NCBI GenBank assembly: GCA_944363635.1
Contig: CALVUP010000004.1
Coordinates: forward strand, 10,249 to 74,248
Length of the DNA stretch: 64,000 nt
Origin: an uncultured Bacilli bacterium
GTDB taxonomy: Bacteria > Bacillota_I > Bacilli_A > RF39 > UBA660
Direction: 5' to 3'
In this document: piece by piece, positions 1 to 64,000 of the stretch
How positions within the stretch are numbered: the first letter of the stretch is position 1
Layout: the number at the start of each line of letters is the position of its first letter
Position numbers and translations under genes: made by a program
Notes under the pieces: model-generated
What the model saw: the letters and a program-made list of their open reading frames with translations, nothing else
Database searches by the model: none
What the model was told of the DNA's origin: nothing

Positions 1-516
1 TTTGTTCGGTGAAATATCTGGGGCCATTTTTGTTTTTCCAATTCTTTTTCCAATTTCCATAGCAAATATGTCGGTAAAAATAGTAATTAGAAATAAATAA
101 ATGACATAGAAAATACTATAATTTCGAATTTGCAAAACTAAATTAAAAGCCAAACCAACAAAGATTGTAGCACCTATTAAGAATAGTGCATCATTGGCGT
201 TGTATTTTTTTCGATTATTGATAAAGACCATTGGGGCTAAAAAGAAAAACATAATGAAAGCCATCACTCTATAATCTAAATAATAAGTAAAATCATTTCC
301 ATCTCGGTTGTATAGGATGAAAAAAATAACTAATAAATAAGCAAATATCTTAAGTAAGAATGGGATCTTTTTTTTCTCTTCACGAACATGCAATAGTTCA
401 AAAAGACCACATACGCCTAATAGGGTTACAAAAATAGCAAATGGTAATTTTCCTATAATTAATAAAGGAATTGATATTGCTAACATCACAATAGCACTAA
501 GAATTCTCGTTTTCAT
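1..516 (-). CDS. cdsA: Phosphatidate cytidylyltransferase (partial, runs off window start)
   Basis: Manual translation from ATG at 516: MKTRILSAIVMLAISIPLL...ITIFTDIFAMEIGKRIGKTKMAPDISPNK, the CdsA signature region; overlaps the uppS stop in the usual uppS-cdsA order. Confidence 0.92.
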   Translation of the reverse strand, partial: MKTRILSAIVMLAISIPLLIIGKLPFAIFVTLLGVCGLFELLHVREEKKKIPFLLKIFAYLLVIFFILYNRDGNDFTYYLDYRVMAFIMFFFLAPMVFINNRKKYNANDALFLIGATIFVGLAFNLVLQIRNYSIFYVIYLFLITIFTDIFAMEIGKRIGKTKMAPDISPNK

Positions 517-1228
517 AATTTATCCCTCCAAATCTACGGTTTCTTTGATTATATTCCACAATTGCCTTATCAAATTCTTTTTCATCAAAAGCAGGAAAGT
601 ATGTTTTTGGAAAATAAAATTCTGCATAGGCATTTTGCCATAATAAGAAATTGCTTAAACGATGTTCTCCACTAGTTCTGATCATTAAATCAACAGGAGC
701 CAAATCTTGATACATATAATGATTAAGCATGTCTAAATCAAGATCTTCTTCCTTAATTTTATCTTCTTTTATATCGTTTACAACTTTTTTAACAGCATCT
801 AAAATTTCATATTGTCCGCCATAATTGACACATATATTAAATATACAATCTGTGTTGTTTTTAGTATCTTCTGTGACTTTATCCATAATTTTTAATACTT
901 TTTTAGGCAAAGGATCTCTTCTACCTGAAAACACGATTTTTACATTTTTCTTCGCTAATCGTTTTGAATATCTCTTAAACCCTTCTGAAAATAAATGCAT
1001 TAAATAATTTACTTCCGTTTTACTTCTTTTAAAGTTTTCTGTTGAAAAAGCGTAAACACTTAAAATTTTTACTCCTTTTTCAAATATATAATCTGATAAT
1101 GTTTCTAAATTATTAAAGCCATGCCAATGGCCTTCGCTTCTGGTCATGTTTTTTTCTTGTGCCCATCTGCCATTGCCATCCAATATAATTGCAACGTGAT
1201 TTGGAATTTTCAGTTTGTCTTTTGTCAT
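497..1228 (-). CDS. uppS: Undecaprenyl diphosphate synthase
   Basis: HVAIILDGNGRWA, YAFSTEN and IRTSGEHRLSNFLLWQ motifs. Confidence 0.97.
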   Translation of the reverse strand: MTKDKLKIPNHVAIILDGNGRWAQEKNMTRSEGHWHGFNNLETLSDYIFEKGVKILSVYAFSTENFKRSKTEVNYLMHLFSEGFKRYSKRLAKKNVKIVFSGRRDPLPKKVLKIMDKVTEDTKNNTDCIFNICVNYGGQYEILDAVKKVVNDIKEDKIKEEDLDLDMLNHYMYQDLAPVDLMIRTSGEHRLSNFLLWQNAYAEFYFPKTYFPAFDEKEFDKAIVEYNQRNRRFGGINYENENS

Positions 1229-1340
1229 TTATTTAACCACCTTTGCTATTATCATTATAATACATTTGGCAAAATCATACAATAATTAATATTAATTAAA
1301 ACGCTTCTTTATGTAAAAATAAGCAAAATTTTACTTTTGC

Positions 1341-3188
1341 TTATTCTATACTTTCAAATTGTGAATTGTAAAGGTTAGCATAAAAACCGTTTTTCTTAAT
1401 CAATTCCTCATGTGTTCCTTGCTCAATAATGTCTCCTTCATTCATAACCAATATTAAGTCCGCATTTTTTATAGTAGATAATCGATGCGCAATAATAAAG
1501 CTTGTTCTACCTTCCATAAGTTTATCCATAGCTTTTTGTATTAATATTTCGGTTCTGGTATCTACACTACTTGTTGCCTCATCCAATATTAAGACTTTAG
1601 GATCCGCAAGAATTGCTCTTGCGATTGTTAACAATTGTTTTTGCCCACCAGATATATTGTTGGTTTCCTCATTCAACTCCATGTTGTATCCTCCAGGTAA
1701 CGTTTGAATAAAATGATGTACATAAGCCATTTTTGCGGCATCTATAACCTCATCGTCAGTAGCTGATAATTTTCCATATCTTAAATTCTCCATGATTGTA
1801 CCACTAAACAACCAAGTATCTTGCAAAACCATACCAAAGATTCCTCTTAAATCTTCACGGTTAAAATCATTGATATTATGCCCATCAATTAATATACTTC
1901 CATCATTGACATTGTAAAAACGCATAAGTAATTTTACCATAGTTGTTTTTCCTGCTCCAGTAGGTCCAACAATGGCAATTTTTTGACCATGTTTTACTTT
2001 CGCACTAAAATCTTTAATAATAATTTTATCTTTATCATAACCAAATTTAACATGCTTAAATTCAATATTACCAAGTACTTTATCGAGTTTTACTGGATTT
2101 TCTACGGTAACTGCTTCCTCTTTTTCTTCTAAGAATTCAAAGATACGTTCTGCAGATGCAATCATAGATTGTAACATACTTGATATTTGTGCTACCTCTG
2201 TTAATGGTCTTGTAAATTGTTTTACATATTGGATAAATGATTGAATATCTCCAACTGAAATTTTATTATTGATTGCTAAATAACCACCAAGTATAGCTAC
2301 AAGAGCATAACCTAAATTTCCAATAAAAGCCATGATTGGATGCATAAGTCCTGATAAAAACTGACTCTTCCATGCAGATTTATATAACATATTGTTGTCT
2401 TTATCAAATTTTGCAATCATATCATCCTCTGCATTAAAAGCTTTAATTACATTATGTCCAGAATACATTTCTTCTACTTGCCCATTGACTTCTGCCAAAT
2501 AATCTTGTTGATTTTTAAAGTGCTTTTGACTCTTAGAAACGACAAGAACAATCAAGATTAAAGCAAGTGGTAACATAAGGACTGCTACAATCGTCATTGG
2601 AATACTAATTGAAATCATCATAATTAAAATACCAATTACCGTAACAATTGCTGATATTACCTCTGTTGCTGTTTGATTCAAACTTTGTGATAAAGTATCA
2701 ACATCATTGGTAATAATAGATAATACTTCACCATGTGTCTTCTTTTCAAAATAAGACATAGGCATTCTATTTATTTTTAAACTAATTTCTTTTCTTAATT
2801 TATAAGTTAAATTTTGAGAGATCTCCGACATAATAATATTTTGAATAAATTGAAATACGGCACTTGTAATATATAAAATTAATAATGTAATTAAAATCTT
2901 TTCAATTTTATCAAAGTCGATACCCGCTCCTCCAGATAATTTAGAAGTTAATCCATTGAAAAGTTCTGTGGTAGCATTACCTAATATCTTAGGTCCAACA
3001 ATGGCAAATATAGTACTGCCAATAGCAAATATCAATACAATTAATATACCAATTTTATATTCATTTAAATAACGAAGTAGTTTTTTCAACGTTCCTTTAA
3101 AATCTTTAGCTTTTTCTCCCGCTGCCATTGCTCTAGCATGAGGCCCTCTTCGAGGAGCTGTTCTTTTTGTTTCCTTACTCATTTTCAA
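1341..3188 (-). CDS. Heterodimeric ABC exporter subunit (TMD+NBD)
   Basis: Six TM segments, Walker A GPTGAGKT, signature ISGGQKQ, Walker B LILDEATS. Confidence 0.95.
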   Translation of the reverse strand: MKMSKETKRTAPRRGPHARAMAAGEKAKDFKGTLKKLLRYLNEYKIGILIVLIFAIGSTIFAIVGPKILGNATTELFNGLTSKLSGGAGIDFDKIEKILITLLILYITSAVFQFIQNIIMSEISQNLTYKLRKEISLKINRMPMSYFEKKTHGEVLSIITNDVDTLSQSLNQTATEVISAIVTVIGILIMMISISIPMTIVAVLMLPLALILIVLVVSKSQKHFKNQQDYLAEVNGQVEEMYSGHNVIKAFNAEDDMIAKFDKDNNMLYKSAWKSQFLSGLMHPIMAFIGNLGYALVAILGGYLAINNKISVGDIQSFIQYVKQFTRPLTEVAQISSMLQSMIASAERIFEFLEEKEEAVTVENPVKLDKVLGNIEFKHVKFGYDKDKIIIKDFSAKVKHGQKIAIVGPTGAGKTTMVKLLMRFYNVNDGSILIDGHNINDFNREDLRGIFGMVLQDTWLFSGTIMENLRYGKLSATDDEVIDAAKMAYVHHFIQTLPGGYNMELNEETNNISGGQKQLLTIARAILADPKVLILDEATSSVDTRTEILIQKAMDKLMEGRTSFIIAHRLSTIKNADLILVMNEGDIIEQGTHEELIKKNGFYANLYNSQFESIE

Positions 3189-5397
3189 GTTCCTCCTTAC
3201 TTAATTGTGATAAAGCAATTTCTTTATATATATCACAATTTTTCATTAATTCATCATGGGTTCCCTTTCCAACGATTGCACCATTATCAAGTACAATGAT
3301 TTGATCTGCATGTAGAACTGTTGAAATTCTTTGTGCAACGATCAAAATGGATTTATTTTTTGTGATTTTTGCTAATTGTTTTCGCAAAGTCACATCCGTT
3401 TTGTAGTCTAGTGCAGAAAAAGAATCATCAAAAACAAATACTTTTGGATCAATTGCAATAGCTCTTGCAATAGATAATCTTTGCTTTTGACCTCCTGAAA
3501 CATTGGTTCCTCCTTGCGCTATTTCACTGTCATATTTATCTTCTTTGGCATTAATAAAATCATCTGCTTGAGCTACTTTCGCAGCTTTTACCATTTGTTC
3601 CTTTGATAGTGTTTTATCTCCCAATTTTATATTATCTGCAATCGTACCTGTAAATAAAATTCCTTTTTGAGGTACAAAACCAATATTTTTTCTCAACTCG
3701 TGTAAAGAAAGATCACGAATATCAACGCCATCAAAAGTAATCTTACCTGATGTAACATCAAAGAACCTAGGAATCAAATTTACAAGTGTTGATTTTCCAG
3801 ATCCGGTAGATCCAATAATGGCTGTTGTCGTACCCGGTTGCATGGCAAAAGAAATATTTCTTAATACATCTTCAGAAGCATCTGGATAGCGGAAATAAAC
3901 ATCCTTGAATTCAATAATCCCCTTTGCAGATTCAAGATGTTCAACTGCTTTCTTATCTTTGATAGAAATATCTTTATTTAAGATTTCATTAATTCTTTTG
4001 ATAGAAATAGTAGCCCTTGGTAACATAATTGAAATTATGGATAACATTAAGAAAGACATAATAATTTGAACAGCATAAGTAATACCCGCAATTAAATCTC
4101 CAACTTGCAATACTCCCGTATCTACTTTGTAAGAGCCTACCCAAATAATTAGAACACTAACACCATTCATAATAAACATCATAGCAGGCATCATAACCGC
4201 CATGGCACGATTCACAAATTTATTCACTTTCGTTAAATCGACATTTGCAACATCAAATCGTTTTTCTTCATATTTTTCATTTGAAAATGCTCGTATAACG
4301 GGAAGCCCTGTTAATATCTCACGAGAAACCAAGTTTAAACGATCAATTAATTTTTGGATTTTATTAAACTTAGGAAGAGTCACTATAAATAACATCAAGA
4401 CAACAGAAATATTACAAATAACTGCTAAAGCAACTACCCAAAAAAGACTATTTCCTTGCATCTTATTTAACGCACCAAATCCAAGAATTGGGGCATATAC
4501 AACAATTCGAAATAACATAACAATAAGCATTTGAATTTGTTGGATATCGTTTGTGCTTCTTGTAATTAATGACGCAGTTGATATATCTTCGAATTCTTTA
4601 TTTGAAAAATCCATAACTTTCTTTACTGTACTTTTTCTTAAATCTTTGGCAATTCCAGTTGCAACTTTACTTGATGTATAAACAGACAGAACAGTCATAA
4701 CCATAGAAAGAAGCGCAATAGCTAACATTTGCAATCCAACATGAAGTATATAGCGAATCTGATTTTGTTTGATATCTACACCAATTATTTCATATTCTTT
4801 TTCAACAGAAGCAATAGCACTTTGACTTATCATACTATCACCTAAATTATTTATTTGTACTTTATATTGATCTTTCATTTTAGCGATTTGTTCATCACTC
4901 ATCAGTGGTATAATATCAATAATTTTAGTATCTTCAGGCATTTGCTGAAAAAATGGATTTTCTTCTTTCATATCTTTTACAGTCATATTACTTGTCGCAT
5001 TATATAAAACAATAGATTCATTAAGAAGAGATTCTAATTTTTCTAAATTTTCATCACTGTCATCTTTAATAACATATAAATTTTTTTCTTTTAACAATGG
5101 ATATTCGTCTTTATATTCTGAATAATCATCCGGTGTTAATAACTTATAATAGCCTAATATTTCTTTATCAGTCGATGCATCTGTAAATAATAAAACCTTA
5201 TTTAATTCTTCTTCTCGAACAACTTCATACGCTCCATATTTAATTCCTTTTCCCGATATTCCTACATCAACTATATCGGATGTATAATCTGGAAGGGCTA
5301 AATCACAATTGGCTTGTATTACCAATAATACAATTGTCACAATCATCAAAGGTATATATTTTTTTAATATCGATAGAAACTTTTTCATTATTATCAC
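3175..5397 (-). CDS. Heterodimeric ABC exporter subunit with degenerate NBD and large extracytoplasmic insertion
   Basis: GSTGSGKS, VSGGQKQR, FDDSFSALD (degenerate Walker B) and AQR switch; about 170-aa hydrophilic insert after TM1. Confidence 0.93.
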   Translation of the reverse strand: MIIMKKFLSILKKYIPLMIVTIVLLVIQANCDLALPDYTSDIVDVGISGKGIKYGAYEVVREEELNKVLLFTDASTDKEILGYYKLLTPDDYSEYKDEYPLLKEKNLYVIKDDSDENLEKLESLLNESIVLYNATSNMTVKDMKEENPFFQQMPEDTKIIDIIPLMSDEQIAKMKDQYKVQINNLGDSMISQSAIASVEKEYEIIGVDIKQNQIRYILHVGLQMLAIALLSMVMTVLSVYTSSKVATGIAKDLRKSTVKKVMDFSNKEFEDISTASLITRSTNDIQQIQMLIVMLFRIVVYAPILGFGALNKMQGNSLFWVVALAVICNISVVLMLFIVTLPKFNKIQKLIDRLNLVSREILTGLPVIRAFSNEKYEEKRFDVANVDLTKVNKFVNRAMAVMMPAMMFIMNGVSVLIIWVGSYKVDTGVLQVGDLIAGITYAVQIIMSFLMLSIISIMLPRATISIKRINEILNKDISIKDKKAVEHLESAKGIIEFKDVYFRYPDASEDVLRNISFAMQPGTTTAIIGSTGSGKSTLVNLIPRFFDVTSGKITFDGVDIRDLSLHELRKNIGFVPQKGILFTGTIADNIKLGDKTLSKEQMVKAAKVAQADDFINAKEDKYDSEIAQGGTNVSGGQKQRLSIARAIAIDPKVFVFDDSFSALDYKTDVTLRKQLAKITKNKSILIVAQRISTVLHADQIIVLDNGAIVGKGTHDELMKNCDIYKEIALSQLSKEELENE

Positions 5398-5993
5398 CTA
5401 TAAAATCCTTTCTTTAAAAGCTCGAAATGTAATAGTAACGCTCTTCTTATTTTTTCTCTTTCCTTATTAAAAACTAAGACAGGCACTACAAATCGTATAG
5501 TCAAACTCATAAGCATGCCTAATATACAATGAATCTCTTCCTCAGTTTCTATATTTAATTTTGTACGATCAACGGCATCCAAAATTGCATTAAAATCAAA
5601 AAAATCCTGTTTTTCAATGGATGCATGCATAGAACGTATCGATAAATTAGTATAAAACTTTTTACACAAATTACGATTGGCTGGTTTCGATCCCGTTTCA
5701 ATTATATAATCATAAATATCTATGAAACTTTGAAACAAATCTCCGTGATTCATCTTTAAATATTTCAAAAACACTTCTTTAATATTCTTTTTATAGACAT
5801 TTACTACATATTTATAAATATCCACAATATCTTTAAAATACATATAAAAACTACCACGAGAAATATTTGCATCCTTTATAATTCTATTAATAGAAGCTTC
5901 TCTTAATGTATAATTTGCAAACTCTCTTGTCGCAGCTTTCATAATTCGAATCTTTTTTTCTTTTGATAAATTATTAAATGTATCACTTGGCAT
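5394..5993 (-). CDS. TetR/AcrR family transcriptional regulator
   Basis: N-terminal HTH ASINRIIKDANISRGSFYMYF; first gene of the ABC operon. Confidence 0.93.
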   Translation of the reverse strand: MPSDTFNNLSKEKKIRIMKAATREFANYTLREASINRIIKDANISRGSFYMYFKDIVDIYKYVVNVYKKNIKEVFLKYLKMNHGDLFQSFIDIYDYIIETGSKPANRNLCKKFYTNLSIRSMHASIEKQDFFDFNAILDAVDRTKLNIETEEEIHCILGMLMSLTIRFVVPVLVFNKEREKIRRALLLHFELLKKGFYR

Positions 5994-6020
5994 AATTATC
6001 TTCTCCTAACCAACTATTTC

Positions 6021-6049
6021 ATTATAAATGACAACTTGTCATAAGTCAA
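6021..6049 (-). promoter_or_regulatory. Sigma-A promoter with palindromic TetR operator
   Basis: Minus strand TTGACT...TATAAT with ATGACA-act-TGTCAT inverted repeat (6028-6042) lying in the spacer. Confidence 0.7.
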
Positions 6050-6098
6050 CAAAAAGGAAAAACTTCATAAAATTTTCACAAAAAAAGAACTTAATTTC

Positions 6099-9002
6099 CT
6101 AAGTTCTTAAATAATTTATAGTTGCGGAACAATTATTGGCCCACTTACTATCCCAATTTTCATTTACATAGGTTTCTGTATTATCAATGTCAATAGTTTG
6201 GGATGAAGTCCAACCAGCAAAAGTATTTAGACCTATACTTGTAACATTATTTGAAATAGTTATTGACATAATATTGGTACAACTTTGGAAAGCATAACTT
6301 CCTATAGTTACTACACTCTCTGGAATTTCTATAGTTTTTAAATTGGTACATCCAGAAAAAACCGTATAACCAATGGCAGTTACACTGGTTGGAATCTCTA
6401 CTGAAGTTAAATTCTTCATGTTTGAAAACGCATTGTTTCCTATATCTGTTACTCCATCTTTAATAATAACCTTTTTAATAGAATCCTTACTAGCTGTCCA
6501 CGCATATGGACGATCTCCATCAGAGTTATCACCCTGAATCATCTTTCCATCTCCAGTGATAATTAATTCCTCAATCTTAAAAGCACTAAAATCATCATAT
6601 CCTTTTGTACCATCAACTGTTAATTTTTTCAAATTATCACAGTTTATTAGAATATACTCACCCATATTCACCACACTCGTTGGAATTTCTATTGAACTCA
6701 AATTTGTACAAGAATTAAATGCATAATCTCCAATTGCAGTCACACTATCAGGTATAGTGATTGACATCATTTGACATCCATAAAAGGCATTCGCTTCGAT
6801 TTCAGTTACCCCGTTCGGAATGATTATTTCTGTTAAATTCGCACAACCACTAAATGCATATGTAGAAATTATAAGGACAGTATCTGGAATATGAATAGTA
6901 TCCTTTTGTTCTGGGCATCGAATTAATACTTGGCCATTTTTATCATATAGCACACCATCAATAGACTTATAATTTAAATTATCCTTATCAACATTAATTT
7001 CTTCTAAACTATTGCATACATAAAAGGCGAAATTTCCAATGTTAGATACATTCTTAGGTATTGTAATGGAAACTAGACTAGTGCAATGATCAAATGCATA
7101 AGATCCTATATTTGTTATACTCTCTGGAATTTTTATTGTCTTTAGATTTGAGCAATTATAAAATGCTGAGGTTCCTATACTAGTTATACTGTTTGGAATC
7201 GTTATTGATGATAACATTTGGAAATTTCGAAAAGCATTATCACATATTGATGTAATAGTATTCTCTATAACAATTTCTTTTATTGATGATATCATACTAT
7301 CCCAAGAAAAGTTGGACTGTTGCATTGTACCTGAACCTATTAGCGTTAATTTTTCTAGATGCTCCATACCTGTTGTATAAGAAAAACCATAACTCTTTGT
7401 GGCATCAAAAGTTAATTCTTTTATATTAGAATCGCTTAAAAAAACATTTTTACCAAGTGTGGTTAAAGATGTAGGTAATACTACTTTTTCTAAATGAGTG
7501 CATCCAACAAATGCACTTTGATCAATAGTAGTTGTTCCTTCCGGAATATTTAATTCTTTTAATTTACTATACCCAAAAGCATAATCTTCTATATGCACAA
7601 CTGTACTTGGGATTTCTATGGATATTAAACCAGTACTATAAAATGACAAAGAACTTATAGTTGTAACTTTTGATGGTATATTTATACTTACTAAATTACT
7701 GCAATTATAAAATGCACTATCTCCTATACTTGTTATACTATTAGGTAATGCTAATTCTTTTAATCCGCGACAACCGTAAAAAGCTCTATCAGCTATCGTA
7801 GTTACACTTGCGGGAATTTTTACTTCTGTTATATCTTCATTTCCGGTAAATAATCCCTCTGGTATATTGGTTATTCCATCTTCTAACATGATACTTTTTG
7901 CAGGGATTGTTGGATTATTTAGACTGTTAATTTGTTCTTCGAGTTTTGTATAAAACTCTTGTCCCTCATCTGTTGGCTGTCCATTTTCATCCATTAATCC
8001 TTGCCCTACTAAATATGCCATATAGGCATCCATTGTTAGTTCAATGTCACTGATATCGTATCCTAAGCTCTCTAAGACATCTTGCATAATTACTAATTGT
8101 AAAAGGGTTTCCATGTCTTGGGATATTATACTTTGGTATAACTCTGGATCTTCTTGTTGCAACCTCATAAGATAATCTTGAAATTCTTGTAATGATGTAA
8201 AAGATGTGACATCTTTCTCGGGAGCACCAGCCGCGATAAACACATTTTTATAAATATCTATAAATTCTTCACTTATATATATTAATGTATCAGATAAATT
8301 ATTTTTAATTTGGCCTTGCCCTTTTATAACTACATTCCCATTCGCATACATATAGGCAGTTACACTTCCATCTCCTGCTTCAGAGACATCTATTTGTTGT
8401 ACTAGTCTATTCTCATCATAGATTTGTACAGCCTCAATACTTACTTTTGCTTCAAAAGTTTTATTGGTAGCTTGTTCTGTTGTAGCATTATAATCTACCC
8501 ATAAATATAACTTATAATGATTGGATTTTGTTGTATCTAGATATTTATTATCGATTTTATAAAGTTTCTTTCCTTCTTTTTCTATAACTTCTTCTTGTGA
8601 TATGGTTCTTGCAGATGAAGTTACTATTTTTTCTGTTCCATCTTCTTCTACTGTTAAATAATATCTTACTACATCGACTGGAAGTGTTGATACACTCTCA
8701 TCGATTTCAATATATAAATCATACTCAGCATTTATGGTTCCTTTATTTACTACATCAAAAGTGTATGGTGTTTGCTTTTTACCTTCTTCTTCTGTAATGG
8801 GAAAAGCATTTTCTAAAGTAATTTCATCTTGTTCATTTTCTATTCTTACATCTAATTTCCCTGCACTAATGACACTATCTTGTTCTCCTCTTGTTACTGT
8901 TCTAAATACAGCATAAGAAGTACCTAACACTAAAATTAATCCTGCGAGTATTCCTGTTATTTTCGCAATTCGATCATATTTTTTTCTTTTCTTATTATCC
9001 AT
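6099..9002 (-). CDS. BspA-like leucine-rich-repeat (LRR_5) surface protein with N-terminal TasA/camelysin-like domain
   Basis: Signal-like ILVLGTSYAVF; many IPxSVTxIGxxAFxxCxxL repeats. Confidence 0.85.
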   Translation of the reverse strand: MDNKKRKKYDRIAKITGILAGLILVLGTSYAVFRTVTRGEQDSVISAGKLDVRIENEQDEITLENAFPITEEEGKKQTPYTFDVVNKGTINAEYDLYIEIDESVSTLPVDVVRYYLTVEEDGTEKIVTSSARTISQEEVIEKEGKKLYKIDNKYLDTTKSNHYKLYLWVDYNATTEQATNKTFEAKVSIEAVQIYDENRLVQQIDVSEAGDGSVTAYMYANGNVVIKGQGQIKNNLSDTLIYISEEFIDIYKNVFIAAGAPEKDVTSFTSLQEFQDYLMRLQQEDPELYQSIISQDMETLLQLVIMQDVLESLGYDISDIELTMDAYMAYLVGQGLMDENGQPTDEGQEFYTKLEEQINSLNNPTIPAKSIMLEDGITNIPEGLFTGNEDITEVKIPASVTTIADRAFYGCRGLKELALPNSITSIGDSAFYNCSNLVSINIPSKVTTISSLSFYSTGLISIEIPSTVVHIEDYAFGYSKLKELNIPEGTTTIDQSAFVGCTHLEKVVLPTSLTTLGKNVFLSDSNIKELTFDATKSYGFSYTTGMEHLEKLTLIGSGTMQQSNFSWDSMISSIKEIVIENTITSICDNAFRNFQMLSSITIPNSITSIGTSAFYNCSNLKTIKIPESITNIGSYAFDHCTSLVSITIPKNVSNIGNFAFYVCNSLEEINVDKDNLNYKSIDGVLYDKNGQVLIRCPEQKDTIHIPDTVLIISTYAFSGCANLTEIIIPNGVTEIEANAFYGCQMMSITIPDSVTAIGDYAFNSCTNLSSIEIPTSVVNMGEYILINCDNLKKLTVDGTKGYDDFSAFKIEELIITGDGKMIQGDNSDGDRPYAWTASKDSIKKVIIKDGVTDIGNNAFSNMKNLTSVEIPTSVTAIGYTVFSGCTNLKTIEIPESVVTIGSYAFQSCTNIMSITISNNVTSIGLNTFAGWTSSQTIDIDNTETYVNENWDSKWANNCSATINYLRT

Positions 9003-9112
9003 ATCATCACCTATTTTCCTATTTTATTTTATAATGAATCGCTTGGCACTGTCAAGAAATTCTTGTGTTTCTTATTTATTCATTATATAATCTTAAACAA
9101 GGAGGAAAACAC

Positions 9113-10261
9113 ATGGATGTTATTGGTATTGTGGTAGAATACAATCCTTTTCATAATGGACATTTGCATCAAATTAAAGAAATAAAAAAAAGATTCCCTG
9201 ATTCTCTACTTGTTGTTGTTATGAATGGAAATTTTTCACAAAGAGGCGAACCTGCCATTGTAGATAAATGGAATCGTTGTGAAATGGCATTAGAAAATGG
9301 CATAGATTTAGTTGTTGAAATTCCTTTTGTTTTCGCTACACAAAGTGCAGATATTTTCGCTCATGGAGCAATTTCTTTATTAAAAGAATTAAAAGTTGAA
9401 AAACTCATATTTGGCAGTGAAACAAATGATGTTTCTCTATTGAATCAATTAGCGGATATTGAACTGTATAACCCGGATTATAATAAATTTGTAAATTCTT
9501 ATTTACAAAAAGGATATAATTATCCAACAAGTATGAGTAAAGCTTTATTTGATTTATCTAATTTTCGAATTCGTCTTTCCAATGATTTGTTGGGATTAAG
9601 TTATATAAAAGAAATAAAAAAACAAAAGGCAAATATAGAACCTATTTCAATTAAAAGAACCAATGATTATAAATCCTATGATTTAGGATCTGATATCGTA
9701 AATGCTTCTTGCATACGCAAAGCCATTGGGAGTCGTTTTGATATTACTAAGTACGTCCCTATTTATCATGAAAAACATTATAAAAGAATTTATTTGTTAG
9801 AAGATTATTTTCCTTTTTTAAAATACAAAATTATGGTAAGCAAGGATTTAAGTTTGTTTCAAACTGTGGATGAGGGCGTTGAAAACCGAATCAATAAATA
9901 TATTTTAAAAGCCAACAGTTTTGAAGAACTCATCAATTTAGTCAAAACCAAAAGATATACGTATAATAAATTAAGTCGTATGTTCTGTCATATTTTATGT
10001 GACTTTACTAAAGAGGAAGCAAAAAAATTTAAAGACATCGAATATATTCGTCCGTTAGGATTTAGCGAACAAGGGAAAAAATATTTAAATAAAATAAAAA
10101 AAGAAGTAAATCTTCCTATTGTATCGCGTTTTGCTTCTTTAAAAGATAATGAGTTGTTGCAATTGGAATATAGAATTGCGAAAGTTTATCAATGTATCGT
10201 TCCTAATAATAAAGATTTAATTGAAGAAGAATATAAAAGAACACCTATTTATTACAAATAA
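9113..10261 (+). CDS. tmcAL: tRNA(Met) cytidine acetate ligase (YlbM/TmcAL family nucleotidyltransferase)
   Basis: EYNPFHNGH, FSQRGEP and KTKRYT motifs; start set at the ATG after GGAGG. Confidence 0.9.
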   Translation: MDVIGIVVEYNPFHNGHLHQIKEIKKRFPDSLLVVVMNGNFSQRGEPAIVDKWNRCEMALENGIDLVVEIPFVFATQSADIFAHGAISLLKELKVEKLIFGSETNDVSLLNQLADIELYNPDYNKFVNSYLQKGYNYPTSMSKALFDLSNFRIRLSNDLLGLSYIKEIKKQKANIEPISIKRTNDYKSYDLGSDIVNASCIRKAIGSRFDITKYVPIYHEKHYKRIYLLEDYFPFLKYKIMVSKDLSLFQTVDEGVENRINKYILKANSFEELINLVKTKRYTYNKLSRMFCHILCDFTKEEAKKFKDIEYIRPLGFSEQGKKYLNKIKKEVNLPIVSRFASLKDNELLQLEYRIAKVYQCIVPNNKDLIEEEYKRTPIYYK

Positions 10262-10269
10262 GTGTTCTT

Positions 10270-11097
10270 TTATCTTTGTTGCCTTTTAATGAGTTTGGCA
10301 TGCAAAACGACTTTTTCTGTTTCATTATAACAAGTTGAAAGTGTAAGAATTTTATCTTTGGTACTCACTTTTGCATCAAAATTAAAGCGACTTCTTGAAA
10401 TCATCGTATCGATAAATTTTTGGTGTGATGCTTCACTTCCAAAACTACTTGTTAAATAATAAGTTTCGGTTTTAATGCTATACACCGAAAATACTTGCCA
10501 TAAGGTGTTCTCAGTTGGAGTGGATAAATAAACCACATGATTATCGGTATTTTCATACCAATTGTTTTTAAACACATTTTTAAGTGATCCAAACATTGTT
10601 GTATCATACCTTCCATGGGCATAAATAATGGTATTATCTTGCAAATCATTGATATCGTTGCGATAATCCATAAAGACCCAACCAGCATCATTTTCTGTTT
10701 TATCATAAGAATGATATAAATAATACTCATTGTCATTTGTTTGAACCACTGGATAATTGATATTGGTTCCGTTTACTTTCAGAAAAGCAATCGTATCGCT
10801 ATTTTTCTTTTTTAATTCATCAAAATTTACACTAATCAGTGGTAATTTAATATAATCCCAATAATCACTGTTTTGATTTTCATCTGCATTGACAATTTCT
10901 TCTGTATCATTCGGAGAAACTTCTTCGATTTGAATTTCGTCTTCTAAAGTATCTAATTGCTGTTTTGTTTTCTCGTTATCTTGTTTCCATTTGAACACTT
11001 GAACAATCGAAAAAATAAGTAAAAAAAGACTTATTAAAATCAATACAATCCATACCCACAAACGTAATCTTTTTTTCCTCTTGCTTTGTTTTGTCAT
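10270..11097 (-). CDS. srtB: Class B sortase
   Basis: N-terminal TM anchor, NYPVVQ..DNEYYL, IIYAH, TLSTC catalytic motif. Confidence 0.92.
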   Translation of the reverse strand: MTKQSKRKKRLRLWVWIVLILISLFLLIFSIVQVFKWKQDNEKTKQQLDTLEDEIQIEEVSPNDTEEIVNADENQNSDYWDYIKLPLISVNFDELKKKNSDTIAFLKVNGTNINYPVVQTNDNEYYLYHSYDKTENDAGWVFMDYRNDINDLQDNTIIYAHGRYDTTMFGSLKNVFKNNWYENTDNHVVYLSTPTENTLWQVFSVYSIKTETYYLTSSFGSEASHQKFIDTMISRSRFNFDAKVSTKDKILTLSTCYNETEKVVLHAKLIKRQQR

Positions 11098-11120
11098 AAT
11101 TCTTTCTCTTCCTTTAATAA

Positions 11121-11148
11121 AAGAAAAAGGGATCTACGATCCCCTTTT
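11121..11148 (-). terminator. Intrinsic terminator
   Basis: GGGATC-tac-GATCCC hairpin with T-tract on the minus strand just after the surface-protein stop. Confidence 0.6.
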
Positions 11149-11149
11149 A

Positions 11150-12127
11150 TTATCTTGTTGTTGCTTTTTTGATTGAATATCCTAAAGCAATTGATCCAAA
11201 TAATGCTAATCCAACATAAACAAGAATGTTATCGTATGTATTTGGATTTTCTTCTATAGTTGTATCTTCTTTACCTGGTTCGCTAGATTCAGGTTCTTTT
11301 ACTTCTTCATCTTTGTTTAATACAAATTGACCGTTTTCTTCTGTCATTGTATATCCATCAGCAACATATTCTGAGATATCATGAGAATATGATCCACCGC
11401 TAATAGCAATTGTATCTTCATCATCATTAAAGAAAACATTGGCATTTGCTTTAAAAGTTCCAGCTGTAACTTCTAATGAAGCTTTATTTGCTGATCCTTG
11501 ATTTGTAATTAAAGAATAAGCGTTGGTATTTCCTGTACTTATTTCGAAATTACCACCTTGAATCTTCATTACATTGGCATTGTTAATGATAGAGTAATTA
11601 TAAGCTTGGATAAAGTTACCACCTGCAATTGTAGCCGTTCCTTCGTTGGTGAAACCGAAAATATCATTTCCAGTTGTTGTAATCGTACCACCACAAACTG
11701 TTACATCTCCTGCATTGTATACAGCAGCTTGTCTTCTAGCACTTGCTTCTATCGTTCCTTCTTCAATAATTAATGTTCCATCATTATTGACAACAGGTGC
11801 AGTTGAAGTTGATTTTTGGTTGATTTTTCCACCTTCTTGGCTACTCGTGATTATTAATTCTCCACCATCTTTAATATAAATAGCAGAGCATCCATCTGTA
11901 TAATTTGTTAAAGTATATCCATTTAAATCAAGAACAACTTTCTCACCATCTCCAATTTCTAAATCATGAGAAACATTTTCCTCTAACAAAATCCTTGTAT
12001 ACTCTCCTTCTTGTGATGTTGAAGCTCCTGATCCATCAATTGTAGAAGCTGTAATTGCAGAAACGTTTGTTGCTCCTGCTAATACAAATGCCATAGCAAT
12101 CATAAGTAAAAATTTTACCTTCTTCAC
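11150..12127 (-). CDS. Cell-wall-anchored surface protein with beta-helix-like repeats, probable SrtB substrate
   Basis: Signal peptide, Gly/Asn/Thr-rich repeats, C-terminal NPNTYD + hydrophobic helix + basic tail; directly upstream of the sortase. Confidence 0.8.
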   Translation of the reverse strand: MKKVKFLLMIAMAFVLAGATNVSAITASTIDGSGASTSQEGEYTRILLEENVSHDLEIGDGEKVVLDLNGYTLTNYTDGCSAIYIKDGGELIITSSQEGGKINQKSTSTAPVVNNDGTLIIEEGTIEASARRQAAVYNAGDVTVCGGTITTTGNDIFGFTNEGTATIAGGNFIQAYNYSIINNANVMKIQGGNFEISTGNTNAYSLITNQGSANKASLEVTAGTFKANANVFFNDDEDTIAISGGSYSHDISEYVADGYTMTEENGQFVLNKDEEVKEPESSEPGKEDTTIEENPNTYDNILVYVGLALFGSIALGYSIKKATTR

Positions 12128-12243
12128 TATATCCTCTCCTTTCTATTTTTAGAATATCTTATCTTATTATGTTTGTCAACAGATATTGTTCGACATTTCT
12201 AAAAAAGAATTTTGTTTACTTTTTTTATGTAAAGCAAAATTCT

Positions 12244-12552
12244 TTATTTTCTTTTCTTCGCAAAAAATTTAATAATATGATACTCAAATAAAATATATAA
12301 AACAACTACAACCCAAAGTAAAATAGTTTCTACTGTTCCCGAAGTGTATTTCATAACAAGTCCTGAAATAGAGGATGGTAAATATCCTAATATTTTATTG
12401 AGAACTGCTAAATCGATATGTGTTTTAATGAAATATAAAATTCTTAATAAGATATCCAAAATACCAAAGGCATAGATATAACTATCAAACTTTTTAAACC
12501 ATACCAACATAATGACTAAAAGTAAAATACAAATAATTAAATCAATATACAT
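12244..12552 (-). CDS. Small membrane protein of unknown function
   Basis: 102-aa hydrophobic ORF with RBS. Confidence 0.7.
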   Translation of the reverse strand: MYIDLIICILLLVIMLVWFKKFDSYIYAFGILDILLRILYFIKTHIDLAVLNKILGYLPSSISGLVMKYTSGTVETILLWVVVVLYILFEYHIIKFFAKKRK

Positions 12553-12603
12553 ATTACCACTACCTTCTATTAAAAGAATAGCACAAAAGATAAAAAAAAG
12601 AAA

Positions 12604-13884
12604 CTATTTTGTTCCTTCTTTTGGTTCAATTATGGCAAGAGAATCATTATTAAAATCGATTTTACTGCGTATCTCTTCTAAGTCTTTTTTATTTAACATT
12701 TTTATCTTATCGATTCGGTCGGTAATAATCTGCCCATATCTTAAATAATCTTGTATACAATTATTTAAGGTTACTTCTATATTATCTGTCATTTGTACTT
12801 CTGAAGAGATCCAAACTTTTTGAATTCGTTTGATATCTTTTTCTGTGATATCATCTTTGATCAACTCTTTTTTGATCTTTTCAACCAATCGATCAGGATG
12901 TTCACTATCAGCATAAAAACTTAAAGTTGTATGATCAGCAATAGTAAATACTTCCGTATAAAGTGATGTCATCAATTTCTCTTTTTTGGCTTCTTCTCTA
13001 AATTCTGAAGTAAATCCAAATTTAATTGTCAAAAATAAGTTTAGATAATAGTCTAAAAATTCTGGCGTACAAGAAAACTTTGTATTGTTTATCTTAATTG
13101 CATATCCTACTTTAGGTACAACGACATTCATTTTTATACGTTGCTGTTTTTGATATACTTGATCTGGTTCCTCATAATCTTTGGTTTTGATTTTAGCCTT
13201 TTTAATTTTATATTTATGGTCATAAGCATCTACAATTGCTTCTAATTTTTCCATATCCATCTTTCCACTAACGAAAAGTGCCATATTCGATGGTCTATAA
13301 AATGTATAATAGCATTCGTATAAAATTTCCTTCGTAATTTTATTAATTTCTTCTACCGTTCCTGCGATATCATTACGTGTTGGTTCTTTTTGAAAGATTC
13401 CAAGTCGTAATAAATCATCAATTTTAAAATCTGGTTGGTCATCATACATCCTGATTTCCTGTTCAATAATTCCTTGCTCTTTTTTTACATTTTCATCTGT
13501 AAAGTATGGAGAAGAAACATATTCCAATAAATATTCTAAATTTTCTTCGATACCATTATTTCCATAACAAATATATTGTGTTCTAGTAAACCAAGTATTG
13601 GCATTAGCACCCGTTCCAGATTGTGAAAAGAAATCAAACGGGTTGCTTCCATCTTCATTTTCAAACATTTTGTGTTCCAAAAAATGAGCAACTCCTTGCG
13701 GAATATGTAGAAATTCCTTTTTTCCTGCTGGAACAAAGTCATCTACGGATGAACCGTATTTTGTTAAAAACGATAAAAAATAATTGTTTTTATTTTCATA
13801 TGGAATAAAGAAAACATCCAATCCATTTTTTAATTTTTTATAATAAATAGCCACATCTAAATTCTTTAAATCAATTTTTTTCAT
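12604..13884 (-). CDS. ymfH: M16 family zinc peptidase (YmfH-like)
   Basis: GVAHFLEHKMFE inverted zinc motif; ANANT. Confidence 0.9.
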   Translation of the reverse strand: MKKIDLKNLDVAIYYKKLKNGLDVFFIPYENKNNYFLSFLTKYGSSVDDFVPAGKKEFLHIPQGVAHFLEHKMFENEDGSNPFDFFSQSGTGANANTWFTRTQYICYGNNGIEENLEYLLEYVSSPYFTDENVKKEQGIIEQEIRMYDDQPDFKIDDLLRLGIFQKEPTRNDIAGTVEEINKITKEILYECYYTFYRPSNMALFVSGKMDMEKLEAIVDAYDHKYKIKKAKIKTKDYEEPDQVYQKQQRIKMNVVVPKVGYAIKINNTKFSCTPEFLDYYLNLFLTIKFGFTSEFREEAKKEKLMTSLYTEVFTIADHTTLSFYADSEHPDRLVEKIKKELIKDDITEKDIKRIQKVWISSEVQMTDNIEVTLNNCIQDYLRYGQIITDRIDKIKMLNKKDLEEIRSKIDFNNDSLAIIEPKEGTK

Positions 13885-15137
13885 GTTTCGTTTCCCCTTT
13901 TAGTAAATAAATGGTATCTATTTTTATTTTCTTAGTGATCTTAATAAGATCTTCTTTTGTTACTTCTTTGATTTTTTCTTTTCTTATTTCTATTGTATCA
14001 ATACCAAGCAATTGCATCGAAACATAATTTTCTAATATCTCATATTGGTTGTCTTCTAATTGTTCTAAAGAAGATGTAAAAAGCGTAATTGCTTTTTGCA
14101 TATCTCCCTCACTAAAATTTCCTTTTTTCATTGCTTCCATTTGTTCTTTAATTAAATGTACCGTTTTTTCAAAGTCACCGGCTTCAATACCAGAAGCAAT
14201 TAATAAAATATGATCCAATTTGCTAAGTCTAGAATAAATATAATAAGCAAGCGAATTTTTCTCACGAACCACTGTAAATAATTTAGAATTGGTTGAAACC
14301 CCTAAAATTAAATTGTATAAAGTAAGTGTATATTTTAAATCAAATTCCTCAAGTGGCTCATAACGACAACCAATTGCTAATTTGGATTGAGATAATTCTT
14401 CAGTTTCAATAATTTTCTGTTCCCTACGTCTTATCTTTGGTACTTCTAAATAAGGGTTGATCTGTGTGTGTAAATTATAAAATTTAAAATTTTTCTCAAT
14501 TAAACTTTCCATTTGATTATTATCAAAATCACCAATAACGTAGATATCTATAATATTATTACGAATAAAATCTTTATAATAAGTATATAGATTTTCTGGT
14601 GTTATTTTTTCAAAATCTTCATAGTAACCAATCATTCTATAAGAAAACGGAGCTTTACTATCCATGTTTTCAAACATACGCATAATACTATAGCTTTCTG
14701 TATTTTCTTTAAAGCTTTTAATTTCTGTTTCGATATTATTACGAACCACATCAAAAGATTCTTGATCGAATCTTAATTTTTCCACATTGGGATGAAAAAC
14801 CATTTCAGAAAGCAATTCGATACATTCTCCTCGATTCCCTTTTTCTGTGTATTTTTCCTCTAATGTAGATAAATTTACTAATCATATAATTTCCTAAACG
14901 CATGTTTTTTGATGCAATATTCACGCCATACAACTCTTGTGATCTGATCATAAGATCTCTTTTTGTTTTATATTTTTTTGTTGAAAATGCTAACATAGAT
15001 ACTAAGAAATTACGAATTGTAATTTCTTCTTTTTTTATTTTACTACGAAAAGAAATTCGAATTTGAATGTTTTTAAACTTATTGGTTTTTATAAAATGAA
15101 GTGTGTATGTTTTTTTGTTTTTTTCTATTGTTTCCAT
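13871..15137 (-). pseudogene. ymfF: M16 peptidase inactive partner (YmfF-like) split by a frameshift near 14872
   Basis: N-terminal ORF (IKTNKFK) and C-terminal ORF (SKLFTVVREKNSLAYY) join if the frame shifts +1 at AGT-A-AAT-TTA, giving ...NLSTLEEKYTEKG...LLSEM. Confidence 0.8.
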
Positions 15138-15173
15138 AGGATCACCTTTTTTATTATATGTATTTTTTCTTAT

Positions 15174-15884
15174 TTATATAAGCGATTCTAGAGCCAAAAT
15201 GATCATTTCATCCAAACTTTTTTCTCTTTCTTCACTTGTTAATTCTTTTTTTTCATACTTTGAATCGACAATAGTCATTAAACATGCAGTATCTCTTTTG
15301 AATTTTTCTCCTAAGTAGAAAAGTCCAAAAGCTTCCATTTCTACAGCCAAGAAATTCACATTCGGAAAATTCTTTCTAAATTTATTATAATCTACATAAA
15401 CATCAAACACATCACTTGTCATTGTAAGACCATAGACCACTGGCATATTGAGTTTTTTAGCGGTTTTTAATATTTTTTCATTTAATTGAAAAGAACTTCT
15501 AGCAATATTTTTATCCGTTCCATCCAAAAGCTTATCATAATAACTTAACGAATAAGCACCCATAGATAAAACGACATCTTTTACTCGTACATCTTTATGC
15601 TGCGATCCAGCACTTCCGATTCGAATAATTCTTTTTACATCATAAAATTGAAATAACTCATAAGCATAAATTCCTATACTCGGTATTCCCATTCCAGATG
15701 CGAATACCGTAACTCTTTTTCCTTTGTAATAACCGGTATACGCAAACATATTACGAACACGATTTACTAATTTATAATCTGTTAAAAATTTTTCTGCAAT
15801 GTATTTTGCACGCAAGGGATCACCTGGCATCAAAACAGATTCCGCAATTTCATTTTTTTTACTTTCAATATGTGGTGTTGGCAT
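15174..15884 (-). CDS. deoD: Purine nucleoside phosphorylase (DeoD type)
   Basis: MPTPHI, MPGDPLRAKYIA, GMGIPS and VEMEA motifs. Confidence 0.96.
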   Translation of the reverse strand: MPTPHIESKKNEIAESVLMPGDPLRAKYIAEKFLTDYKLVNRVRNMFAYTGYYKGKRVTVFASGMGIPSIGIYAYELFQFYDVKRIIRIGSAGSQHKDVRVKDVVLSMGAYSLSYYDKLLDGTDKNIARSSFQLNEKILKTAKKLNMPVVYGLTMTSDVFDVYVDYNKFRKNFPNVNFLAVEMEAFGLFYLGEKFKRDTACLMTIVDSKYEKKELTSEEREKSLDEMIILALESLI

Positions 15885-15898
15885 GTAATCACTCCTTT

Positions 15899-16669
15899 TT
15901 ATTTTTTTCTTTCTTTATCATAAATATCTTTCATTAATCGATTAATTTCTCTTTGGACTTTTGCTTGTGAAGAGGCTTTACATTCTACTTTAATGGTATA
16001 TTCTACATTATTTGCATCTATATTTGTAATTCCCAAATATTCCGTTTTATAAACATCCTTTACATCCGCAATCGCAAGTTCATACTTCGATAATTTTTTT
16101 TCAAAAGAAACTCGTTTTGTTTCTTGCGGAGTAGAAATAGGAATGTATAAAATGGTACGATGCTGTGACAAATTGATCACATCCGAAATGTTACGATTGG
16201 CAATGATTTTGATTTCTCCATTTGGTCCCTTTATTTTCGTTGTTCGAAATCCTAAAGCAATAACTTCTCCTTGAAAATTATTATATTTAATAGTATCTCC
16301 GACTACAAAAAAATTATCCATGATGATAAAAATCCCATTAATAAAATCTTTCATCGTATCTTGTAAAGCCAAACCAAGTAATACTGATACAATTCCTAAA
16401 GATGCTACAATCGAAGAAACATTTACGCCAAAAATACTTAAAATTACTAATAAAATAATAATATAAATTAAATACGTCACAATGTTTCTCATTAAATTAA
16501 AAATAGTCATTCTTCTTTTCTTTTCAAAACCATCTTTTCCTTTAATCAAAAGATTGTGTAATACTTTAATCAAAGTTTTATAAACAAGTAAACCTCCAAT
16601 TATAGTAAGAATTGGACCATATACCCTTTTTTCACAAATAATTTGTATTAAGAATTCTAGATAACTCAT
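15899..16669 (-). CDS. mscS: Small-conductance mechanosensitive channel
   Basis: GLALQDTMKDFING...VGDTI...GEV...FRTT motifs. Confidence 0.9.
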   Translation of the reverse strand: MSYLEFLIQIICEKRVYGPILTIIGGLLVYKTLIKVLHNLLIKGKDGFEKKRRMTIFNLMRNIVTYLIYIIILLVILSIFGVNVSSIVASLGIVSVLLGLALQDTMKDFINGIFIIMDNFFVVGDTIKYNNFQGEVIALGFRTTKIKGPNGEIKIIANRNISDVINLSQHRTILYIPISTPQETKRVSFEKKLSKYELAIADVKDVYKTEYLGITNIDANNVEYTIKVECKASSQAKVQREINRLMKDIYDKERKK

Positions 16670-16727
16670 TTTATCACCTATTTAAAATTATATCATAAGA
16701 ATAAAAAATAATGAAGAAATTACTTCA

Positions 16728-17714
16728 TTATTTCCGATTCATTTTATATTTTACTTTCTTTTGACTACTATGTAGAGATAATGAATGATCCTTACCAATC
16801 GTAATTGCCATAATCTTACTTGGTGGAATACTTCCTTGTACTATAAATTCACCATATTTAAAAGCATTTGCGATCTTCTCATAAGGACTTCGATAAAAAC
16901 TATCCTTTTTTTCTTGCTTGATTGTTTCTATATAATTGCTTAGATTACTTGGTACTAAAATAATTGCTTTTTCTTCTATATCACTTGTTTTTATATTTTT
17001 GCCGTATGTCGTATAAAAATGTAAAAACGACTGTACTTCTTCAGGAGATACTTCTACAGAAGTCGCTGCAATCGTTTGATATAAAAACTGTGCAATCGCT
17101 TCTTCATCTTTCCATGGAATATTTTGAATATTGCCCTGAAAACCTTGAATTAAATTTTTTAAATACATCCTTAAAAACTCGTTGTCATGTCTAGCGAAAA
17201 ACAAAGCAACATTCATAGATGGAGAAAAATAAATTTGATTGCAACGTTGTTTTGAACTTATTGGAACTGGAACATGATCCCACATTATCTTCTTATTCTC
17301 ATAATTTCGGTTATAAATGTTTCTATATAATTGATTGACCTCGGTTGCTTCTTGTAACATTTTTTCTTTATACAATGATTCTAAAGAACAAAGACCTTTC
17401 CTAAAGATACTTTGTAAATTTTCTTTCGATGTACCATGATATAAAAATCCATTCTCGATATGATTTGTATAAAAAAGTTGATCTGGAATTTGTAATTCAT
17501 TTTCCTTTTCATCTGCATTTAAAAACTTCAAATTTCCTTTTTGCAAACCATGTCTTACAGTGTCTATATCATCGGTATTTACTAAATAATCAAATATTTG
17601 TTGGGTTACTTGCCAGCGTTCAATATCATTCGATTGGCTCGCTAACAACCTTGTCATTTCTTCCGTTTCTAGAATTTCTTTAAATTTTAAAAATCTTTCT
17701 TTTTGCTTCATCAT
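16728..17714 (-). CDS. Hypothetical protein with ADP-ribosyltransferase/Tpt1-like motifs
   Basis: LYHGTSKENLQSIFRKGL, IYFS..A, EFIVQGSIPPSKI; start moved to the ATG-ATG after the upstream stop. Confidence 0.6.
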   Translation of the reverse strand: MMKQKERFLKFKEILETEEMTRLLASQSNDIERWQVTQQIFDYLVNTDDIDTVRHGLQKGNLKFLNADEKENELQIPDQLFYTNHIENGFLYHGTSKENLQSIFRKGLCSLESLYKEKMLQEATEVNQLYRNIYNRNYENKKIMWDHVPVPISSKQRCNQIYFSPSMNVALFFARHDNEFLRMYLKNLIQGFQGNIQNIPWKDEEAIAQFLYQTIAATSVEVSPEEVQSFLHFYTTYGKNIKTSDIEEKAIILVPSNLSNYIETIKQEKKDSFYRSPYEKIANAFKYGEFIVQGSIPPSKIMAITIGKDHSLSLHSSQKKVKYKMNRK

Positions 17715-17728
17715 AAAATTCTTCTTTC

Positions 17729-18247
17729 TTATTTTTTTATCTGCAATTGATAAGTCTTTATATATTGATACCCTTCTTCTTCTAATTTTTGTTTTTCTTG
17801 TGAAAAACAAATTGGCTCTACCTGTTTTAAGTAACCAAACTTATGAGAACATAAACCATCCTGCATTTTTAAAACATGTAGTGTTTGTAAAGCATCTTTA
17901 TCTCCTACTTGTTCCCAAGGATTTAAATGAGAACAATTCTGATTGGTTCTCATAAATAAAATAAATTTCCAAGAATTTTCGGGATCCTTTGTTAAAATAG
18001 GAAAAGATGATTTGTAAGCGAGATGAAGGGCTTCAAAGTCGCTTTCTATATTGGCAATGGCTTGTTTAACTTGTAAATGCGTTGTTGCTTTTCCAGAAAA
18101 ACATCCGGGTTGATAAAAATTTAATCCAACGGATTCCGGTAATAAAGAAATATTTAAACCATAAGCGTAACAATTCACTCCATTATAATTTCGATTTGGT
18201 ATGGTCCTATTTACAAATATATTGGCTTTTATGAGTGTGATATCCAT
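17729..18247 (-). CDS. Hypothetical protein with papain-like Cys/His motifs
   Basis: NCYAYGL...QPG...HVLKMQDGLCSHKFG; own extended -10 (TGTTATAAT) and AGGAG RBS. Confidence 0.6.
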   Translation of the reverse strand: MDITLIKANIFVNRTIPNRNYNGVNCYAYGLNISLLPESVGLNFYQPGCFSGKATTHLQVKQAIANIESDFEALHLAYKSSFPILTKDPENSWKFILFMRTNQNCSHLNPWEQVGDKDALQTLHVLKMQDGLCSHKFGYLKQVEPICFSQEKQKLEEEGYQYIKTYQLQIKK

Positions 18248-18307
18248 CTTTTTTCTCCTTTTTCTAGTCTCTTATTATAACAGATTTCTTCCTTTTTTAC
18301 AATACTG

Positions 18308-18336
18308 GTATATTCTACATGAAAAATCTCATACTA
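18308..18336 (+). promoter_or_regulatory. Sigma-G-type promoter
   Basis: GTATA-N17-CATACTA matches the B. subtilis sigG consensus, upstream of the Coat F-like genes. Confidence 0.65.
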
Positions 18337-18354
18337 AAGATGGGAGGAGAAAAT

Positions 18355-18576
18355 ATGAATTATCAACAAGTTCCGAATATAATTAGTGGAAAAGACTTAG
18401 ATTATTTAATTGATTTATTTCAATGGAATCATAATGGTTATAAACAAACGATGTACGCAAAAGATCAAGTAGCGGATGCTGAAATTGTGAACTTTATTAC
18501 TAAAGCATCTAATGTTTTTCATGAAAATTTAACAATGGTGTTAAACATTTTAAAACAAGGAGGTTCAAATGAATAA
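18355..18576 (+). CDS. Small spore-associated protein (Coat F-like partner)
   Basis: PNIISGKDLDYL.D motif; GGAGGA RBS; overlaps the next gene. Confidence 0.7.
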   Translation: MNYQQVPNIISGKDLDYLIDLFQWNHNGYKQTMYAKDQVADAEIVNFITKASNVFHENLTMVLNILKQGGSNE

Positions 18577-18880
18577 TCAAATTTGTAATCCAGAGGTAGA
18601 AGTGCCTAGTGGAATCGCTTTCAATGATAAAGATTATATGAACACTCTTTTATCTACATTAAAGGAATTGGAAAAAAATCTAGCTATTACTTTAACAGAA
18701 TGTAGTTGTGAAGAACTTTACCAACAGTATTTTAATTTGTTTAGTAGTGTTGCTAAATTACAAAGAGAAGCGTATGAAATTATGTTTCGAAAAGGTTGGT
18801 ATATACTCGAAAAAGCAGAGCAAAATAAAATCGACCAAAAACTACAAATGTTATCAAAAGAATTTAATCGTTTATCTTAA
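18569..18880 (+). CDS. Spore coat protein, Coat F domain
   Basis: NDKDYM..LL..LK...LTE.S...Q...YE.MFRKGWY pattern. Confidence 0.8.
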   Translation: MNNQICNPEVEVPSGIAFNDKDYMNTLLSTLKELEKNLAITLTECSCEELYQQYFNLFSSVAKLQREAYEIMFRKGWYILEKAEQNKIDQKLQMLSKEFNRLS

Positions 18881-18950
18881 AACTTCCTAGTGAAGTTTTT
18901 TTATTGTGATTTTTCTTTTATTTATGATATGATTGTAATAGAGGTGAAGT

Positions 18951-19565
18951 ATGAAAAAAGGAATCTATTTTATTATAGTCATTGTATTTGGGATTTTGCT
19001 TGTAAGTGGATGCAAAAGTACAGCTATAGAAACGGAAGAAGAAAAGCAACAGGAGATGAATTATTTATCTGGAAAACATTATGTTATTATCAATGTAGAG
19101 GATTATGGTTCCATTTCTTTAGAACTGGATGCAGACGAAGCCCCCATTACGGTAACCAATTTTATCAATTTAGTAAAAGAAGGCTTTTACAACGGACTTA
19201 CTTTTCATCGCATTATTGATGGATTTATGATTCAAGGAGGAGATCCAAATCATGATGGTACGGGTGGTAGTGAAAATACAATTAAAGGAGAATTTGCTCA
19301 AAATAATGTAGAAAACAATATTTCTCATACGCGTGGTACGATTTCTATGGCTAGAAGTAATGATTTCGATTCAGCCAGTAGTCAATTTTTTATTGTCCAA
19401 GAAGATAGTTTGTTTTTAGATGGTGCTTATGCTGGATTTGGGCATGTTACTGAAGGCATGGAAATTGTGGATCAAATTTGTGAAAATGCAAAGCCAACGG
19501 ATGATAATGGAACAATTGTTTATGAGGAGCAACCTGTTATTACTTCTATACAAGTTGTTGATTAA
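18951..19565 (+). CDS. ppiB: Cyclophilin-type peptidyl-prolyl isomerase, probable lipoprotein
   Basis: Lipobox LVSGC; FHRIIDGFMIQGGDP, ISMARS, SSQFFI. Confidence 0.93.
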   Translation: MKKGIYFIIVIVFGILLVSGCKSTAIETEEEKQQEMNYLSGKHYVIINVEDYGSISLELDADEAPITVTNFINLVKEGFYNGLTFHRIIDGFMIQGGDPNHDGTGGSENTIKGEFAQNNVENNISHTRGTISMARSNDFDSASSQFFIVQEDSLFLDGAYAGFGHVTEGMEIVDQICENAKPTDDNGTIVYEEQPVITSIQVVD

Positions 19566-19594
19566 AAAACTTTCCTATTCAATGGAAAGTTTTT
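19564..19594. terminator. Bidirectional intrinsic terminator
   Basis: AAAAACTTTCC-N-GGAAAGTTTTT inverted repeat between convergent genes. Confidence 0.7.
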
Positions 19595-20697
19595 TATTTA
19601 CTTCTATATAAAATAAGTGGTACCAACATTTCTTCGTCGGTTAACCCTGAATGTGAAGATTTATGTTTTTTTGTATTCTCATCATATCGAATAGCTTTGT
19701 TCCCAATGCCTATAGCAAAATAATCACCTAGTCCATCTCGATAATATTTATTTTCTTTTCCATAACCATACAATTTTTTTTCAATAATTTCGTCTTTACT
19801 CATTAAAATAAAATCTTCTTTTAATACCTCTTTTATTTTCTTCGGAAATACTGCTAGATATTCTTTTTTTACCCGAAAAGAACAGGCTCTATTATCAATA
19901 CTAATGTTTTCATCCAACATTTTTACAATTTCCGGGTAATCCGATAAAGTAATATAATCACAATTTAAATGTCCATGATCGGAAATGCCAAGAACAAGTG
20001 TATCTTTCAACGATGTACACATTTTTTGGAATTCTTTATCCAATTTTTTTAAAATGTGTCTTTCTTCTTTTGAATCCGTACCATATTTATGTTCTATGTG
20101 ATCTGGTTCGTTTGAATAAAAATAAATATAATTTTTAAAAGGATTTTTTGTAATCTTTTTTATTTTTTTTCTTGCTTTTCGAAAAGATTCGTTTTTTCGA
20201 TCACTGTATACTGTTATTTTTTCACTATGACACCCTGGTTGTTTGTTGATATGATCAACAATAGATTCATATTTTAGTAATGTTTTTGCTACATGATAAG
20301 GGGCTGGTTTTCTTTTCGTCCCTTTTATATAGTTTCTTGTTAAAGTAATCACAGCATTAAACTCTTTAAAATACATATCCCATCCTAACCATCCGTGTTC
20401 AACTGGATTTAATCCTGATTCTACAGTTGTTCTTGCAGCCATTGTAGTAGAAGGGAAAACAGAAGAAATATGAGTTTTTAAATGCTTATTTAAAAATGGA
20501 CATACATCTTGATTCCTTTTTAATATATTGTACCCTAATCCATCAAACAAAACGAGAACAATATTTTTATAATTCTTTTTTAATTCTTTATCAACACTTT
20601 TTAAAGAGGTGTGCGTTGTTCTTATATGAAAGTCACTCATAATCGAGCTCATTAAATTCACTAAACCATTTTCATAATCAGGATATCTATATTGCAT
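19594..20697 (-). CDS. Alkaline phosphatase superfamily nucleotide pyrophosphatase/phosphodiesterase
   Basis: FDGLG, SVFPSTT, EPDHIEH, SDHGH, HSGLT..EMLVP. Confidence 0.9.
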   Translation of the reverse strand: MQYRYPDYENGLVNLMSSIMSDFHIRTTHTSLKSVDKELKKNYKNIVLVLFDGLGYNILKRNQDVCPFLNKHLKTHISSVFPSTTMAARTTVESGLNPVEHGWLGWDMYFKEFNAVITLTRNYIKGTKRKPAPYHVAKTLLKYESIVDHINKQPGCHSEKITVYSDRKNESFRKARKKIKKITKNPFKNYIYFYSNEPDHIEHKYGTDSKEERHILKKLDKEFQKMCTSLKDTLVLGISDHGHLNCDYITLSDYPEIVKMLDENISIDNRACSFRVKKEYLAVFPKKIKEVLKEDFILMSKDEIIEKKLYGYGKENKYYRDGLGDYFAIGIGNKAIRYDENTKKHKSSHSGLTDEEMLVPLILYRSK

Positions 20698-20740
20698 AAT
20701 ACACTCCTTATCTTTCTATTTATATATGTATTCTTTCTTT

Positions 20741-21415
20741 TTAAAATTCTTTTTTCAGATAAATTTTACTAGCAATTTTATAAGAAATAAAATAAACAAG
20801 ACAGATCGCTATTATTAAGATAACAGGTAATGCTTGATGAAGAAAGGTAATGATTGGTTGCCACGAGAAATGCACATTCAATTTTTCTTGTAAGAATAAA
20901 AAGCCACTACATAATAACAGGAAGAATGCTCCAATTACAAAAATTTGTATTCTGCCTTTTTCCGCACCTAGTTTATAAATACAAGGGATTTGTATTGATT
21001 CCATAATACCAATCCCTAAAATGCTACCCAAAGCCATTTCAAAGAATGAATATAAATTAGGAATTTGTTTACTCATAACAAACATCGCTATAAAGCTGAT
21101 CAGCATTCCTACAATTGCTCCAATCAAGGTAGAGAAAATTACAAATAAATATTTAGCTTTTACAATTTCTTTCCTTGTAACGGGTAATGTTAAAAGATAA
21201 GCATCACAAGAAGCTTGTTCGTCATAGTTAAAAGAAGCCATACTAAACATACCAAAACCAAAAGTAAGCATCAAAATAAGCATACTTCCTACTCCTACTA
21301 CACTGTCTTGTGTAATTGAGATTAAAATAAAAATCAAAATATAGACCAATAATGTCTTTCTATAACTTTTTAACTGTAATAAATCTTTTATAATCAATCC
21401 TTTGATTGTATTCAT
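20741..21415 (-). CDS. ABC-2 type permease
   Basis: Six TM segments; LTLPVTRKEIVKAKY. Confidence 0.88.
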   Translation of the reverse strand: MNTIKGLIIKDLLQLKSYRKTLLVYILIFILISITQDSVVGVGSMLILMLTFGFGMFSMASFNYDEQASCDAYLLTLPVTRKEIVKAKYLFVIFSTLIGAIVGMLISFIAMFVMSKQIPNLYSFFEMALGSILGIGIMESIQIPCIYKLGAEKGRIQIFVIGAFFLLLCSGFLFLQEKLNVHFSWQPIITFLHQALPVILIIAICLVYFISYKIASKIYLKKEF

Positions 21416-21416
21416 A

Positions 21417-22274
21417 TTATTTTTCCCCCTTTACATATAAAACCATAATCTCTTCAATCGTTGGTTTATCAATCACTTGTATATCATATTTCTTTTTAAA
21501 TTGTTTTTTATCTGCGATTAAAATCTCATAACCATAACGGTTTTTTCTATACTTAATATAATCTTGTTTCACAATCTTTTTAAAATCCTTCTCTAAACAT
21601 TTTACGATTCCATATTTATCCAATAAGTCGTCTCTTGTTTTGGTAAAAACAATTTCTCCTTGATGAATAAATGTAATATAATCTGCGATATGTTCTAAAT
21701 CAGAAGTAATATGACTAGATACAAAAATTGCATGTTCTTCGTTTTGAATAAAATCTTGAAAAATATCGAGAATTTCATTTCGAGCGATAGGATCCAAACC
21801 AGAGGTTGGTTCATCCAAAATCAATAATTTAGGATGATGAGAAAGTGCGACAGCAATTTTTAATTTCATTTTCATTCCACTGGAATATTCTTTTATTGGT
21901 TGTGTTTTTGGTAATTGAAACTTTTCTAAGTATTGAAAATATAAAGTTTGGTCCCAATTCTTATATATATGTTCCATTGTTTTATGAATATCGGTTGGTG
22001 TTAAATAAGGAGATAAAAAATGATCATCCAAAACAACGCCTATTTCTTCTTTACAGTTTTTTTCATTTTCTTGTAATGAATGGCCAAACAAACAAACCTC
22101 TCCTTGATCAATAGAAATTAAATTTAAAATCGCTTTAATGGTTGTGGTTTTACCCGCACCATTTTCGCCAATTAATCCTAAAATCATTCCTTTAGGTAGT
22201 TTAATATTACAATTTTTTAATTCAAAATTATTGTATTTCTTTTGTACACCCTTTATTTCTAAAATATTTTCCAT
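21417..22274 (-). CDS. ABC transporter ATP-binding protein (YtrB-like)
   Basis: GENGAGKT, YSSGM, LILDEPTSGLD. Confidence 0.93.
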   Translation of the reverse strand: MENILEIKGVQKKYNNFELKNCNIKLPKGMILGLIGENGAGKTTTIKAILNLISIDQGEVCLFGHSLQENEKNCKEEIGVVLDDHFLSPYLTPTDIHKTMEHIYKNWDQTLYFQYLEKFQLPKTQPIKEYSSGMKMKLKIAVALSHHPKLLILDEPTSGLDPIARNEILDIFQDFIQNEEHAIFVSSHITSDLEHIADYITFIHQGEIVFTKTRDDLLDKYGIVKCLEKDFKKIVKQDYIKYRKNRYGYEILIADKKQFKKKYDIQVIDKPTIEEIMVLYVKGEK

Positions 22275-22276
22275 TT

Positions 22277-22651
22277 TTATTCCTCCTCATACAATATATT
22301 TAATATATTTTGTAGTTCTTTCTTAGTTACCTGGCTTATTTTTGCTATAGAAACTGCCGTATCAAGTAATCCTTCTATTTTTTGGAGTTGCTCTTCACGA
22401 ATCAGTTCCCTATTTTTACCAGAGACATAGATGCCCTTACCTGGTATAGTTTCCACATATCCTTCCCTTTCCAACTCATCATAAGCATTTTTCGTCGTAA
22501 TAACACTAATTCGTAAATCTTTCGCTAATTTTCGAATCGAAGGAAGTTGTTCTTGATATTTGAGTTCATTGGTAATAATTTTATTTTTAATCTGTTCTTT
22601 TATTTGTTCATAAATGGGTATATTGCTCGAATTACTAATAATAATATCCAT
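22277..22651 (-). CDS. GntR family regulator (YtrA subfamily)
   Basis: PIYEQI...LPSIRKLAKDLRISVITTKNAY..LE..G. Confidence 0.94.
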   Translation of the reverse strand: MDIIISNSSNIPIYEQIKEQIKNKIITNELKYQEQLPSIRKLAKDLRISVITTKNAYDELEREGYVETIPGKGIYVSGKNRELIREEQLQKIEGLLDTAVSIAKISQVTKKELQNILNILYEEE

Positions 22652-22666
22652 ACTTTCCTCCTAACC

Positions 22667-22705
22667 GTTTATATACAGTATATACAGTTTACAATTCTTT
22701 GTCAA
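22667..22705 (-). promoter_or_regulatory. Promoter and likely YtrA-type GntR operator
   Basis: TTGACA at 22705-22700, then tandem CTGTATATA repeats (22670-22687) over the -10 region. Confidence 0.65.
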
Positions 22706-22777
22706 TAAAAAAGAAAAGATTTCTCTTTTCTGAGTTCTTTGTGTTAAAATAAAAGTAGATGATAAGGATGGGATAAT

Positions 22778-22978
22778 ATGAAATTTGGTATGAGAACGCC
22801 TAGTTTAAAAAAATCAATTAAAGCAAGAACAACAGGCAAATTAAAAAGGTCTATAAAAAAAGCAATTAATCCACTTTATGGAAAAAAAGGAATGGGTATG
22901 ATTAAAAATCCTAAGAAAGCCATTTACAATAAAGTTTACAAAAAAACAACTTTTAGTTTTTTTGATTTGTTTAAATAA
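22778..22978 (+). CDS. Small, very basic conserved hypothetical protein of a type often seen in Firmicute prophages
   Basis: MKFGMRTPSLKKSIKARTTGKLKR...PLYGKKGMG..KNPKKA.YNKVY..TT recognised from memory; RBS present. Confidence 0.75.
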   Translation: MKFGMRTPSLKKSIKARTTGKLKRSIKKAINPLYGKKGMGMIKNPKKAIYNKVYKKTTFSFFDLFK

Positions 22979-23006
22979 AAAAATTCGTGTTCGCGCACGA
23001 ATTTTA
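22977..23006. terminator. Bidirectional terminator between the basic protein and tRNA-Glu
   Basis: AAAATTCGTG-ttcgcg-CACGAATTTT hairpin. Confidence 0.75.
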
Positions 23007-23015
23007 TTTTTATCT

Positions 23016-23092
23016 TGGTAGCCTGTACGGAATTCGAATCCGTGAATGTTGCCTTGAGAGGGCAATGTGTTAAGCCACTTCACCAACAGGCC
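23016..23092 (-). tRNA. tRNA-Glu (anticodon CTC)
   Basis: GGCCTGT/ACAGGCT acceptor stem, TTGCC-CTCTCAA-GGCAA anticodon arm, TTCGAAT T-loop, encoded CCA. Confidence 0.95.
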
Positions 23093-23151
23093 ATGTAAAG
23101 TTGTTTTTTACAACAACATTATTCTAGCATAAATATTTTTTTTATTCAATA

Positions 23152-23397
23152 TTATTTTATTGTTTTCTGATATGCATTTATTTTATCTTCTACATCTCTT
23201 TCTATAATATTTTTAAAATGATTTCATATAACAAAAATTTTTTGCTTAAATATTTCTAAATTATAAACTCTTTGATTCTGTTTATATATTGGAATGTTTT
23301 TCTCCTTCCAATAAAATTGTTAAAATATAATTCTCACAAATGTATTTTTCCTAAAAAAACTAGTAGCGTGAATATAATATTAATCTAAATTCATCAT
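23152..23397 (-). pseudogene. Decayed fourth copy of the HATGG paralog family
   Basis: Reads MMNLD*YYIHATS..., then in another frame ENYILTILLEGEK, then NLEIFKQKIFVI*...DVEDKINAYQK; matches the N- and C-termini of the neighbours with the middle deleted. Confidence 0.8.
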
Positions 23398-23408
23398 AAA
23401 ATTATCTC

Positions 23409-23972
23409 TTATATTCCCTTTTGGTATATTTTTATTTGAGCATTTACCTCTTTTGGGGTAATATCTTTTCCAGTAAAAATATCTTTTGTTTTTATAGTTT
23501 TAAATTCATGAGCAAGGATAACAAGATGATCTCTAAAAAGTTCTAGATTTTTTATTTTGTCTTCATCTGTCATCATGATATCATCATACTTTTTTGGCCA
23601 TAGTGGAAAAGTGATAAATTGTAATTTATCTAGTGATAAATCACCATCATATAAAACTTCATCGTATTCGTCATTGGAATTTTTTGATGGCCCAATATAT
23701 TTTACAGGAAGATCACGAGAAAACACCAAAGATGGTGAATAAAGAACAAATTCATCGAAAGAACAAATATGATTGCCAACGGGAGTTTTTGATTTTTGTG
23801 GATCACATAGATAAGTATGATTTTTATATTTTGAACTGGTCTTATAGTTATTCGTAATTCCTGTACTCCTAATTTTTCCATCTACTAAAATTTTAAGAAG
23901 ATTGCAATGATCATTAAATTCACCCCAACATCCTCCTGTTGCGTGAATATAATAATTGTCTAGATTCATCAT
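23409..23972 (-). CDS. Hypothetical protein, tandem paralog 3 (putative ART-like fold)
   Basis: YYIHATGG..LLKILVDGKI..YLCD..SPSLVFSRDL..YDEV..LQFITFP shared with neighbours. Confidence 0.75.
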   Translation of the reverse strand: MMNLDNYYIHATGGCWGEFNDHCNLLKILVDGKIRSTGITNNYKTSSKYKNHTYLCDPQKSKTPVGNHICSFDEFVLYSPSLVFSRDLPVKYIGPSKNSNDEYDEVLYDGDLSLDKLQFITFPLWPKKYDDIMMTDEDKIKNLELFRDHLVILAHEFKTIKTKDIFTGKDITPKEVNAQIKIYQKGI

Positions 23973-23987
23973 ATTATTTTCTCCTTT

Positions 23988-24587
23988 CTACTTGCTTATC
24001 TTTTTAATTTGTTTTTCTAATTGCTCGGTTGTTAATGTTTTTCCTGTAAAAATATCTTTAATTGGTACTTCTTTAAACTCCTGTTCTAACACTCGAATAT
24101 TTTCTTTAAAAATTTCTAAGTTTTGAATTTTATTTTGATTCCAAAAGACAGGAAAAGTAATAAATTGTAAATGTTCCAGTGAAATATCTCCTTGGTGTCT
24201 TACTTCATCATATAAATTGGTAGTCCCTTTTATAGGTTCTGTTACTTCCATTAATTTTGGTTGATATACTTTTAAATCTCTAGATAAAACCAATGTTGGA
24301 GAATAAAGGGCATAAGTCAAAAACGAAGAAGTTAAATTTCCTATATGTGGATCTTCTTTTGTCATATCACATAGGCAAATATCATCATCGTGTTGTAATG
24401 CATATATATTACCTTTCCCTAAACTTTCATTGGTTTTAATCGTATGTGATTTTAAAATATCAACAATGGCATTTTCTTCATTTTCACAGCCAAATATGCC
24501 ACCTGTCGCATGTAAATAATATGATCCTAAATTTAATACTCTTATATTTCCTATAAGTGGAATGTTATACGTCTTGAATTTTTTCAT
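23988..24587 (-). CDS. Hypothetical protein, tandem paralog 2 (putative ART-like fold)
   Basis: YYLHATGG..ICLCD..SPTLVLSRDL..YDEVRH..LQFITFP. Confidence 0.75.
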   Translation of the reverse strand: MKKFKTYNIPLIGNIRVLNLGSYYLHATGGIFGCENEENAIVDILKSHTIKTNESLGKGNIYALQHDDDICLCDMTKEDPHIGNLTSSFLTYALYSPTLVLSRDLKVYQPKLMEVTEPIKGTTNLYDEVRHQGDISLEHLQFITFPVFWNQNKIQNLEIFKENIRVLEQEFKEVPIKDIFTGKTLTTEQLEKQIKKISK

Positions 24588-24590
24588 CTT

Positions 24591-25181
24591 CTACCCTCTT
24601 ACTTCTTTTTGATAAATTTTTATATGTTTCTCAATATCATCAACTGTAATCGTATTGCCTGTATAGATATCCTTGGTTTCTATTAATGAATATTGTGTTG
24701 AAATAACTTGCAAATTTTGTTTAAATATTTCTAAATAATGCAATTTTCTTGAATTAGTTAAATCAACCGTTAATCTATGAATAGGCCAAATAGGAAAACT
24801 AATAAATTCTAATTGTTCTAACGATAGTTCACCATTATATCTTACCTCATCATACATGTCCGATTCATTTTCATAAAAAGTATACAGCTTATAATCCGGT
24901 GTTTCTACTTGTAGATCTCTACTAAAAGCCAAAGATGGGGAGCATAAGACAAATCCTTTAAAAGCGGATAAAAGTTCAACGTGATATATAGGATCATATA
25001 CAATAGGTTTTGTCGTATCACAAAGACATACTTTATGGATTGGACTTTTATAATAATTCTTATTTTCTTCTTCCCCTTTTACTTTTCCTTCTAATAAAAT
25101 GTTCAAGATCTTATTTTCATCATTTTTTGTTCCTTTATATCCGCCCGTTGCGTGTAAATAATATTTATCTAGATTCATCAT
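24591..25181 (-). CDS. Hypothetical protein, tandem paralog 1 (putative ART-like fold)
   Basis: YYLHATGG..VCLCD..SPSLAFSRDL..YDEVRY..LEFISFP; TGGTATAAT promoter upstream. Confidence 0.75.
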   Translation of the reverse strand: MMNLDKYYLHATGGYKGTKNDENKILNILLEGKVKGEEENKNYYKSPIHKVCLCDTTKPIVYDPIYHVELLSAFKGFVLCSPSLAFSRDLQVETPDYKLYTFYENESDMYDEVRYNGELSLEQLEFISFPIWPIHRLTVDLTNSRKLHYLEIFKQNLQVISTQYSLIETKDIYTGNTITVDDIEKHIKIYQKEVRG

Positions 25182-25239
25182 GAAACCATTCCCTTTTAAT
25201 GCGATATATTATACCATTTTTCTATAAAAAAGTAAAGAA

Positions 25240-26895
25240 TTAGCTTTCGAACAAACTAATTCTTTTTTCTATTCTTTCTTTTCCTAATAATTTCATTATT
25301 TCATATAAATCCGGAGTCATGGATCTTGTTGTGATTACAACACGAAGAACGGTAGATACATCCGCAACATTTCCTTTAAAACGATCGGGATTTTCTTTGT
25401 ATTCTTTCATATTAGAGGCGTAGCCTAATGCATCACATAATTCTTTTATTTTATTAAACCATGTATCCTTATCATCATTTTCATTAAAATACTTATCCAT
25501 ATATATCGTACAAATTTTCTTTATTTCTTCTTTATCCGTTATTTTTTGAAAATCATATTTTTTGTTTTCCTTTTCAAAAAGTTCATCATACATATACCAA
25601 ACTTGATTTTTAATATCGGAATAATTGACATAATCTTTTCTTGGTTTCTTTTGTTCTCTTTCAATATTAAATACTTGAGTCGAATACTCTTTATATTTTT
25701 CTAATAGTTCTTTAAATTCTAAATCATATTCTTTTGTCCATGTATATAATTCTTGATATACTTCTTCTGCTTTCATTTTACTAATTACATTTCTAGAGAT
25801 ATTATCTAGCTTTTCTAAATCGAAGAAAGCTCCCGATGAGGACATCTTTTTTGGAGAATATTGAAAGTCTGTAAAGTTTTTTTCTGGGTTTGCGGTGTGC
25901 CACTGTTCATAATTGGAATTAATAATGGTCATTAAAGCCTCTATAACTGCTTTTTTAGGATATCCTTTATCTTTATAATAGGTCATAGTGGCTTCTGGGT
26001 CTTTTCTTTTACTTATTTTTCTTACACTATTTCCTTCTTTTTTAACGAGCAATGGCGTATGTACATATTTTGGAGCTTTAAAATTAAAAGCTTTAAATAA
26101 CTCTAAATGTTTTGGTAAAGAAGATAACCATTCTTCTCCTCTTACAACATGGGTAGTTTTCATTAAATAATCATCTATAACATGCGCAAAGTGGTAAGTA
26201 GGTAATTTGTTATCTGATTTCATGATAACAAAATCTTCATCATTTTCAGGTAATTCTAATCTTCCTTTTACTAAATCGTCGTATTTAAATTTTCTTTCGA
26301 AATTACCAAGGGATTTAAAACGAATGACATATTCCTCCCCGTTTTTAATTCTTTCGATTTGTTCTTCTAAAGATAATTTTCTACAATGAGACCAAATTCC
26401 ATAATATCCTGTTCGAAACTTTCTTTCTTCTTGTTGTTTTCTTTTTTGTTCTAAATCCTCTTTTGTACAAAAACAAGGATAAGCTCTTCCGATTTCAATT
26501 AAATATTTAATAAAAGTATGATAGATTTCTTTTCTTTCACTTTGTACATAAGGTCCATAATTTCCTATAATTTTTCCATTTTCTTCATACTCACTTGGCA
26601 TAATATCATAATATCTTAAGGTATCTATAATTAACTGAGAAGCGTTTTGTACTTCTCTTTGTTGATCAGTATCCTCATTCCTTAAATAAAAAATGCCATC
26701 AGAATTTTTCGCAAGCATATAATCAATAATAGCCTGAAAAAAGCCACCTAAATGAATAAATCCGGTAGGTGAAGGAGCAAAACGAGTTACTTTTTGTCCT
26801 TCTTTTAATTCTCTAGGCTTATAAATTTCATCATAATAACTAATATCCTGTTTAATATCTGGAAATATTAAATTTGCTAAATCTTTATTTGTCAT
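25240..26895 (-). CDS. gltX: Glutamate--tRNA ligase
   Basis: TRFAPSPTGFIHLGG, PTYHFAHVIDD, HVVRGEEW, KISKR. Confidence 0.96.
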   Translation of the reverse strand: MTNKDLANLIFPDIKQDISYYDEIYKPRELKEGQKVTRFAPSPTGFIHLGGFFQAIIDYMLAKNSDGIFYLRNEDTDQQREVQNASQLIIDTLRYYDIMPSEYEENGKIIGNYGPYVQSERKEIYHTFIKYLIEIGRAYPCFCTKEDLEQKRKQQEERKFRTGYYGIWSHCRKLSLEEQIERIKNGEEYVIRFKSLGNFERKFKYDDLVKGRLELPENDEDFVIMKSDNKLPTYHFAHVIDDYLMKTTHVVRGEEWLSSLPKHLELFKAFNFKAPKYVHTPLLVKKEGNSVRKISKRKDPEATMTYYKDKGYPKKAVIEALMTIINSNYEQWHTANPEKNFTDFQYSPKKMSSSGAFFDLEKLDNISRNVISKMKAEEVYQELYTWTKEYDLEFKELLEKYKEYSTQVFNIEREQKKPRKDYVNYSDIKNQVWYMYDELFEKENKKYDFQKITDKEEIKKICTIYMDKYFNENDDKDTWFNKIKELCDALGYASNMKEYKENPDRFKGNVADVSTVLRVVITTRSMTPDLYEIMKLLGKERIEKRISLFES

Positions 26896-26916
26896 AAAAT
26901 CACTCCTTTTTTCAAT

Positions 26917-27125
26917 AAAAAAAGATTCTATCCTAAGGACGAATCTTTCGTGGTACCACCTTAATTTATTACTTTTGTAACCTCAATATCTTAACGCGAT
27001 AAACGAAATACTTTTTACCAAGTATTTAACTCCAAAGTTTCTTCAAATCTTTTATTTATCTATTTCCACCAACCATAGACTCTCTATAAAATAAAACAAA
27101 TCTTACTCTTCTTCTTCCTCGTTTT
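26917..27125 (-). ncRNA. T-box riboswitch leader of gltX
   Basis: Minus strand: AGAGA...GGTGGAA stem I, GAA(Glu) specifier candidate, AAGGTGGTACCACG T-box, terminator hairpin plus U-tract. Confidence 0.9.
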
Positions 27126-27232
27126 ACACGATTGATTATACCATTATTATTTTATTTAATCAATCTTTTTCTATTATTTTGGTTTTAACACTTATTTTGT
27201 ATTATAGAAAAACTATTTTCAACAATTTCTGT

Positions 27233-28579
27233 TTATTTTTCTAATTCTATTACATATTTTTTAAATTCGTCGCCTCGATCTTCACACTGTCTATATTGAT
27301 CCCAAGAAGCAGACGCTGGGGATAAAAGAACAACATCTCCTGGTTTAGCAATTTCTGTACATTTTTGAAAACCATCTTTTAAATTTTCATACATATATGT
27401 TTCTATATTTAAATCGTCTCCAAATTGTTTTACCCTTTTTCTACACTCTCCAATTCCAATAATTGCCTTTACATGATTCATAAATGGTTTTAAATCATAG
27501 AAGTTTTGTCCTCGTTCTAGACCACCTAATATCAGAATGGTATCTGCATCAAAAGATTTTAATGCAATTTCTGTACATTTTACATTGGTTGCTTCCGTAT
27601 CATTAAAATAACGAACTTGATTTACTTCTCCCACATATTCAAGGCGATGAGCAACACCTGTAAATTTCATGATGACATCTCTTATGATTTCATTTGAAAT
27701 ATTTAATTCTTTAGCAACCATAATAGCTGCCATAGCATTTTCGATATTATGTGTTCCTACTATTTTCATATCTTTTACATTTATGATTTGTTCTTCTTTA
27801 TAATAAATTGCATGGTCTTTTAAATAAGCATATTCTGTTCTTTGTTTACTCGAAAAATATTTTTTTGTAGATAAAATGTCTTTTGTTTCTTCTAATACAT
27901 CTTTGTTTTCTAAATTTAATATAGCTATATCTTTGTTGGTTTGATTTTTAAATAATTTGGCTTTTACTTTTTTATAATTTTCATAAGTTTCGAAGAAATC
28001 GATATGGGCCTCATATAGATTGGTCATAACAGCAATATCGGGTCTAAAAGTAATTAAATTTTCAAGTTGCTGACAAGATACTTCCATAACTAAAATATCA
28101 TTTTCTTGGATTTGATCTAAAATACTACATAATGGATAGCCAATATTCCCTGCAAGGTGGGCACTTGGATATGCTTTTTTAACAATGGCATAGGTCAAAG
28201 ATGTAGTCGTTGTTTTTCCATTGGTTCCAGTAATCGCTACAATTTTAACATTCTTTGGTAAAAGTCTATAAGCCACTTCAACTTCATTTATAACTTCTAT
28301 ATTCTGTTCTTTCGCTTTTAATACATAAGGATGTTTTACTGGTACACCTGGACTTTTAATTAAATAATCATAACTGGAATCTAAAACTTCTAAATCTTGA
28401 TCTCCTAAATGAAATTCTACACCAAGTTCTTTTAATTCTTGGTATTTTTTTTGATCAACTTGTTCTTTTTCTTTAGAATCAACAATTAATACTTGATTAT
28501 CTCTTTTGATTAATACTTTTGCGGCATCATATCCACTTCTTGCAAATCCAAGAATCAAAATTTTTTTATTTTCAAACAT
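27233..28579 (-). CDS. murD: UDP-N-acetylmuramoyl-L-alanine--D-glutamate ligase
   Basis: KSPGVP, ITGTNGKTTT, HRLE, LSPASASWDQY...RG. Confidence 0.96.
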   Translation of the reverse strand: MFENKKILILGFARSGYDAAKVLIKRDNQVLIVDSKEKEQVDQKKYQELKELGVEFHLGDQDLEVLDSSYDYLIKSPGVPVKHPYVLKAKEQNIEVINEVEVAYRLLPKNVKIVAITGTNGKTTTTSLTYAIVKKAYPSAHLAGNIGYPLCSILDQIQENDILVMEVSCQQLENLITFRPDIAVMTNLYEAHIDFFETYENYKKVKAKLFKNQTNKDIAILNLENKDVLEETKDILSTKKYFSSKQRTEYAYLKDHAIYYKEEQIINVKDMKIVGTHNIENAMAAIMVAKELNISNEIIRDVIMKFTGVAHRLEYVGEVNQVRYFNDTEATNVKCTEIALKSFDADTILILGGLERGQNFYDLKPFMNHVKAIIGIGECRKRVKQFGDDLNIETYMYENLKDGFQKCTEIAKPGDVVLLSPASASWDQYRQCEDRGDEFKKYVIELEK

Positions 28580-28628
28580 AGTAACACCTCTATAACATTA
28601 TACTATAGATTCCTCCCTTTTTTGCAAC

Positions 28629-29963
28629 TTATTTCGAAATTGTAACACCTTTATAATAATGTTTTATAATCTGTTGGTAGGTATTTCCTTTTTTGGCCAT
28701 TTCGTTTGCTCCATATTGACTCATGCCTACTCCATGTCCATACCCTCTTGTGGTAACTTTTAAATGATTTCCGTCCTTTTCTAAATCAAAATCAGCCGAG
28801 CGAAGTCCAAGTGTCATTCGAAAATCCACTCCGGTATACTCTTTATTTCCAACTTTGACTTTTTGAACGCGATTGGATTTGTTTCGACTTATAATTTCAA
28901 TAGTAGCGTTTGTATCACTCACTCCTAATTTTTTTAATACTTCTTGATAATTTAGAGTTACTGTTTTTAAATAAGAACTTACATTTTTATCCCAGGGGCT
29001 TTCTACGGTTTGTAAATAAGGAAAAGCATTTGTAAAAACATTTTCTGCATTTTCAGTATATCCATTACTTGTGGAAAAATATAAAGCCTCAATATATCCT
29101 CCATTATATTTTACTGTTAATCCTTTAGTAGCGTCTACGGCACTTTTTATTTTATTGTAATAACTCGTATAGCTACTTCCCCACATTTGTTTTAATTGGT
29201 TATTATCTTTATAGCTTTGTGTACTTACAGTATCTGTTAATTTTTTGTTCGTTTGCACGGCTTTTAAAGCATACGTTCTTGCAAGAATCGCTTGGGCTTT
29301 TAAAGCTTCACTATTAAAAGAAGCTGGCATTTCAGCTCCCACCACACCAATTAAATATTCTTCTAATTCAATCTTTTCTACTTTTCCACTTGATCGGTAT
29401 AGGGTCACAATGGTTTGATTAGTTGGTTTTTGCGTACTGGTATTTGGTTTTTTATTTGTCGAAGGCTTTTGCGTATTTGTTGAAGGTTTTTTAGTAGTAG
29501 AGGATTGTTTGTTTTCAGAAGAACCACTTGCGGGTTTTTTGGTAGAAGAATTTTTATTACTTGAAGCATGTTCTTTCTTATTATTATTGGTTGTATCTTT
29601 AGAAGTGTTGCTATTGTTGTCTTCTTTCTTTATAGTTTCTTGTTCTTTTTCGGTTTCATATTCTATTCTTTCGGATGCTTGGATAATTGGTTCTAAAGTG
29701 GAAGAGGAAATATAAGTGTATTTAGGATGGGATTGATCAATCTTATTTGTAAGTAGAATAGTTGCAAGGGCTAAAGAAGCACTCATAATATAAATTTTTT
29801 GTCCATGAAATTGTATTTTTTTAATTATTCTATCTAATTCTTTTGTAAAGTTTTCTTTTTTTAAAAATTCACTTGAAAATTCATAATGACTATTTAAATA
29901 AAGATATAATACTTCTTTATTCTTTGTTTTTACAATTTTATATTTTTCAATCATTTTATTCAC
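28629..29963 (-). CDS. spoIID: SpoIID/LytB family lytic transglycosylase with N-terminal extension and low-complexity linker
   Basis: LEEYLIGVVGAEMPASF..EALKAQA..ARTY, YFSTSNG.TE, GYGHGVGMSQYGA. Confidence 0.88.
   Translation of the reverse strand: MNKMIEKYKIVKTKNKEVLYLYLNSHYEFSSEFLKKENFTKELDRIIKKIQFHGQKIYIMSASLALATILLTNKIDQSHPKYTYISSSTLEPIIQASERIEYETEKEQETIKKEDNNSNTSKDTTNNNKKEHASSNKNSSTKKPASGSSENKQSSTTKKPSTNTQKPSTNKKPNTSTQKPTNQTIVTLYRSSGKVEKIELEEYLIGVVGAEMPASFNSEALKAQAILARTYALKAVQTNKKLTDTVSTQSYKDNNQLKQMWGSSYTSYYNKIKSAVDATKGLTVKYNGGYIEALYFSTSNGYTENAENVFTNAFPYLQTVESPWDKNVSSYLKTVTLNYQEVLKKLGVSDTNATIEIISRNKSNRVQKVKVGNKEYTGVDFRMTLGLRSADFDLEKDGNHLKVTTRGYGHGVGMSQYGANEMAKKGNTYQQIIKHYYKGVTISK
29420..29545 (-). 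repeat. Imperfect KKP/QKPST coding repeats in the SpoIID linker
   Basis: STKKPAS...STTKKPSTNTQKPSTNKKPNTSTQKPTN. Confidence 0.7.
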
Positions 29964-29999
29964 CCTTATTAGTTTTCTCTAAGAATGAAAATATATAAT

Positions 30000-30032
30000 A
30001 AAAAAGATAAATCAAATTTGATTTATCTTTTG
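30000..30032 (-). terminator. Intrinsic terminator overlapping the orphan stop codon
   Basis: AAAAGATAAATCAAA/TTTGATTTATCTTTT palindrome. Confidence 0.65.
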
Positions 30033-31066
30033 TTTTTAAATTCTTCGGCTGTAGTTTTAGCTAAAATTAATTTCTTTTTATGGTCTGGACTTTTATATTC
30101 ATCAAATAATACTTCATCAAATACATTTTTATAAAAATCCATAGATTTATGACAAAAACGTGTTGTATTGGCAAGAGAATGGAACACATCAGCAGGATAT
30201 TGTAAATATTCAACTACTTTTTGTTGAAACTCTTCATCGGTTACTTCTTCATCTGATTGAAAATAGGCAGCTTTTGTATATCCATAGCTTGAATTTGGTT
30301 CCATAATTAAAGCATATATCCTTTTATTTTCTTTTTGATCGATGCGATATAAACAAGCAAAATAAGAAGAATTATTGCCATTTAAGCCTTGTGCTTGGAC
30401 AGCTTTTTCTGGTCCTAAATCCATCATGATTTGATGTCTTTCATAAAGTGGAAGGTCTTCGTGTTTACATTCGGAGACAGTTGAAGAGATGTTTGCTCTT
30501 CTTGTTGTTTCTGAAACTTCTGGATCAATAAAATAAACAGATTGAACTCGGCTCATCCATTGATCATGTTCTTCTTTTTGCTTTGCTTCCTTTTCACTTT
30601 GCCATTTTTTTCTTGCTGTTGTAGCAAGTACTTTAAAATCTTCTTTTACAATGTGAGAAACACATGGTGCTTCCTGAAAATTATCTTTTAAAAGACTACC
30701 TAGTCCATATTTTTCTTTTAGCATTTGATATGTGTTATAATGCATAGCCATCATTTCTTTTTCAAAATCCGTCTCTGTAATATATATTGCTTTTTTAGGA
30801 TTCATTACATAATCATTTGCAATAACGACTCGAATATTCTGATAAGATTCTAACTCAATATACATCGTACCTCTTTCATCAACTTTTATGAATCCTTTTT
30901 TTCTTAAAATCGAAACATCTGGCTCCATTTTACTCGCAATAATTTGTTCAGCAGCAAGTGTAAACATTTTATTCACACTATTTAATTCAAATGGTACTTT
31001 CTTTAAACCGATTTCATGTTTTTTAAAATAATTTTCTAAATATGTTAAAAATCCCTCTCTAGCCAT
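30023..31066 (-). CDS. Hypothetical orphan protein
   Basis: Long ORF; start moved to MAREGF after AGGGGG RBS and TGGTATAAT promoter. Confidence 0.75.
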   Translation of the reverse strand: MAREGFLTYLENYFKKHEIGLKKVPFELNSVNKMFTLAAEQIIASKMEPDVSILRKKGFIKVDERGTMYIELESYQNIRVVIANDYVMNPKKAIYITETDFEKEMMAMHYNTYQMLKEKYGLGSLLKDNFQEAPCVSHIVKEDFKVLATTARKKWQSEKEAKQKEEHDQWMSRVQSVYFIDPEVSETTRRANISSTVSECKHEDLPLYERHQIMMDLGPEKAVQAQGLNGNNSSYFACLYRIDQKENKRIYALIMEPNSSYGYTKAAYFQSDEEVTDEEFQQKVVEYLQYPADVFHSLANTTRFCHKSMDFYKNVFDEVLFDEYKSPDHKKKLILAKTTAEEFKNKR

Positions 31067-31151
31067 ATTTAAAACCCCCTTTTTAAATATGGGTGTATTA
31101 TACCATATTTTACTTGATTTTGCAAGTTTCAATAAAAAAAGTAGCTTCTTG

Positions 31152-31532
31152 CTACTCAACTTCGCCTTTCCATAAACCATGTTTATTACAATAGGAATAG
31201 ATTAATGCTCCCTTTTCGTAAGGTACAATAATCTCAGGAATATCCCCTGGTTGTAATAGAATTTCTCTATTTTCTTTTTCCGTTTTTACTAAAATCCATT
31301 CAATATAATGATCAGGATCCATAACATGATTGACTTTAATATGTAAATTGTCTCCTTCTTTTTCATAGGTTGGAACATGTTTTTCAAAAGCAGCATCCAC
31401 GCTATTGGTTTTTATCTCTTTCATTGGTTCTTCACAACAAATAATTCCACAATCCTTACAAGTACAATCTTGTAATACTTTTACTAACGCTCCACATTTT
31501 TCACATTTTTTCAACTTTAATTCTTTCACCAT
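31152..31532 (-). CDS. dfx: Desulfoferrodoxin / superoxide reductase
   Basis: CEKCG...CC, EKHVP, HVM..DHYIEW, YCNKHGLW. Confidence 0.93.
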   Translation of the reverse strand: MVKELKLKKCEKCGALVKVLQDCTCKDCGIICCEEPMKEIKTNSVDAAFEKHVPTYEKEGDNLHIKVNHVMDPDHYIEWILVKTEKENREILLQPGDIPEIIVPYEKGALIYSYCNKHGLWKGEVE

Positions 31533-31647
31533 TTTCTCATCTCCTCTTATATTATAATATAATTTTATCTATAAACAAAGGAAAAATATGATAAAATAAA
31601 TAATAGAAGATAAGCTTAAAAAGTTACTTCTATAAAATTTTAAGGAA

Positions 31648-32829
31648 GTGTTTATTATGTCTGATAAATTCGTATTGGGTTTTTTTGACCATCTAGAAAT
31701 CATTTTATTCGTTGTTGCAGTATTTGGCTTTATTCTACCTATGTCTTATTCTATAGCAAAAAGAGGGAGAAAAAAAACACAACAAGCTGTATTAAACCAA
31801 CGAACAATCTTGATTGATTCGGGAGTTGTCAATAAAATATTTTTCGTATTATTTTTCTCGGTCTTTGTGATTGTAGGTATTATTATGATTTATATTATTA
31901 TTAATCAAGGAAAAACATTATCAAATATACTTGTTAGTATTTTTGTAGGCTTATGTTTATGTGGTTTTCCTCTTTGGATGTGTTTTGATATCATAAAAAC
32001 TACGATTAAGATTTTAACAAAGCAGTATGTAATTGTAACAGATAAACTATTGGATATATATTATTATCATAATGCATCAAATGATGATTCAGCAGATCTA
32101 TCGGGCTGGAGGCTTTATTTCCAAGATTTCTTTAAAGTATATAATCGAGATGTTACAATACATAATATAGACAAAATCAGTAAATACCAAAAAGGTGATG
32201 TCTTTTATTTGGTATTTGTAAGTGGAAAGCAGAAACCTTATGTTTTCCCATCTAATGAATATATCTTAGATCCAAGTGAAAGGGATAAATTAAAAACTCT
32301 AGAAGAGGCAAAAGAGTATATAAAACTTAAAAAATTTAATTTAAAAGCAGAAGTATATAACGGAAAAAAAGTGATCAATCCAAATACAATCATTCATGAT
32401 TTTTTTAGTAAAGATGAAAAAATAACCTTATTATTCTTTAGCATATGTTCTATCTTCTTATTGATAGTATGTATAGGTATATCTTTTTTCAATTTAGTCG
32501 CATCTATGGTTGTCCTATTTATGTTTATATGTATTGTATGTATTACAATTGTAAAAATCAAATATCTATATAGTATCATTCGTAAAATAAAGCGTAGCCA
32601 ATATGAAATCAAAATCGATGAAGTCATTTCTGTAAATGAAAATTTACAATACTCTGATTCAAATCAAATCACATCTATTCAATTTAAAAATTATGACAAA
32701 ATCGTGTATACCAATAAAAAAGAAAATTATAATGCTCAAATTGGAGATTCATTTTATTTAGTTTTTGTTAAAGGAGAAACTGCTCCTATTCATGTTTATA
32801 ATACAAAAAATTATATGTTAGAAAAATAA
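31648..32829 (+). CDS. Membrane protein with an internally duplicated TM + soluble module
   Basis: Two halves each with 2 TM helices followed by GD(V/S)FYLVFV.G..P motifs. Confidence 0.75.
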   Translation: MFIMSDKFVLGFFDHLEIILFVVAVFGFILPMSYSIAKRGRKKTQQAVLNQRTILIDSGVVNKIFFVLFFSVFVIVGIIMIYIIINQGKTLSNILVSIFVGLCLCGFPLWMCFDIIKTTIKILTKQYVIVTDKLLDIYYYHNASNDDSADLSGWRLYFQDFFKVYNRDVTIHNIDKISKYQKGDVFYLVFVSGKQKPYVFPSNEYILDPSERDKLKTLEEAKEYIKLKKFNLKAEVYNGKKVINPNTIIHDFFSKDEKITLLFFSICSIFLLIVCIGISFFNLVASMVVLFMFICIVCITIVKIKYLYSIIRKIKRSQYEIKIDEVISVNENLQYSDSNQITSIQFKNYDKIVYTNKKENYNAQIGDSFYLVFVKGETAPIHVYNTKNYMLEK

Positions 32830-32864
32830 CATTGCAGCAAAAAGGAAATGAAAGTAAAATACAA

Positions 32865-33818
32865 TCATTTCCTTTTTATCATTTTATAATGATACTTTGT
32901 CTTTCCGTTAGGTATAAATCCTAATTCTTTATATAATTTTCCTACAGGGTTCTGTTTAAAATATTGAATATGAATATCTTGATTTTTATGCAATTGTAAT
33001 ATATCTTTTAATACTTGCGTCCCAATCCCTTTTCCTTGATATTCTGAAATAATACAAACATTACCAATTTCATAACTACCATCTTCCAAAGTCTTTCCAT
33101 TATAAAAACCAATATCTTTACCATTTAATTGAATAATATATGCATCCTTTTTTACCGTATTTATAAAATCTTCAAAATAATTTCTTTGTTCTTCTTCGTT
33201 CCAAGTGCCAAAGTACTCTTCCACATATTTTTGATAAGCCTCTTTTTTTGTCTGGTATACAAATTCTTTATAGTTATGATATTGGTTCTCAATATAAGGT
33301 CTCATATTGTATTGATTTTTATCTACATTGTCATGATTTAATTTTGGAAATTTTTCCATACGATAGATTCCTTCATCATCAACTATATTTCCAAACTTTT
33401 TAAATCCCCAACCAAAGTGTTTATAGAACTCAACAGCTGTAATACTCGCAGGTATTTCAACTCTATCTGCTCTTTTATAATATTCATCTTGCTCTAGAGT
33501 TTCTATTATTTTTCTACCTAAACCCTGTCCTTTATAATCCGGATCTATAAATATTGTAAAGAAAGAACTTTCAGTTAGACTACCCCAATAAGGTCCAATC
33601 ATACCAACACCAACAATTTCCTCTTCATCCGTTAATACATAAACATGAAAATCTTCAGCTCTTTTTTTTATTAAATCTTCATTATGTGTACGTAGTAAAT
33701 CCTCTATAGCTTCTTTAGAATAATCCTTTATGTTTTCTTTCAAAACATCTTTTTTTACAACGGCACATATAGTAGCTTCGTCACCTTCTATATATCTTCT
33801 TACTTTAATATCACCCAT
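32865..33818 (-). CDS. Tandem GNAT acetyltransferase
   Basis: Two AcCoA-binding motifs (PDYKGQGLG and EYQGKGIG), followed by FYKHFG and LYKELGF. Confidence 0.88.
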   Translation of the reverse strand: MGDIKVRRYIEGDEATICAVVKKDVLKENIKDYSKEAIEDLLRTHNEDLIKKRAEDFHVYVLTDEEEIVGVGMIGPYWGSLTESSFFTIFIDPDYKGQGLGRKIIETLEQDEYYKRADRVEIPASITAVEFYKHFGWGFKKFGNIVDDEGIYRMEKFPKLNHDNVDKNQYNMRPYIENQYHNYKEFVYQTKKEAYQKYVEEYFGTWNEEEQRNYFEDFINTVKKDAYIIQLNGKDIGFYNGKTLEDGSYEIGNVCIISEYQGKGIGTQVLKDILQLHKNQDIHIQYFKQNPVGKLYKELGFIPNGKTKYHYKMIKRK

Positions 33819-33853
33819 ATTGACACCTCTTCATTTATTTAGATGTATAGGAT

Positions 33854-34577
33854 TTATTTGTTTCTTGATTTAATTAAAATCCTATGTTCTTTATCATTAA
33901 AATCTATATTTCTTTTTGCATATTCATATAAATTCTTAACTTTTTGAAATTGTATTTCTGCGGGACTGTTTGTATCTGTAATTGCGTCGATATACAAATC
34001 TATAAATTCTTGCTCTGGAATGGCATATCCAGAGTAAGAAGCTCTATACTTTTCATCCGTATAAATTCTAAAAACTTTTGAAGTACTCACCAAAGCTAAT
34101 CCATTTATGTTATGATAAAATTTTCTTATTTTTTCTATGGTCAAATGATATAAATGTGTAAAGTTAGGTGTATTATCATCTAAACTTTTTTTTAATTTTT
34201 CCATTCGATTGTTTATAATGGATACATATTCCTTAGCGGTATCATCATCGAGTTTTGGTAAAGGATTTTTAAATTTAGAAATTGTATATTCTTGTAACTT
34301 TTTTAGATCTCCTGTTTTATCGAATATTATTTTAGATGTTCCAACAATTGATAGCCAAGCTGCATTTCTGTTTTCAAAGTCATTATCCACAGATAAATAT
34401 AAATCATTTAATGGTTTTTCAAAATATTCTACTTGTCTGCCATCAGTAAATATTGGAATCTTTATGATTTAATCCTGTTAAATAACTGCCATAAAAAAAC
34501 ATACCTAAAACATGTTTGTTTTCTAAATATTTTCTATCTGCAATAAATTTTTCAATAATTGATGATACATCAACCAT
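33854..34577 (-). pseudogene. Pol-beta-type nucleotidyltransferase gene broken by internal deletion/frameshift
   Basis: ATG 34577 after AAGGGGG reads ...VLGMFFYGSYLTGLNHKDSNIY*; continues in another frame as TDGRQVEYFEKP... into the 178-aa ORF; the DxD motif is absent. Confidence 0.75.
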
Positions 34578-34726
34578 AATATCCCCCTTATACCAGTATT
34601 TCGATGGATAATCTCCGAGTATTCTAAAAGAATATAAATTTATTAAAACTTAATAATTATTCTATCATATATTTAGATATATTAAAACTCTTAAACTAAA
34701 AGAAATAGTTCATAGCAACTATTTCT

Positions 34727-35686
34727 TTAACTATTGTTATCCAAACTCTTTACCAATTTCTTGGCTTTGTCATTTCCCACTTTAGAAGTAGTTACTTTTA
34801 CATCAGGATCATCGTCCCAAGTATAAAAACCGTCTAGTTTGTGACTTTCTGTAAAAGTTGAAGTTGATAAATCTATATCAAGTGCTTTTTTATATTCACC
34901 ATAAGCAATACCCATTATTTTTTCATGACCTTGAATTAATAATTCATAATTGGCTCTTGCTAAATAACCGCTTGCATTCGTACTAATTTGTAAATTTCTA
35001 TCTTGATGATACAATATAGCTATTCTTTTTGAAATTACATTATAGAATTGAATGATTGAATATTTTATTGATTCAACACCAATCAATTCCGCTAAATCCA
35101 GTTCGAATAAATATTTAATGATATTATCACACTGTTTAGGCCACTCATGATTCCCTGTTTCTTCTTCTATATAACTATTCCAAATATCATCAATAAGCAA
35201 AGCGGCAACATCTTTGCCTATTACCAAATCATTCTCATCGATTTCAACATTTTCATCTATTTTTCTTTTTGGATAAGTGAATAAATACTCTCCAATTATA
35301 CTTCTAATTTTAAACGTTTGCCCTTTATAATTATCATATCTTCCCATACCATGATCCATAAAATAAGTAGTAATTACACTTTTATCAAAATCACTTAACT
35401 TATAATTTGCCTTAATTAAATAATCTTGATCTTTTTCACTATATATCATATCCATATGTGGAGTGTTTTCTGACCAGTCACTTTCAGCTTTACGTTTAAA
35501 AAATCTTTGAAATAGTTTATCCCCCTCATGTAAAGAATCTTCTACTTGCATCTTACTTTCAAAAAAATACAAAAAGTTTATAAATTCTGATGTTAAAAAA
35601 CTTGGTTCATAGCCATTTTTAACTTTATACATCATATACTCAACGATTAAATCATCAACGGTTAGCTTATATTCTAAATTTACCAT
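34727..35686 (-). CDS. Hypothetical orphan protein
   Basis: 319-aa ORF with GGAGG RBS, TATAAT promoter and a terminator hairpin at its end. Confidence 0.78.
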   Translation of the reverse strand: MVNLEYKLTVDDLIVEYMMYKVKNGYEPSFLTSEFINFLYFFESKMQVEDSLHEGDKLFQRFFKRKAESDWSENTPHMDMIYSEKDQDYLIKANYKLSDFDKSVITTYFMDHGMGRYDNYKGQTFKIRSIIGEYLFTYPKRKIDENVEIDENDLVIGKDVAALLIDDIWNSYIEEETGNHEWPKQCDNIIKYLFELDLAELIGVESIKYSIIQFYNVISKRIAILYHQDRNLQISTNASGYLARANYELLIQGHEKIMGIAYGEYKKALDIDLSTSTFTESHKLDGFYTWDDDPDVKVTTSKVGNDKAKKLVKSLDNNS

Positions 35687-35763
35687 AAACGCCTCCTTTT
35701 TCTAATACTATTATACTATAAAATTATACGCATAAATAAATTTTTTTAATAAGATCACTTGTA

Positions 35764-36215
35764 TTATTTTCTCATGAACATTTTTTCCATATCATCATTA
35801 ATCTCTTTACATATACCATCATAGTGAATTACTTTTTTTAAATGTTCTATTTTCCTTTGCAATCGTTCGATACCTTGCTGAGCATACATGCCTGTAATCT
35901 TATCATAAATAAGATATTGTCTATCTTTTGTAATTCTTTCCACAATACAATGATCTGCACATAATAGATCATCTTTATTAGCAACTTGAGGACTTAACTT
36001 TAAATTATCAATAGTTGCATAAACTAATTGGACATCATCTTTTTCATCTAAAATACCCTGGCAATAAGTAACGCTCTATCCTAATACTTACCATTTGACA
36101 TACTATCCGATAATAATATTATGGATGCAGCAATACACCATAATAAATATTTTTTAATTTTTCTATGAATACATCATAAGGTACAATAGAACCATGTTTT
36201 AATCCCAAGCATTAA
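35764..36215 (-). pseudogene. Degraded gene remnant, possibly transglutaminase-like
   Basis: Across two frameshifts and a stop: GLKHGSIVPYD..EKLKNIYYG / IAASIILLSDSMSNGKY*DRALLIAR / LDEKDDVQLVYATID...DHCIVER...LIYD...; no start or RBS. Confidence 0.65.
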
Positions 36216-36330
36216 ACAGCTTATTAATTGGCAAATGTGTTCCCAAATTAGCAAAAATAAAACTACTTTCAATTATTATTTAAAAGTAGCTTTTATATTT
36301 AATCTCAAAAATTTGAGTTTTCTATCCTTC

Positions 36331-36414
36331 TGGTGCGGGAGATGGGACTTGAACCCACACGACTTTCATCAAAGGTGTTTGAGACCTTCGCGTCTACCAT
36401 TCCGCCACTCCCGC
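36331..36414 (-). tRNA. tRNA-Leu (anticodon CAA)
   Basis: GCGGGAG/CTCCCGC acceptor stem, AAGGT-CTCAAAC-ACCTT anticodon arm, long variable arm, GTTCAAG, encoded CCA. Confidence 0.95.
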
Positions 36415-36454
36415 ATGCATTACAATTATATCATTAATATTTAAAAAAAGGAAG

Positions 36455-37030
36455 TTATTTTTCTTCCTTTTCTTGATATTTTGATAAATATAGATCAATT
36501 TCTTCTTCATTTTGCCCTTTAATTGTAATATCTTTCATTTTAGGTAATTCTTCTATAGTAGAAAGTCCAAAGTAATCTAAGAATTCTCTAGTGGTTTGAT
36601 AAAGAATAGGTCTTCCCGGCATATCACTTCTTCCTGCCTCTTTTACAAGGCCTTTCGCAACAAGTCTTCGAATCATCTGTCCGCTATATACACCTCTTAT
36701 CTCATCTACTTCACTTCTTGTGATAGGCGCTTTATAAGCAATAATCGCTAGTGTTTCTAAAGCGGCTTGACTTAACATATTGGTATTTGGTGTTTCTACT
36801 AATTTCTTATAATATTCTTTATGTTCTTTTTTTGTTGTTAATTTAAAACGATCTCCCAAAAAGTGAATTTGAATGCCTCGATCTTCTTTTGCATATTTTT
36901 CTCTTAAAGAAGTTAAAGCGGCTTTTACATCTTCTTCTTTGATCTCTAATATTTCTTGTAATTGGTCTAAAGTTAAACCTTCATCTCCAACTATAAATAA
37001 TAATCCTTCTATAATTGCTTCTATATTCAT
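36455..37030 (-). CDS. scpB: Segregation and condensation protein B
   Basis: LSQAALETLAIIAY..PITR, GRPILY.TT..FL.YFGL. Confidence 0.96.
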   Translation of the reverse strand: MNIEAIIEGLLFIVGDEGLTLDQLQEILEIKEEDVKAALTSLREKYAKEDRGIQIHFLGDRFKLTTKKEHKEYYKKLVETPNTNMLSQAALETLAIIAYKAPITRSEVDEIRGVYSGQMIRRLVAKGLVKEAGRSDMPGRPILYQTTREFLDYFGLSTIEELPKMKDITIKGQNEEEIDLYLSKYQEKEEK

Positions 37031-37746
37031 TCGACTACCTCACATATTATATTATCAAAATTGTTTTCTTGCTTTATAATTAATTCTCTTTTTTTCGCCA
37101 TTTCTAATATGGTTAGAAAAGTAACGACAATGTATTCTTTTGTTGGTGTTTCAAATAAATCAAAAAAGGAAACTTTCTTTTTCTCTTTTAAAATGTTTTT
37201 GATACTTTGTCTTCGCTGTTCAATAGATATTTCTTTTGTAGTCACATTGGTTTTTAATGGTTGATCTAGTTCTTTTCTTTCTAATACTTTTTTTAAAGCT
37301 TCCATTAAATCTTCTAAAGATAAATCACTATTTATAACTGTGCCTTCTTCTTGGTATTCTTTTAGGCTTTCTGGGATCTTTGTATGAATATCTTTTCTTT
37401 TCATTTCTAGTTCTTTAAATTCTTTGGTTAGATTTTTATATTTTTGATATTCAATTAATCTTTGAATTAAAGCTTCTCTTGGATCCATTTCCTCTTCTTC
37501 GGTTTCTTCTTTTTTCGGATTTGGTAAAAGTAGTTTTGATTTTAGTTCAATAAGTTCAGAAGCCATAACTAAATAACTACTCGCAATATCTAAATTCATT
37601 TCTTTCATAGCATTTATATAATCTAAATATTGTTCTACGATATCTTCTATTTTAATATCCCAGATTTCTACTTTGGATTCTTTAATTAAGTGCAAAAGTA
37701 GATCTAAAGGACCTTCAAATTCATTGATTTTTACTTTATATTCCAT
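37027..37746 (-). CDS. scpA: Segregation and condensation protein A
   Basis: FEGPLDLLLHLI, KSKLLLP, VTFL.ILE. Confidence 0.96.
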   Translation of the reverse strand: MEYKVKINEFEGPLDLLLHLIKESKVEIWDIKIEDIVEQYLDYINAMKEMNLDIASSYLVMASELIELKSKLLLPNPKKEETEEEEMDPREALIQRLIEYQKYKNLTKEFKELEMKRKDIHTKIPESLKEYQEEGTVINSDLSLEDLMEALKKVLERKELDQPLKTNVTTKEISIEQRRQSIKNILKEKKKVSFFDLFETPTKEYIVVTFLTILEMAKKRELIIKQENNFDNIICEVVE

Positions 37747-37775
37747 ATTTAACACCATATTTATTATACAAGATT
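37742..37775. repeat. Direct repeat copy 1 (scpA -10/RBS/ATG)
   Basis: tccatatttaacaccatatttattatacaagatt; 32/34 identical to 39073-39106. Confidence 0.85.
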
Positions 37776-37811
37776 ATTAAAATAAAGTCTATATTAGAAA
37801 AGAGGAGTAAT

Positions 37812-39077
37812 TTATTTCTTTCTTGTTACCTCCTCTATATCAATCCTTTTATCTCCTAAATTTGTAATTTCTTCTGTCATTTTCTTTAATGGCATCTGCT
37901 CATAAGACGAAAAATCGCTTTTCCTTTTTATGTCATCATTTTCTAAATAGTAATGTCTTCCTGTTGTTAAAGTAGAAGGTTTTTTTATAAAACGATTCCC
38001 CATCATAATTCTACACAAAATTATACCAGCATCTTTCACTTTTGAAAGAGTTCTCGCACAATTGTCAAAATAAATTTGTGTTATTTTTGTTTTTGGAGAT
38101 GCTTTTATTTTTTTATAGACTCTAGATTGTTTTATATTTAAATTTATATTATGATACAAAGCTTCTAAATTAATCACAAACCAACTATCTTTTTTAATAT
38201 CCCTTGTTCTTGCATGCGTAAAATCATAAATATATTCTTTTCCATTTATTTCAATGGAATTTAATCCATGGTCTTCTTTTTCTGAAAAGAGTATTTTTGT
38301 TTTTATATTTAATTGTGGATGGTTTAAAATGAGATAGGACAATTCTGAAAAAGCAGAACAAACACCATTTCTATTTTTTAATAAATAATAGGCTTGATGA
38401 AAATCCTTTGAAAGAGAATTCCTTTTATTTTTTAATTTGACCAATCGTCGTTTTTCAAACTGGAATAAATTCTTTTTTCTTTCATATCGAGCAATTTTCT
38501 TATCAAGTGATTGCTGCTTGTTTGCATGCTTTTTATCATAAGAAAAATAATCGTGATAAAATTTATCTAATAAAAATACCTTTTGAATATCGGAAGTTGC
38601 ATTTTTATTTAGAGCATCTACTAGATTATCGATTTGATCTAAAAATACTTCGATTGGATATTCTTGCTTTTCTTTTGGATTATAAATACGATTGTTATCA
38701 AAATAATTCAGTTTATAACGATCTTTTTTATCTACATCATATACATTATAACAATTTACTGAATTCTGAATCGTCACTCTTTCATCTGCGATTTCCGCTA
38801 TTTCTTTTAGTGAATATATACTAGGAAAGTATGCACTCACATGAATAGGTGATTCTGGATTTTTTTTAATTAAATAATCGACAATTTTTTGATATTGGAA
38901 TTTATCATGTAAATTAAATTGTAAATTTCTTATATTTGGATAGTCTTTTCTTATCTTATCAAAAACAAAATCCATACTTTCTTCTGTATCTAAAAATACA
39001 ATTAAGTCTTCATCATTATAAATCTGATCGTTATTTAACATTTCTTCCAATGAGACCCATTTTGTCTTATTATCCAT
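37812..39077 (-). CDS. Orphan protein with a transglutaminase-like Cys-His-Asp triad
   Basis: LKNRNGVCSAFS...DHGLNSIEINGKEYIYDFT. Confidence 0.7.
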   Translation of the reverse strand: MDNKTKWVSLEEMLNNDQIYNDEDLIVFLDTEESMDFVFDKIRKDYPNIRNLQFNLHDKFQYQKIVDYLIKKNPESPIHVSAYFPSIYSLKEIAEIADERVTIQNSVNCYNVYDVDKKDRYKLNYFDNNRIYNPKEKQEYPIEVFLDQIDNLVDALNKNATSDIQKVFLLDKFYHDYFSYDKKHANKQQSLDKKIARYERKKNLFQFEKRRLVKLKNKRNSLSKDFHQAYYLLKNRNGVCSAFSELSYLILNHPQLNIKTKILFSEKEDHGLNSIEINGKEYIYDFTHARTRDIKKDSWFVINLEALYHNINLNIKQSRVYKKIKASPKTKITQIYFDNCARTLSKVKDAGIILCRIMMGNRFIKKPSTLTTGRHYYLENDDIKRKSDFSSYEQMPLKKMTEEITNLGDKRIDIEEVTRKK

Positions 39078-39106
39078 ATTTATCACCATATTTATTATAT
39101 AAGATT
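39073..39106. repeat. Direct repeat copy 2 (orphan -10/RBS/ATG)
   Basis: tccatatttatcaccatatttattatataagatt; 32/34 identical to 37742-37775. Confidence 0.85.
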
Positions 39107-39167
39107 TGATAAAATATTACAAATTATTCTTATATACTTTTCATTTTTTGTTTGGTATAATTGTTTT

Positions 39168-39473
39168 ATGAAACGATTTACTATGATGGATGAAAAATTT
39201 ATATGTGAACATTGTAAAAGTGAAGTACTTCCTTTAGGGTATACAGCAAGAGATCATTGCCCTTATTGTTTGTACTCTAAACATGTGGATATTCTACCAG
39301 GGGACAGAAGTAATTCTTGTCATGGATTATTAGTTCCTATCGGTATAGAAAAATATAAAGATACTTTTAAAATTGTATATCAATGTGAACGTTGCAAGAA
39401 ATTTCATAAAAATATTATGGCTCAGGATGATAATATGGACAAAATAATAGAACTATCGAATGTAGAAAGATAG
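39168..39473 (+). CDS. RNHCP domain protein
   Basis: F.CEHC...RDHCPYCLYSKHVD..PGDR...C.G. Confidence 0.9.
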   Translation: MKRFTMMDEKFICEHCKSEVLPLGYTARDHCPYCLYSKHVDILPGDRSNSCHGLLVPIGIEKYKDTFKIVYQCERCKKFHKNIMAQDDNMDKIIELSNVER

Positions 39474-39483
39474 TTCTATTTTA

Positions 39484-39834
39484 TTAATCCTTTGGTTTAA
39501 AAAACAAAGAGAAGATAAAGGTAAATATGATGGCTGCGGTAATTCCGGAGGCTGTTAGATTAAACATTCCTGTTAAAAGTCCAATAAAGCCATATTGTTC
39601 TGCTTGTGCAAGGGCGCCATGAATAAGTAAATGCCCAAAACTTGTAATGGGTACCATAGCGCCTCCACCAACTACGGTTACAATTTTATCATAAATATTA
39701 AAGATATCTAGAAATGCACCTAAACAAACAAATATACTTGTGATATGCCCAGCAGTAAGTTTGGTATTATCGAGTATAATTTGTCCTAGTAAACAGACAG
39801 CTCCTGCGAATAAAAAGGAATTTAAATAGATCAT
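39484..39834 (-). CDS. spoVAE: Stage V sporulation protein AE
   Basis: CLLGQ, GGGAMVPITSFG, FKPK. Confidence 0.9.
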   Translation of the reverse strand: MIYLNSFLFAGAVCLLGQIILDNTKLTAGHITSIFVCLGAFLDIFNIYDKIVTVVGGGAMVPITSFGHLLIHGALAQAEQYGFIGLLTGMFNLTASGITAAIIFTFIFSLFFKPKD

Positions 39835-40826
39835 TTTACCAGCTCCAAACTAACAGCATGCGCTGTTGATAAAATATTTTGTTTTTGATAAACAAGTGTT
39901 GGGGAGAACAGTGCTCCTGTTGCAACAATTAATACTTTTTTTAATTTTCCTTCTTCTATTTTTTTAAAAATATAACTATAGTTTACTAAAGCACTACATA
40001 CAGGGCCAGAACCTCCTGCCATCACTTCTTTTTGTTCCTTTAAATCGTAAAGCATCGTTCCACAATCGTCATAGTTCTTACTAATATCAATATTGTATTC
40101 TTGATGCATATAATCAATTAATATTTCTTTTCCATACACACCTAAATCTCCTGTTAAAATTAGATCATAATAATCAGGTGTACGATTGGTATCAATTAAA
40201 TGCCTATAAATGGTATCTGCGGCAGCTGGTGCCATAACGGCTCCCATGTTAAAGGGATCTGTTATTCCCATATCGCTTATTTTTCCTATAGTGGAACTTT
40301 CTACTTTGATTTTACTTTTCTTTCCTGATAAAAGTAAACTTGCTCCTCCCGTTGATGTAAATGTTGCTGTTTTTGGTTTTGGTGCACCATATTCGGTCGG
40401 ATTACGAAATTGTTTTTCAGAAGACATATTGTGAGAACTTACGGATGTAATACATTTTTTGATTTGTCCTGCTTCAATAAAATTAGAAGCGATAATGATT
40501 CCTTCAACACTTGTCGAACAAGCTCCATAGATCCCTAAAAAGGGTAAGTTGTACTTTTGAAGTCCATAACTTGAAGAAGTAATTTGATTTAATAAATCTC
40601 CAGCAATTAATAAATCAATCGTATCTTTTGTTGTATTTGCCTTTTTTAATAAAATATCAACGCTTTCTTCTAATAATTTAGATTCTGCTTGTTCCCATGT
40701 TTTCGCACCATTATATAAATCATTATAACTTTTATCAAAAAAACTACTTAATGGTCCTTTTTTTTCATAAGGCCCTGCGACCGTGGATGCATTGTTTATG
40801 TATACATTATTATATTTGAATGTCAT
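39831..40826 (-). CDS. spoVAD: Stage V sporulation protein AD
   Basis: GPYE..GPL, AGDLLNQ, YGACST, EKQFRNPTEYG, NMGAVMAPAA, GGSG. Confidence 0.96.
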   Translation of the reverse strand: MTFKYNNVYINNASTVAGPYEKKGPLSSFFDKSYNDLYNGAKTWEQAESKLLEESVDILLKKANTTKDTIDLLIAGDLLNQITSSSYGLQKYNLPFLGIYGACSTSVEGIIIASNFIEAGQIKKCITSVSSHNMSSEKQFRNPTEYGAPKPKTATFTSTGGASLLLSGKKSKIKVESSTIGKISDMGITDPFNMGAVMAPAAADTIYRHLIDTNRTPDYYDLILTGDLGVYGKEILIDYMHQEYNIDISKNYDDCGTMLYDLKEQKEVMAGGSGPVCSALVNYSYIFKKIEEGKLKKVLIVATGALFSPTLVYQKQNILSTAHAVSLELVK

Positions 40827-40827
40827 A

Positions 40828-41268
40828 TTACCCTCCTAAAATCATAAATCGTATCATTCCAAAAATCCATGCGGATACGACACCATAAAGAATAACCGAT
40901 CCTGCTAATTTAAAAATATTGCTTCCAAGTCCAAAAATAGGTCCTTCTGTTTTATATTCAATTCCGGCACTTGTCATAGAATGTGCAAATCCTGTAATTG
41001 GTATAATTAAACCACACTTACAGATTGTAACCCACTTATCAAAGAAACCAAGGGCTGTAAATAAAGAAGCAAAAAAGATTAATGTCACAGTCGCAAATAT
41101 AGAAGCTTCTTGAGCAGGAATTTCTAAAAAGTAAGAATAAATATCAATTAATCCCTGACCAATTAAACCTACAATTCCTCCACTTACAAAAGCAATGATT
41201 CCATTTTGAACTTTATGTTCTTTTGGTTTATGTCTGTTGACAATTTCATTATAATCTTTTAATCTCAT
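40828..41268 (-). CDS. spoVAC: Stage V sporulation protein AC
   Basis: AFVSGG, IPITGFAHS, IFKLAGSVI. Confidence 0.93.
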   Translation of the reverse strand: MRLKDYNEIVNRHKPKEHKVQNGIIAFVSGGIVGLIGQGLIDIYSYFLEIPAQEASIFATVTLIFFASLFTALGFFDKWVTICKCGLIIPITGFAHSMTSAGIEYKTEGPIFGLGSNIFKLAGSVILYGVVSAWIFGMIRFMILGG

Positions 41269-41283
41269 ACTATCACCTAATCC

Positions 41284-41313
41284 TATTATGTTAATAATTT
41301 TAAATTTTTATAC
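41284..41313 (-). promoter_or_regulatory. Sigma-G-type promoter of spoVA
   Basis: GTATA-N18-CATAATA on the minus strand; spoVA is sigG-controlled in B. subtilis. Confidence 0.7.
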
Positions 41314-41326
41314 AAAAAAATTAGTT

Positions 41327-41986
41327 TCAATTGTTTGAAACTAATCTTTGTCTTAGTTTAGTCAATATCTTTGCTTCTTTTCTGGATACTTGTACTTGAG
41401 AAATGCCTAATTTATCTGAAGTTTCACTTTGTGTTAAATCATTATAATATCTTTGCTTGATCAACTCTTTTTCATCATCGGATAAATGATTTAGTTCTGT
41501 TTTTAAATCTTGTATATCAGCATCATAAGCTTTTTCTTCACAAGAGATTCTATTATATAAATCCATACTTTCTTCATTTTCTTCATAATCCAAACTACGA
41601 ATAAATTCATTCGCGGCTTCTACATCCGCAATTTGCTTTTCATCCATTTCTAAAAATAAAGATAATTCTGTTGTCGTAGGACTTCGCATCAATTTTTGTG
41701 ATAAAAATTCTTTTGCTTTACTAATCGCTTGGTTTAATTTTATATATTCACGACTAATTTTAATATTCTTATCTTCTCTTACATATTTTTTTACTTCCCC
41801 GTAAATCGAGGAAAAAGCATAGGTGGAAAACTTTACTCCAGCTTGTTCATCATAATTTTTATACGCTTTTAAAAGTCCAATCATACCTGCTTGAAACAAA
41901 TCCTCTTTGTCAAAATATTTGATATATTTTTTTATAATATAGTATATTAGATTCTGATTTTGTTCTACGATTTCTTCTACTTGCAT
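41327..41986 (-). CDS. sigF: Sporulation sigma factor, SigF-like
   Basis: EDLFQAGMIGLLKA, KFSTYA, GISQVQVSR; lies between spoIIAA and spoVAC. Confidence 0.82.
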   Translation of the reverse strand: MQVEEIVEQNQNLIYYIIKKYIKYFDKEDLFQAGMIGLLKAYKNYDEQAGVKFSTYAFSSIYGEVKKYVREDKNIKISREYIKLNQAISKAKEFLSQKLMRSPTTTELSLFLEMDEKQIADVEAANEFIRSLDYEENEESMDLYNRISCEEKAYDADIQDLKTELNHLSDDEKELIKQRYYNDLTQSETSDKLGISQVQVSRKEAKILTKLRQRLVSNN

Positions 41987-42000
41987 ACAATTTCTCCTTC

Positions 42001-42336
42001 CTATATATTTATAATACTAAAGGCTTGTAGTTCATTGTCGCTTTTATGTATTCCCTTAAAAAAATCTTTTTCTATTTTTTTATTGTCATCGACGCCACAA
42101 ATAACGACCTTGCCATCTATTTTCGCAATATACCTATATTCATCTAAAATCAAATCGGCTCCAATGGTATCTAAATTGGTTAACTGACGCAAATTAATTA
42201 CAATGTACTTAATTCCCTTTTCTTCAATTAAATTACTCACTTCATTTTTAAAATATTTAGATGTTTCTTTATTTAAATTTCCAATTAATCGTACAAAAAG
42301 GATTCCTCTTCTTATTTCCATATTTATATCTAACAT
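42001..42336 (-). CDS. spoIIAA: STAS-domain anti-anti-sigma factor, divergent SpoIIAA
   Basis: ILFVRLIG.L...IVINL..L..LDTIG...GKVVIC; position in the locus. Confidence 0.75.
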   Translation of the reverse strand: MLDINMEIRRGILFVRLIGNLNKETSKYFKNEVSNLIEEKGIKYIVINLRQLTNLDTIGADLILDEYRYIAKIDGKVVICGVDDNKKIEKDFFKGIHKSDNELQAFSIINI

Positions 42337-42388
42337 TTGATCACCTCGTTACTCAAATATAGAACACTTTTTTCTATTTTTATACACA

Positions 42389-42421
42389 TTCGACAGAATC
42401 TCTCTTTTTTTTCGTTCGACA
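42389..42421 (-). promoter_or_regulatory. Two Spo0A-box consensus sites (TGTCGAA)
   Basis: Plus-strand ttcgaca at 42389-42395 and 42415-42421, upstream of spoIIAA; the proximal site could instead be a sigH -10 (GTCGAAT). Confidence 0.65.
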
Positions 42422-42435
42422 AAATTCGTGACTAT

Positions 42436-43791
42436 TTAAATTCCTAATATTCTTTTTACAATTAAAAACATTGAAATGGATAAATAAGAAAATATGCTAT
42501 TTTTTTCTGGTTGTTTTTCATTCTTGTCTTCTTCTTTTTGCTGTTCTTTTACAGTTTGTCCCGTTTTAATTGTTATTTTATCTACTTGTTCTACATTGCT
42601 TTCTTTAGAAATATGAATACTTTCCATTTTTTCTTCTACATCTAATGTAACGTATTGATCAATTTGAAAATCTTGATAGGAAAATGTAATCTTATATAAA
42701 CCATTCTTATTGATGTTGATGGTATCTTTAATTTGAATTTTCTTTTTATCTATACTGGATTTTTCAATCAAATCATATAAATTATAGTCTCTAGAGGTAA
42801 TAACATAATTCTCTTTAAAGGTAATTGTTTCTCTGTTTTTTATCTTATAATAGATTTTATATTGCTTTTGGTCTTTAATATAACCTGGTTTATCTATATA
42901 ATACCCTTCTAAATAGTTTCGATCCATTCTATAATATTTATATTTTATATCTTTGTAAGCATATAAAGTATATTGACTGATTAATTTATATTCTTCTTCC
43001 TCTATTTTTTCTTCGGTTGTTATTTTTTGTTTTTCATAATAAAGATCTTTTAAATAATCTTTTAGATCTATATTAAATCTATATCCACTATCTTCGGTAT
43101 TGTACATATTGCTTTCTAAATAGACATCAATATAATTCTTGAGTACTTGTTTTTGATCGTCTAAAGCACTTATTTTAAATGTACTTTTATCGGTACCATA
43201 ATTATCCGTAAGATAGACTTCTAATTTTAATTTTTCTAAATCATAGTTTCCTTTTAAATCAAGAATGAATGTATCTTGATTTAAAACAGAAGTGTATCCT
43301 TGATCGAACTGATTATCCATTATTTTCTCTTTGTTTTTACAGTTTGCACATTCTAGAGTATAGGCAATTTCTTTACCTTCAGAATACACTTTTACCTCTA
43401 AAAAACGTAGTGCATCATTTGAACCCATAATATCATAAAAGTATAAATAACGAATCGGAAGGGCTTTGGCATATTCATACATTTCTTTAGTCTTTATAAT
43501 ACGCCCTTTTTCTTCCTTAGGCCTTTCCTTGGACCAATCAGTATAATCAGTCTCTATAAAATCATTGCTTTTATATGGATACGATGGATCATTTAAATCT
43601 TCTACATAATATGCATTGCTATAAATCTTTTGTTCTTCATAAAATTTATATCGATATTCCTCTTCATAATTGGTATTTATGGGTTTTGTGGTTTGATAGT
43701 TGATGGTTTCCTTCCCATAATATGTAGCAGCATAAACACCATTTGGTAAAATAAAATTTATAATTATTATGATCTTAAATAATTTTTTCAT
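42436..43791 (-). CDS. Hypothetical exported, C-terminally anchored Tyr-rich protein
   Basis: Signal peptide ..VYAA; C-terminal hydrophobic segment. Confidence 0.75.
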   Translation of the reverse strand: MKKLFKIIIIINFILPNGVYAATYYGKETINYQTTKPINTNYEEEYRYKFYEEQKIYSNAYYVEDLNDPSYPYKSNDFIETDYTDWSKERPKEEKGRIIKTKEMYEYAKALPIRYLYFYDIMGSNDALRFLEVKVYSEGKEIAYTLECANCKNKEKIMDNQFDQGYTSVLNQDTFILDLKGNYDLEKLKLEVYLTDNYGTDKSTFKISALDDQKQVLKNYIDVYLESNMYNTEDSGYRFNIDLKDYLKDLYYEKQKITTEEKIEEEEYKLISQYTLYAYKDIKYKYYRMDRNYLEGYYIDKPGYIKDQKQYKIYYKIKNRETITFKENYVITSRDYNLYDLIEKSSIDKKKIQIKDTININKNGLYKITFSYQDFQIDQYVTLDVEEKMESIHISKESNVEQVDKITIKTGQTVKEQQKEEDKNEKQPEKNSIFSYLSISMFLIVKRILGI

Positions 43792-43927
43792 ATCCCTCCT
43801 TTTTTTCTTTCAACCCCTTTTTATTTTTATTCAATCATAAAATCACCTTCTTTATTTTTCTATTCACCTATATTATTGTCGCGTGATTTAAAAAATCATA
43901 AAAAAAATTACATAAAAGTATGTAATT

Positions 43928-44452
43928 TTATTGAATGAGTATATTGAAAGACCCCATGTAATAAGGTGCGATTTGATAAGGTTCAAAATAAAGTATGATT
44001 CCATCCTTGGTAAATACAAAATTTTTAAAATTTTCTTTTTTAGGTATAGTACCTTCTATAAGCATAGCTTTTATATTTGGATCTTGAAATTCTTTATGGT
44101 TTTCAAATTGTTGTCTACTTTGATTCGAAAAATAATTTAGAAGCATTGGATTTTCTTTTATTAAATCATTTATATCTATTTTTTGATTTTTAATTTTATT
44201 ATAATTGATTGTAAAAATGGTATTGTTGGGATGAGCACCACCAAGAAACATAGAGTTATAAAATACATAAGATAAATATTCATCGGTTTCATATGTATCA
44301 TAATAAATATACAAACTAAAAGGAAGGTTTTGCACAGAATCTTGTGTATAATTCATGAATTCTTGTATATTTTTATTTATATAATAAATGACTTCTTGAT
44401 TTAATTCTTTATAAGCACTCTGTGGATACATGATTCTGAACGTATTTTTCAT
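43928..44452 (-). CDS. DUF3298 / RsiV-PdaC-like domain protein
   Basis: GGAHPN...F.FTKDGI..YFEPYQIAPY.MG. Confidence 0.85.
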   Translation of the reverse strand: MKNTFRIMYPQSAYKELNQEVIYYINKNIQEFMNYTQDSVQNLPFSLYIYYDTYETDEYLSYVFYNSMFLGGAHPNNTIFTINYNKIKNQKIDINDLIKENPMLLNYFSNQSRQQFENHKEFQDPNIKAMLIEGTIPKKENFKNFVFTKDGIILYFEPYQIAPYYMGSFNILIQ

Positions 44453-44581
44453 TTCATCACCTATATCAGTATATGCTAAAGAAAAAGATTTATTTTGCCA
44501 TTTTCTTCTATATGATTTCTATAAATTAAAGATGTAGAGCATTGTTATGTCTACATCGATTTTATCTTTCAAATCGTATAT

Positions 44582-45487
44582 TTATTGTTGTGCTAAAAAT
44601 TGATCCAATTCTTCTTTATATGGCATACCTTCTTGGGCTGTTTTTTTAGTAATTTTCATTGCTGATGCGTACTGTGAGCGGACAATAGCGTCTTCTAGGG
44701 AATATCCATGAGATAGGCAATAAGCTAGATTTCCACAAAAAGTATCTCCTGCTCCTGTTGTGTCTTCTATATGGGGTGTATGTATCGCATCTATATGAAT
44801 ATTTCTTTCTCCATTGTTATAAATTAATCCATTTTCTCCTAAAGTGACTATGAGTTTGTTCGGATATTTTTCTACGCATTGTTCTATATTTTCTGTATGA
44901 AATATAGTTTCACATTCTTTTTTATTGGCTGTAATATAGGTTATTTTATCTAGCAATTCTTGGTTTTCTTTTTCATGAATGGATAGTTTTTCTGGTCGAC
45001 ATGGAGTAATGATAAGTGGGATATGATGTTCGTAACAAAAATCAATGAGTGCGACACTTACCTCTTTTGGAATTTTCATTTGTCCTACTACAATTTTTGA
45101 ATTTAATAGTACATCTTGATAGGTAGAAATCATATTTACATCAAAACTTTCTGTTGCTCCAACATGTCTTTCGATTTTATTTTCTTTTGTTCTGTCGTCT
45201 ATATATATTTTTGCATAATCGTTATCGATTCCTTCAATCATTTCTACGTTATTTGTTGATACATTGTTATAAATTAAATTTTCTAAAATATTTTCACCAA
45301 CACTGTCTTTTCCAATTCTTGTAATAATAGTCGTTATCGCTCCTGCACGAGAAGCTGCGACGGCTTGATTGGACCCTTTTCCTCCTGGAATTAATATATT
45401 TGGTTGTCTTGAGATCTGACCATTTTGATCCAAATAATACATTTGATCCAAAGCACATCCTCCAAATACACATACATCATATTTCAT
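44582..45487 (-). CDS. rbsK: PfkB family sugar kinase (ribokinase-like)
   Basis: PGGKGSNQAVAASR, DTTGAGDTF. Confidence 0.85.
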   Translation of the reverse strand: MKYDVCVFGGCALDQMYYLDQNGQISRQPNILIPGGKGSNQAVAASRAGAITTIITRIGKDSVGENILENLIYNNVSTNNVEMIEGIDNDYAKIYIDDRTKENKIERHVGATESFDVNMISTYQDVLLNSKIVVGQMKIPKEVSVALIDFCYEHHIPLIITPCRPEKLSIHEKENQELLDKITYITANKKECETIFHTENIEQCVEKYPNKLIVTLGENGLIYNNGERNIHIDAIHTPHIEDTTGAGDTFCGNLAYCLSHGYSLEDAIVRSQYASAMKITKKTAQEGMPYKEELDQFLAQQ

Positions 45488-45526
45488 AAAATCACCTATT
45501 TTTATTATAACATATTAAAAACAAAA

Positions 45527-46708
45527 CTATATAGCTGATGTGAATATTTCTTTTAAATTTCTTATATAAAGACCCAAAAGATGAATCTTTTTTATATCTT
45601 CTTTTACAGTTACTTCTGTTGTGGCAATGGTTTTATTGTTATTATCTTTAACAAGAACCTTTCCTACGGTATCTCCTTGTTTTACTGGTAATTTTATCTC
45701 ATTTAATTGTAGTTGTGTTGTATAATCTATATCTTTATCTGTTTTCTTCTTAAAGATCGATACATTTTCTTTTAATACAATGTCAACATTCTCCTTATCG
45801 GCTTTATCCAAAGTAAGTGTATCAATTTTTGTATCTTTTTTTTGAATGACATTAACTTCATATAGATCAAAACCATAATCGAGTAAAGCCATGGTTTCAC
45901 TATTTCTTACTTTACTATTTTCTTCCCCTAAAACAATAGCAATGAGTCTCATATCGTTTTTCTTAGCTGTAGCCGCTAAGCAATATCCAGCAGCATCGGT
46001 ATGCCCAGTTTTTAATCCATCTGCGCCTTGGTATTGGCGAACCAATTTGTTGGTATTCACAAGCCAAAATTTGTTCTCGGTATCCTCTCTTAAATAATCT
46101 TCATAAATGGATGAGAATTCTAATATTTTCTCGTGGGATAAAAGTTCCCTAGCAATCACAGATAAATCACGAGCTGTGGAATAATGATTGTCTACATCCA
46201 ATCCTGTACAATTTGAAAAATGCGTATTTTTAAGTCCTAATTCTTCCACTTTTTTATTCATAAGTTTTACAAATTCTTCTTCACTACCTGCGATAGCTTC
46301 AGCCATAGCCACAGTAGCGTCGTTCGCGCTTGCAACTGAGATCCCCTTAAATAAATCTTCTACACTCATTTTTTCATTTGGTTCTAAGTAAATTTGTGAC
46401 CCTCCAAAAGAGGCTGCGTTTTCGGATACAGTTATGATATCATCCCATTTTATTTTTCCCTGTTCAATATTTTCTAAAATTATAATTTGGGCTGTCATTT
46501 TTGTTAAAGATGCAATCGATAGTTTGGTATCTGCCTTTTTTTCAAAGATGACTGTTCCACTATCATAATCCAATAAGATTCCACTTTTTGCATTTGTAAT
46601 TAAATTGGTTGTTTCTTTATTTTCCTCTTCTTTTTCTTCTGTTTGTGCGGAAACCACAAAAGGTATAAAAAGAGAAAGACAAAGTATGATCATTATAAAT
46701 CTTTTCAT
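45527..46708 (-). CDS. dacF: D-Ala-D-Ala carboxypeptidase (S11, DacF-like)
   Basis: SLTK, SAN and KTG motifs; FWLVNTNKL. Confidence 0.88.
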   Translation of the reverse strand: MKRFIMIILCLSLFIPFVVSAQTEEKEEENKETTNLITNAKSGILLDYDSGTVIFEKKADTKLSIASLTKMTAQIIILENIEQGKIKWDDIITVSENAASFGGSQIYLEPNEKMSVEDLFKGISVASANDATVAMAEAIAGSEEEFVKLMNKKVEELGLKNTHFSNCTGLDVDNHYSTARDLSVIARELLSHEKILEFSSIYEDYLREDTENKFWLVNTNKLVRQYQGADGLKTGHTDAAGYCLAATAKKNDMRLIAIVLGEENSKVRNSETMALLDYGFDLYEVNVIQKKDTKIDTLTLDKADKENVDIVLKENVSIFKKKTDKDIDYTTQLQLNEIKLPVKQGDTVGKVLVKDNNNKTIATTEVTVKEDIKKIHLLGLYIRNLKEIFTSAI

Positions 46709-46769
46709 ATTTTTCCTCCTAATAACTATTATGTAATAAAGATATATTTTATTAATAAAGGATGATGTC

Positions 46770-47609
46770 ATGAAAAAAATTATTTTTATTTTGGTCGTTT
46801 TATTATTCGTTTTTATTCTTTTGTTTTTCTTTTGGTTTTATAAAATAAGGGATGAAGAAAAGTATCAAAATAAAAAATATATTAAAACGTTAGAAAAAAT
46901 AGATTATTATATACCTCAAAATGAGCAAAGATATATAAATTATAAACAAACACATTTTAATTTAAACGATGAAGATATCGTTACACAAGTAAACTTAAAC
47001 TTAGATAAAGATTTTTATACCGATACGATGGAAACTCCCTATAAAAACACCAATTATATTTTAATCAATAAATTTTATTATGTGGATAAAGAGTATGTAC
47101 CAGAGTCTCTAGAAGAGATTACGATTTGTACGAAAGGAAGTCTTTATCTCGTTGAAGAGGCCAAGATCCAGTTTGAGAAAATGTGTCAGGATGTCCAAAA
47201 AGAAAATTTAAAAATCAGAGCTATTTCAGCTTATCGAGATTATACATATCAACTCAATTTATACAATAAATATTTGGTACATGACACGAAGAAAAATGTA
47301 GATACGTATTCGGCTCGTGCAGGACACTCCGAACACCAAAGTGGATTAACAGTTGATTTAGATAATACCGTTACGGATTTTAATAACTTCGAAAGTACAG
47401 ATGAATTTCTTTGGCTAGAGGAGAATGCCTATAAATATGGTTTCATTCTTCGTTATCCTAAAAATAAAGAAAAAATTACAGGATATTCCTACGAAGCATG
47501 GCATTACAGGTATGTTGGTGAAAATATTGCTTCTTACATAAAAAAACATAATATTACTTTTGATGAATATTATGTTCGCTTTATACAAAACAAAGTTAAT
47601 TATTCGTGA
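46770..47609 (+). CDS. M15B (VanY-like) carboxypeptidase
   Basis: SAYR, SARAGHSEHQSGL..D, YEAWHYRYVG. Confidence 0.9.
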   Translation: MKKIIFILVVLLFVFILLFFFWFYKIRDEEKYQNKKYIKTLEKIDYYIPQNEQRYINYKQTHFNLNDEDIVTQVNLNLDKDFYTDTMETPYKNTNYILINKFYYVDKEYVPESLEEITICTKGSLYLVEEAKIQFEKMCQDVQKENLKIRAISAYRDYTYQLNLYNKYLVHDTKKNVDTYSARAGHSEHQSGLTVDLDNTVTDFNNFESTDEFLWLEENAYKYGFILRYPKNKEKITGYSYEAWHYRYVGENIASYIKKHNITFDEYYVRFIQNKVNYS

Positions 47610-48438
47610 TTTTATCTATAATACTTTTTTGTTTTTCATAAGTATTAGCATTTAAAGCCATTCCTATAACAAATACATAGGAAAGCAAATAAATCCATAA
47701 CATCAATATTAAAATATTCGCTACACTACCATAAAACAAATCATATTTATTAAATGCACCAATATAAATAGAATAAACTTCTGTTGCGACAATCCAAATG
47801 ACGGTTGTAAAGATCGCTCCTTTGGTTGTTGTTACACTTTCAATTTTTTTGTCGGGAGCCATTGTGTATAGCAATTTAATACTAATAAAGATAAACATCA
47901 ACGAAATTGGATATTTTAAAATTTGATAAATGATATTGATTACTTTTGCATTAGCTGATGTTCCTAAAGCAGCTTCAATCAAATCAATAATAAAATCACC
48001 AAAGACCGGAACAACAATTAAGAACAATAGTAATAGAACTAATATCAGAGTCATGATAATTGCTTTAATTCTTCGGGATAAGTAATCTTTATCCTTAAAC
48101 TTATAAATGGAGTTAGAAGCAATAATCATTGAATGCGTTCCATTGCTGGCAAGGAGAAAAGCAGAAAAATAGAAAATTACCATGTTGGTCCCTATGCTTT
48201 TCCCCGATGTAAGCAAACTTAAAGCCTCTTTTACAGCACTTGGTATACTAATAGCAAACAAATCTTCAAAAGTCGCTAATGAAATATGAAAGGAAGAAGC
48301 AATAGCTCCAATTAAAGCAATTAGAGGAATTAAGGACATTAGAAAAAAGAATGATAATTGTCCAGGTAAGACTCTCATTTCTGGTCTTTTTATAATATTA
48401 TATATGGATTTTAACATTCTTTTTGTCTTTTTTTTCAT
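47596..48438 (-). CDS. YihY/virulence factor BrkB family membrane protein
   Basis: SFFFLMSLIP, YGS...ILMLWIY. Confidence 0.88.
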   Translation of the reverse strand: MKKKTKRMLKSIYNIIKRPEMRVLPGQLSFFFLMSLIPLIALIGAIASSFHISLATFEDLFAISIPSAVKEALSLLTSGKSIGTNMVIFYFSAFLLASNGTHSMIIASNSIYKFKDKDYLSRRIKAIIMTLILVLLLLFLIVVPVFGDFIIDLIEAALGTSANAKVINIIYQILKYPISLMFIFISIKLLYTMAPDKKIESVTTTKGAIFTTVIWIVATEVYSIYIGAFNKYDLFYGSVANILILMLWIYLLSYVFVIGMALNANTYEKQKSIIDKITNN

Positions 48439-48446
48439 TTTATCCC

Positions 48447-50486
48447 CTACTTATAATCTTCCTTTTTGCTTTTCATTAAAAGCGTAGCTTCTGAAATAGC
48501 ATCATCAATCGTCTTAATATCATCTTTAATCATACTATATCCAATAGATGCCCCAAAACCATAAGGAAGTTTTTTTAACTCTTTTGCTAATTTTTTAGTA
48601 TAGTTTTCAATTTGTGATTCACTATAACCAATCGTATAAATCAAAAATTCATTTCCATTTGTTCTTATAATCTCACTGTTTTCAAGTTGGGTATTTACTA
48701 GGACAGAAGCTGCTTTTACAATTAAATCATCTCCCGCCTCATAGCCATGATTATCATTTACATATTGTACATTATTTAAATCTATCATAATAATAGATTG
48801 AGGTAAAACTTTACATTCATCCCATTTATTAATATTCAAATTTAAATAATTTCTATTTTTAAGTGCTGTTAATAAGTCTGTATATTTTGCTCTTTCTTCT
48901 TTCTTCACTTGTTTCATTTTATGTTTATTTTTTGTATAAGCAATAATTCCAATAATTACAAACAATATAACTAACAAAATAATAAATACGGTAATTAAGA
49001 CTGTACTAAATGATGAAGTATCAAAATCTGTTGTTGTTAAATTAATTAAACCACTGTTTCTATATCGATAATAAGAATTGGTATTGATAATGTAATTGAA
49101 TAATTTATAGAATGTTTCGTCTTCTTTTTTTATCTTAAAACTATATTCGTTTGTAATTACATCTGTATACAATACTTCATAATTTTTAAAAATAGAATTT
49201 TTATAATATGAATACAATTCTTTATCAACCACAATCATACTTGTGGATTTTTTATCAACAAGATCTTTGATACGATCTACTTTAACAATATCAGCTCTAC
49301 TGTTTTTTTCAAAGTATTTTGTAATCAAAGAAGATTCAAGCATTTTTACTTCTTCATTTTTAATACTTTCGAAAGAAGTAACCACATGATCATCTTCTAC
49401 TTTTCCTAAAACAGCATAGCTTTCAATAAATGGAGAAACAGTAGAAGTATAGTTTTCGTTACTTAAACCATAATAATCAAAATATAAATCAACTTCACCA
49501 TTACTAATCGCATTTTTTAAATCTTCAACACTTTCATATTTTTTATATGTAAATTCAATATCCGCCAAACGACTCATACGATCAATATATTCCATAGCAA
49601 TTCCTTCTACAGAATTATGAGTCGTAACTTCAAACGGAACATTTTCTACATATCCATACACATAGGATTTTGAAATCAATTCTGTTTTTATTTTATCACT
49701 TACATCATTCTTTTCTAAATAATAGTCCAATAATTCACTATTATAATTGTCTACATAATTTTGATTTTTCCACTGTGTAAAATGTTTTTTGATAATGCTA
49801 TTTAGAGTATCATTATCATCACTTAATGTAAGCACGGCCTTCTTACTTAGATCCGTAAAATAGTAATTTACATAATACGTGTTTGAAGCAATAATTTTAT
49901 CTAAATAACGCATATAAGGAATCACGATTAAATCAACTTTTTTATCATCAAGACCTTTATAAAGTTGATTTATATTTTCATAAGACACATAAGAAATGTT
50001 ACTACTGCTTTTTAAATAATAACTCACTTCTGACATGTCATTGCTTAATACACCAAGTTTTATATTGTTGATATCTGCCTCTTTAGTGATCGTCATTGCC
50101 TTTAGGCCAATAGCAACATAACTATCTTTAAATATTAATAAATCATTCTTTCCTAGTTCTTCCTCATTATTTAAAATACGAATACGGTATCCTTCCCCTG
50201 TTTCTTCTGAATCCAAAACGGGAATTTTATTAAACTCAAGACCTGTTTTGCTTTCTAAATTTGCTACATAGTTAAAGAATACCCCTTCTCCATCAAGTCC
50301 ATAGACTGGATAATTGTTTACTATAGAAAAATCGATTTTGGTATTTGTATTTTCTTCCAACCATTTTTTTTCAGATAGATTAAAACTTGTTTTTCTACTT
50401 TCTGAATTAAAATACAAAAACACACCTACAAATGCAACAACAAATGCAATTATAGGAATGATAATAAATAAGCGTTTCTTTTTCAT
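48447..50486 (-). CDS. Membrane sensor with two substrate-binding-like domains and a degenerate GGDEF domain
   Basis: D.LT.LKNR, DLNN...VND.HG..AGD, RTNGNEF in place of RxGGDEF, SIG. Confidence 0.85.
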   Translation of the reverse strand: MKKKRLFIIIPIIAFVVAFVGVFLYFNSESRKTSFNLSEKKWLEENTNTKIDFSIVNNYPVYGLDGEGVFFNYVANLESKTGLEFNKIPVLDSEETGEGYRIRILNNEEELGKNDLLIFKDSYVAIGLKAMTITKEADINNIKLGVLSNDMSEVSYYLKSSSNISYVSYENINQLYKGLDDKKVDLIVIPYMRYLDKIIASNTYYVNYYFTDLSKKAVLTLSDDNDTLNSIIKKHFTQWKNQNYVDNYNSELLDYYLEKNDVSDKIKTELISKSYVYGYVENVPFEVTTHNSVEGIAMEYIDRMSRLADIEFTYKKYESVEDLKNAISNGEVDLYFDYYGLSNENYTSTVSPFIESYAVLGKVEDDHVVTSFESIKNEEVKMLESSLITKYFEKNSRADIVKVDRIKDLVDKKSTSMIVVDKELYSYYKNSIFKNYEVLYTDVITNEYSFKIKKEDETFYKLFNYIINTNSYYRYRNSGLINLTTTDFDTSSFSTVLITVFIILLVILFVIIGIIAYTKNKHKMKQVKKEERAKYTDLLTALKNRNYLNLNINKWDECKVLPQSIIMIDLNNVQYVNDNHGYEAGDDLIVKAASVLVNTQLENSEIIRTNGNEFLIYTIGYSESQIENYTKKLAKELKKLPYGFGASIGYSMIKDDIKTIDDAISEATLLMKSKKEDYK

Positions 50487-50959
50487 TAATTGTCACCTCG
50501 GTCTTTAGTAAAACTAAAACTATCCGCCGTGGCTTTCTTATAACCGATAATTGGATAACTACTATTTTTTTCATCTTCATTGTTTATAAAGACTTGAAAA
50601 TCATAGAATTTTACTTGTTCTTCATCATAACTTTCTGTTACTTTTGAAGTTAGAGCTTTAGCATCTTTTAAAGCTGTATCTTGTTTTACCTCAATTGTCA
50701 CATTTACAATTTTTCCTTGTATACGATAAGAAGCAGAAGAAACTTTATCTTCTTTTTCTAGAGTAGAAACCATTTCCTCCGCTTGGTCCTCTTGAATTTT
50801 TACCTCTTCTATTCCATCTAAACGATTGCCATAGTTTGCTTTTGTTGAATTATCTGTAAAAAATACAATCGTACTAATGATCAAAATAATAATTAAAACA
50901 ATGATAATTGTTAATAACAATTTCACTTTATTTTGCGTTAATTTTTTTATAAATTTCAT
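50486..50959 (-). CDS. Membrane-anchored hypothetical protein
   Basis: N-terminal TM helix; YGNRLDGI; RBS GGAGTG. Confidence 0.75.
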   Translation of the reverse strand: MKFIKKLTQNKVKLLLTIIIVLIIILIISTIVFFTDNSTKANYGNRLDGIEEVKIQEDQAEEMVSTLEKEDKVSSASYRIQGKIVNVTIEVKQDTALKDAKALTSKVTESYDEEQVKFYDFQVFINNEDEKNSSYPIIGYKKATADSFSFTKDRGDN

Positions 50960-51045
50960 ACGCTTCACTCCTTGTATTATTATTATACAATAGTTTTTTT
51001 CAATAATCAATTTAAATCTATATGTAATTCTATGACAACGCTTCT

Positions 51046-51645
51046 TTACTTTATGAATGCGTTTCGGATTAAAACTCGGTTGGGACCACTTTTATCCTTA
51101 TTTTTAAATCCTTTAATAGTCCCTACAATGGTAATACGATCTCCTTCTTTATAAGAACTTAAGTCTATTTTTTGATCATATAGATAAACATCCATAGCAA
51201 AAGTATATTTATCATCAGGATCTATATTCTCAAACCTGAGAATTTTATTTTTATTATCGATAGCTACAATCGGTTCTGTAAACAACACATATTGATTATA
51301 GAAAGCATCGTAAGTGTTTTTGTTGTTGTCTATATACGCTACTGCGAAATCAAATAAATCAATTTTAATTGGCGTGTCTTCGTATTGTAAAGACCAAGGC
51401 CCTATTACGGTATCGTATCTTCCACCTTCTTCTCGATACTGAATCACTTTATAAAACAAACCATAGTATTCTTTGCTTTGATTTGAATACTCTTTTGTTT
51501 TGATTGCAAATATAGGGCCCGTGTTCATTTTAGTGACTAATGCAATATCAATTAAAGATAAAAAACAAACCACAACGACAATTAAAACAATATAACTTAT
51601 AACTTTTTTAATTTTATGTTTCTTTTTGGTTTCCTTTTTCTTCAT
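51046..51645 (-). CDS. Membrane-anchored hypothetical protein with probable C-terminal OB fold
   Basis: TM helix; KEGDRITIVGTIKG. Confidence 0.7.
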   Translation of the reverse strand: MKKKETKKKHKIKKVISYIVLIVVVVCFLSLIDIALVTKMNTGPIFAIKTKEYSNQSKEYYGLFYKVIQYREEGGRYDTVIGPWSLQYEDTPIKIDLFDFAVAYIDNNKNTYDAFYNQYVLFTEPIVAIDNKNKILRFENIDPDDKYTFAMDVYLYDQKIDLSSYKEGDRITIVGTIKGFKNKDKSGPNRVLIRNAFIK

Positions 51646-51649
51646 ACAA

Positions 51650-54249
<2,600 letters not shown>

Positions 54250-54299
54250 CGTTACCTCCTGTTGTCACATATAGAAAATATATTCTTTTTTCTTTTGTT

Positions 54300-56384
54300 T
54301 TATACTTTTTTTAAAGCTTTATGATTTTTCATCAATTTTTTAATTCCATAAGGATGTTTAAAAGCAATTGTTACTAATGTATTGGTCACTTCTAATACTC
54401 TTCCTTGCCCAAATACATCATGGTATACATAATCATTGACTTGATAATCCACATCTCCTTCATAGAATTTATCTTCTTTAATTATTTTTTCAGTTGCCTC
54501 TTTTTCCACTGGCTGATTCAAAAGTTCTGGATTAATTTCCTTTATAAATCGACTTGGTAAATTCACTTGTACTTGACCAAATAGCATTCTGCTACGAGCA
54601 TTTACAATATATAATTTTTCTTTTGCTCTAGTAATCGCTACATAGCAAAGTCTTCTTTCCTCTTCTAAATCGGCACTATTCATCATGGAATTGATATGTG
54701 GAAAAATCCCCTCTTCCATACCCACGATAAACACATAATTAAATTCAAGTCCTTTTACAGAGTGAACAGTCATTAAACTGACTCGATTGGTATCATCTTT
54801 ATATTCTTCAACATCCGAAATTAAACTAATTTCAAGTAAAAAGTCTTCAAGAGAAACAAGGCCTTCTCTTTCTTCAAAAGCTCTCGTAATGGATTTAAAT
54901 TCTTCTAAGTTTTCAAGACGAATATCAGCTTCTAAAGACTTTTCATCTTCTAATTCTTTCTTTAAACCCGTAACTTCTAAAGTTTTATCAATCAATTCTG
55001 TCAGTGTCGCATCTTTGGAAAACTCTCTTAATTTATCAATCTTTTCTTTAAAATCAAGCTCTTTTGCGCCTTTAATAGCTTCATAATAACTTACATGTTC
55101 TTTCTCTGCATCATCAATAATTTTTTGAATGGTTCTAAGACCTATTCCTCTTTTAGGGGTATTAATGACGCGCAAGAAACTTACATTATCTTTTGGGTTA
55201 TGAATTAATCTTAAATACGCAATTAAGTCTTTAATTTCTTTTCTGCTGTAGAAATAAAAACTTCCAACTACACGATAAGGCATATTCTCCTGTAGAAAAG
55301 CTTCTTCTAAATTTCTAGATTGGGCATTGGTGCGATATAAAACAGCAATTTCATCATAGGAGATTCCTTTATTTGCTAGTTTTTTGATTTCATTTACAAC
55401 ATACCTTGCCTCCGCTTTTTCATCATTTGCTTTATAGTATTCAATTTTTTCACCATTTCCTTTTTTAGACCAAAGATTTTTCTCCTTACGATTTTTATTG
55501 TTTCGAATAACACAATTTGCGGCATCCAATATCGTTTTTGTCGAACGATAATTTTCTTCTAAAAGAATCGTTTTACTTTCTGGATAATCTCTTTCAAAAT
55601 TTAAAATGTTTTTATAATTTGCTCCACGAAATCCATAAATCGCTTGATCATTATCGCCAACACAACAGATGTTTCGATATTTACTTGAAATCATTTTCGT
55701 TAAAACATATTGAGCTTCATTGGTATCTTGGTATTCATCAATTAAAATATATTTATATCTTTCTTGATACATTTCTAAAATTTGTTCATGTTCTTTAAAT
55801 AATTGAATAGGCAAAATTAATAAATCATCAAAATCAACCGAATTGTTTTCTTTTAATGTCTTTTCATATCTTGCAAAAACTTTTTGGACCACTTCTTCAT
55901 AATCACTAACTGCATATTTTTTATACTCTTCTGGAGTGATTAATTCATTTTTACAACTACTGATTTTGTTACGAATGGCTTTTGGATTATAGATTTTTGG
56001 ATCCAAGCCAATTGTTTTTAATATTTTTTTAATTACCGTAAGAGAATCATCACTATCAATAATTGTAAAATTAGATTCATATCCTAAATAATTGTAATTT
56101 TCTCTTAAAAGTTTTAAACCAAAACTATGAAAAGTAGAAATTTGAATATATTTAGCCGTATCTCCAATTAATCCATAAATTCTTTCTTTCATTTCTTTAG
56201 CTGCTTTATTGGTAAATGTAATTGCTAAAATATTATAAGGACTTACATCCAACTCATCAATCAAATAAGCGATTTTCGTTGTTAAGACTTTGGTTTTCCC
56301 TGATCCTGCTCCCGCCAATATTAAAAGAGGCCCCTCATTATATAAAACCGCCTCTTTTTGTTTGTCATTTAATCCTTCTATCAT
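54300..56384 (-). CDS. pcrA: ATP-dependent DNA helicase PcrA
   Basis: AGAGSGKT, TFTNKAA, DEYQD, KGLEF, EERRLCYVAITRA. Confidence 0.97.
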   Translation of the reverse strand: MIEGLNDKQKEAVLYNEGPLLILAGAGSGKTKVLTTKIAYLIDELDVSPYNILAITFTNKAAKEMKERIYGLIGDTAKYIQISTFHSFGLKLLRENYNYLGYESNFTIIDSDDSLTVIKKILKTIGLDPKIYNPKAIRNKISSCKNELITPEEYKKYAVSDYEEVVQKVFARYEKTLKENNSVDFDDLLILPIQLFKEHEQILEMYQERYKYILIDEYQDTNEAQYVLTKMISSKYRNICCVGDNDQAIYGFRGANYKNILNFERDYPESKTILLEENYRSTKTILDAANCVIRNNKNRKEKNLWSKKGNGEKIEYYKANDEKAEARYVVNEIKKLANKGISYDEIAVLYRTNAQSRNLEEAFLQENMPYRVVGSFYFYSRKEIKDLIAYLRLIHNPKDNVSFLRVINTPKRGIGLRTIQKIIDDAEKEHVSYYEAIKGAKELDFKEKIDKLREFSKDATLTELIDKTLEVTGLKKELEDEKSLEADIRLENLEEFKSITRAFEEREGLVSLEDFLLEISLISDVEEYKDDTNRVSLMTVHSVKGLEFNYVFIVGMEEGIFPHINSMMNSADLEEERRLCYVAITRAKEKLYIVNARSRMLFGQVQVNLPSRFIKEINPELLNQPVEKEATEKIIKEDKFYEGDVDYQVNDYVYHDVFGQGRVLEVTNTLVTIAFKHPYGIKKLMKNHKALKKV

Positions 56385-56465
56385 GTTATCACTACCTTTA
56401 TAAATCTATTTCTATTATACATGATATCTTAAAAAATTCCTATCTAAAAGTGAGAATTTTTTCGC

Positions 56466-56747
56466 CTATTTGAATAGATAGGCATGACTACCTGTTCTTG
56501 TCAATATCAGTTCTAAAGTATCATTATCAATCCTATAGATAAGCAACCAATCCGGCTCAATATGACATTCTCTTAATCCTCTGTATTTACCTAGTAAAGC
56601 ATGATCTTTATAAATAGGATCTAATTTCTTATTTTCTACTAAACAGGAAATAACCTTTTTTAATTTATCCATAGCAAATCCCTGCTTTTTTATTTTTACA
56701 AAATCCTTTTTAAATTGCTTAGTTACAACAATGGCTAATCTTCCCAT
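56466..56747 (-). CDS. yafQ: YafQ family mRNA interferase toxin
   Basis: FKKD, DHAL.G...RECHIEPDWLLIY, RTGSH. Confidence 0.93.
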   Translation of the reverse strand: MGRLAIVVTKQFKKDFVKIKKQGFAMDKLKKVISCLVENKKLDPIYKDHALLGKYRGLRECHIEPDWLLIYRIDNDTLELILTRTGSHAYLFK

Positions 56748-57010
56748 TTTTCAGCATCCTCAAACATTTCATCCACAGTACTGTATTGTTTAGAATCTTC
56801 TGCGATCATATAGCTTTCCTTAATCGCCTTTTTTGTTTCCTCATTATAATCCTCATATTTTAAATTAAAAGGGACTCCATGTTCTATACATATTTTTTTT
56901 AAATACATATTTATAGCAACACTCATTGTAATTCCTAAACCATTTAATATTGTTTCTGCTTCTTGTTTTATATCTTTATTTACTCTTACATGTAATACTG
57001 TATCTTTCAT
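56735..57010 (-). CDS. dinJ: DinJ/RelB family antitoxin
   Basis: VRVNKDIKQEAE.IL..LG...S.AIN......GVPF. Confidence 0.9.
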   Translation of the reverse strand: MKDTVLHVRVNKDIKQEAETILNGLGITMSVAINMYLKKICIEHGVPFNLKYEDYNEETKKAIKESYMIAEDSKQYSTVDEMFEDAEKWED

Positions 57011-57026
57011 AATAGTCACCCATATT

Positions 57027-57052
57027 CATTGTATCACAAATGTGATACAATG
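57027..57052. promoter_or_regulatory. Palindromic operator of the dinJ-yafQ promoter
   Basis: CATTGTATCACA-aa-TGTGATACAATG perfect 12-bp inverted repeat covering the -10. Confidence 0.8.
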
Positions 57053-57274
57053 TGCAATTTCAATTTTTAATTAAAGCTAAATTTTACATAAAAAAAGAAA
57101 CAACTTAGTTTCTTACATCGATCTTGCTAATTTTCGTTTTACTTTTGTGTTTTTCTTGCATCTATATTTGATATATTCGTTCATATAGGAATTGCCCTTT
57201 CATACAGCAAATTTCATTATATTTGTTATACACAGTTTACTTGTAGAAGTCAAAAAAAAGACTTTATTCAAGTC

Positions 57275-57643
57275 TTATTTTTCTTCTTTTGCTTCTGCTT
57301 TATCTACTAGTTCTAAAATTACCATTAAAGCGTCGTCCCCACGTCTTTCTGTTAATTTTAAAATTCGAGTATAGCCACCTTTTCTATTTTCAAATCTTTT
57401 TGCTAAATCGTTGAAAATTTTATTTACAACTTCTTTGTCATTACGTACAATTGCTAGAGCTTTTCTTCTGGCAACTAAACTACCATCTTTTCCGTATGTA
57501 ATTAATTTATCTACAAGTTTTCTTGTTTCTTTGGCTCTAGTTTCAGTAGTTTGAATACTTTCGTTCATAATAACAGCAATCGCTTGGTTCGCAAGTAAAC
57601 TTTTTCTATGTTTACAAGTACGTCCTAATTTTCTGTATGCCAT
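57275..57643 (-). CDS. rplQ: 50S ribosomal protein L17
   Basis: YRKLGR, GGYTRI..RRGD. Confidence 0.98.
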
Positions 57644-57661
57644 TTTTCTTCCTCCTTACTA

Positions 57662-58612
57662 TTAATCATCATCACGTAATTCTAAACCTAATTCTTTAAC
57701 CTTATCAAGAACTTCTTTCAAAGATTTTCTACCTAGGTTACGAATTTTCATCATTTCAGCTTCGCTTTTATTTACTAAGTCTTGTAAATTATGGATACCA
57801 GCACGTTTTAAACAATTATAAGCACGAACAGAGAAATCTAAATCCTCAATTGTTGTTACTAATGCTTTTGTTTTTGGATCTTCTGTTTTTTCAACCATCA
57901 TACCCGTTACATCTGCAATTTTATTTGTATCTGCAACTAAATTGAAATGTTCAATTAAAATTCGAGCACCTAATGCAATGGCTTCTTCTGGTTTCATCGA
58001 ACCATCTGTCCATACTTCTAAGATTAATTTATCATAATTTTCATCTTGTCCAACACGAGCATCTTCTACTTCGTAAGAAACTCTTTCAATTGGAGAATAT
58101 AATGAATCGATAGCAATAACTCCATTTTTTCTTGTTTCAAGTAATTTTTTATTTTCTTCACTTCTTACATATCCACGACCATTGGTAATTGTCATTTCAA
58201 TATTTAATTTTCCACCTTTTGCAAGATGAGCAATGACTTTATCTGGATTTATAATTTCGATATCAGCATCTCTATCAATATCTCCAGCAGTAACAACACC
58301 TTCTTGATCGGCATGAAGTCTTACAACTTTAGGCTCTGCAGAATGATTTTTTACAACAACACCTTTCAAATTTAAAATAATTGTTGTAACATCTTCTCTT
58401 ACACCTTCAATCGTTTGGAACTCATGTTGTACGCCATCAATACGAATACTACTAATAGCAGAACCTGGTAAAGAAGATAACAATACTCTTCTTAATGCAT
58501 TTCCGATTGTAGTACCAAAACCTCTTTCAAGGGGTTCTAATTCAAACTTTCCATAAAAGTTACTTTCAATATTTTCTACGATTTTATAATTTGGTTTTTC
58601 GAATTCTATCAT
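57662..58612 (-). CDS. rpoA: RNA polymerase alpha subunit
   Basis: [29 protein letters not shown]. Confidence 0.99.
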
Positions 58613-58628
58613 AAATTAACCTCCTATT

Positions 58629-59012
58629 TTATCCACGTGGACGCTTTGGTGGGCGACATCCGTTATGTGGGATTGGTGTTACATCACTAATGGTCGTTAC
58701 TTCTAACCCCGCTGTTTGTAATGAACGAATCGCAGTTTCACGTCCTGGACCTAATCCTTTTACCTTAACTTCTACTTTACGCATTCCTAAATCAAAAGCA
58801 GCTTTACCAGCAGCTTCTGCGGCAATTCCTGCAGCAAAAGGTGTTGATTTTTTACTACCTTTATATCCGATTGCACCACTAGATGCCCAGCTAACTACAT
58901 TTCCTTCTTTATCTGTGATGGTAGTAATCGTATTATTGAATGTGGAATGAATATGAGCTATTCCTTCAGGAACATTCTTTTTTACTTTTCTTTTTCTTGT
59001 CTTATAAGCCAT
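58629..59012 (-). CDS. rpsK: 30S ribosomal protein S11
   Basis: [20 protein letters not shown]. Confidence 0.99.
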
Positions 59013-59041
59013 AGTTTAACCTCCTTTTTCTATATTAAACC

Positions 59042-59407
59042 TTATTTCTTTTTGTTTGCTACAGTCTTACCTTTTCCTTTACGAGTACGAGCATTTCTAC
59101 TTGTTCTTTGTCCTCTTACAGGTAATCCTTTTTTATGACGAGTTCCTTGATATGAGTTAATTTCCATCTTTGTTTTGATGTTCATATTAACTTCACGTCT
59201 TAAATCTCCTTCAATTAGTTTATCATCTAATTGTATACGAATATTCGCTAATTCTTCTTCTGATAAATCTTTAACTCTCTTATCAGAATCCACTTTAGCT
59301 GCTTTTAAAATCGTATTTGATAAACTTCTTCCTACACCGTAAATATAAGTTAATGCAATTTCAACCCTTTTATTATCAGGTACATCTACACCTTTTATAC
59401 GTGCCAT
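59042..59407 (-). CDS. rpsM: 30S ribosomal protein S13
   Basis: [24 protein letters not shown]. Confidence 0.99.
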
Positions 59408-59422
59408 TTCTTACACCTCCTA

Positions 59423-59536
59423 TTACCCTTGTCTTTGTTTGTGTTTTGGATTTTCACAAATAACCATAACTTTTCCATTACGTCTAATTATTTTACATTT
59501 TGCGCACATCTTTTTTACTGATGGTCTGACTTTCAT
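59423..59536 (-). CDS. rpmJ: 50S ribosomal protein L36 (not in the ORF track)
   Basis: [37 protein letters not shown]. Confidence 0.98.
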
Positions 59537-59549
59537 ATTATCCCTCCTA

Positions 59550-59765
59550 TTATTTCCTATAGGTTATTCGCCCACGTGTTAAATCATAAGGCGATAGTTC
59601 TAGCATTACAGTATCCCCTGGTAAGATGCGAATGTAATTCATTCGGATTTTACCAGAAACGTGAGCTTCTACCATATGTCCATTTTCCAGTTGTACTTTG
59701 AATTTGCCACCTGGTAAAATTTCTAGAACTTTTCCTTCTACTTCAATTGTATCATTTTTTGCCAT
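59550..59765 (-). CDS. infA: Translation initiation factor IF-1
   Basis: [18 protein letters not shown]...[10 protein letters not shown]. Confidence 0.99.
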
Positions 59766-60516
59766 CTTTCCACTCTCCTGTTAAAATTTCGTATCCATCC
59801 TTAGTCACGACTATAGTATGTTCAAAATGAGCTGATGGAGAATTGTCATACGTTTCTATAGTCCAATCGTTATCTAATATGCAAATTTCAGGACTTCCAA
59901 GTGTTAACATAGGTTCCACTGCAAGAACCATTCCTTCTCTTAAGAGTGGTCCTGTATGAGGATGCCCATAATTTGGAACTTCTGGATCTTCATGAACACT
60001 CGTTCCAACGCCATGTCCTACCAATTCTTTTACAACACCTAAGTGATGCTTTTTTGCGTATTGTTCTATAGCGTATCCGATATCACCGATTCTATTTCCT
60101 GGACGTACTTGCCTCAAGCCTTCATATAAAGACTTTTCTGTATGATACATCAGATATTCTTTTCTTTCATCAATTGAACCAACTTTATAAGTCCAAGCCG
60201 AATCTCCATGATAACCTTTATAGCAGGCTCCAATATCAATTGATATGATATCGCCATTTTTTAGTTTTCTATCATCTGGAATTCCATGTACAACTTCTTG
60301 ATTAATACTTGTACAAAGTGCCGCAGGGAATCCTTCGTATCCTTTGAAAGAAGGTGTCGCTCCTTTGGAACGAATAAAATCTTCTGCTAATTTATCCAAC
60401 TGTTTTGTTGTAATCCCTTCTTTTAGAAAACCTTTTAAATATTGATGAGTTTGATAGACAATATTTCCAGCAATTCGTAATAATTCAATTTCTCTTTCAC
60501 TTTTAATAGTAATCAA
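59752..60516 (-). CDS. map: Methionine aminopeptidase (TTG start)
   Basis: [22 protein letters not shown]. Confidence 0.97.
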
Positions 60517-60529
60517 TCAAATCCCTCTT

Positions 60530-61183
60530 TTACTTTTCAATGATTTTTAGAACTTGTTGTAAAGTGTATTCTGGATCTTTTGAACTATCGACCTTATACA
60601 AAACACCTTTGTTTGTATAAAAATCAATTAATGGAGCTGTTTTTTCTAAATACGTATTGTATCTATTTTCAAAAGCTTCTTCATTATCATCACTACGTTG
60701 ATAGATTTTTCCTCCACACTTATCACAAATTCCTTCTACTTTAGGTTGCATACCGTTTGATGAAATATGATAAATGGCACCACAATCTTTACATACACGT
60801 CTTCCTGTTGCACGCATTTTCAACATTTCCTTTGGTATTTCGAGTTCAATAACACAACCTAAATCCATATTTAACTTTTCTAATATTTCGTCATATTTTT
60901 TTGCTTGTTCAATATTTCTTGGAAAACCATCTAAAATATAACCATTCTTACAATCTTCTTCTTGTAATCTTCTTTCTAAAAGCTCATAAATGATCTCATC
61001 GGTTACAAGCATTCCTTGAGCCATCATGTCTGAAATTTTTTTAGCAAGTGTATCTTGTTTTTTTGTTGCATCTCTAAGTAAATCTCCTGTTGAAATATGA
61101 GCAAGATTGTATTTTTCTTTTAACGCTTTTGCAAGTGTTCCCTTACCTGCTGCTGGAGCAGCTAATAAAATTATATTTTTCAT
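60530..61183 (-). CDS. adk: Adenylate kinase
   Basis: APAAGKGT, HISTGD, LDGFPR, Zn-binding lid. Confidence 0.97.
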   Translation of the reverse strand: MKNIILLAAPAAGKGTLAKALKEKYNLAHISTGDLLRDATKKQDTLAKKISDMMAQGMLVTDEIIYELLERRLQEEDCKNGYILDGFPRNIEQAKKYDEILEKLNMDLGCVIELEIPKEMLKMRATGRRVCKDCGAIYHISSNGMQPKVEGICDKCGGKIYQRSDDNEEAFENRYNTYLEKTAPLIDFYTNKGVLYKVDSSKDPEYTLQQVLKIIEK

Positions 61184-62448
61184 CTTCTTCTTTGGTACCC
61201 TTTCTTATAATTTCTTGCAAGTAAGCTTCCTTCTAATTGTTTATAAGTTTCTAAAGCAACACCTACAACAATTAGTAATCCAGTTCCTCCAATACTTACA
61301 GAACTATCTAACTTTGTAACTGCACTAAATAGAATAGGTAATCCTGCTAAAACAACTAGGAATAAAGCTCCTACAATTGTAATTCTTGATAATACTTTTG
61401 ATATATATTTTTCTGTTTCTTTGCCAGGTCTTATTCCTGGTATATAACCACCATTATCTTGTAAATTTTTAGCCATTTCATCTGGTTTTAATTGAATAAA
61501 TGTATAAAAATATGCAAAGAATATTATAAATATTACATATAAACAAAATCCTACAGGAGTTGTATACATAATATAATTATTCACAAAATTTGTAAATCCT
61601 TCATTCCCGATAAATTGAGCAATTGTTGCTGGTATTGCAATTAAGCTGGAAGCAAAAATTACGGGAATTACATTCGCAGAATTTAATTTAATTGGCATAA
61701 ATTGTTGTTTTGTCATTGAAACGGTTGATTTGTTTGCATATTGAATTGGAATTCTTCTTTCAGCTTCTTGTACATAGATGACTCCTATTACAATTAAGAA
61801 GTATACGATAACAAAGGCTGCGAATTTTAATATTCCTGTAACCGTTTCTCCGGTTGTCCCAATCGTAACCAATCCATTAAAAGCTGTTACAAACATTTGT
61901 GGTAATGTGGCAATGATACCTGCCATAATGATTAATGATACACCATTTCCGATTCCTTTTTGACTGATTTGATCACCTAACCATAATAGGAAAGCTGTTC
62001 CAGCGGTTAAAATGATGGCAATATAGATATGTTCAAAAGTTGAAATTGTTTTTCCAAGATAAGCATATGAGAAAGCAAAACCTTCAATAAAAGCAAAAGC
62101 TATACCCATATATCTTGTAATTTGATTTAATTTTTGCCTACCTACATGTCCTTGATTTTTAAGTTCTGTAAAATAAGGAATGATATCCATTTGTAATAAT
62201 TGCATAATGATGGATGCTGTGATATAAGGCATAACGCCTAAACCAAAAATTGAAAACCTTTTTAAAGCTCCACCACCCATTGCATTCATAAGTTCAAGGA
62301 ATCCTAAACTTCCTGTTAAATCTTGTGTACCTGGCACACGGATATTTGTACCAATAATAAATATAATTAATATACCAAGTGTGAATAAGATTCGTTTTCT
62401 TAAATCTTTATTCGTTTTTGAAAATATTTGCTTTAAGGGTGCAAACAT
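61180..62448 (-). CDS. secY: Preprotein translocase SecY
   Basis: LGVMPYITASII, GIGNG.S, IPGIRPG, GGTGLLIVVGV. Confidence 0.98.
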   Translation of the reverse strand: MFAPLKQIFSKTNKDLRKRILFTLGILIIFIIGTNIRVPGTQDLTGSLGFLELMNAMGGGALKRFSIFGLGVMPYITASIIMQLLQMDIIPYFTELKNQGHVGRQKLNQITRYMGIAFAFIEGFAFSYAYLGKTISTFEHIYIAIILTAGTAFLLWLGDQISQKGIGNGVSLIIMAGIIATLPQMFVTAFNGLVTIGTTGETVTGILKFAAFVIVYFLIVIGVIYVQEAERRIPIQYANKSTVSMTKQQFMPIKLNSANVIPVIFASSLIAIPATIAQFIGNEGFTNFVNNYIMYTTPVGFCLYVIFIIFFAYFYTFIQLKPDEMAKNLQDNGGYIPGIRPGKETEKYISKVLSRITIVGALFLVVLAGLPILFSAVTKLDSSVSIGGTGLLIVVGVALETYKQLEGSLLARNYKKGYQRRR

Positions 62449-62450
62449 AA

Positions 62451-62894
62451 CTAGATCACCTCAGCTTTACTTCCTGATTCGTTAATCTTTTCTAGCGCAC
62501 TCTTTGAAAATTTATGTGCTTGAATAGTTAATTTCTTCTCTAATTTTCCACTACCCAACACTTTTATTCCATCTAATTGTTGTTTAACCATTCCTACTTC
62601 TTTTAATAAAGCAGGTGTTACTGTTGTACCTTCATCAAATACATTTAAATCTTCTACATTGATTACTGCATATCTCGTTTTAAACATTGCATTACTAAAT
62701 CCTCTTTTTGGAAGTCTTCTGTATAAAGGTAATTGTCCACCTTCGAATACAGGTCTAACTCCTCCACCTGATCTTGCATTTTGACCTTTGTGTCCTTTTC
62801 CACTTGTTTTTCCTAATCCACTACCTGGACCTCTACCAACTCTTTTTTTGTTTTGTTTTGCTCCAGGATTCATTTGTAATTCATGTAATTTCAT
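62451..62894 (-). CDS. rplO: 50S ribosomal protein L15
   Basis: [28 protein letters not shown]. Confidence 0.99.
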
Positions 62895-63403
62895 TATCCT
62901 AAAATCTCCTCTACTGTTTTTCCACGAAGTTTTGCAACTTCTTCTGGGGTTTTAATTTGTTGTAATGCATTAATTGTAGCAGCAGCCATGTTTGCTGTTG
63001 TTCTTGATCCAAGTGATTTTGATACAATGTCTTTGATTCCTGCAAGTTCTAATACGGCACGAACAGATCCTCCAGCAATTACTCCGTTACCAGCAGCAGC
63101 AGGTTTAATCATAACTCTTGCAGCCCCTTGTCTTCCGATTGCTTCATGAGCGATTGTTCTTCCGTCTGTTAAAGGTATAGTAACGATATTTTTTGTTGCA
63201 GCTTGTATAGCTTTTTTAATTGCATCAGGTACTTCATTGGCTTTTCCGATACCTAATCCAACTTTTCCTTTTTTGTCTCCAACAACTACAGTAGCAGAGA
63301 ATCTACGTTGACGACCACCTTCCGTTACTTTTGTAACACCCTTGATTTCAACAACGATTTCTTCTAATGTTTTTTCTTTTGGAGCCATTTTTCTTTTTTG
63401 CAT
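62894..63403 (-). CDS. rpsE: 30S ribosomal protein S5
   Basis: [31 protein letters not shown]. Confidence 0.98.
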
Positions 63404-63416
63404 AAATACCCTCCTA

Positions 63417-63770
63417 TTAGAATTCTAATCCTTTGTTACGTGCAGCATCTGCTAAAGCTTCTACACGTCCATGATATTGGTATCCACCTCTATCAAATAC
63501 TACTTTTTTAATTCCTGCTTTGCTTGCTCTTTCTGCAATCGTTTCTCCAACTTTTGTTGCTGTTTCTTTGTTGTTTGCTTTAAGCTTTAACTCTAAAGAT
63601 GAAGCAGAAACTAGTGTAGTACCATTTTCATCATCAATGATCTGCGCATAAATGTTAGAGTTTGAACGATAAACGCATAGTCTTGGTACTGCTGTTGTTC
63701 CAAAAACTTTTGCTCTTACCCTAGCATGTCTAACTTCACGCATACTATTACGAGATTCTTTTTTTATCAT
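63417..63770 (-). CDS. rplR: 50S ribosomal protein L18
   Basis: [21 protein letters not shown]. Confidence 0.99.
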
Positions 63771-63793
63771 AAAAACTTTCTCCCTTCTACTTA

Positions 63794-64000
63794 TTAAGCA
63801 GCTTTCTTTCCTTCTTTACGACGAATATATTCATCTTTATAACGAATACCTTTTCCCTTATAAGGTTCAGGCTGTCTTACTTTTCTTACATTGGCAGCAA
63901 ATTCGCCTACTAAAACTTTATCAATTCCTTTGATTGTAATTTCGGTATTTCCATTTGCTTCTACTGTTAATCCATTAGGAATATCAAGTTCAACTGGATG
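63794..64000 (-). CDS. rplF: 50S ribosomal protein L6 (3' part; start outside window)
   Basis: ...[24 protein letters not shown]. Confidence 0.97.

Follow-up and report, generated by a model that had tools for sequence, protein, structure and literature searches.

What are the proteins encoded between gltX and a tRNA-Glu gene in an uncultured bacterium of the Bacilli from the chicken gut, and are they likely to be enzymes? The window, by which we mean the whole 64,000-nucleotide stretch of DNA that was analysed, holds at this junction a series of similar open reading frames that a first-pass annotation had read as a birth-and-death array of rapidly diversifying orphans resembling ADP-ribosyltransferases (ARTs).

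The array at the gltX/tRNA-Glu(CTC) junction

The features of the junction, in their direction of reading, are:

26895 to 25240, minus strand: gltX, long-type glutamyl-tRNA synthetase, 551 aa (Pfam tRNA-synt_1c E 2.2e-71, Anticodon_2 E 3.2e-07)
25236 to 25208, minus strand: promoter-like site, TTTACT-17-TATAAT with a TG extension (TGGTATAAT), a consensus match only
25181 to 24591, minus strand: copy 1, an open reading frame of 196 aa, ART-like (family-profile E 2.2e-87; AlphaFold2 pLDDT 92.7)
24587 to 23988, minus strand: copy 2, an open reading frame of 199 aa (family-profile E 1.7e-74)
23972 to 23409, minus strand: copy 3, an open reading frame of 187 aa (family-profile E 9.8e-71)
23397 to 23152, minus strand: decayed fourth copy, with three in-frame stops and one frame shift (profile match E 0.0015)
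23092 to 23016, minus strand: tRNA-Glu, anticodon CTC (ARAGORN), the downstream border of the islet
23005 to 22980, minus strand: terminator-like hairpin followed by a T run, 3' of tRNA-Glu(CTC)

The array is thus flanked by gltX and tRNA-Glu(CTC), all on the same strand, and the tandem arrangement of three co-oriented paralogs and a decayed copy is borne out by the open reading frames, by the family profile and by DNA repeats, a 46-nt repeat whose four occurrences are spaced 575, 567 and 642 nt apart. The upstream border, gltX, has orthologues of about 550 aa in all 15 same-family relatives searched. The other open reading frames of at least 40 aa at the junction are 13 short ones, none clear of the paralogs, gltX or the tRNA (12 on the opposite strand and one out of frame). 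As for the single promoter placed ahead of the array by the first-pass annotation, the consensus match TGGTATAAT does lie in the 58 nt that separate gltX from copy 1, but sites of this consensus are no more frequent in the region than in shuffled sequence (29 observed, 30.2 +/- 5.1 in shuffles). Transcription is hinted at by one 247-nt contig from one RNA library, covering 23270-23516; the RNA libraries X17, X18 and X20 gave short contigs over parts of the array only, the uncovered parts being uninformative.

Identity to copy 1 is 42% for copy 2 and 45% for copy 3, and the similarity among the copies is, by the profile E values listed above, far beyond chance. The 53 columns invariant across the three include HATGG, LCD, SP.L..SRDL, YDEV, F.FP and KDI.TG; alignment also confirmed the alteration of IL..G in copy 2, from which the Gly is absent. 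Copy 2 has in addition a 16-residue N-terminal extension that some relatives share. The fourth copy is real and dead: it reads MMNLD*YYIHAT..., the fragment ENYILTILLEGEK sits in another frame, and about 110 central codons have been deleted, so that motifs II and III (see below) are gone, yet the family profile still matches it at 23191-23316 of the window and the repeat families D1 and D5 are present in it.

Near-identical contigs tile the same array in an independent metagenome (X2), and comparison of paralog pairs gave dN of 0.50-0.56, dS of 1.5-1.7 and dN/dS of about 0.3; the three intact copies are real, maintained genes under purifying selection overall, though with synonymous sites saturated this dN/dS cannot reveal episodic positive selection. 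The duplicates are old, and the three paralogs do not group in the tree as closest relatives of one another. With dS saturated and the paralogs old, the description "rapidly diversifying" is unsupported.

Predicted fold and conserved motifs

The designation of these proteins as orphans was right, since no library match was found: scans of the three proteins against Pfam, NCBIfam, PADLOC and PHROGs yielded nothing reaching any cut-off, and Pfam gave sub-threshold noise only on 59 distant relatives. Searches of PDB sequences with two family profiles returned chance matches only (troponin C, E 0.015; ferritin, E 0.32), and neither Pfam models nor hhalign provided a significant sequence link to any ART family.

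Structure prediction was more informative. Two AlphaFold2 models, for copy 1 (pLDDT 92.7, pTM 0.90) and for the distant relative P0050 (pLDDT 93.9), were made from non-overlapping alignments with high confidence, and in both a split beta-sheet core of ART type precedes a helical hairpin at the C terminus. ART folds ranked first for both, ahead of every other fold, in agreement with the ART reading of the first-pass annotation. When copy 1 was compared with 48,161 PDB chains, nine of the best 50 rows spanned residues ~1-175 and all nine were ARTs; the match to Tpt1 (7yw4) reached Z 7.9 (rmsd 2.5, 99 aa) and those to DarT Z 6.0-6.6 over 125-132 aa, and on re-alignment of the Foldseek list 41 of 50 rows were of the ART fold. 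For P0050, compared with the same number of chains, 14 of the 14 chains at Z of at least 5 were ARTs, from many different families, with Tpt1 at Z 7.7 (rmsd 3.0 over 102 aa) and DarT at Z 7.3, 7.2, 7.0 and 6.9. Foldseek placed DarT (7omx) first for P0050, at E 1.0e-3 and probability 0.99.

All of these structural scores fall in the grey zone (Z 5-7.9, the best below 8), in a scan for which the tool's own note states that models without true matches typically reach Z 7-8, and by Foldseek's own count neither model has a match at E <= 0.001, the best row being printed as 1.0e-03. Taken with the non-significant profile comparisons, such values would also be expected if the resemblance reflected a common alpha/beta arrangement and the family belonged to another fold class with another chemistry. 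We consider this very unlikely: the same ranking was obtained from both models, the structural matches cover 99-140 core residues, the conserved His and Glu fall at ART motif positions, and an independent feature-based search led to AbiGi, itself entered as ART-like in the family list cited below. A search of viral folds (BFVD) gave nothing at E <= 1e-3; its top rows were unnamed giant-virus and phage proteins, while a phage DarT came 29th and a phage RNA 2'-phosphotransferase 36th.

In the models, the conserved His of HATGG and the late Glu of YDEV sit at the positions of ART motifs I and III, as judged from conservation, from the strands of the models and from hhalign. Across 38 diverse members of the family Y8, D55, E112, V113 and P130 (copy 1 numbering) are invariant and H10 is nearly so, with Tyr in its place in three (P0015, P0035 and P0036); in the distant clade the H, the S of SLCD, DEV and the P are all invariant, the His in 34 distant members. 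Motif I of copy 1 (HAT, residues 10-12) closes strand 7-11 and is followed by helix 25-31, which carries IL..IL. The putative motif II lies on strand 50-54 and reads C-L-C-D (52-55), the first residue being Ser in distant members (S-L-C-D) and the Asp invariant. It is atypical, corresponding neither to a plain STS nor to the Tyr found in H-Y-E enzymes, and resembles the SxS and CxS variants that have been described for AbiGi-like families. The putative motif III (DEV, 111-113) has E112 at the start of strand 112-116. The strands of the core that bear these motifs are exactly where conservation peaks, and four stretches between them are variable (residues 31-50, 56-70, 91-109 and 131-150).

Not every copy keeps the motifs intact: MEAEV and CLVD are found in one copy from a congener, while a second congener copy reads MLDEV and is without KDIYTG. 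Changes of this kind (replacement of Asp by Ala or of Cys by Val in a single congener copy, and of His by Tyr in three of the 38 members), a tandem set of divergent paralogs with a pseudogene and with neither toxin nor antitoxin partner, and the label "antitoxin" that AbiGi carries in its sources could all be accommodated if the proteins were catalytically silent decoys, sensors or orphan immunity-type proteins of ART fold, diversified in an array as in immunity-gene islands. Against this stand the Glu of DEV and the Asp of motif II, invariant in 38 of 38 members, the coincidence of the conservation peak with the motif-bearing strands, and the purifying selection overall, and we regard silent proteins as rather improbable. 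A new ART-like family, predicted from the models and probably of active enzymes, fits these observations better.

Distribution, gene context and proposed role

Members of the family turned up in a single GTDB family of Bacilli with small genomes. With a narrow profile it was detected in two of three congeners and in none of 37 other relatives, and with a wide profile in 6 of 49 genomes of the same family and in none of the 349 that belong to other families of its class. Copy number among close relatives ranges from zero to three plus one pseudogene, which lends some substance to the term "birth-and-death", a process that is only partly shown by these counts. The array shows in addition that uncultured gut Bacilli with genomes reduced to 1.2 Mb keep lineage-specific arrays of ART-like proteins.

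A family gene lies between gltX and tRNA-Glu(CTC) in three genomes (G000, G001 and G002) and again in L014, which is more distant; there the copy is inverted and the other flanks differ. This recurrent position, the NAD-binding lobe of tRNA 2'-phosphotransferase as the best structural match for both models (Z 7.9 and 7.7), and the fact that such enzymes would need no antidote gene could suggest housekeeping-type ARTs acting on tRNA-Glu, on GluRS or on RNA ends by Tpt1-like chemistry, and retained next to gltX and tRNA-Glu(CTC) on account of that action. That is quite unlikely in view of the remaining evidence. In one congener, whose GltX is 86% identical and whose tRNA is the same, the family is absent; none of the 14 gltX downstream regions examined in relatives contains a family gene, these being empty or occupied by unrelated open reading frames, and in five of the 14 tRNA-Glu(CTC) follows gltX directly, 12-61 nt away. 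Distant members of the family reside at unrelated loci, and the match to Tpt1 is confined to its C-terminal lobe, the RNA-binding N-terminal lobe being missing. The junction is a variable islet, and the link to glutamate translation, offered as speculation in the first-pass annotation, looks positional and not functional.

The array also lacks the partner of a conventional toxin in a type II/IV toxin-antitoxin module. There is no adjacent antidote gene, as had been remarked on at first reading, the paralogs alone making up the operon (gaps of 58, 3 and 15 nt from gltX onwards), and no macrodomain, ARH or NADAR gene is adjacent: the sole macrodomain gene of the genome is on an unlinked 2.9-kb contig (C44), and this genome, which is 95% complete, yielded neither ARH nor NADAR. 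The candidate partner open reading frames of relatives, one of 295 aa in G002 and others of 233-235 aa that lie 5' of distant family members in G013 and G462, have no Pfam match above cut-off. No signal peptide was seen on inspection, again as first noted, strand 1 starting at residue 7 in the model. PADLOC and PHROGs gave no defence or phage match for the three proteins, tblastn found no homologue in phage and plasmid collections, and the array is not bordered by att-like direct repeats of the tRNA; with neither such a repeat nor a phage or plasmid match, there is no evidence of a mobile element.

Our preferred reading, which we hold at about even confidence, is that the proteins form a cytoplasmic, stand-alone and unnamed ART family, closest in predicted structure to DarT and Tpt1/KptA and in motifs to AbiGi, whose members would use NAD+ and be encoded by accessory conflict genes. 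It follows from the ART-like predicted shape, nearest to DarT and Tpt1, that they are probably accessory enzymes. NAD+ would be bound in the cleft formed by motifs I-III, and ADP-ribose would be transferred to a macromolecule, presumably a nucleic acid sooner than a protein. The four variable stretches may set the target, in which case the old paralogs would differ in target, and the genes would serve some conflict, most plausibly an anti-phage one. With no antidote gene next to theirs, the proteins are probably not toxic constitutively; if they are indeed active without one, their means of avoiding toxicity would matter. A bolder version, which we consider unlikely, is that they are antidote-free ADP-ribosyltransferases of nucleic acids, with one target per old paralog, together making up a small innate immune battery of several specificities that does no harm before infection. 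Phage nucleic acids (DNA or RNA) would be possible targets, as would tRNA or mRNA of the neighbouring translation apparatus. Were this true, DarT/AbiGi-type chemistry would be deployed in a new way, with no DarG-like partner. Until an activity is shown, the family has modest practical value.

Relation to DarT, Tpt1/KptA and AbiGi

The study of nucleic-acid-directed ADP-ribosylation, as carried out by DarT, Tpt1 and their relatives, is still young, and the family described here can be set against better-known enzymes of this kind. Among full-length structural matches the best is DarT, the ADP-ribosyltransferase toxin of DarTG that modifies thymidine or guanosine in ssDNA (Z 6.0-7.3 over 119-132 residues); like the window proteins, it is a single domain of about 200 aa. 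The Pfam model of DarT (PF14487) matched none of the three window proteins, nothing else in their genome, and only one of the 38 members, below cut-off (E 0.012); an hhalign probability of 53%, obtained with a DarT profile of five sequences, was not reproduced with one of 30 (0.6%). Both hhalign runs place E112 on the sole invariant Glu of DarT (AEVLV), at which the change E160A abolishes toxicity, according to PMC5179494. The differences are equally clear: motif II of DarT is a Y..N.Y..RNP block, whereas that of the window family is [C/S]xCD; DarT is paired with the macrodomain antitoxin DarG, whereas no such gene adjoins the window genes; and the latter occur, unlike DarT, as paralog arrays.

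Tpt1 has an N-terminal RNA-binding lobe with catalytic Arg/His residues. Tpt1/KptA (RNA 2'-phosphotransferase, Pfam PF01885) gave the highest Z for both models, the match being to the NAD-binding ART lobe and confined to C-terminal residues, 112-230 of 7yw4 and 93-180 of KptA. The window proteins lack the N-terminal lobe, since they begin at strand 1.

A survey of Legionella ARTs (10.1101/2024.07.30.605764), in which AbiGi, DarT and DUF952 are listed as known ART families, notes the similarity of the ART-like family DUF2971 (PF11185) to AbiGi and DarT; between AbiGi and DUF2971 hhalign gave a probability of 33%. DUF2971 has no match in the genome studied here and an hhalign probability of 0.1% to the window family, and its proteins start with YKYR as against YxHxT.

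AbiGi (PF10899), encoded by the first gene of AbiG, an abortive-infection system of lactococci, is a classic determinant of phage resistance that still lacks a mechanism; it has no solved structure, and no PDB match for it emerged in a 2026 review (PMC13064643). By language-model features it is the best named neighbour of the window family, accounting for 23 of the 30 best named clusters at scores of 0.90-0.91. It had no Pfam match at E <= 10 in the 38 members and none in the genome, and hhalign probabilities were low (2.6% with alignment A3, 14.5% with A2), the alignment pairing HAT with the HFT and CLCD with the CFCD of AbiGi. The second component, AbiGii (PF16873), had no match in the genome, its model being silent in 14 control genomes too, and there is no second conserved gene in the array. 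AbiGi is longer (~250-270 aa as against ~190 aa), the window proteins lack its invariant W90, P98 and Y101 and the E-W-R of ExEWR, and the KDIYTG strand and C-terminal helical hairpin are their own. What the two share is the order of elements: AbiGi keeps FHFT, CFCD and ExEWR in the same succession as the window family, with an aromatic-H-x-T start, L..IL..G, a C-x-C-D strand and then an acidic Glu motif. Judged on its sequence, the family is thus an unnamed one whose motif pattern is most like that of AbiGi, and, as a compact family of ~190 aa bridging AbiGi-like motifs and a predicted structure like that of DarT and Tpt1, it may offer a tractable handle on this branch of the ARTs.

Layout of the array

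On the evidence of two structural models, the array proteins are best read as a new, lineage-restricted and Pfam-orphan family of the ADP-ribosyltransferase (ART) superfamily. Their genes lie on the minus strand between gltX and tRNA-Glu(CTC).

Features of the array and its flanks (window coordinates)
26895..25240, minus strand: gltX, 551 aa (Pfam tRNA-synt_1c, E 2.2e-71)
25181..24591, minus strand: copy 1, ORF of 196 aa
24587..23988, minus strand: copy 2, ORF of 199 aa
23972..23409, minus strand: copy 3, ORF of 187 aa
23397..23152, minus strand: remnant of a fourth copy with three stops, reading MMNLD-stop-YYIHAT...
23092..23016, minus strand: tRNA-Glu, anticodon CTC

The family profile matches each of the three ORFs (E about 1e-71 to 1e-88); copies 2 and 3 are 42% and 45% identical to copy 1, with 53 invariant columns. 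The tandem paralogs described in the first-pass annotation are thus evident, all of the motifs it listed being present in the three ORFs, and the alteration it noted in the IL..G of copy 2 is a missing Gly. The decayed fourth copy is equally clear: besides the three stops it has a second piece in another frame, the middle with motifs II and III is missing, and it carries the last of the 46-nt repeats which mark four tandem units (spacings 575, 567 and 642 nt). The first 16 codons of copy 2 (24540-24587) form a 16-residue N-terminal extension (MKKFKTYNIPLIGNIR), and comparable extensions in three other family proteins (P0012, P0018 and P0028) define a conserved subtype that bears an additional segment at the N-terminus.

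A gap of 58 nt separates gltX from copy 1, followed by gaps of 3 nt and 15 nt between the copies, each of which has a purine-rich stretch 5' of its start. The single promoter proposed earlier has a candidate in the 58-nt gap, TTTACT-17-TGGTATAAT, which is a consensus match only; such sites are no more frequent in the region than in shuffles (29 versus 30.2 +/- 5.1). The tRNA is followed by a terminator-like hairpin, just downstream of which a 66-aa, very basic Lys/Arg-rich ORF lies on the opposite strand (22778-22978, plus). An RNA library (X20) yielded one 247-nt contig, 99% identical, over 23270-23516, and two libraries of uncertain kind gave short contigs within copies 1, 2 and 3; together these hint at transcription only weakly, if at all. 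In sequencing runs X18 and X2, T>C and T>G variants occur at 23049 and 23054 in tRNA-Glu at a depth above that of the array, and probably stem from the tRNA-Glu genes of other organisms that were sampled together with this one.

The operon contains paralogs only, in agreement with the earlier remark that no antitoxin is visible. The only macrodomain gene of the genome (345 aa) is unlinked to the array, on a 2.9-kb contig (C44; L073 1022-2059) where its neighbour encodes part of a large surface-type protein; this contig could be contamination, which is estimated at 3.2% for the genome. ARH and NADAR gave no match in the 95%-complete genome, nor did AbiGii, whose model had no working positive control.

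Gene content of the junction, and distribution and age of the family

The region downstream of gltX was surveyed in 14 relatives. In five of these (G010, G012, G006, G031, G030), two of them from other GTDB families, tRNA-Glu(CTC) lies 12-61 nt past gltX on the same strand; in three (G007, G013, G004) one or two unrelated ORFs separate the two; in the congener G003, whose GltX is 86% identical, the tRNA sits 188 nt downstream in inverted orientation; and in five the fetched stretch had no tRNA-Glu. A family gene was found in none of the 14 regions.

Copies of the family by genome or locus
G000 (genome of the window): 3 copies and 1 pseudogene, between gltX and tRNA-Glu(CTC)
G002: 2 copies, behind an extra 295-aa ORF
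G001: at least 2 copies, the contig ending 89 nt past the second
L014 (more distant): 1 copy, inverted, between gltX and tRNA-Glu(CTC)/tRNA-Gln
G003: 0 copies, tRNA inverted

The survey and the copy numbers show gltX and tRNA-Glu(CTC) to be an old gene pair with a variable islet between them, of which the ART-like genes are one cargo. This favours an accessory role and makes the functional tie to Glu translation that had been floated in the first-pass annotation less likely. In G002 the 295-aa ORF between gltX and the two copies (L009 6701-7588) has no Pfam match, and tRNA-Glu(CTC) lies about 3.4 kb further on, inverted. Between tRNA-Glu and a 367-aa ORF (19594-20697) the window holds genes that, named by eye, would encode a GntR-type regulator (124 aa), an ABC ATPase (285 aa) and a permease-like protein (224 aa; 20741-22651); as the G003 homologue of the 367-aa ORF adjoins the tRNA, the module seems to be variable cargo too. 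At L065, L068, L069, L071 and L072 the gene for a long-type GluRS (about 550 aa) has tRNA-Glu(CTC) directly 3', and the two, which flank the array in the window (23016-26895), may form a dedicated synthetase-tRNA pair; besides a further tRNA-Glu (TTC) at another place, G000 has a single tRNA-Gln (CTG), and some relatives (G004, G006) additionally have a shorter GluRS of about 483 aa.

On the three proteins, none of the Pfam, NCBIfam, PADLOC and PHROGs models scores above its cut-off. A word-indexed search through 5.8 billion clusters turned up 15 proteins; HMMER, run over the full set of 1.84 billion representatives, gave 97 hits at E<=1e-3, of which 39 had E<=1e-10 and 27 had E<=1e-30. Their lengths span 35-258 aa, so there are no fused forms among them. 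For the 59 more distant hits no Pfam family scored above its cut-off, and the phage and plasmid collections gave no tblastn match. At the level of whole genomes, two of three congeners and none of 37 other relatives were hit by the narrow profile; with the wide profile, hits came from six of 49 further genomes in the same GTDB family and from none of 349 genomes in the other families of its class. Each distant member is a single gene, and their loci are unrelated. In genus g11 (G013, G462) one lies directly behind a 233-235-aa ORF on the same strand (L051 6947-7654; L052 7208-7909), which has no Pfam family above its cut-off, may be a partner gene, and is missing from the window array. DNA near-identical to the host genome (1.24 Mb, about 28% G+C) turns up in several studies, in runs that bear the label chicken gut metagenome, and near-identical contigs of an independent run (X2) tile the whole array.

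In a maximum-likelihood tree of 46 members the G000 paralogs are not sisters: copy 1 clusters with P0002-P0005 from other contigs (SH-aLRT 84-100) and copy 2, weakly, with the second copy of G001. The tree has long terminal branches (median 0.63), and between paralogs pS is 0.65-0.68 (dS 1.5-1.7, saturated) and dN 0.50-0.56. The copies thus stem from old duplications and have evolved, overall, under purifying selection. Differential loss (0-3 copies, a pseudogene) fits the birth-and-death process proposed earlier, but rapid diversification is not supported.

Predicted fold and conserved motifs

Copy 1 was modelled with AlphaFold2 on a 17-sequence alignment (pLDDT 92.7, pTM 0.90), giving strands at residues 7-11, 50-54, 83-87, 112-116, 124-129 and 169-171; residues 25-31 form a helix, and 143-195 a long helical hairpin. 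Foldseek against the PDB returned nothing at E<=1e-3, the top of its list being Tpt1, mosquitocidal toxin, DarT, pierisin, Arr, and heat-labile and cholera toxin; on re-alignment of the Foldseek top 1000, 41 of 50 rows were ART-fold. A Foldseek-independent search of 48,161 chains placed Tpt1 7yw4 first (Z 7.9, rmsd 2.5, 99 aa), followed by DarT chains (Z 6.0-6.6 over 125-132 aa), and all nine core-spanning rows among its 50 were ARTs, the other 41 matching the helical hairpin only.

Since these Z values fall where chance matches occur, a second model was built for P0050, of a distant clade, from an alignment non-overlapping with the first (pLDDT 93.9). It gave the same result more cleanly: only 14 of the 48,161 chains reached Z>=5 and all were ARTs, comprising Tpt1 (Z 7.7), four DarT entries (Z 6.9-7.3), KptA, CC0527, CteC, TreX, SopF, LT, pertussis toxin and scabin, and Foldseek ranked DarT 7omx first (E 1.0e-3, probability 0.99). 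With ARTs leading for both models, the earlier ART reading stands, and the family very probably has this fold.

At its end strand 1 carries H-A-T, which is ART motif I in its 'HxT' form, and L..IL..G lies in the helix that follows; strand 2 bears C-L-C-D (S-L-C-D in distant members) at the ART position of STS or Tyr; and the invariant Glu of Y-D-E-V opens strand 112-116. Across 38 diverse members Y8, D55, E112, V113 and P130 are invariant and H10 nearly so, and in 34 members of the distant clade the His, the Ser of SLCD, DEV and the Pro are invariant. Within the close family conservation is highest on the motif-bearing strands and lowest at 31-50, 56-70, 91-109 and 131-150. The target-recognition loops of ARTs lie in the stretch preceding the Glu. 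In the most likely mechanism, at about even odds, the array proteins would use NAD+ to ADP-ribosylate a macromolecule, plausibly nucleic acid, each paralog acting on a different target.

Likeness to DarT, Tpt1 and AbiGi

Both hhalign runs aligned the family's Glu onto that of DarT AEVLV, the sole invariant Glu in our DarT alignment; this is the 'single completely conserved glutamate' of DarT, and its change in E160A abolishes toxicity (PMC5179494). AbiGi, a phage-resistance gene product, has the same succession of motifs (FHFT, L..IL..GF, CFCD, ExEWR), and hhalign placed HAT onto HFT and CLCD onto CFCD, at a probability of only 14.5% or 2.6%. AbiGi also made up 23 of the 30 best named clusters in a language-model feature search (scores 0.90-0.91). 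A survey of Legionella ARTs names AbiGi, DarT and DUF952 among known ART families and reports, for a family resembling AbiGi, motif II variants of the CxS type (10.1101/2024.07.30.605764), and a 2026 review gives AbiGi as lacking a PDB match (PMC13064643). In membership tests the array family fell outside the DarT, Tpt1 and AbiGi families alike; by predicted structure its nearest neighbours are DarT and the NAD lobe of Tpt1, and its motifs most resemble those of AbiGi.

Follow-up and report, generated by a model that had tools for sequence, protein, structure and literature searches.

A 34-bp repeat of the scpA leader on both sides of an inserted transglutaminase-like gene in an uncultured, probably gut-dwelling Bacilli bacterium

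How can a newcomer gene settle directly in front of scpAB, behind what looks like scpA's own promoter, ribosome-binding site (RBS) and start codon, and leave the operon intact? The question is raised by a locus in the window, a 64,000-nucleotide stretch from the genome of an uncultured Bacilli bacterium (hereafter G000; 1.24 Mb, 29.7% GC, sporulation genes present). Segments 37742-37775 and 39073-39106 are identical at 32 of 34 positions and are spaced 1331 bp apart, and on the minus strand each of them reads TATAAT, GGTG and ATGGA. These re-measured values agree with the original prediction, in which scpA and the gene upstream of it were said to use near-identical expression cassettes. Both copies also have a -35-like hexamer 17 bp ahead of TATAAT.

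The repeat occurs twice in the genome, and the next closest site has 7 mismatches. When the leaders of 1,196 called genes were compared in 714,610 pairs, three pairs matched at 31 or more of 34 positions; two of these were paralogues and the third was scpA and the inserted gene. The other unrelated pairs reached 30 and 29 of 34 at most, and the chance expectation for adjacent pairs at 30/34 or more was 0.005. Because the match is 32/34, no third site is near and so few adjacent pairs are expected, we concluded that the repeat is not due to chance. The pattern TATAAT-N6-GGTG-N6-ATG is itself a frequent leader type in this genome, and it is the near-identity alone that is special to the scpA pair. 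A generic leader standing before many unlinked genes, which the prediction had considered, was ruled out: no third copy exists within 6 mismatches and no other unrelated pair exceeds 30/34, so that near-identity is limited to the scpA pair and paralogues. At many genes across the genome just 6-9 bases separate the -10 hexamer from the GGTG-type RBS behind it, so that their 5' leaders would be very short.

The inserted gene and the predicted promoters

All features of the locus lie on the minus strand except the RNHCP-domain gene (39168..39473, plus strand; PF12647), the ancestral head-to-head neighbour of scpA. Next to it, what remains of the ancestral divergent intergenic region (39107..39167) carries a -35-like TTGTAA at 39122-39117, now used in front of the inserted gene. 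Repeat copy 1 (39073..39106) follows, with a -10 at 39099-39094, a GGTG RBS-like motif at 39087-39084 and the start codon of the inserted gene at 39077-39075. This gene (37812..39077) encodes a 421-aa transglutaminase-like protein of the cysteine-protease fold. In its tail (37776..37836) the stop codon is spanned by a weak hairpin (37836-37801), and a -35-like TAGACT (37791-37786) precedes the copy 2 -10 at a distance of 17 bp. Copy 2 (37742..37775) contains the scpA -10 (37768-37763), GGTG (37756-37753) and the scpA start codon (37746-37744). The target gene scpA is intact (37027..37746; PF02616, E 1.5e-40), its stop is overlapped by scpB (36455..37030; PF04079), and a terminator-like hairpin follows scpB (36446-36471). 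The locus gave no Rfam match.

The inserted gene had been called an orphan, a label that does not hold strictly, as 32 relatives were found at E<=0.001. In an alignment of 33 sequences the only invariant columns are Cys240, His270 and Asp285, and 21 of the 33 match PF01841. The description as transglutaminase-like stands as far as the Cys-His-Asp order and these 21 sequences are concerned, but not for a Pfam match of the inserted protein itself, which has none to a transglutaminase. Its structure model (pLDDT 88.7) had a best Foldseek E of 6e-4, to 3isr, over part of its length; the best structural matches, 3isr, 9crn and 4xz7, are all transglutaminase-like folds and span about 150-170 of the 421 residues at a TM of about 0.2-0.28. 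Among the Atlas matches, PF01841 was found on 11-58% of members. The protein shares with the transglutaminase-like superfamily (PF01841) the invariant residues and the best structural matches, whereas an N-terminal alpha/beta domain and helical insertions are its own additions. The product is likely a putative cytoplasmic thiol enzyme, and nothing connects it with ScpAB.

Against its ortholog in the related genome G003 the inserted gene had a dN/dS of 0.30, compared with 0.10 for scpA, and by this measure it is under purifying selection. Its GC content (25.8%, scpA 26.1%) was uninformative on origin. Homologs are sparse, being present in 19 of 401 genomes of the family and in differing neighbourhoods. 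Strain differences between contigs cluster in the inserted gene at 38040-38520 (e.g. 26 of 748 bases), compared with 2 of 946 in adjoining sporulation genes.

We asked which of the two leaders is the original one. G002, a congener that lacks the insert, has a single scpA leader, and the 90-bp region upstream of the inserted gene aligns with the 87-bp region of G002 at 63 of 90 positions (z 7.3). The 30 bp upstream of copy 1 match G002 at 19/30 in G000 (z 3.9; the z for G003 is 3.1), whereas the 30 bp upstream of copy 2 show no similarity to it (z -0.5) and are conserved at 25/30 between G000 and G003. Because collinearity with G002 is found on the side of the inserted gene only, the newcomer occupies the original scpA promoter, and copy 1 is by position the original scpA leader. 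The claim that the newcomer obtained scpA-type expression signals was supported by this alignment. Copy 2 itself matches the single G002 copy at 31/34, and the scpA promoter, as read from its sequence, would be a hybrid of a duplicated -10, RBS and ATG with a -35-like hexamer taken from the tail of the insert. Both copies look like active sigma-70-type promoters, and both genes probably stay expressed. The hairpin across the stop codon of the inserted gene may make scpAB dependent on copy 2; it reached z -3.2 in G003 and z -1.4 in G000, and a terminator scan of the G000 locus did not call it.

The empty site and the origin of the repeat

The genus consists of four genomes, G000 to G003. In G002 the RNHCP gene stands head-to-head with scpA with one leader in between (L032 8895-8940), which aligns to both copies, and the inserted gene was not found in the rest of this genome, which is 88% complete. 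A relative without the gene and with one copy of the repeat had been predicted, and here the empty site indeed breaks at the repeat. G003 has the inserted gene at the same site (66.5% identity), and G001 has it beside RNHCP (44.6% identity over 323 aa) on a contig that ends before scpA. G002 is the first branch in the genus (98% UFBoot, 8 genes, four outgroups) and has the lowest identities over 80 genes, in agreement with early branching. The head-to-head layout of RNHCP and scpA was present at 31 of 106 usable scpA loci, including those of G002 and of the closest outside genome, G120 (116 loci were examined; 7 were too short and 3 had no placed start). Because G002 branches first and loci outside the genus share its layout, we concluded that the inserted gene is a gain. 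The predicted insertion at the scpA start with duplication of the leader is supported by this empty site, found in a different species and not in another strain.

The insert is common to three species, G000, G001 and G003. In G003 copy 1 has decayed, keeping 20 of the 30 bases before the ATG with at least 7 changes and one indel, although TATAAT, GGTG and ATG are retained. In G001 the leader of the inserted gene is unrelated to the repeat (9/29, z -1.2). With three species sharing the insert, the repeat decayed in one and the first copy absent from another, the insertion looks old and fixed, as judged from these alignments. Gene conversion in G000 may have occurred but would not be needed as the source of the likeness between its copies, because 41 of 258 orthologous leaders of G000 and G003 also stay at 32/34 or better.

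Our best explanation, to which we assign a probability of about 0.6, is that the locus is an old insertion scar at the scpA start, with the 34-bp leader on both sides, that host recombination and not an enzyme encoded by the insert likely produced, and that it was likely kept because each leader copy drives one gene. The event may have proceeded in two steps. First, the gene would insert in front of scpA together with a leader of its own, a state still seen in G001. Incoming DNA from an insert-bearing strain would then enter an empty allele by recombination that was homologous within scpA and illegitimate at the start codon, so that the leader of the recipient would stay on the left and the scpA leader of the donor would come to lie on the right. 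Homology-facilitated illegitimate recombination, as described in the accessible part of PMC3240628, joins a homologous and an illegitimate end and could yield such a flush start-codon joint; its application to this locus is our own. A ComEC-family gene was present in 5 of 5 genomes tested. The choice between this two-step re-entry and a one-step target duplication with later remodelling in G001 is about even, and we slightly prefer the two-step route because it accounts for the flush ATG, the collinearity on the left and the state of G001. However, G001 could merely have remodelled copy 1, and the order of events is not fixed because its scpA and leader are unassembled.

Against host recombination speaks the fact that the same genome holds insertion sequences (IS) that make 28-31-bp duplications. 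The repeat could accordingly be the scar of a long-repeat IS or integrative element, whose enzyme duplicated the scpA leader; subsequent loss or replacement of the element body would have joined a passenger gene to the first copy. G000 carries an IS1182-family gene flanked by a perfect 31-bp repeat as well as an ISNCY (IS1202-like) gene flanked by one of 28 bp, and IS1202-type elements, according to the accessible part of bioRxiv 2022.12.17.520857, produce repeats of 27-28 bp. But the insert and the window contain no element end or recombinase remnant. Six queries found no integrase or transposase in the window, bearing out the earlier remark that none is nearby, and the same six queries, run on 116 scpA loci no longer than 3.7 kb, found one weak integrase match (E 7.5e-4). 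There were no TIRs and no transposase between the two copies and no recombinase beside them in the window, so that the locus fits neither a long-repeat IS nor a site-specific integrative element. In addition, the inserted ORF begins within the repeat, leaving no space for an element end, and two additional events would be required. We regard an IS origin as unlikely.

Equally unlikely, in our judgement, is promoter capture within the genome, in which a resident gene with its own leader acquired the scpA leader by tandem duplication followed by deletion, or by gene conversion, in the ancestor of G000 and G003. The unrelated leader of the G001 gene is what such a history would leave. So is the state of two genomes of another genus described below, G428, where the first copy is missing although the insert is there, and G246, whose copies share lineage-specific letters; promoter reuse has also been described (PMC3575422). 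However, the collinearity of copy 1 with the empty site extends through all 87-90 bp, the -35 included; copying the present scpA leader would have carried the TAGACT tail along, and an exact return of the old spacing would be a coincidence.

The original prediction also held that the repeat would allow clean excision, and a cassette that excises and re-integrates by recombination of the two leaders is conceivable: a direct repeat of 32/34 permits clean deletion, the G002 allele is the expected product of such a deletion, and homologs occur in many different neighbourhoods. But G002 is an outgroup, and the G003 repeat has decayed. Live excision found no support in contigs from chicken gut and faeces (five studies; contigs 95-100% alike): a joint between the two copies was not seen in the contigs of 8 runs, which drop rare variants, whereas gene-present contigs bridge the scpA junction in 5 of 7 independent runs and the RNHCP junction in 4 of 7. 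Moreover, a bracketing repeat is lacking at 14 of the 16 homolog loci. We therefore consider a mobile cassette highly improbable; the unit behaves as a fixed scar and not as an active mobile element.

Chance convergence of stereotyped leaders without any duplication, although the leader type is common and copy 1 is matched at 36/39 by an unrelated metagenome gene and at 35/40 by a tsaE-like gene of G001, is effectively refuted by the break of the G002 empty site at the repeat and by the leader-pair survey, and the metagenome collection as a whole gave just 3 exact matches to the leader pattern, all at unrelated genes and none at a relative.

Bracketing repeats at other loci

We examined whether leader duplication is a general route of promoter capture, as had been proposed. 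Adjacent leaders were no more alike than random ones (mean 15.3 vs 15.0 of 34). A scan for further adjacent non-homologous genes with a shared leader returned 1 of 961 pairs at 26/34 or better in G000, and none of 166, 689 and 424 pairs in the fetched parts of G001, G002 and G003, respectively. A second scpA leader (at least 24/34, within 1.5 kb upstream) was found at 1 of the 106 usable scpA loci, the one described here. These numbers speak against a special or general route. The idea of scpA as an insertion hot spot was ruled out by the same count, 1/106.

Between three genomes, 3 of 128 indel events were flanked by a long repeat (596 null pairs gave a maximum of 14); the events are partly redundant and cover 0.92 Mb of G002 and 0.58 Mb of G003. 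The three are the scpA locus, the IS1182-family element (31 bp) and a RelB/YafQ-type pair (39 bp). The IS1182-family transposase gene (NF033551; G000:C3:9925-11575, L190) lies in a perfect 31-bp direct repeat, which itself forms a hairpin, and is present once in the genome; G002 lacks the repeat hairpin altogether at this site. The ISNCY-family (IS1202-like) transposase gene (NF033594; G000:C30:433-2172, L192) lies in a perfect 28-bp direct repeat. The RelB/YafQ-type toxin-antitoxin pair of G002 (L113:9790-10538) is inside a 39-bp repeat of stop codon and terminator that is single copy in G003.

Accessory genes in these genomes are also enclosed by other repeats of 28-50 bp, most of them without an empty site in the DNA compared. 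In G000, two neighbouring unrelated genes are identical at 42 of 44 positions that include the RBS and GTG start (C48:638-681 and 1970-2013, L191; spacing 1332 bp); they are presumably DUF1016-like and RhuM-like genes. The gene caller missed this pair in the adjacent-leader count, since its second gene runs off the contig, and no homologous locus was found in the relatives' DNA compared. G002 has a 45/45 stop-plus-terminator repeat around one gene (L105:3602-4315), a 47/50 repeat of RBS, ATG and 10 codons at a GTPase gene and a 29/31 repeat at the end of a methyltransferase gene (L053:647-1438 and 7660-9035); the relatives' DNA compared contained no empty site for these. Dispersed copies of an element of about 330-420 bp, which begin alike with a promoter-like stretch and contain hairpins and a short ORF of about 27 codons, were also seen in G000 (C1:25892-26580, C6:26035-26368 and 29766) and in many places in G002. 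The element had no Rfam match except an adjacent tRNA and is possibly a small RNA or peptide family.

Of the homologs of the inserted gene, 19 loci were examined, and after removal of 2 without a complete ORF and 1 with a wrong ORF picked, 2 of 16 were bracketed by a long repeat. With the scpA case excluded the count is 1 of 15; for other genes it is 5 of 861, and the difference is no clear enrichment. The second bracketed homolog is in another genus (G246; L314:815-2770), where two copies, 68/79 identical, of the promoter, RBS and first codons of a core gene enclose a distant homolog of 488 aa together with a small ORF. The core gene is presumably ireB-like, judging from its sequence and a ruvX-like gene beside it. 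In the upstream copy, RBS and ATG have been lost. G010 and G397 lack the insert and each carry a single copy. In G428 the insert is present but the first copy is not, in parallel to G001 at scpA. The G246 copies match each other at 35/40 but match G010 or G428 at only 25-26/40; from this comparison the repeat would be younger than the arrival of the insert, or have been homogenised later. Another homolog, in G170 (L196:676-3415), lies together with a split DUF1016-like gene inside a repeat of 45-80 bp that is located in the 3' part of a comEC-like gene.

Comparison with known systems and the re-entry proposal

Insertion with long target duplication has been defined by a repeat of more than 30 bp, an insert of less than 20 kb, the lack of a mobile element and an empty site (Furuta, Abe and Kobayashi 2010, PMC2853133). 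The accessible part of that paper credits the first description to work in H. pylori, gives unique repeats of 44-46 bp in Haemophilus influenzae, notes that the repeats often cover a translation start or stop with the target left intact, and draws its cases mostly from competent species. The scpA locus resembles this class: its repeat has 34 bp with only two copies in the genome, its insert of 1331 bp has no mobility genes, its repeat contains no tRNA, and a single-copy empty site exists in a relative, although G002 is another species and the class was compared between strains. A start-spanning repeat, an intact target and competence genes in the host are common to both. There are also differences from what that part describes. 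The insert had no Pfam or NCBIfam match to restriction-modification genes; its cargo is transglutaminase-like, whereas restriction-modification was the selection criterion of that study, and the role in DNA breakage proposed there for the cargo is therefore not applicable. Moreover, the inserted ORF begins in the repeat and its tail provides a -35-like hexamer. Thus the promoter-duplicating arrangement put forward in the prediction is real, but it is not a new route, since insertions including start-codon-spanning repeats are already on record in the part of that paper cited here. We conclude that the scpA locus is a clean example of an insertion mode already described, with its mechanism unexplained, and differs by its cargo.

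Long-repeat IS are similar in repeat length. IS1202-subgroup elements have repeats of 27-28 bp (bioRxiv 2022.12.17.520857) and IS1630 has repeats of 19-26 bp (cited in PMC2853133), as far as the accessible parts go, with related work in bioRxiv 2024.06.02.596822. Such elements, including the IS1182-family copy, occur in this genome, but no transposase or element ends lie between the scpA repeats. Putative mobile promoters (PMC3575422) share with our locus near-identical upstream DNA at unrelated genes. Their definition, however, requires at least 50 nt of upstream DNA, located between -150 and -50, to be 80% identical, whereas the scpA similarity covers 34 nt from -29 to +5, is between neighbours and is linked to an insertion. 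In the accessible texts returned by a literature search there was no relevant report of insertions at scpA, or of this gene family in these bacteria.

Because at both sites, scpA and that of G246, a congener carries the insert but not the first copy, re-entry suggests itself as a wider explanation. We tentatively propose, while regarding it as doubtful, that long target duplications spanning a start codon arise not at first insertion but later, when natural transformation brings the inserted gene back into an empty allele through homologous recombination at one end only, and that the putatively cytoplasmic transglutaminase-like gene family captured core-gene promoters in this way at least twice (scpA, ireB-like) in this gut Bacilli family.

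As a single locus, the unit at scpA is a fixed scar, in which a foreign gene was set before an important operon and would have been expressed at once while the operon remained unbroken, by means of a 34-bp repeat and a hybrid promoter. Host recombination is suggested by the nuclease-free cargo and by the two congeners in which the insert stands without the repeat. Re-entry, if true, would provide a nuclease-free mechanism for this class of insertion.
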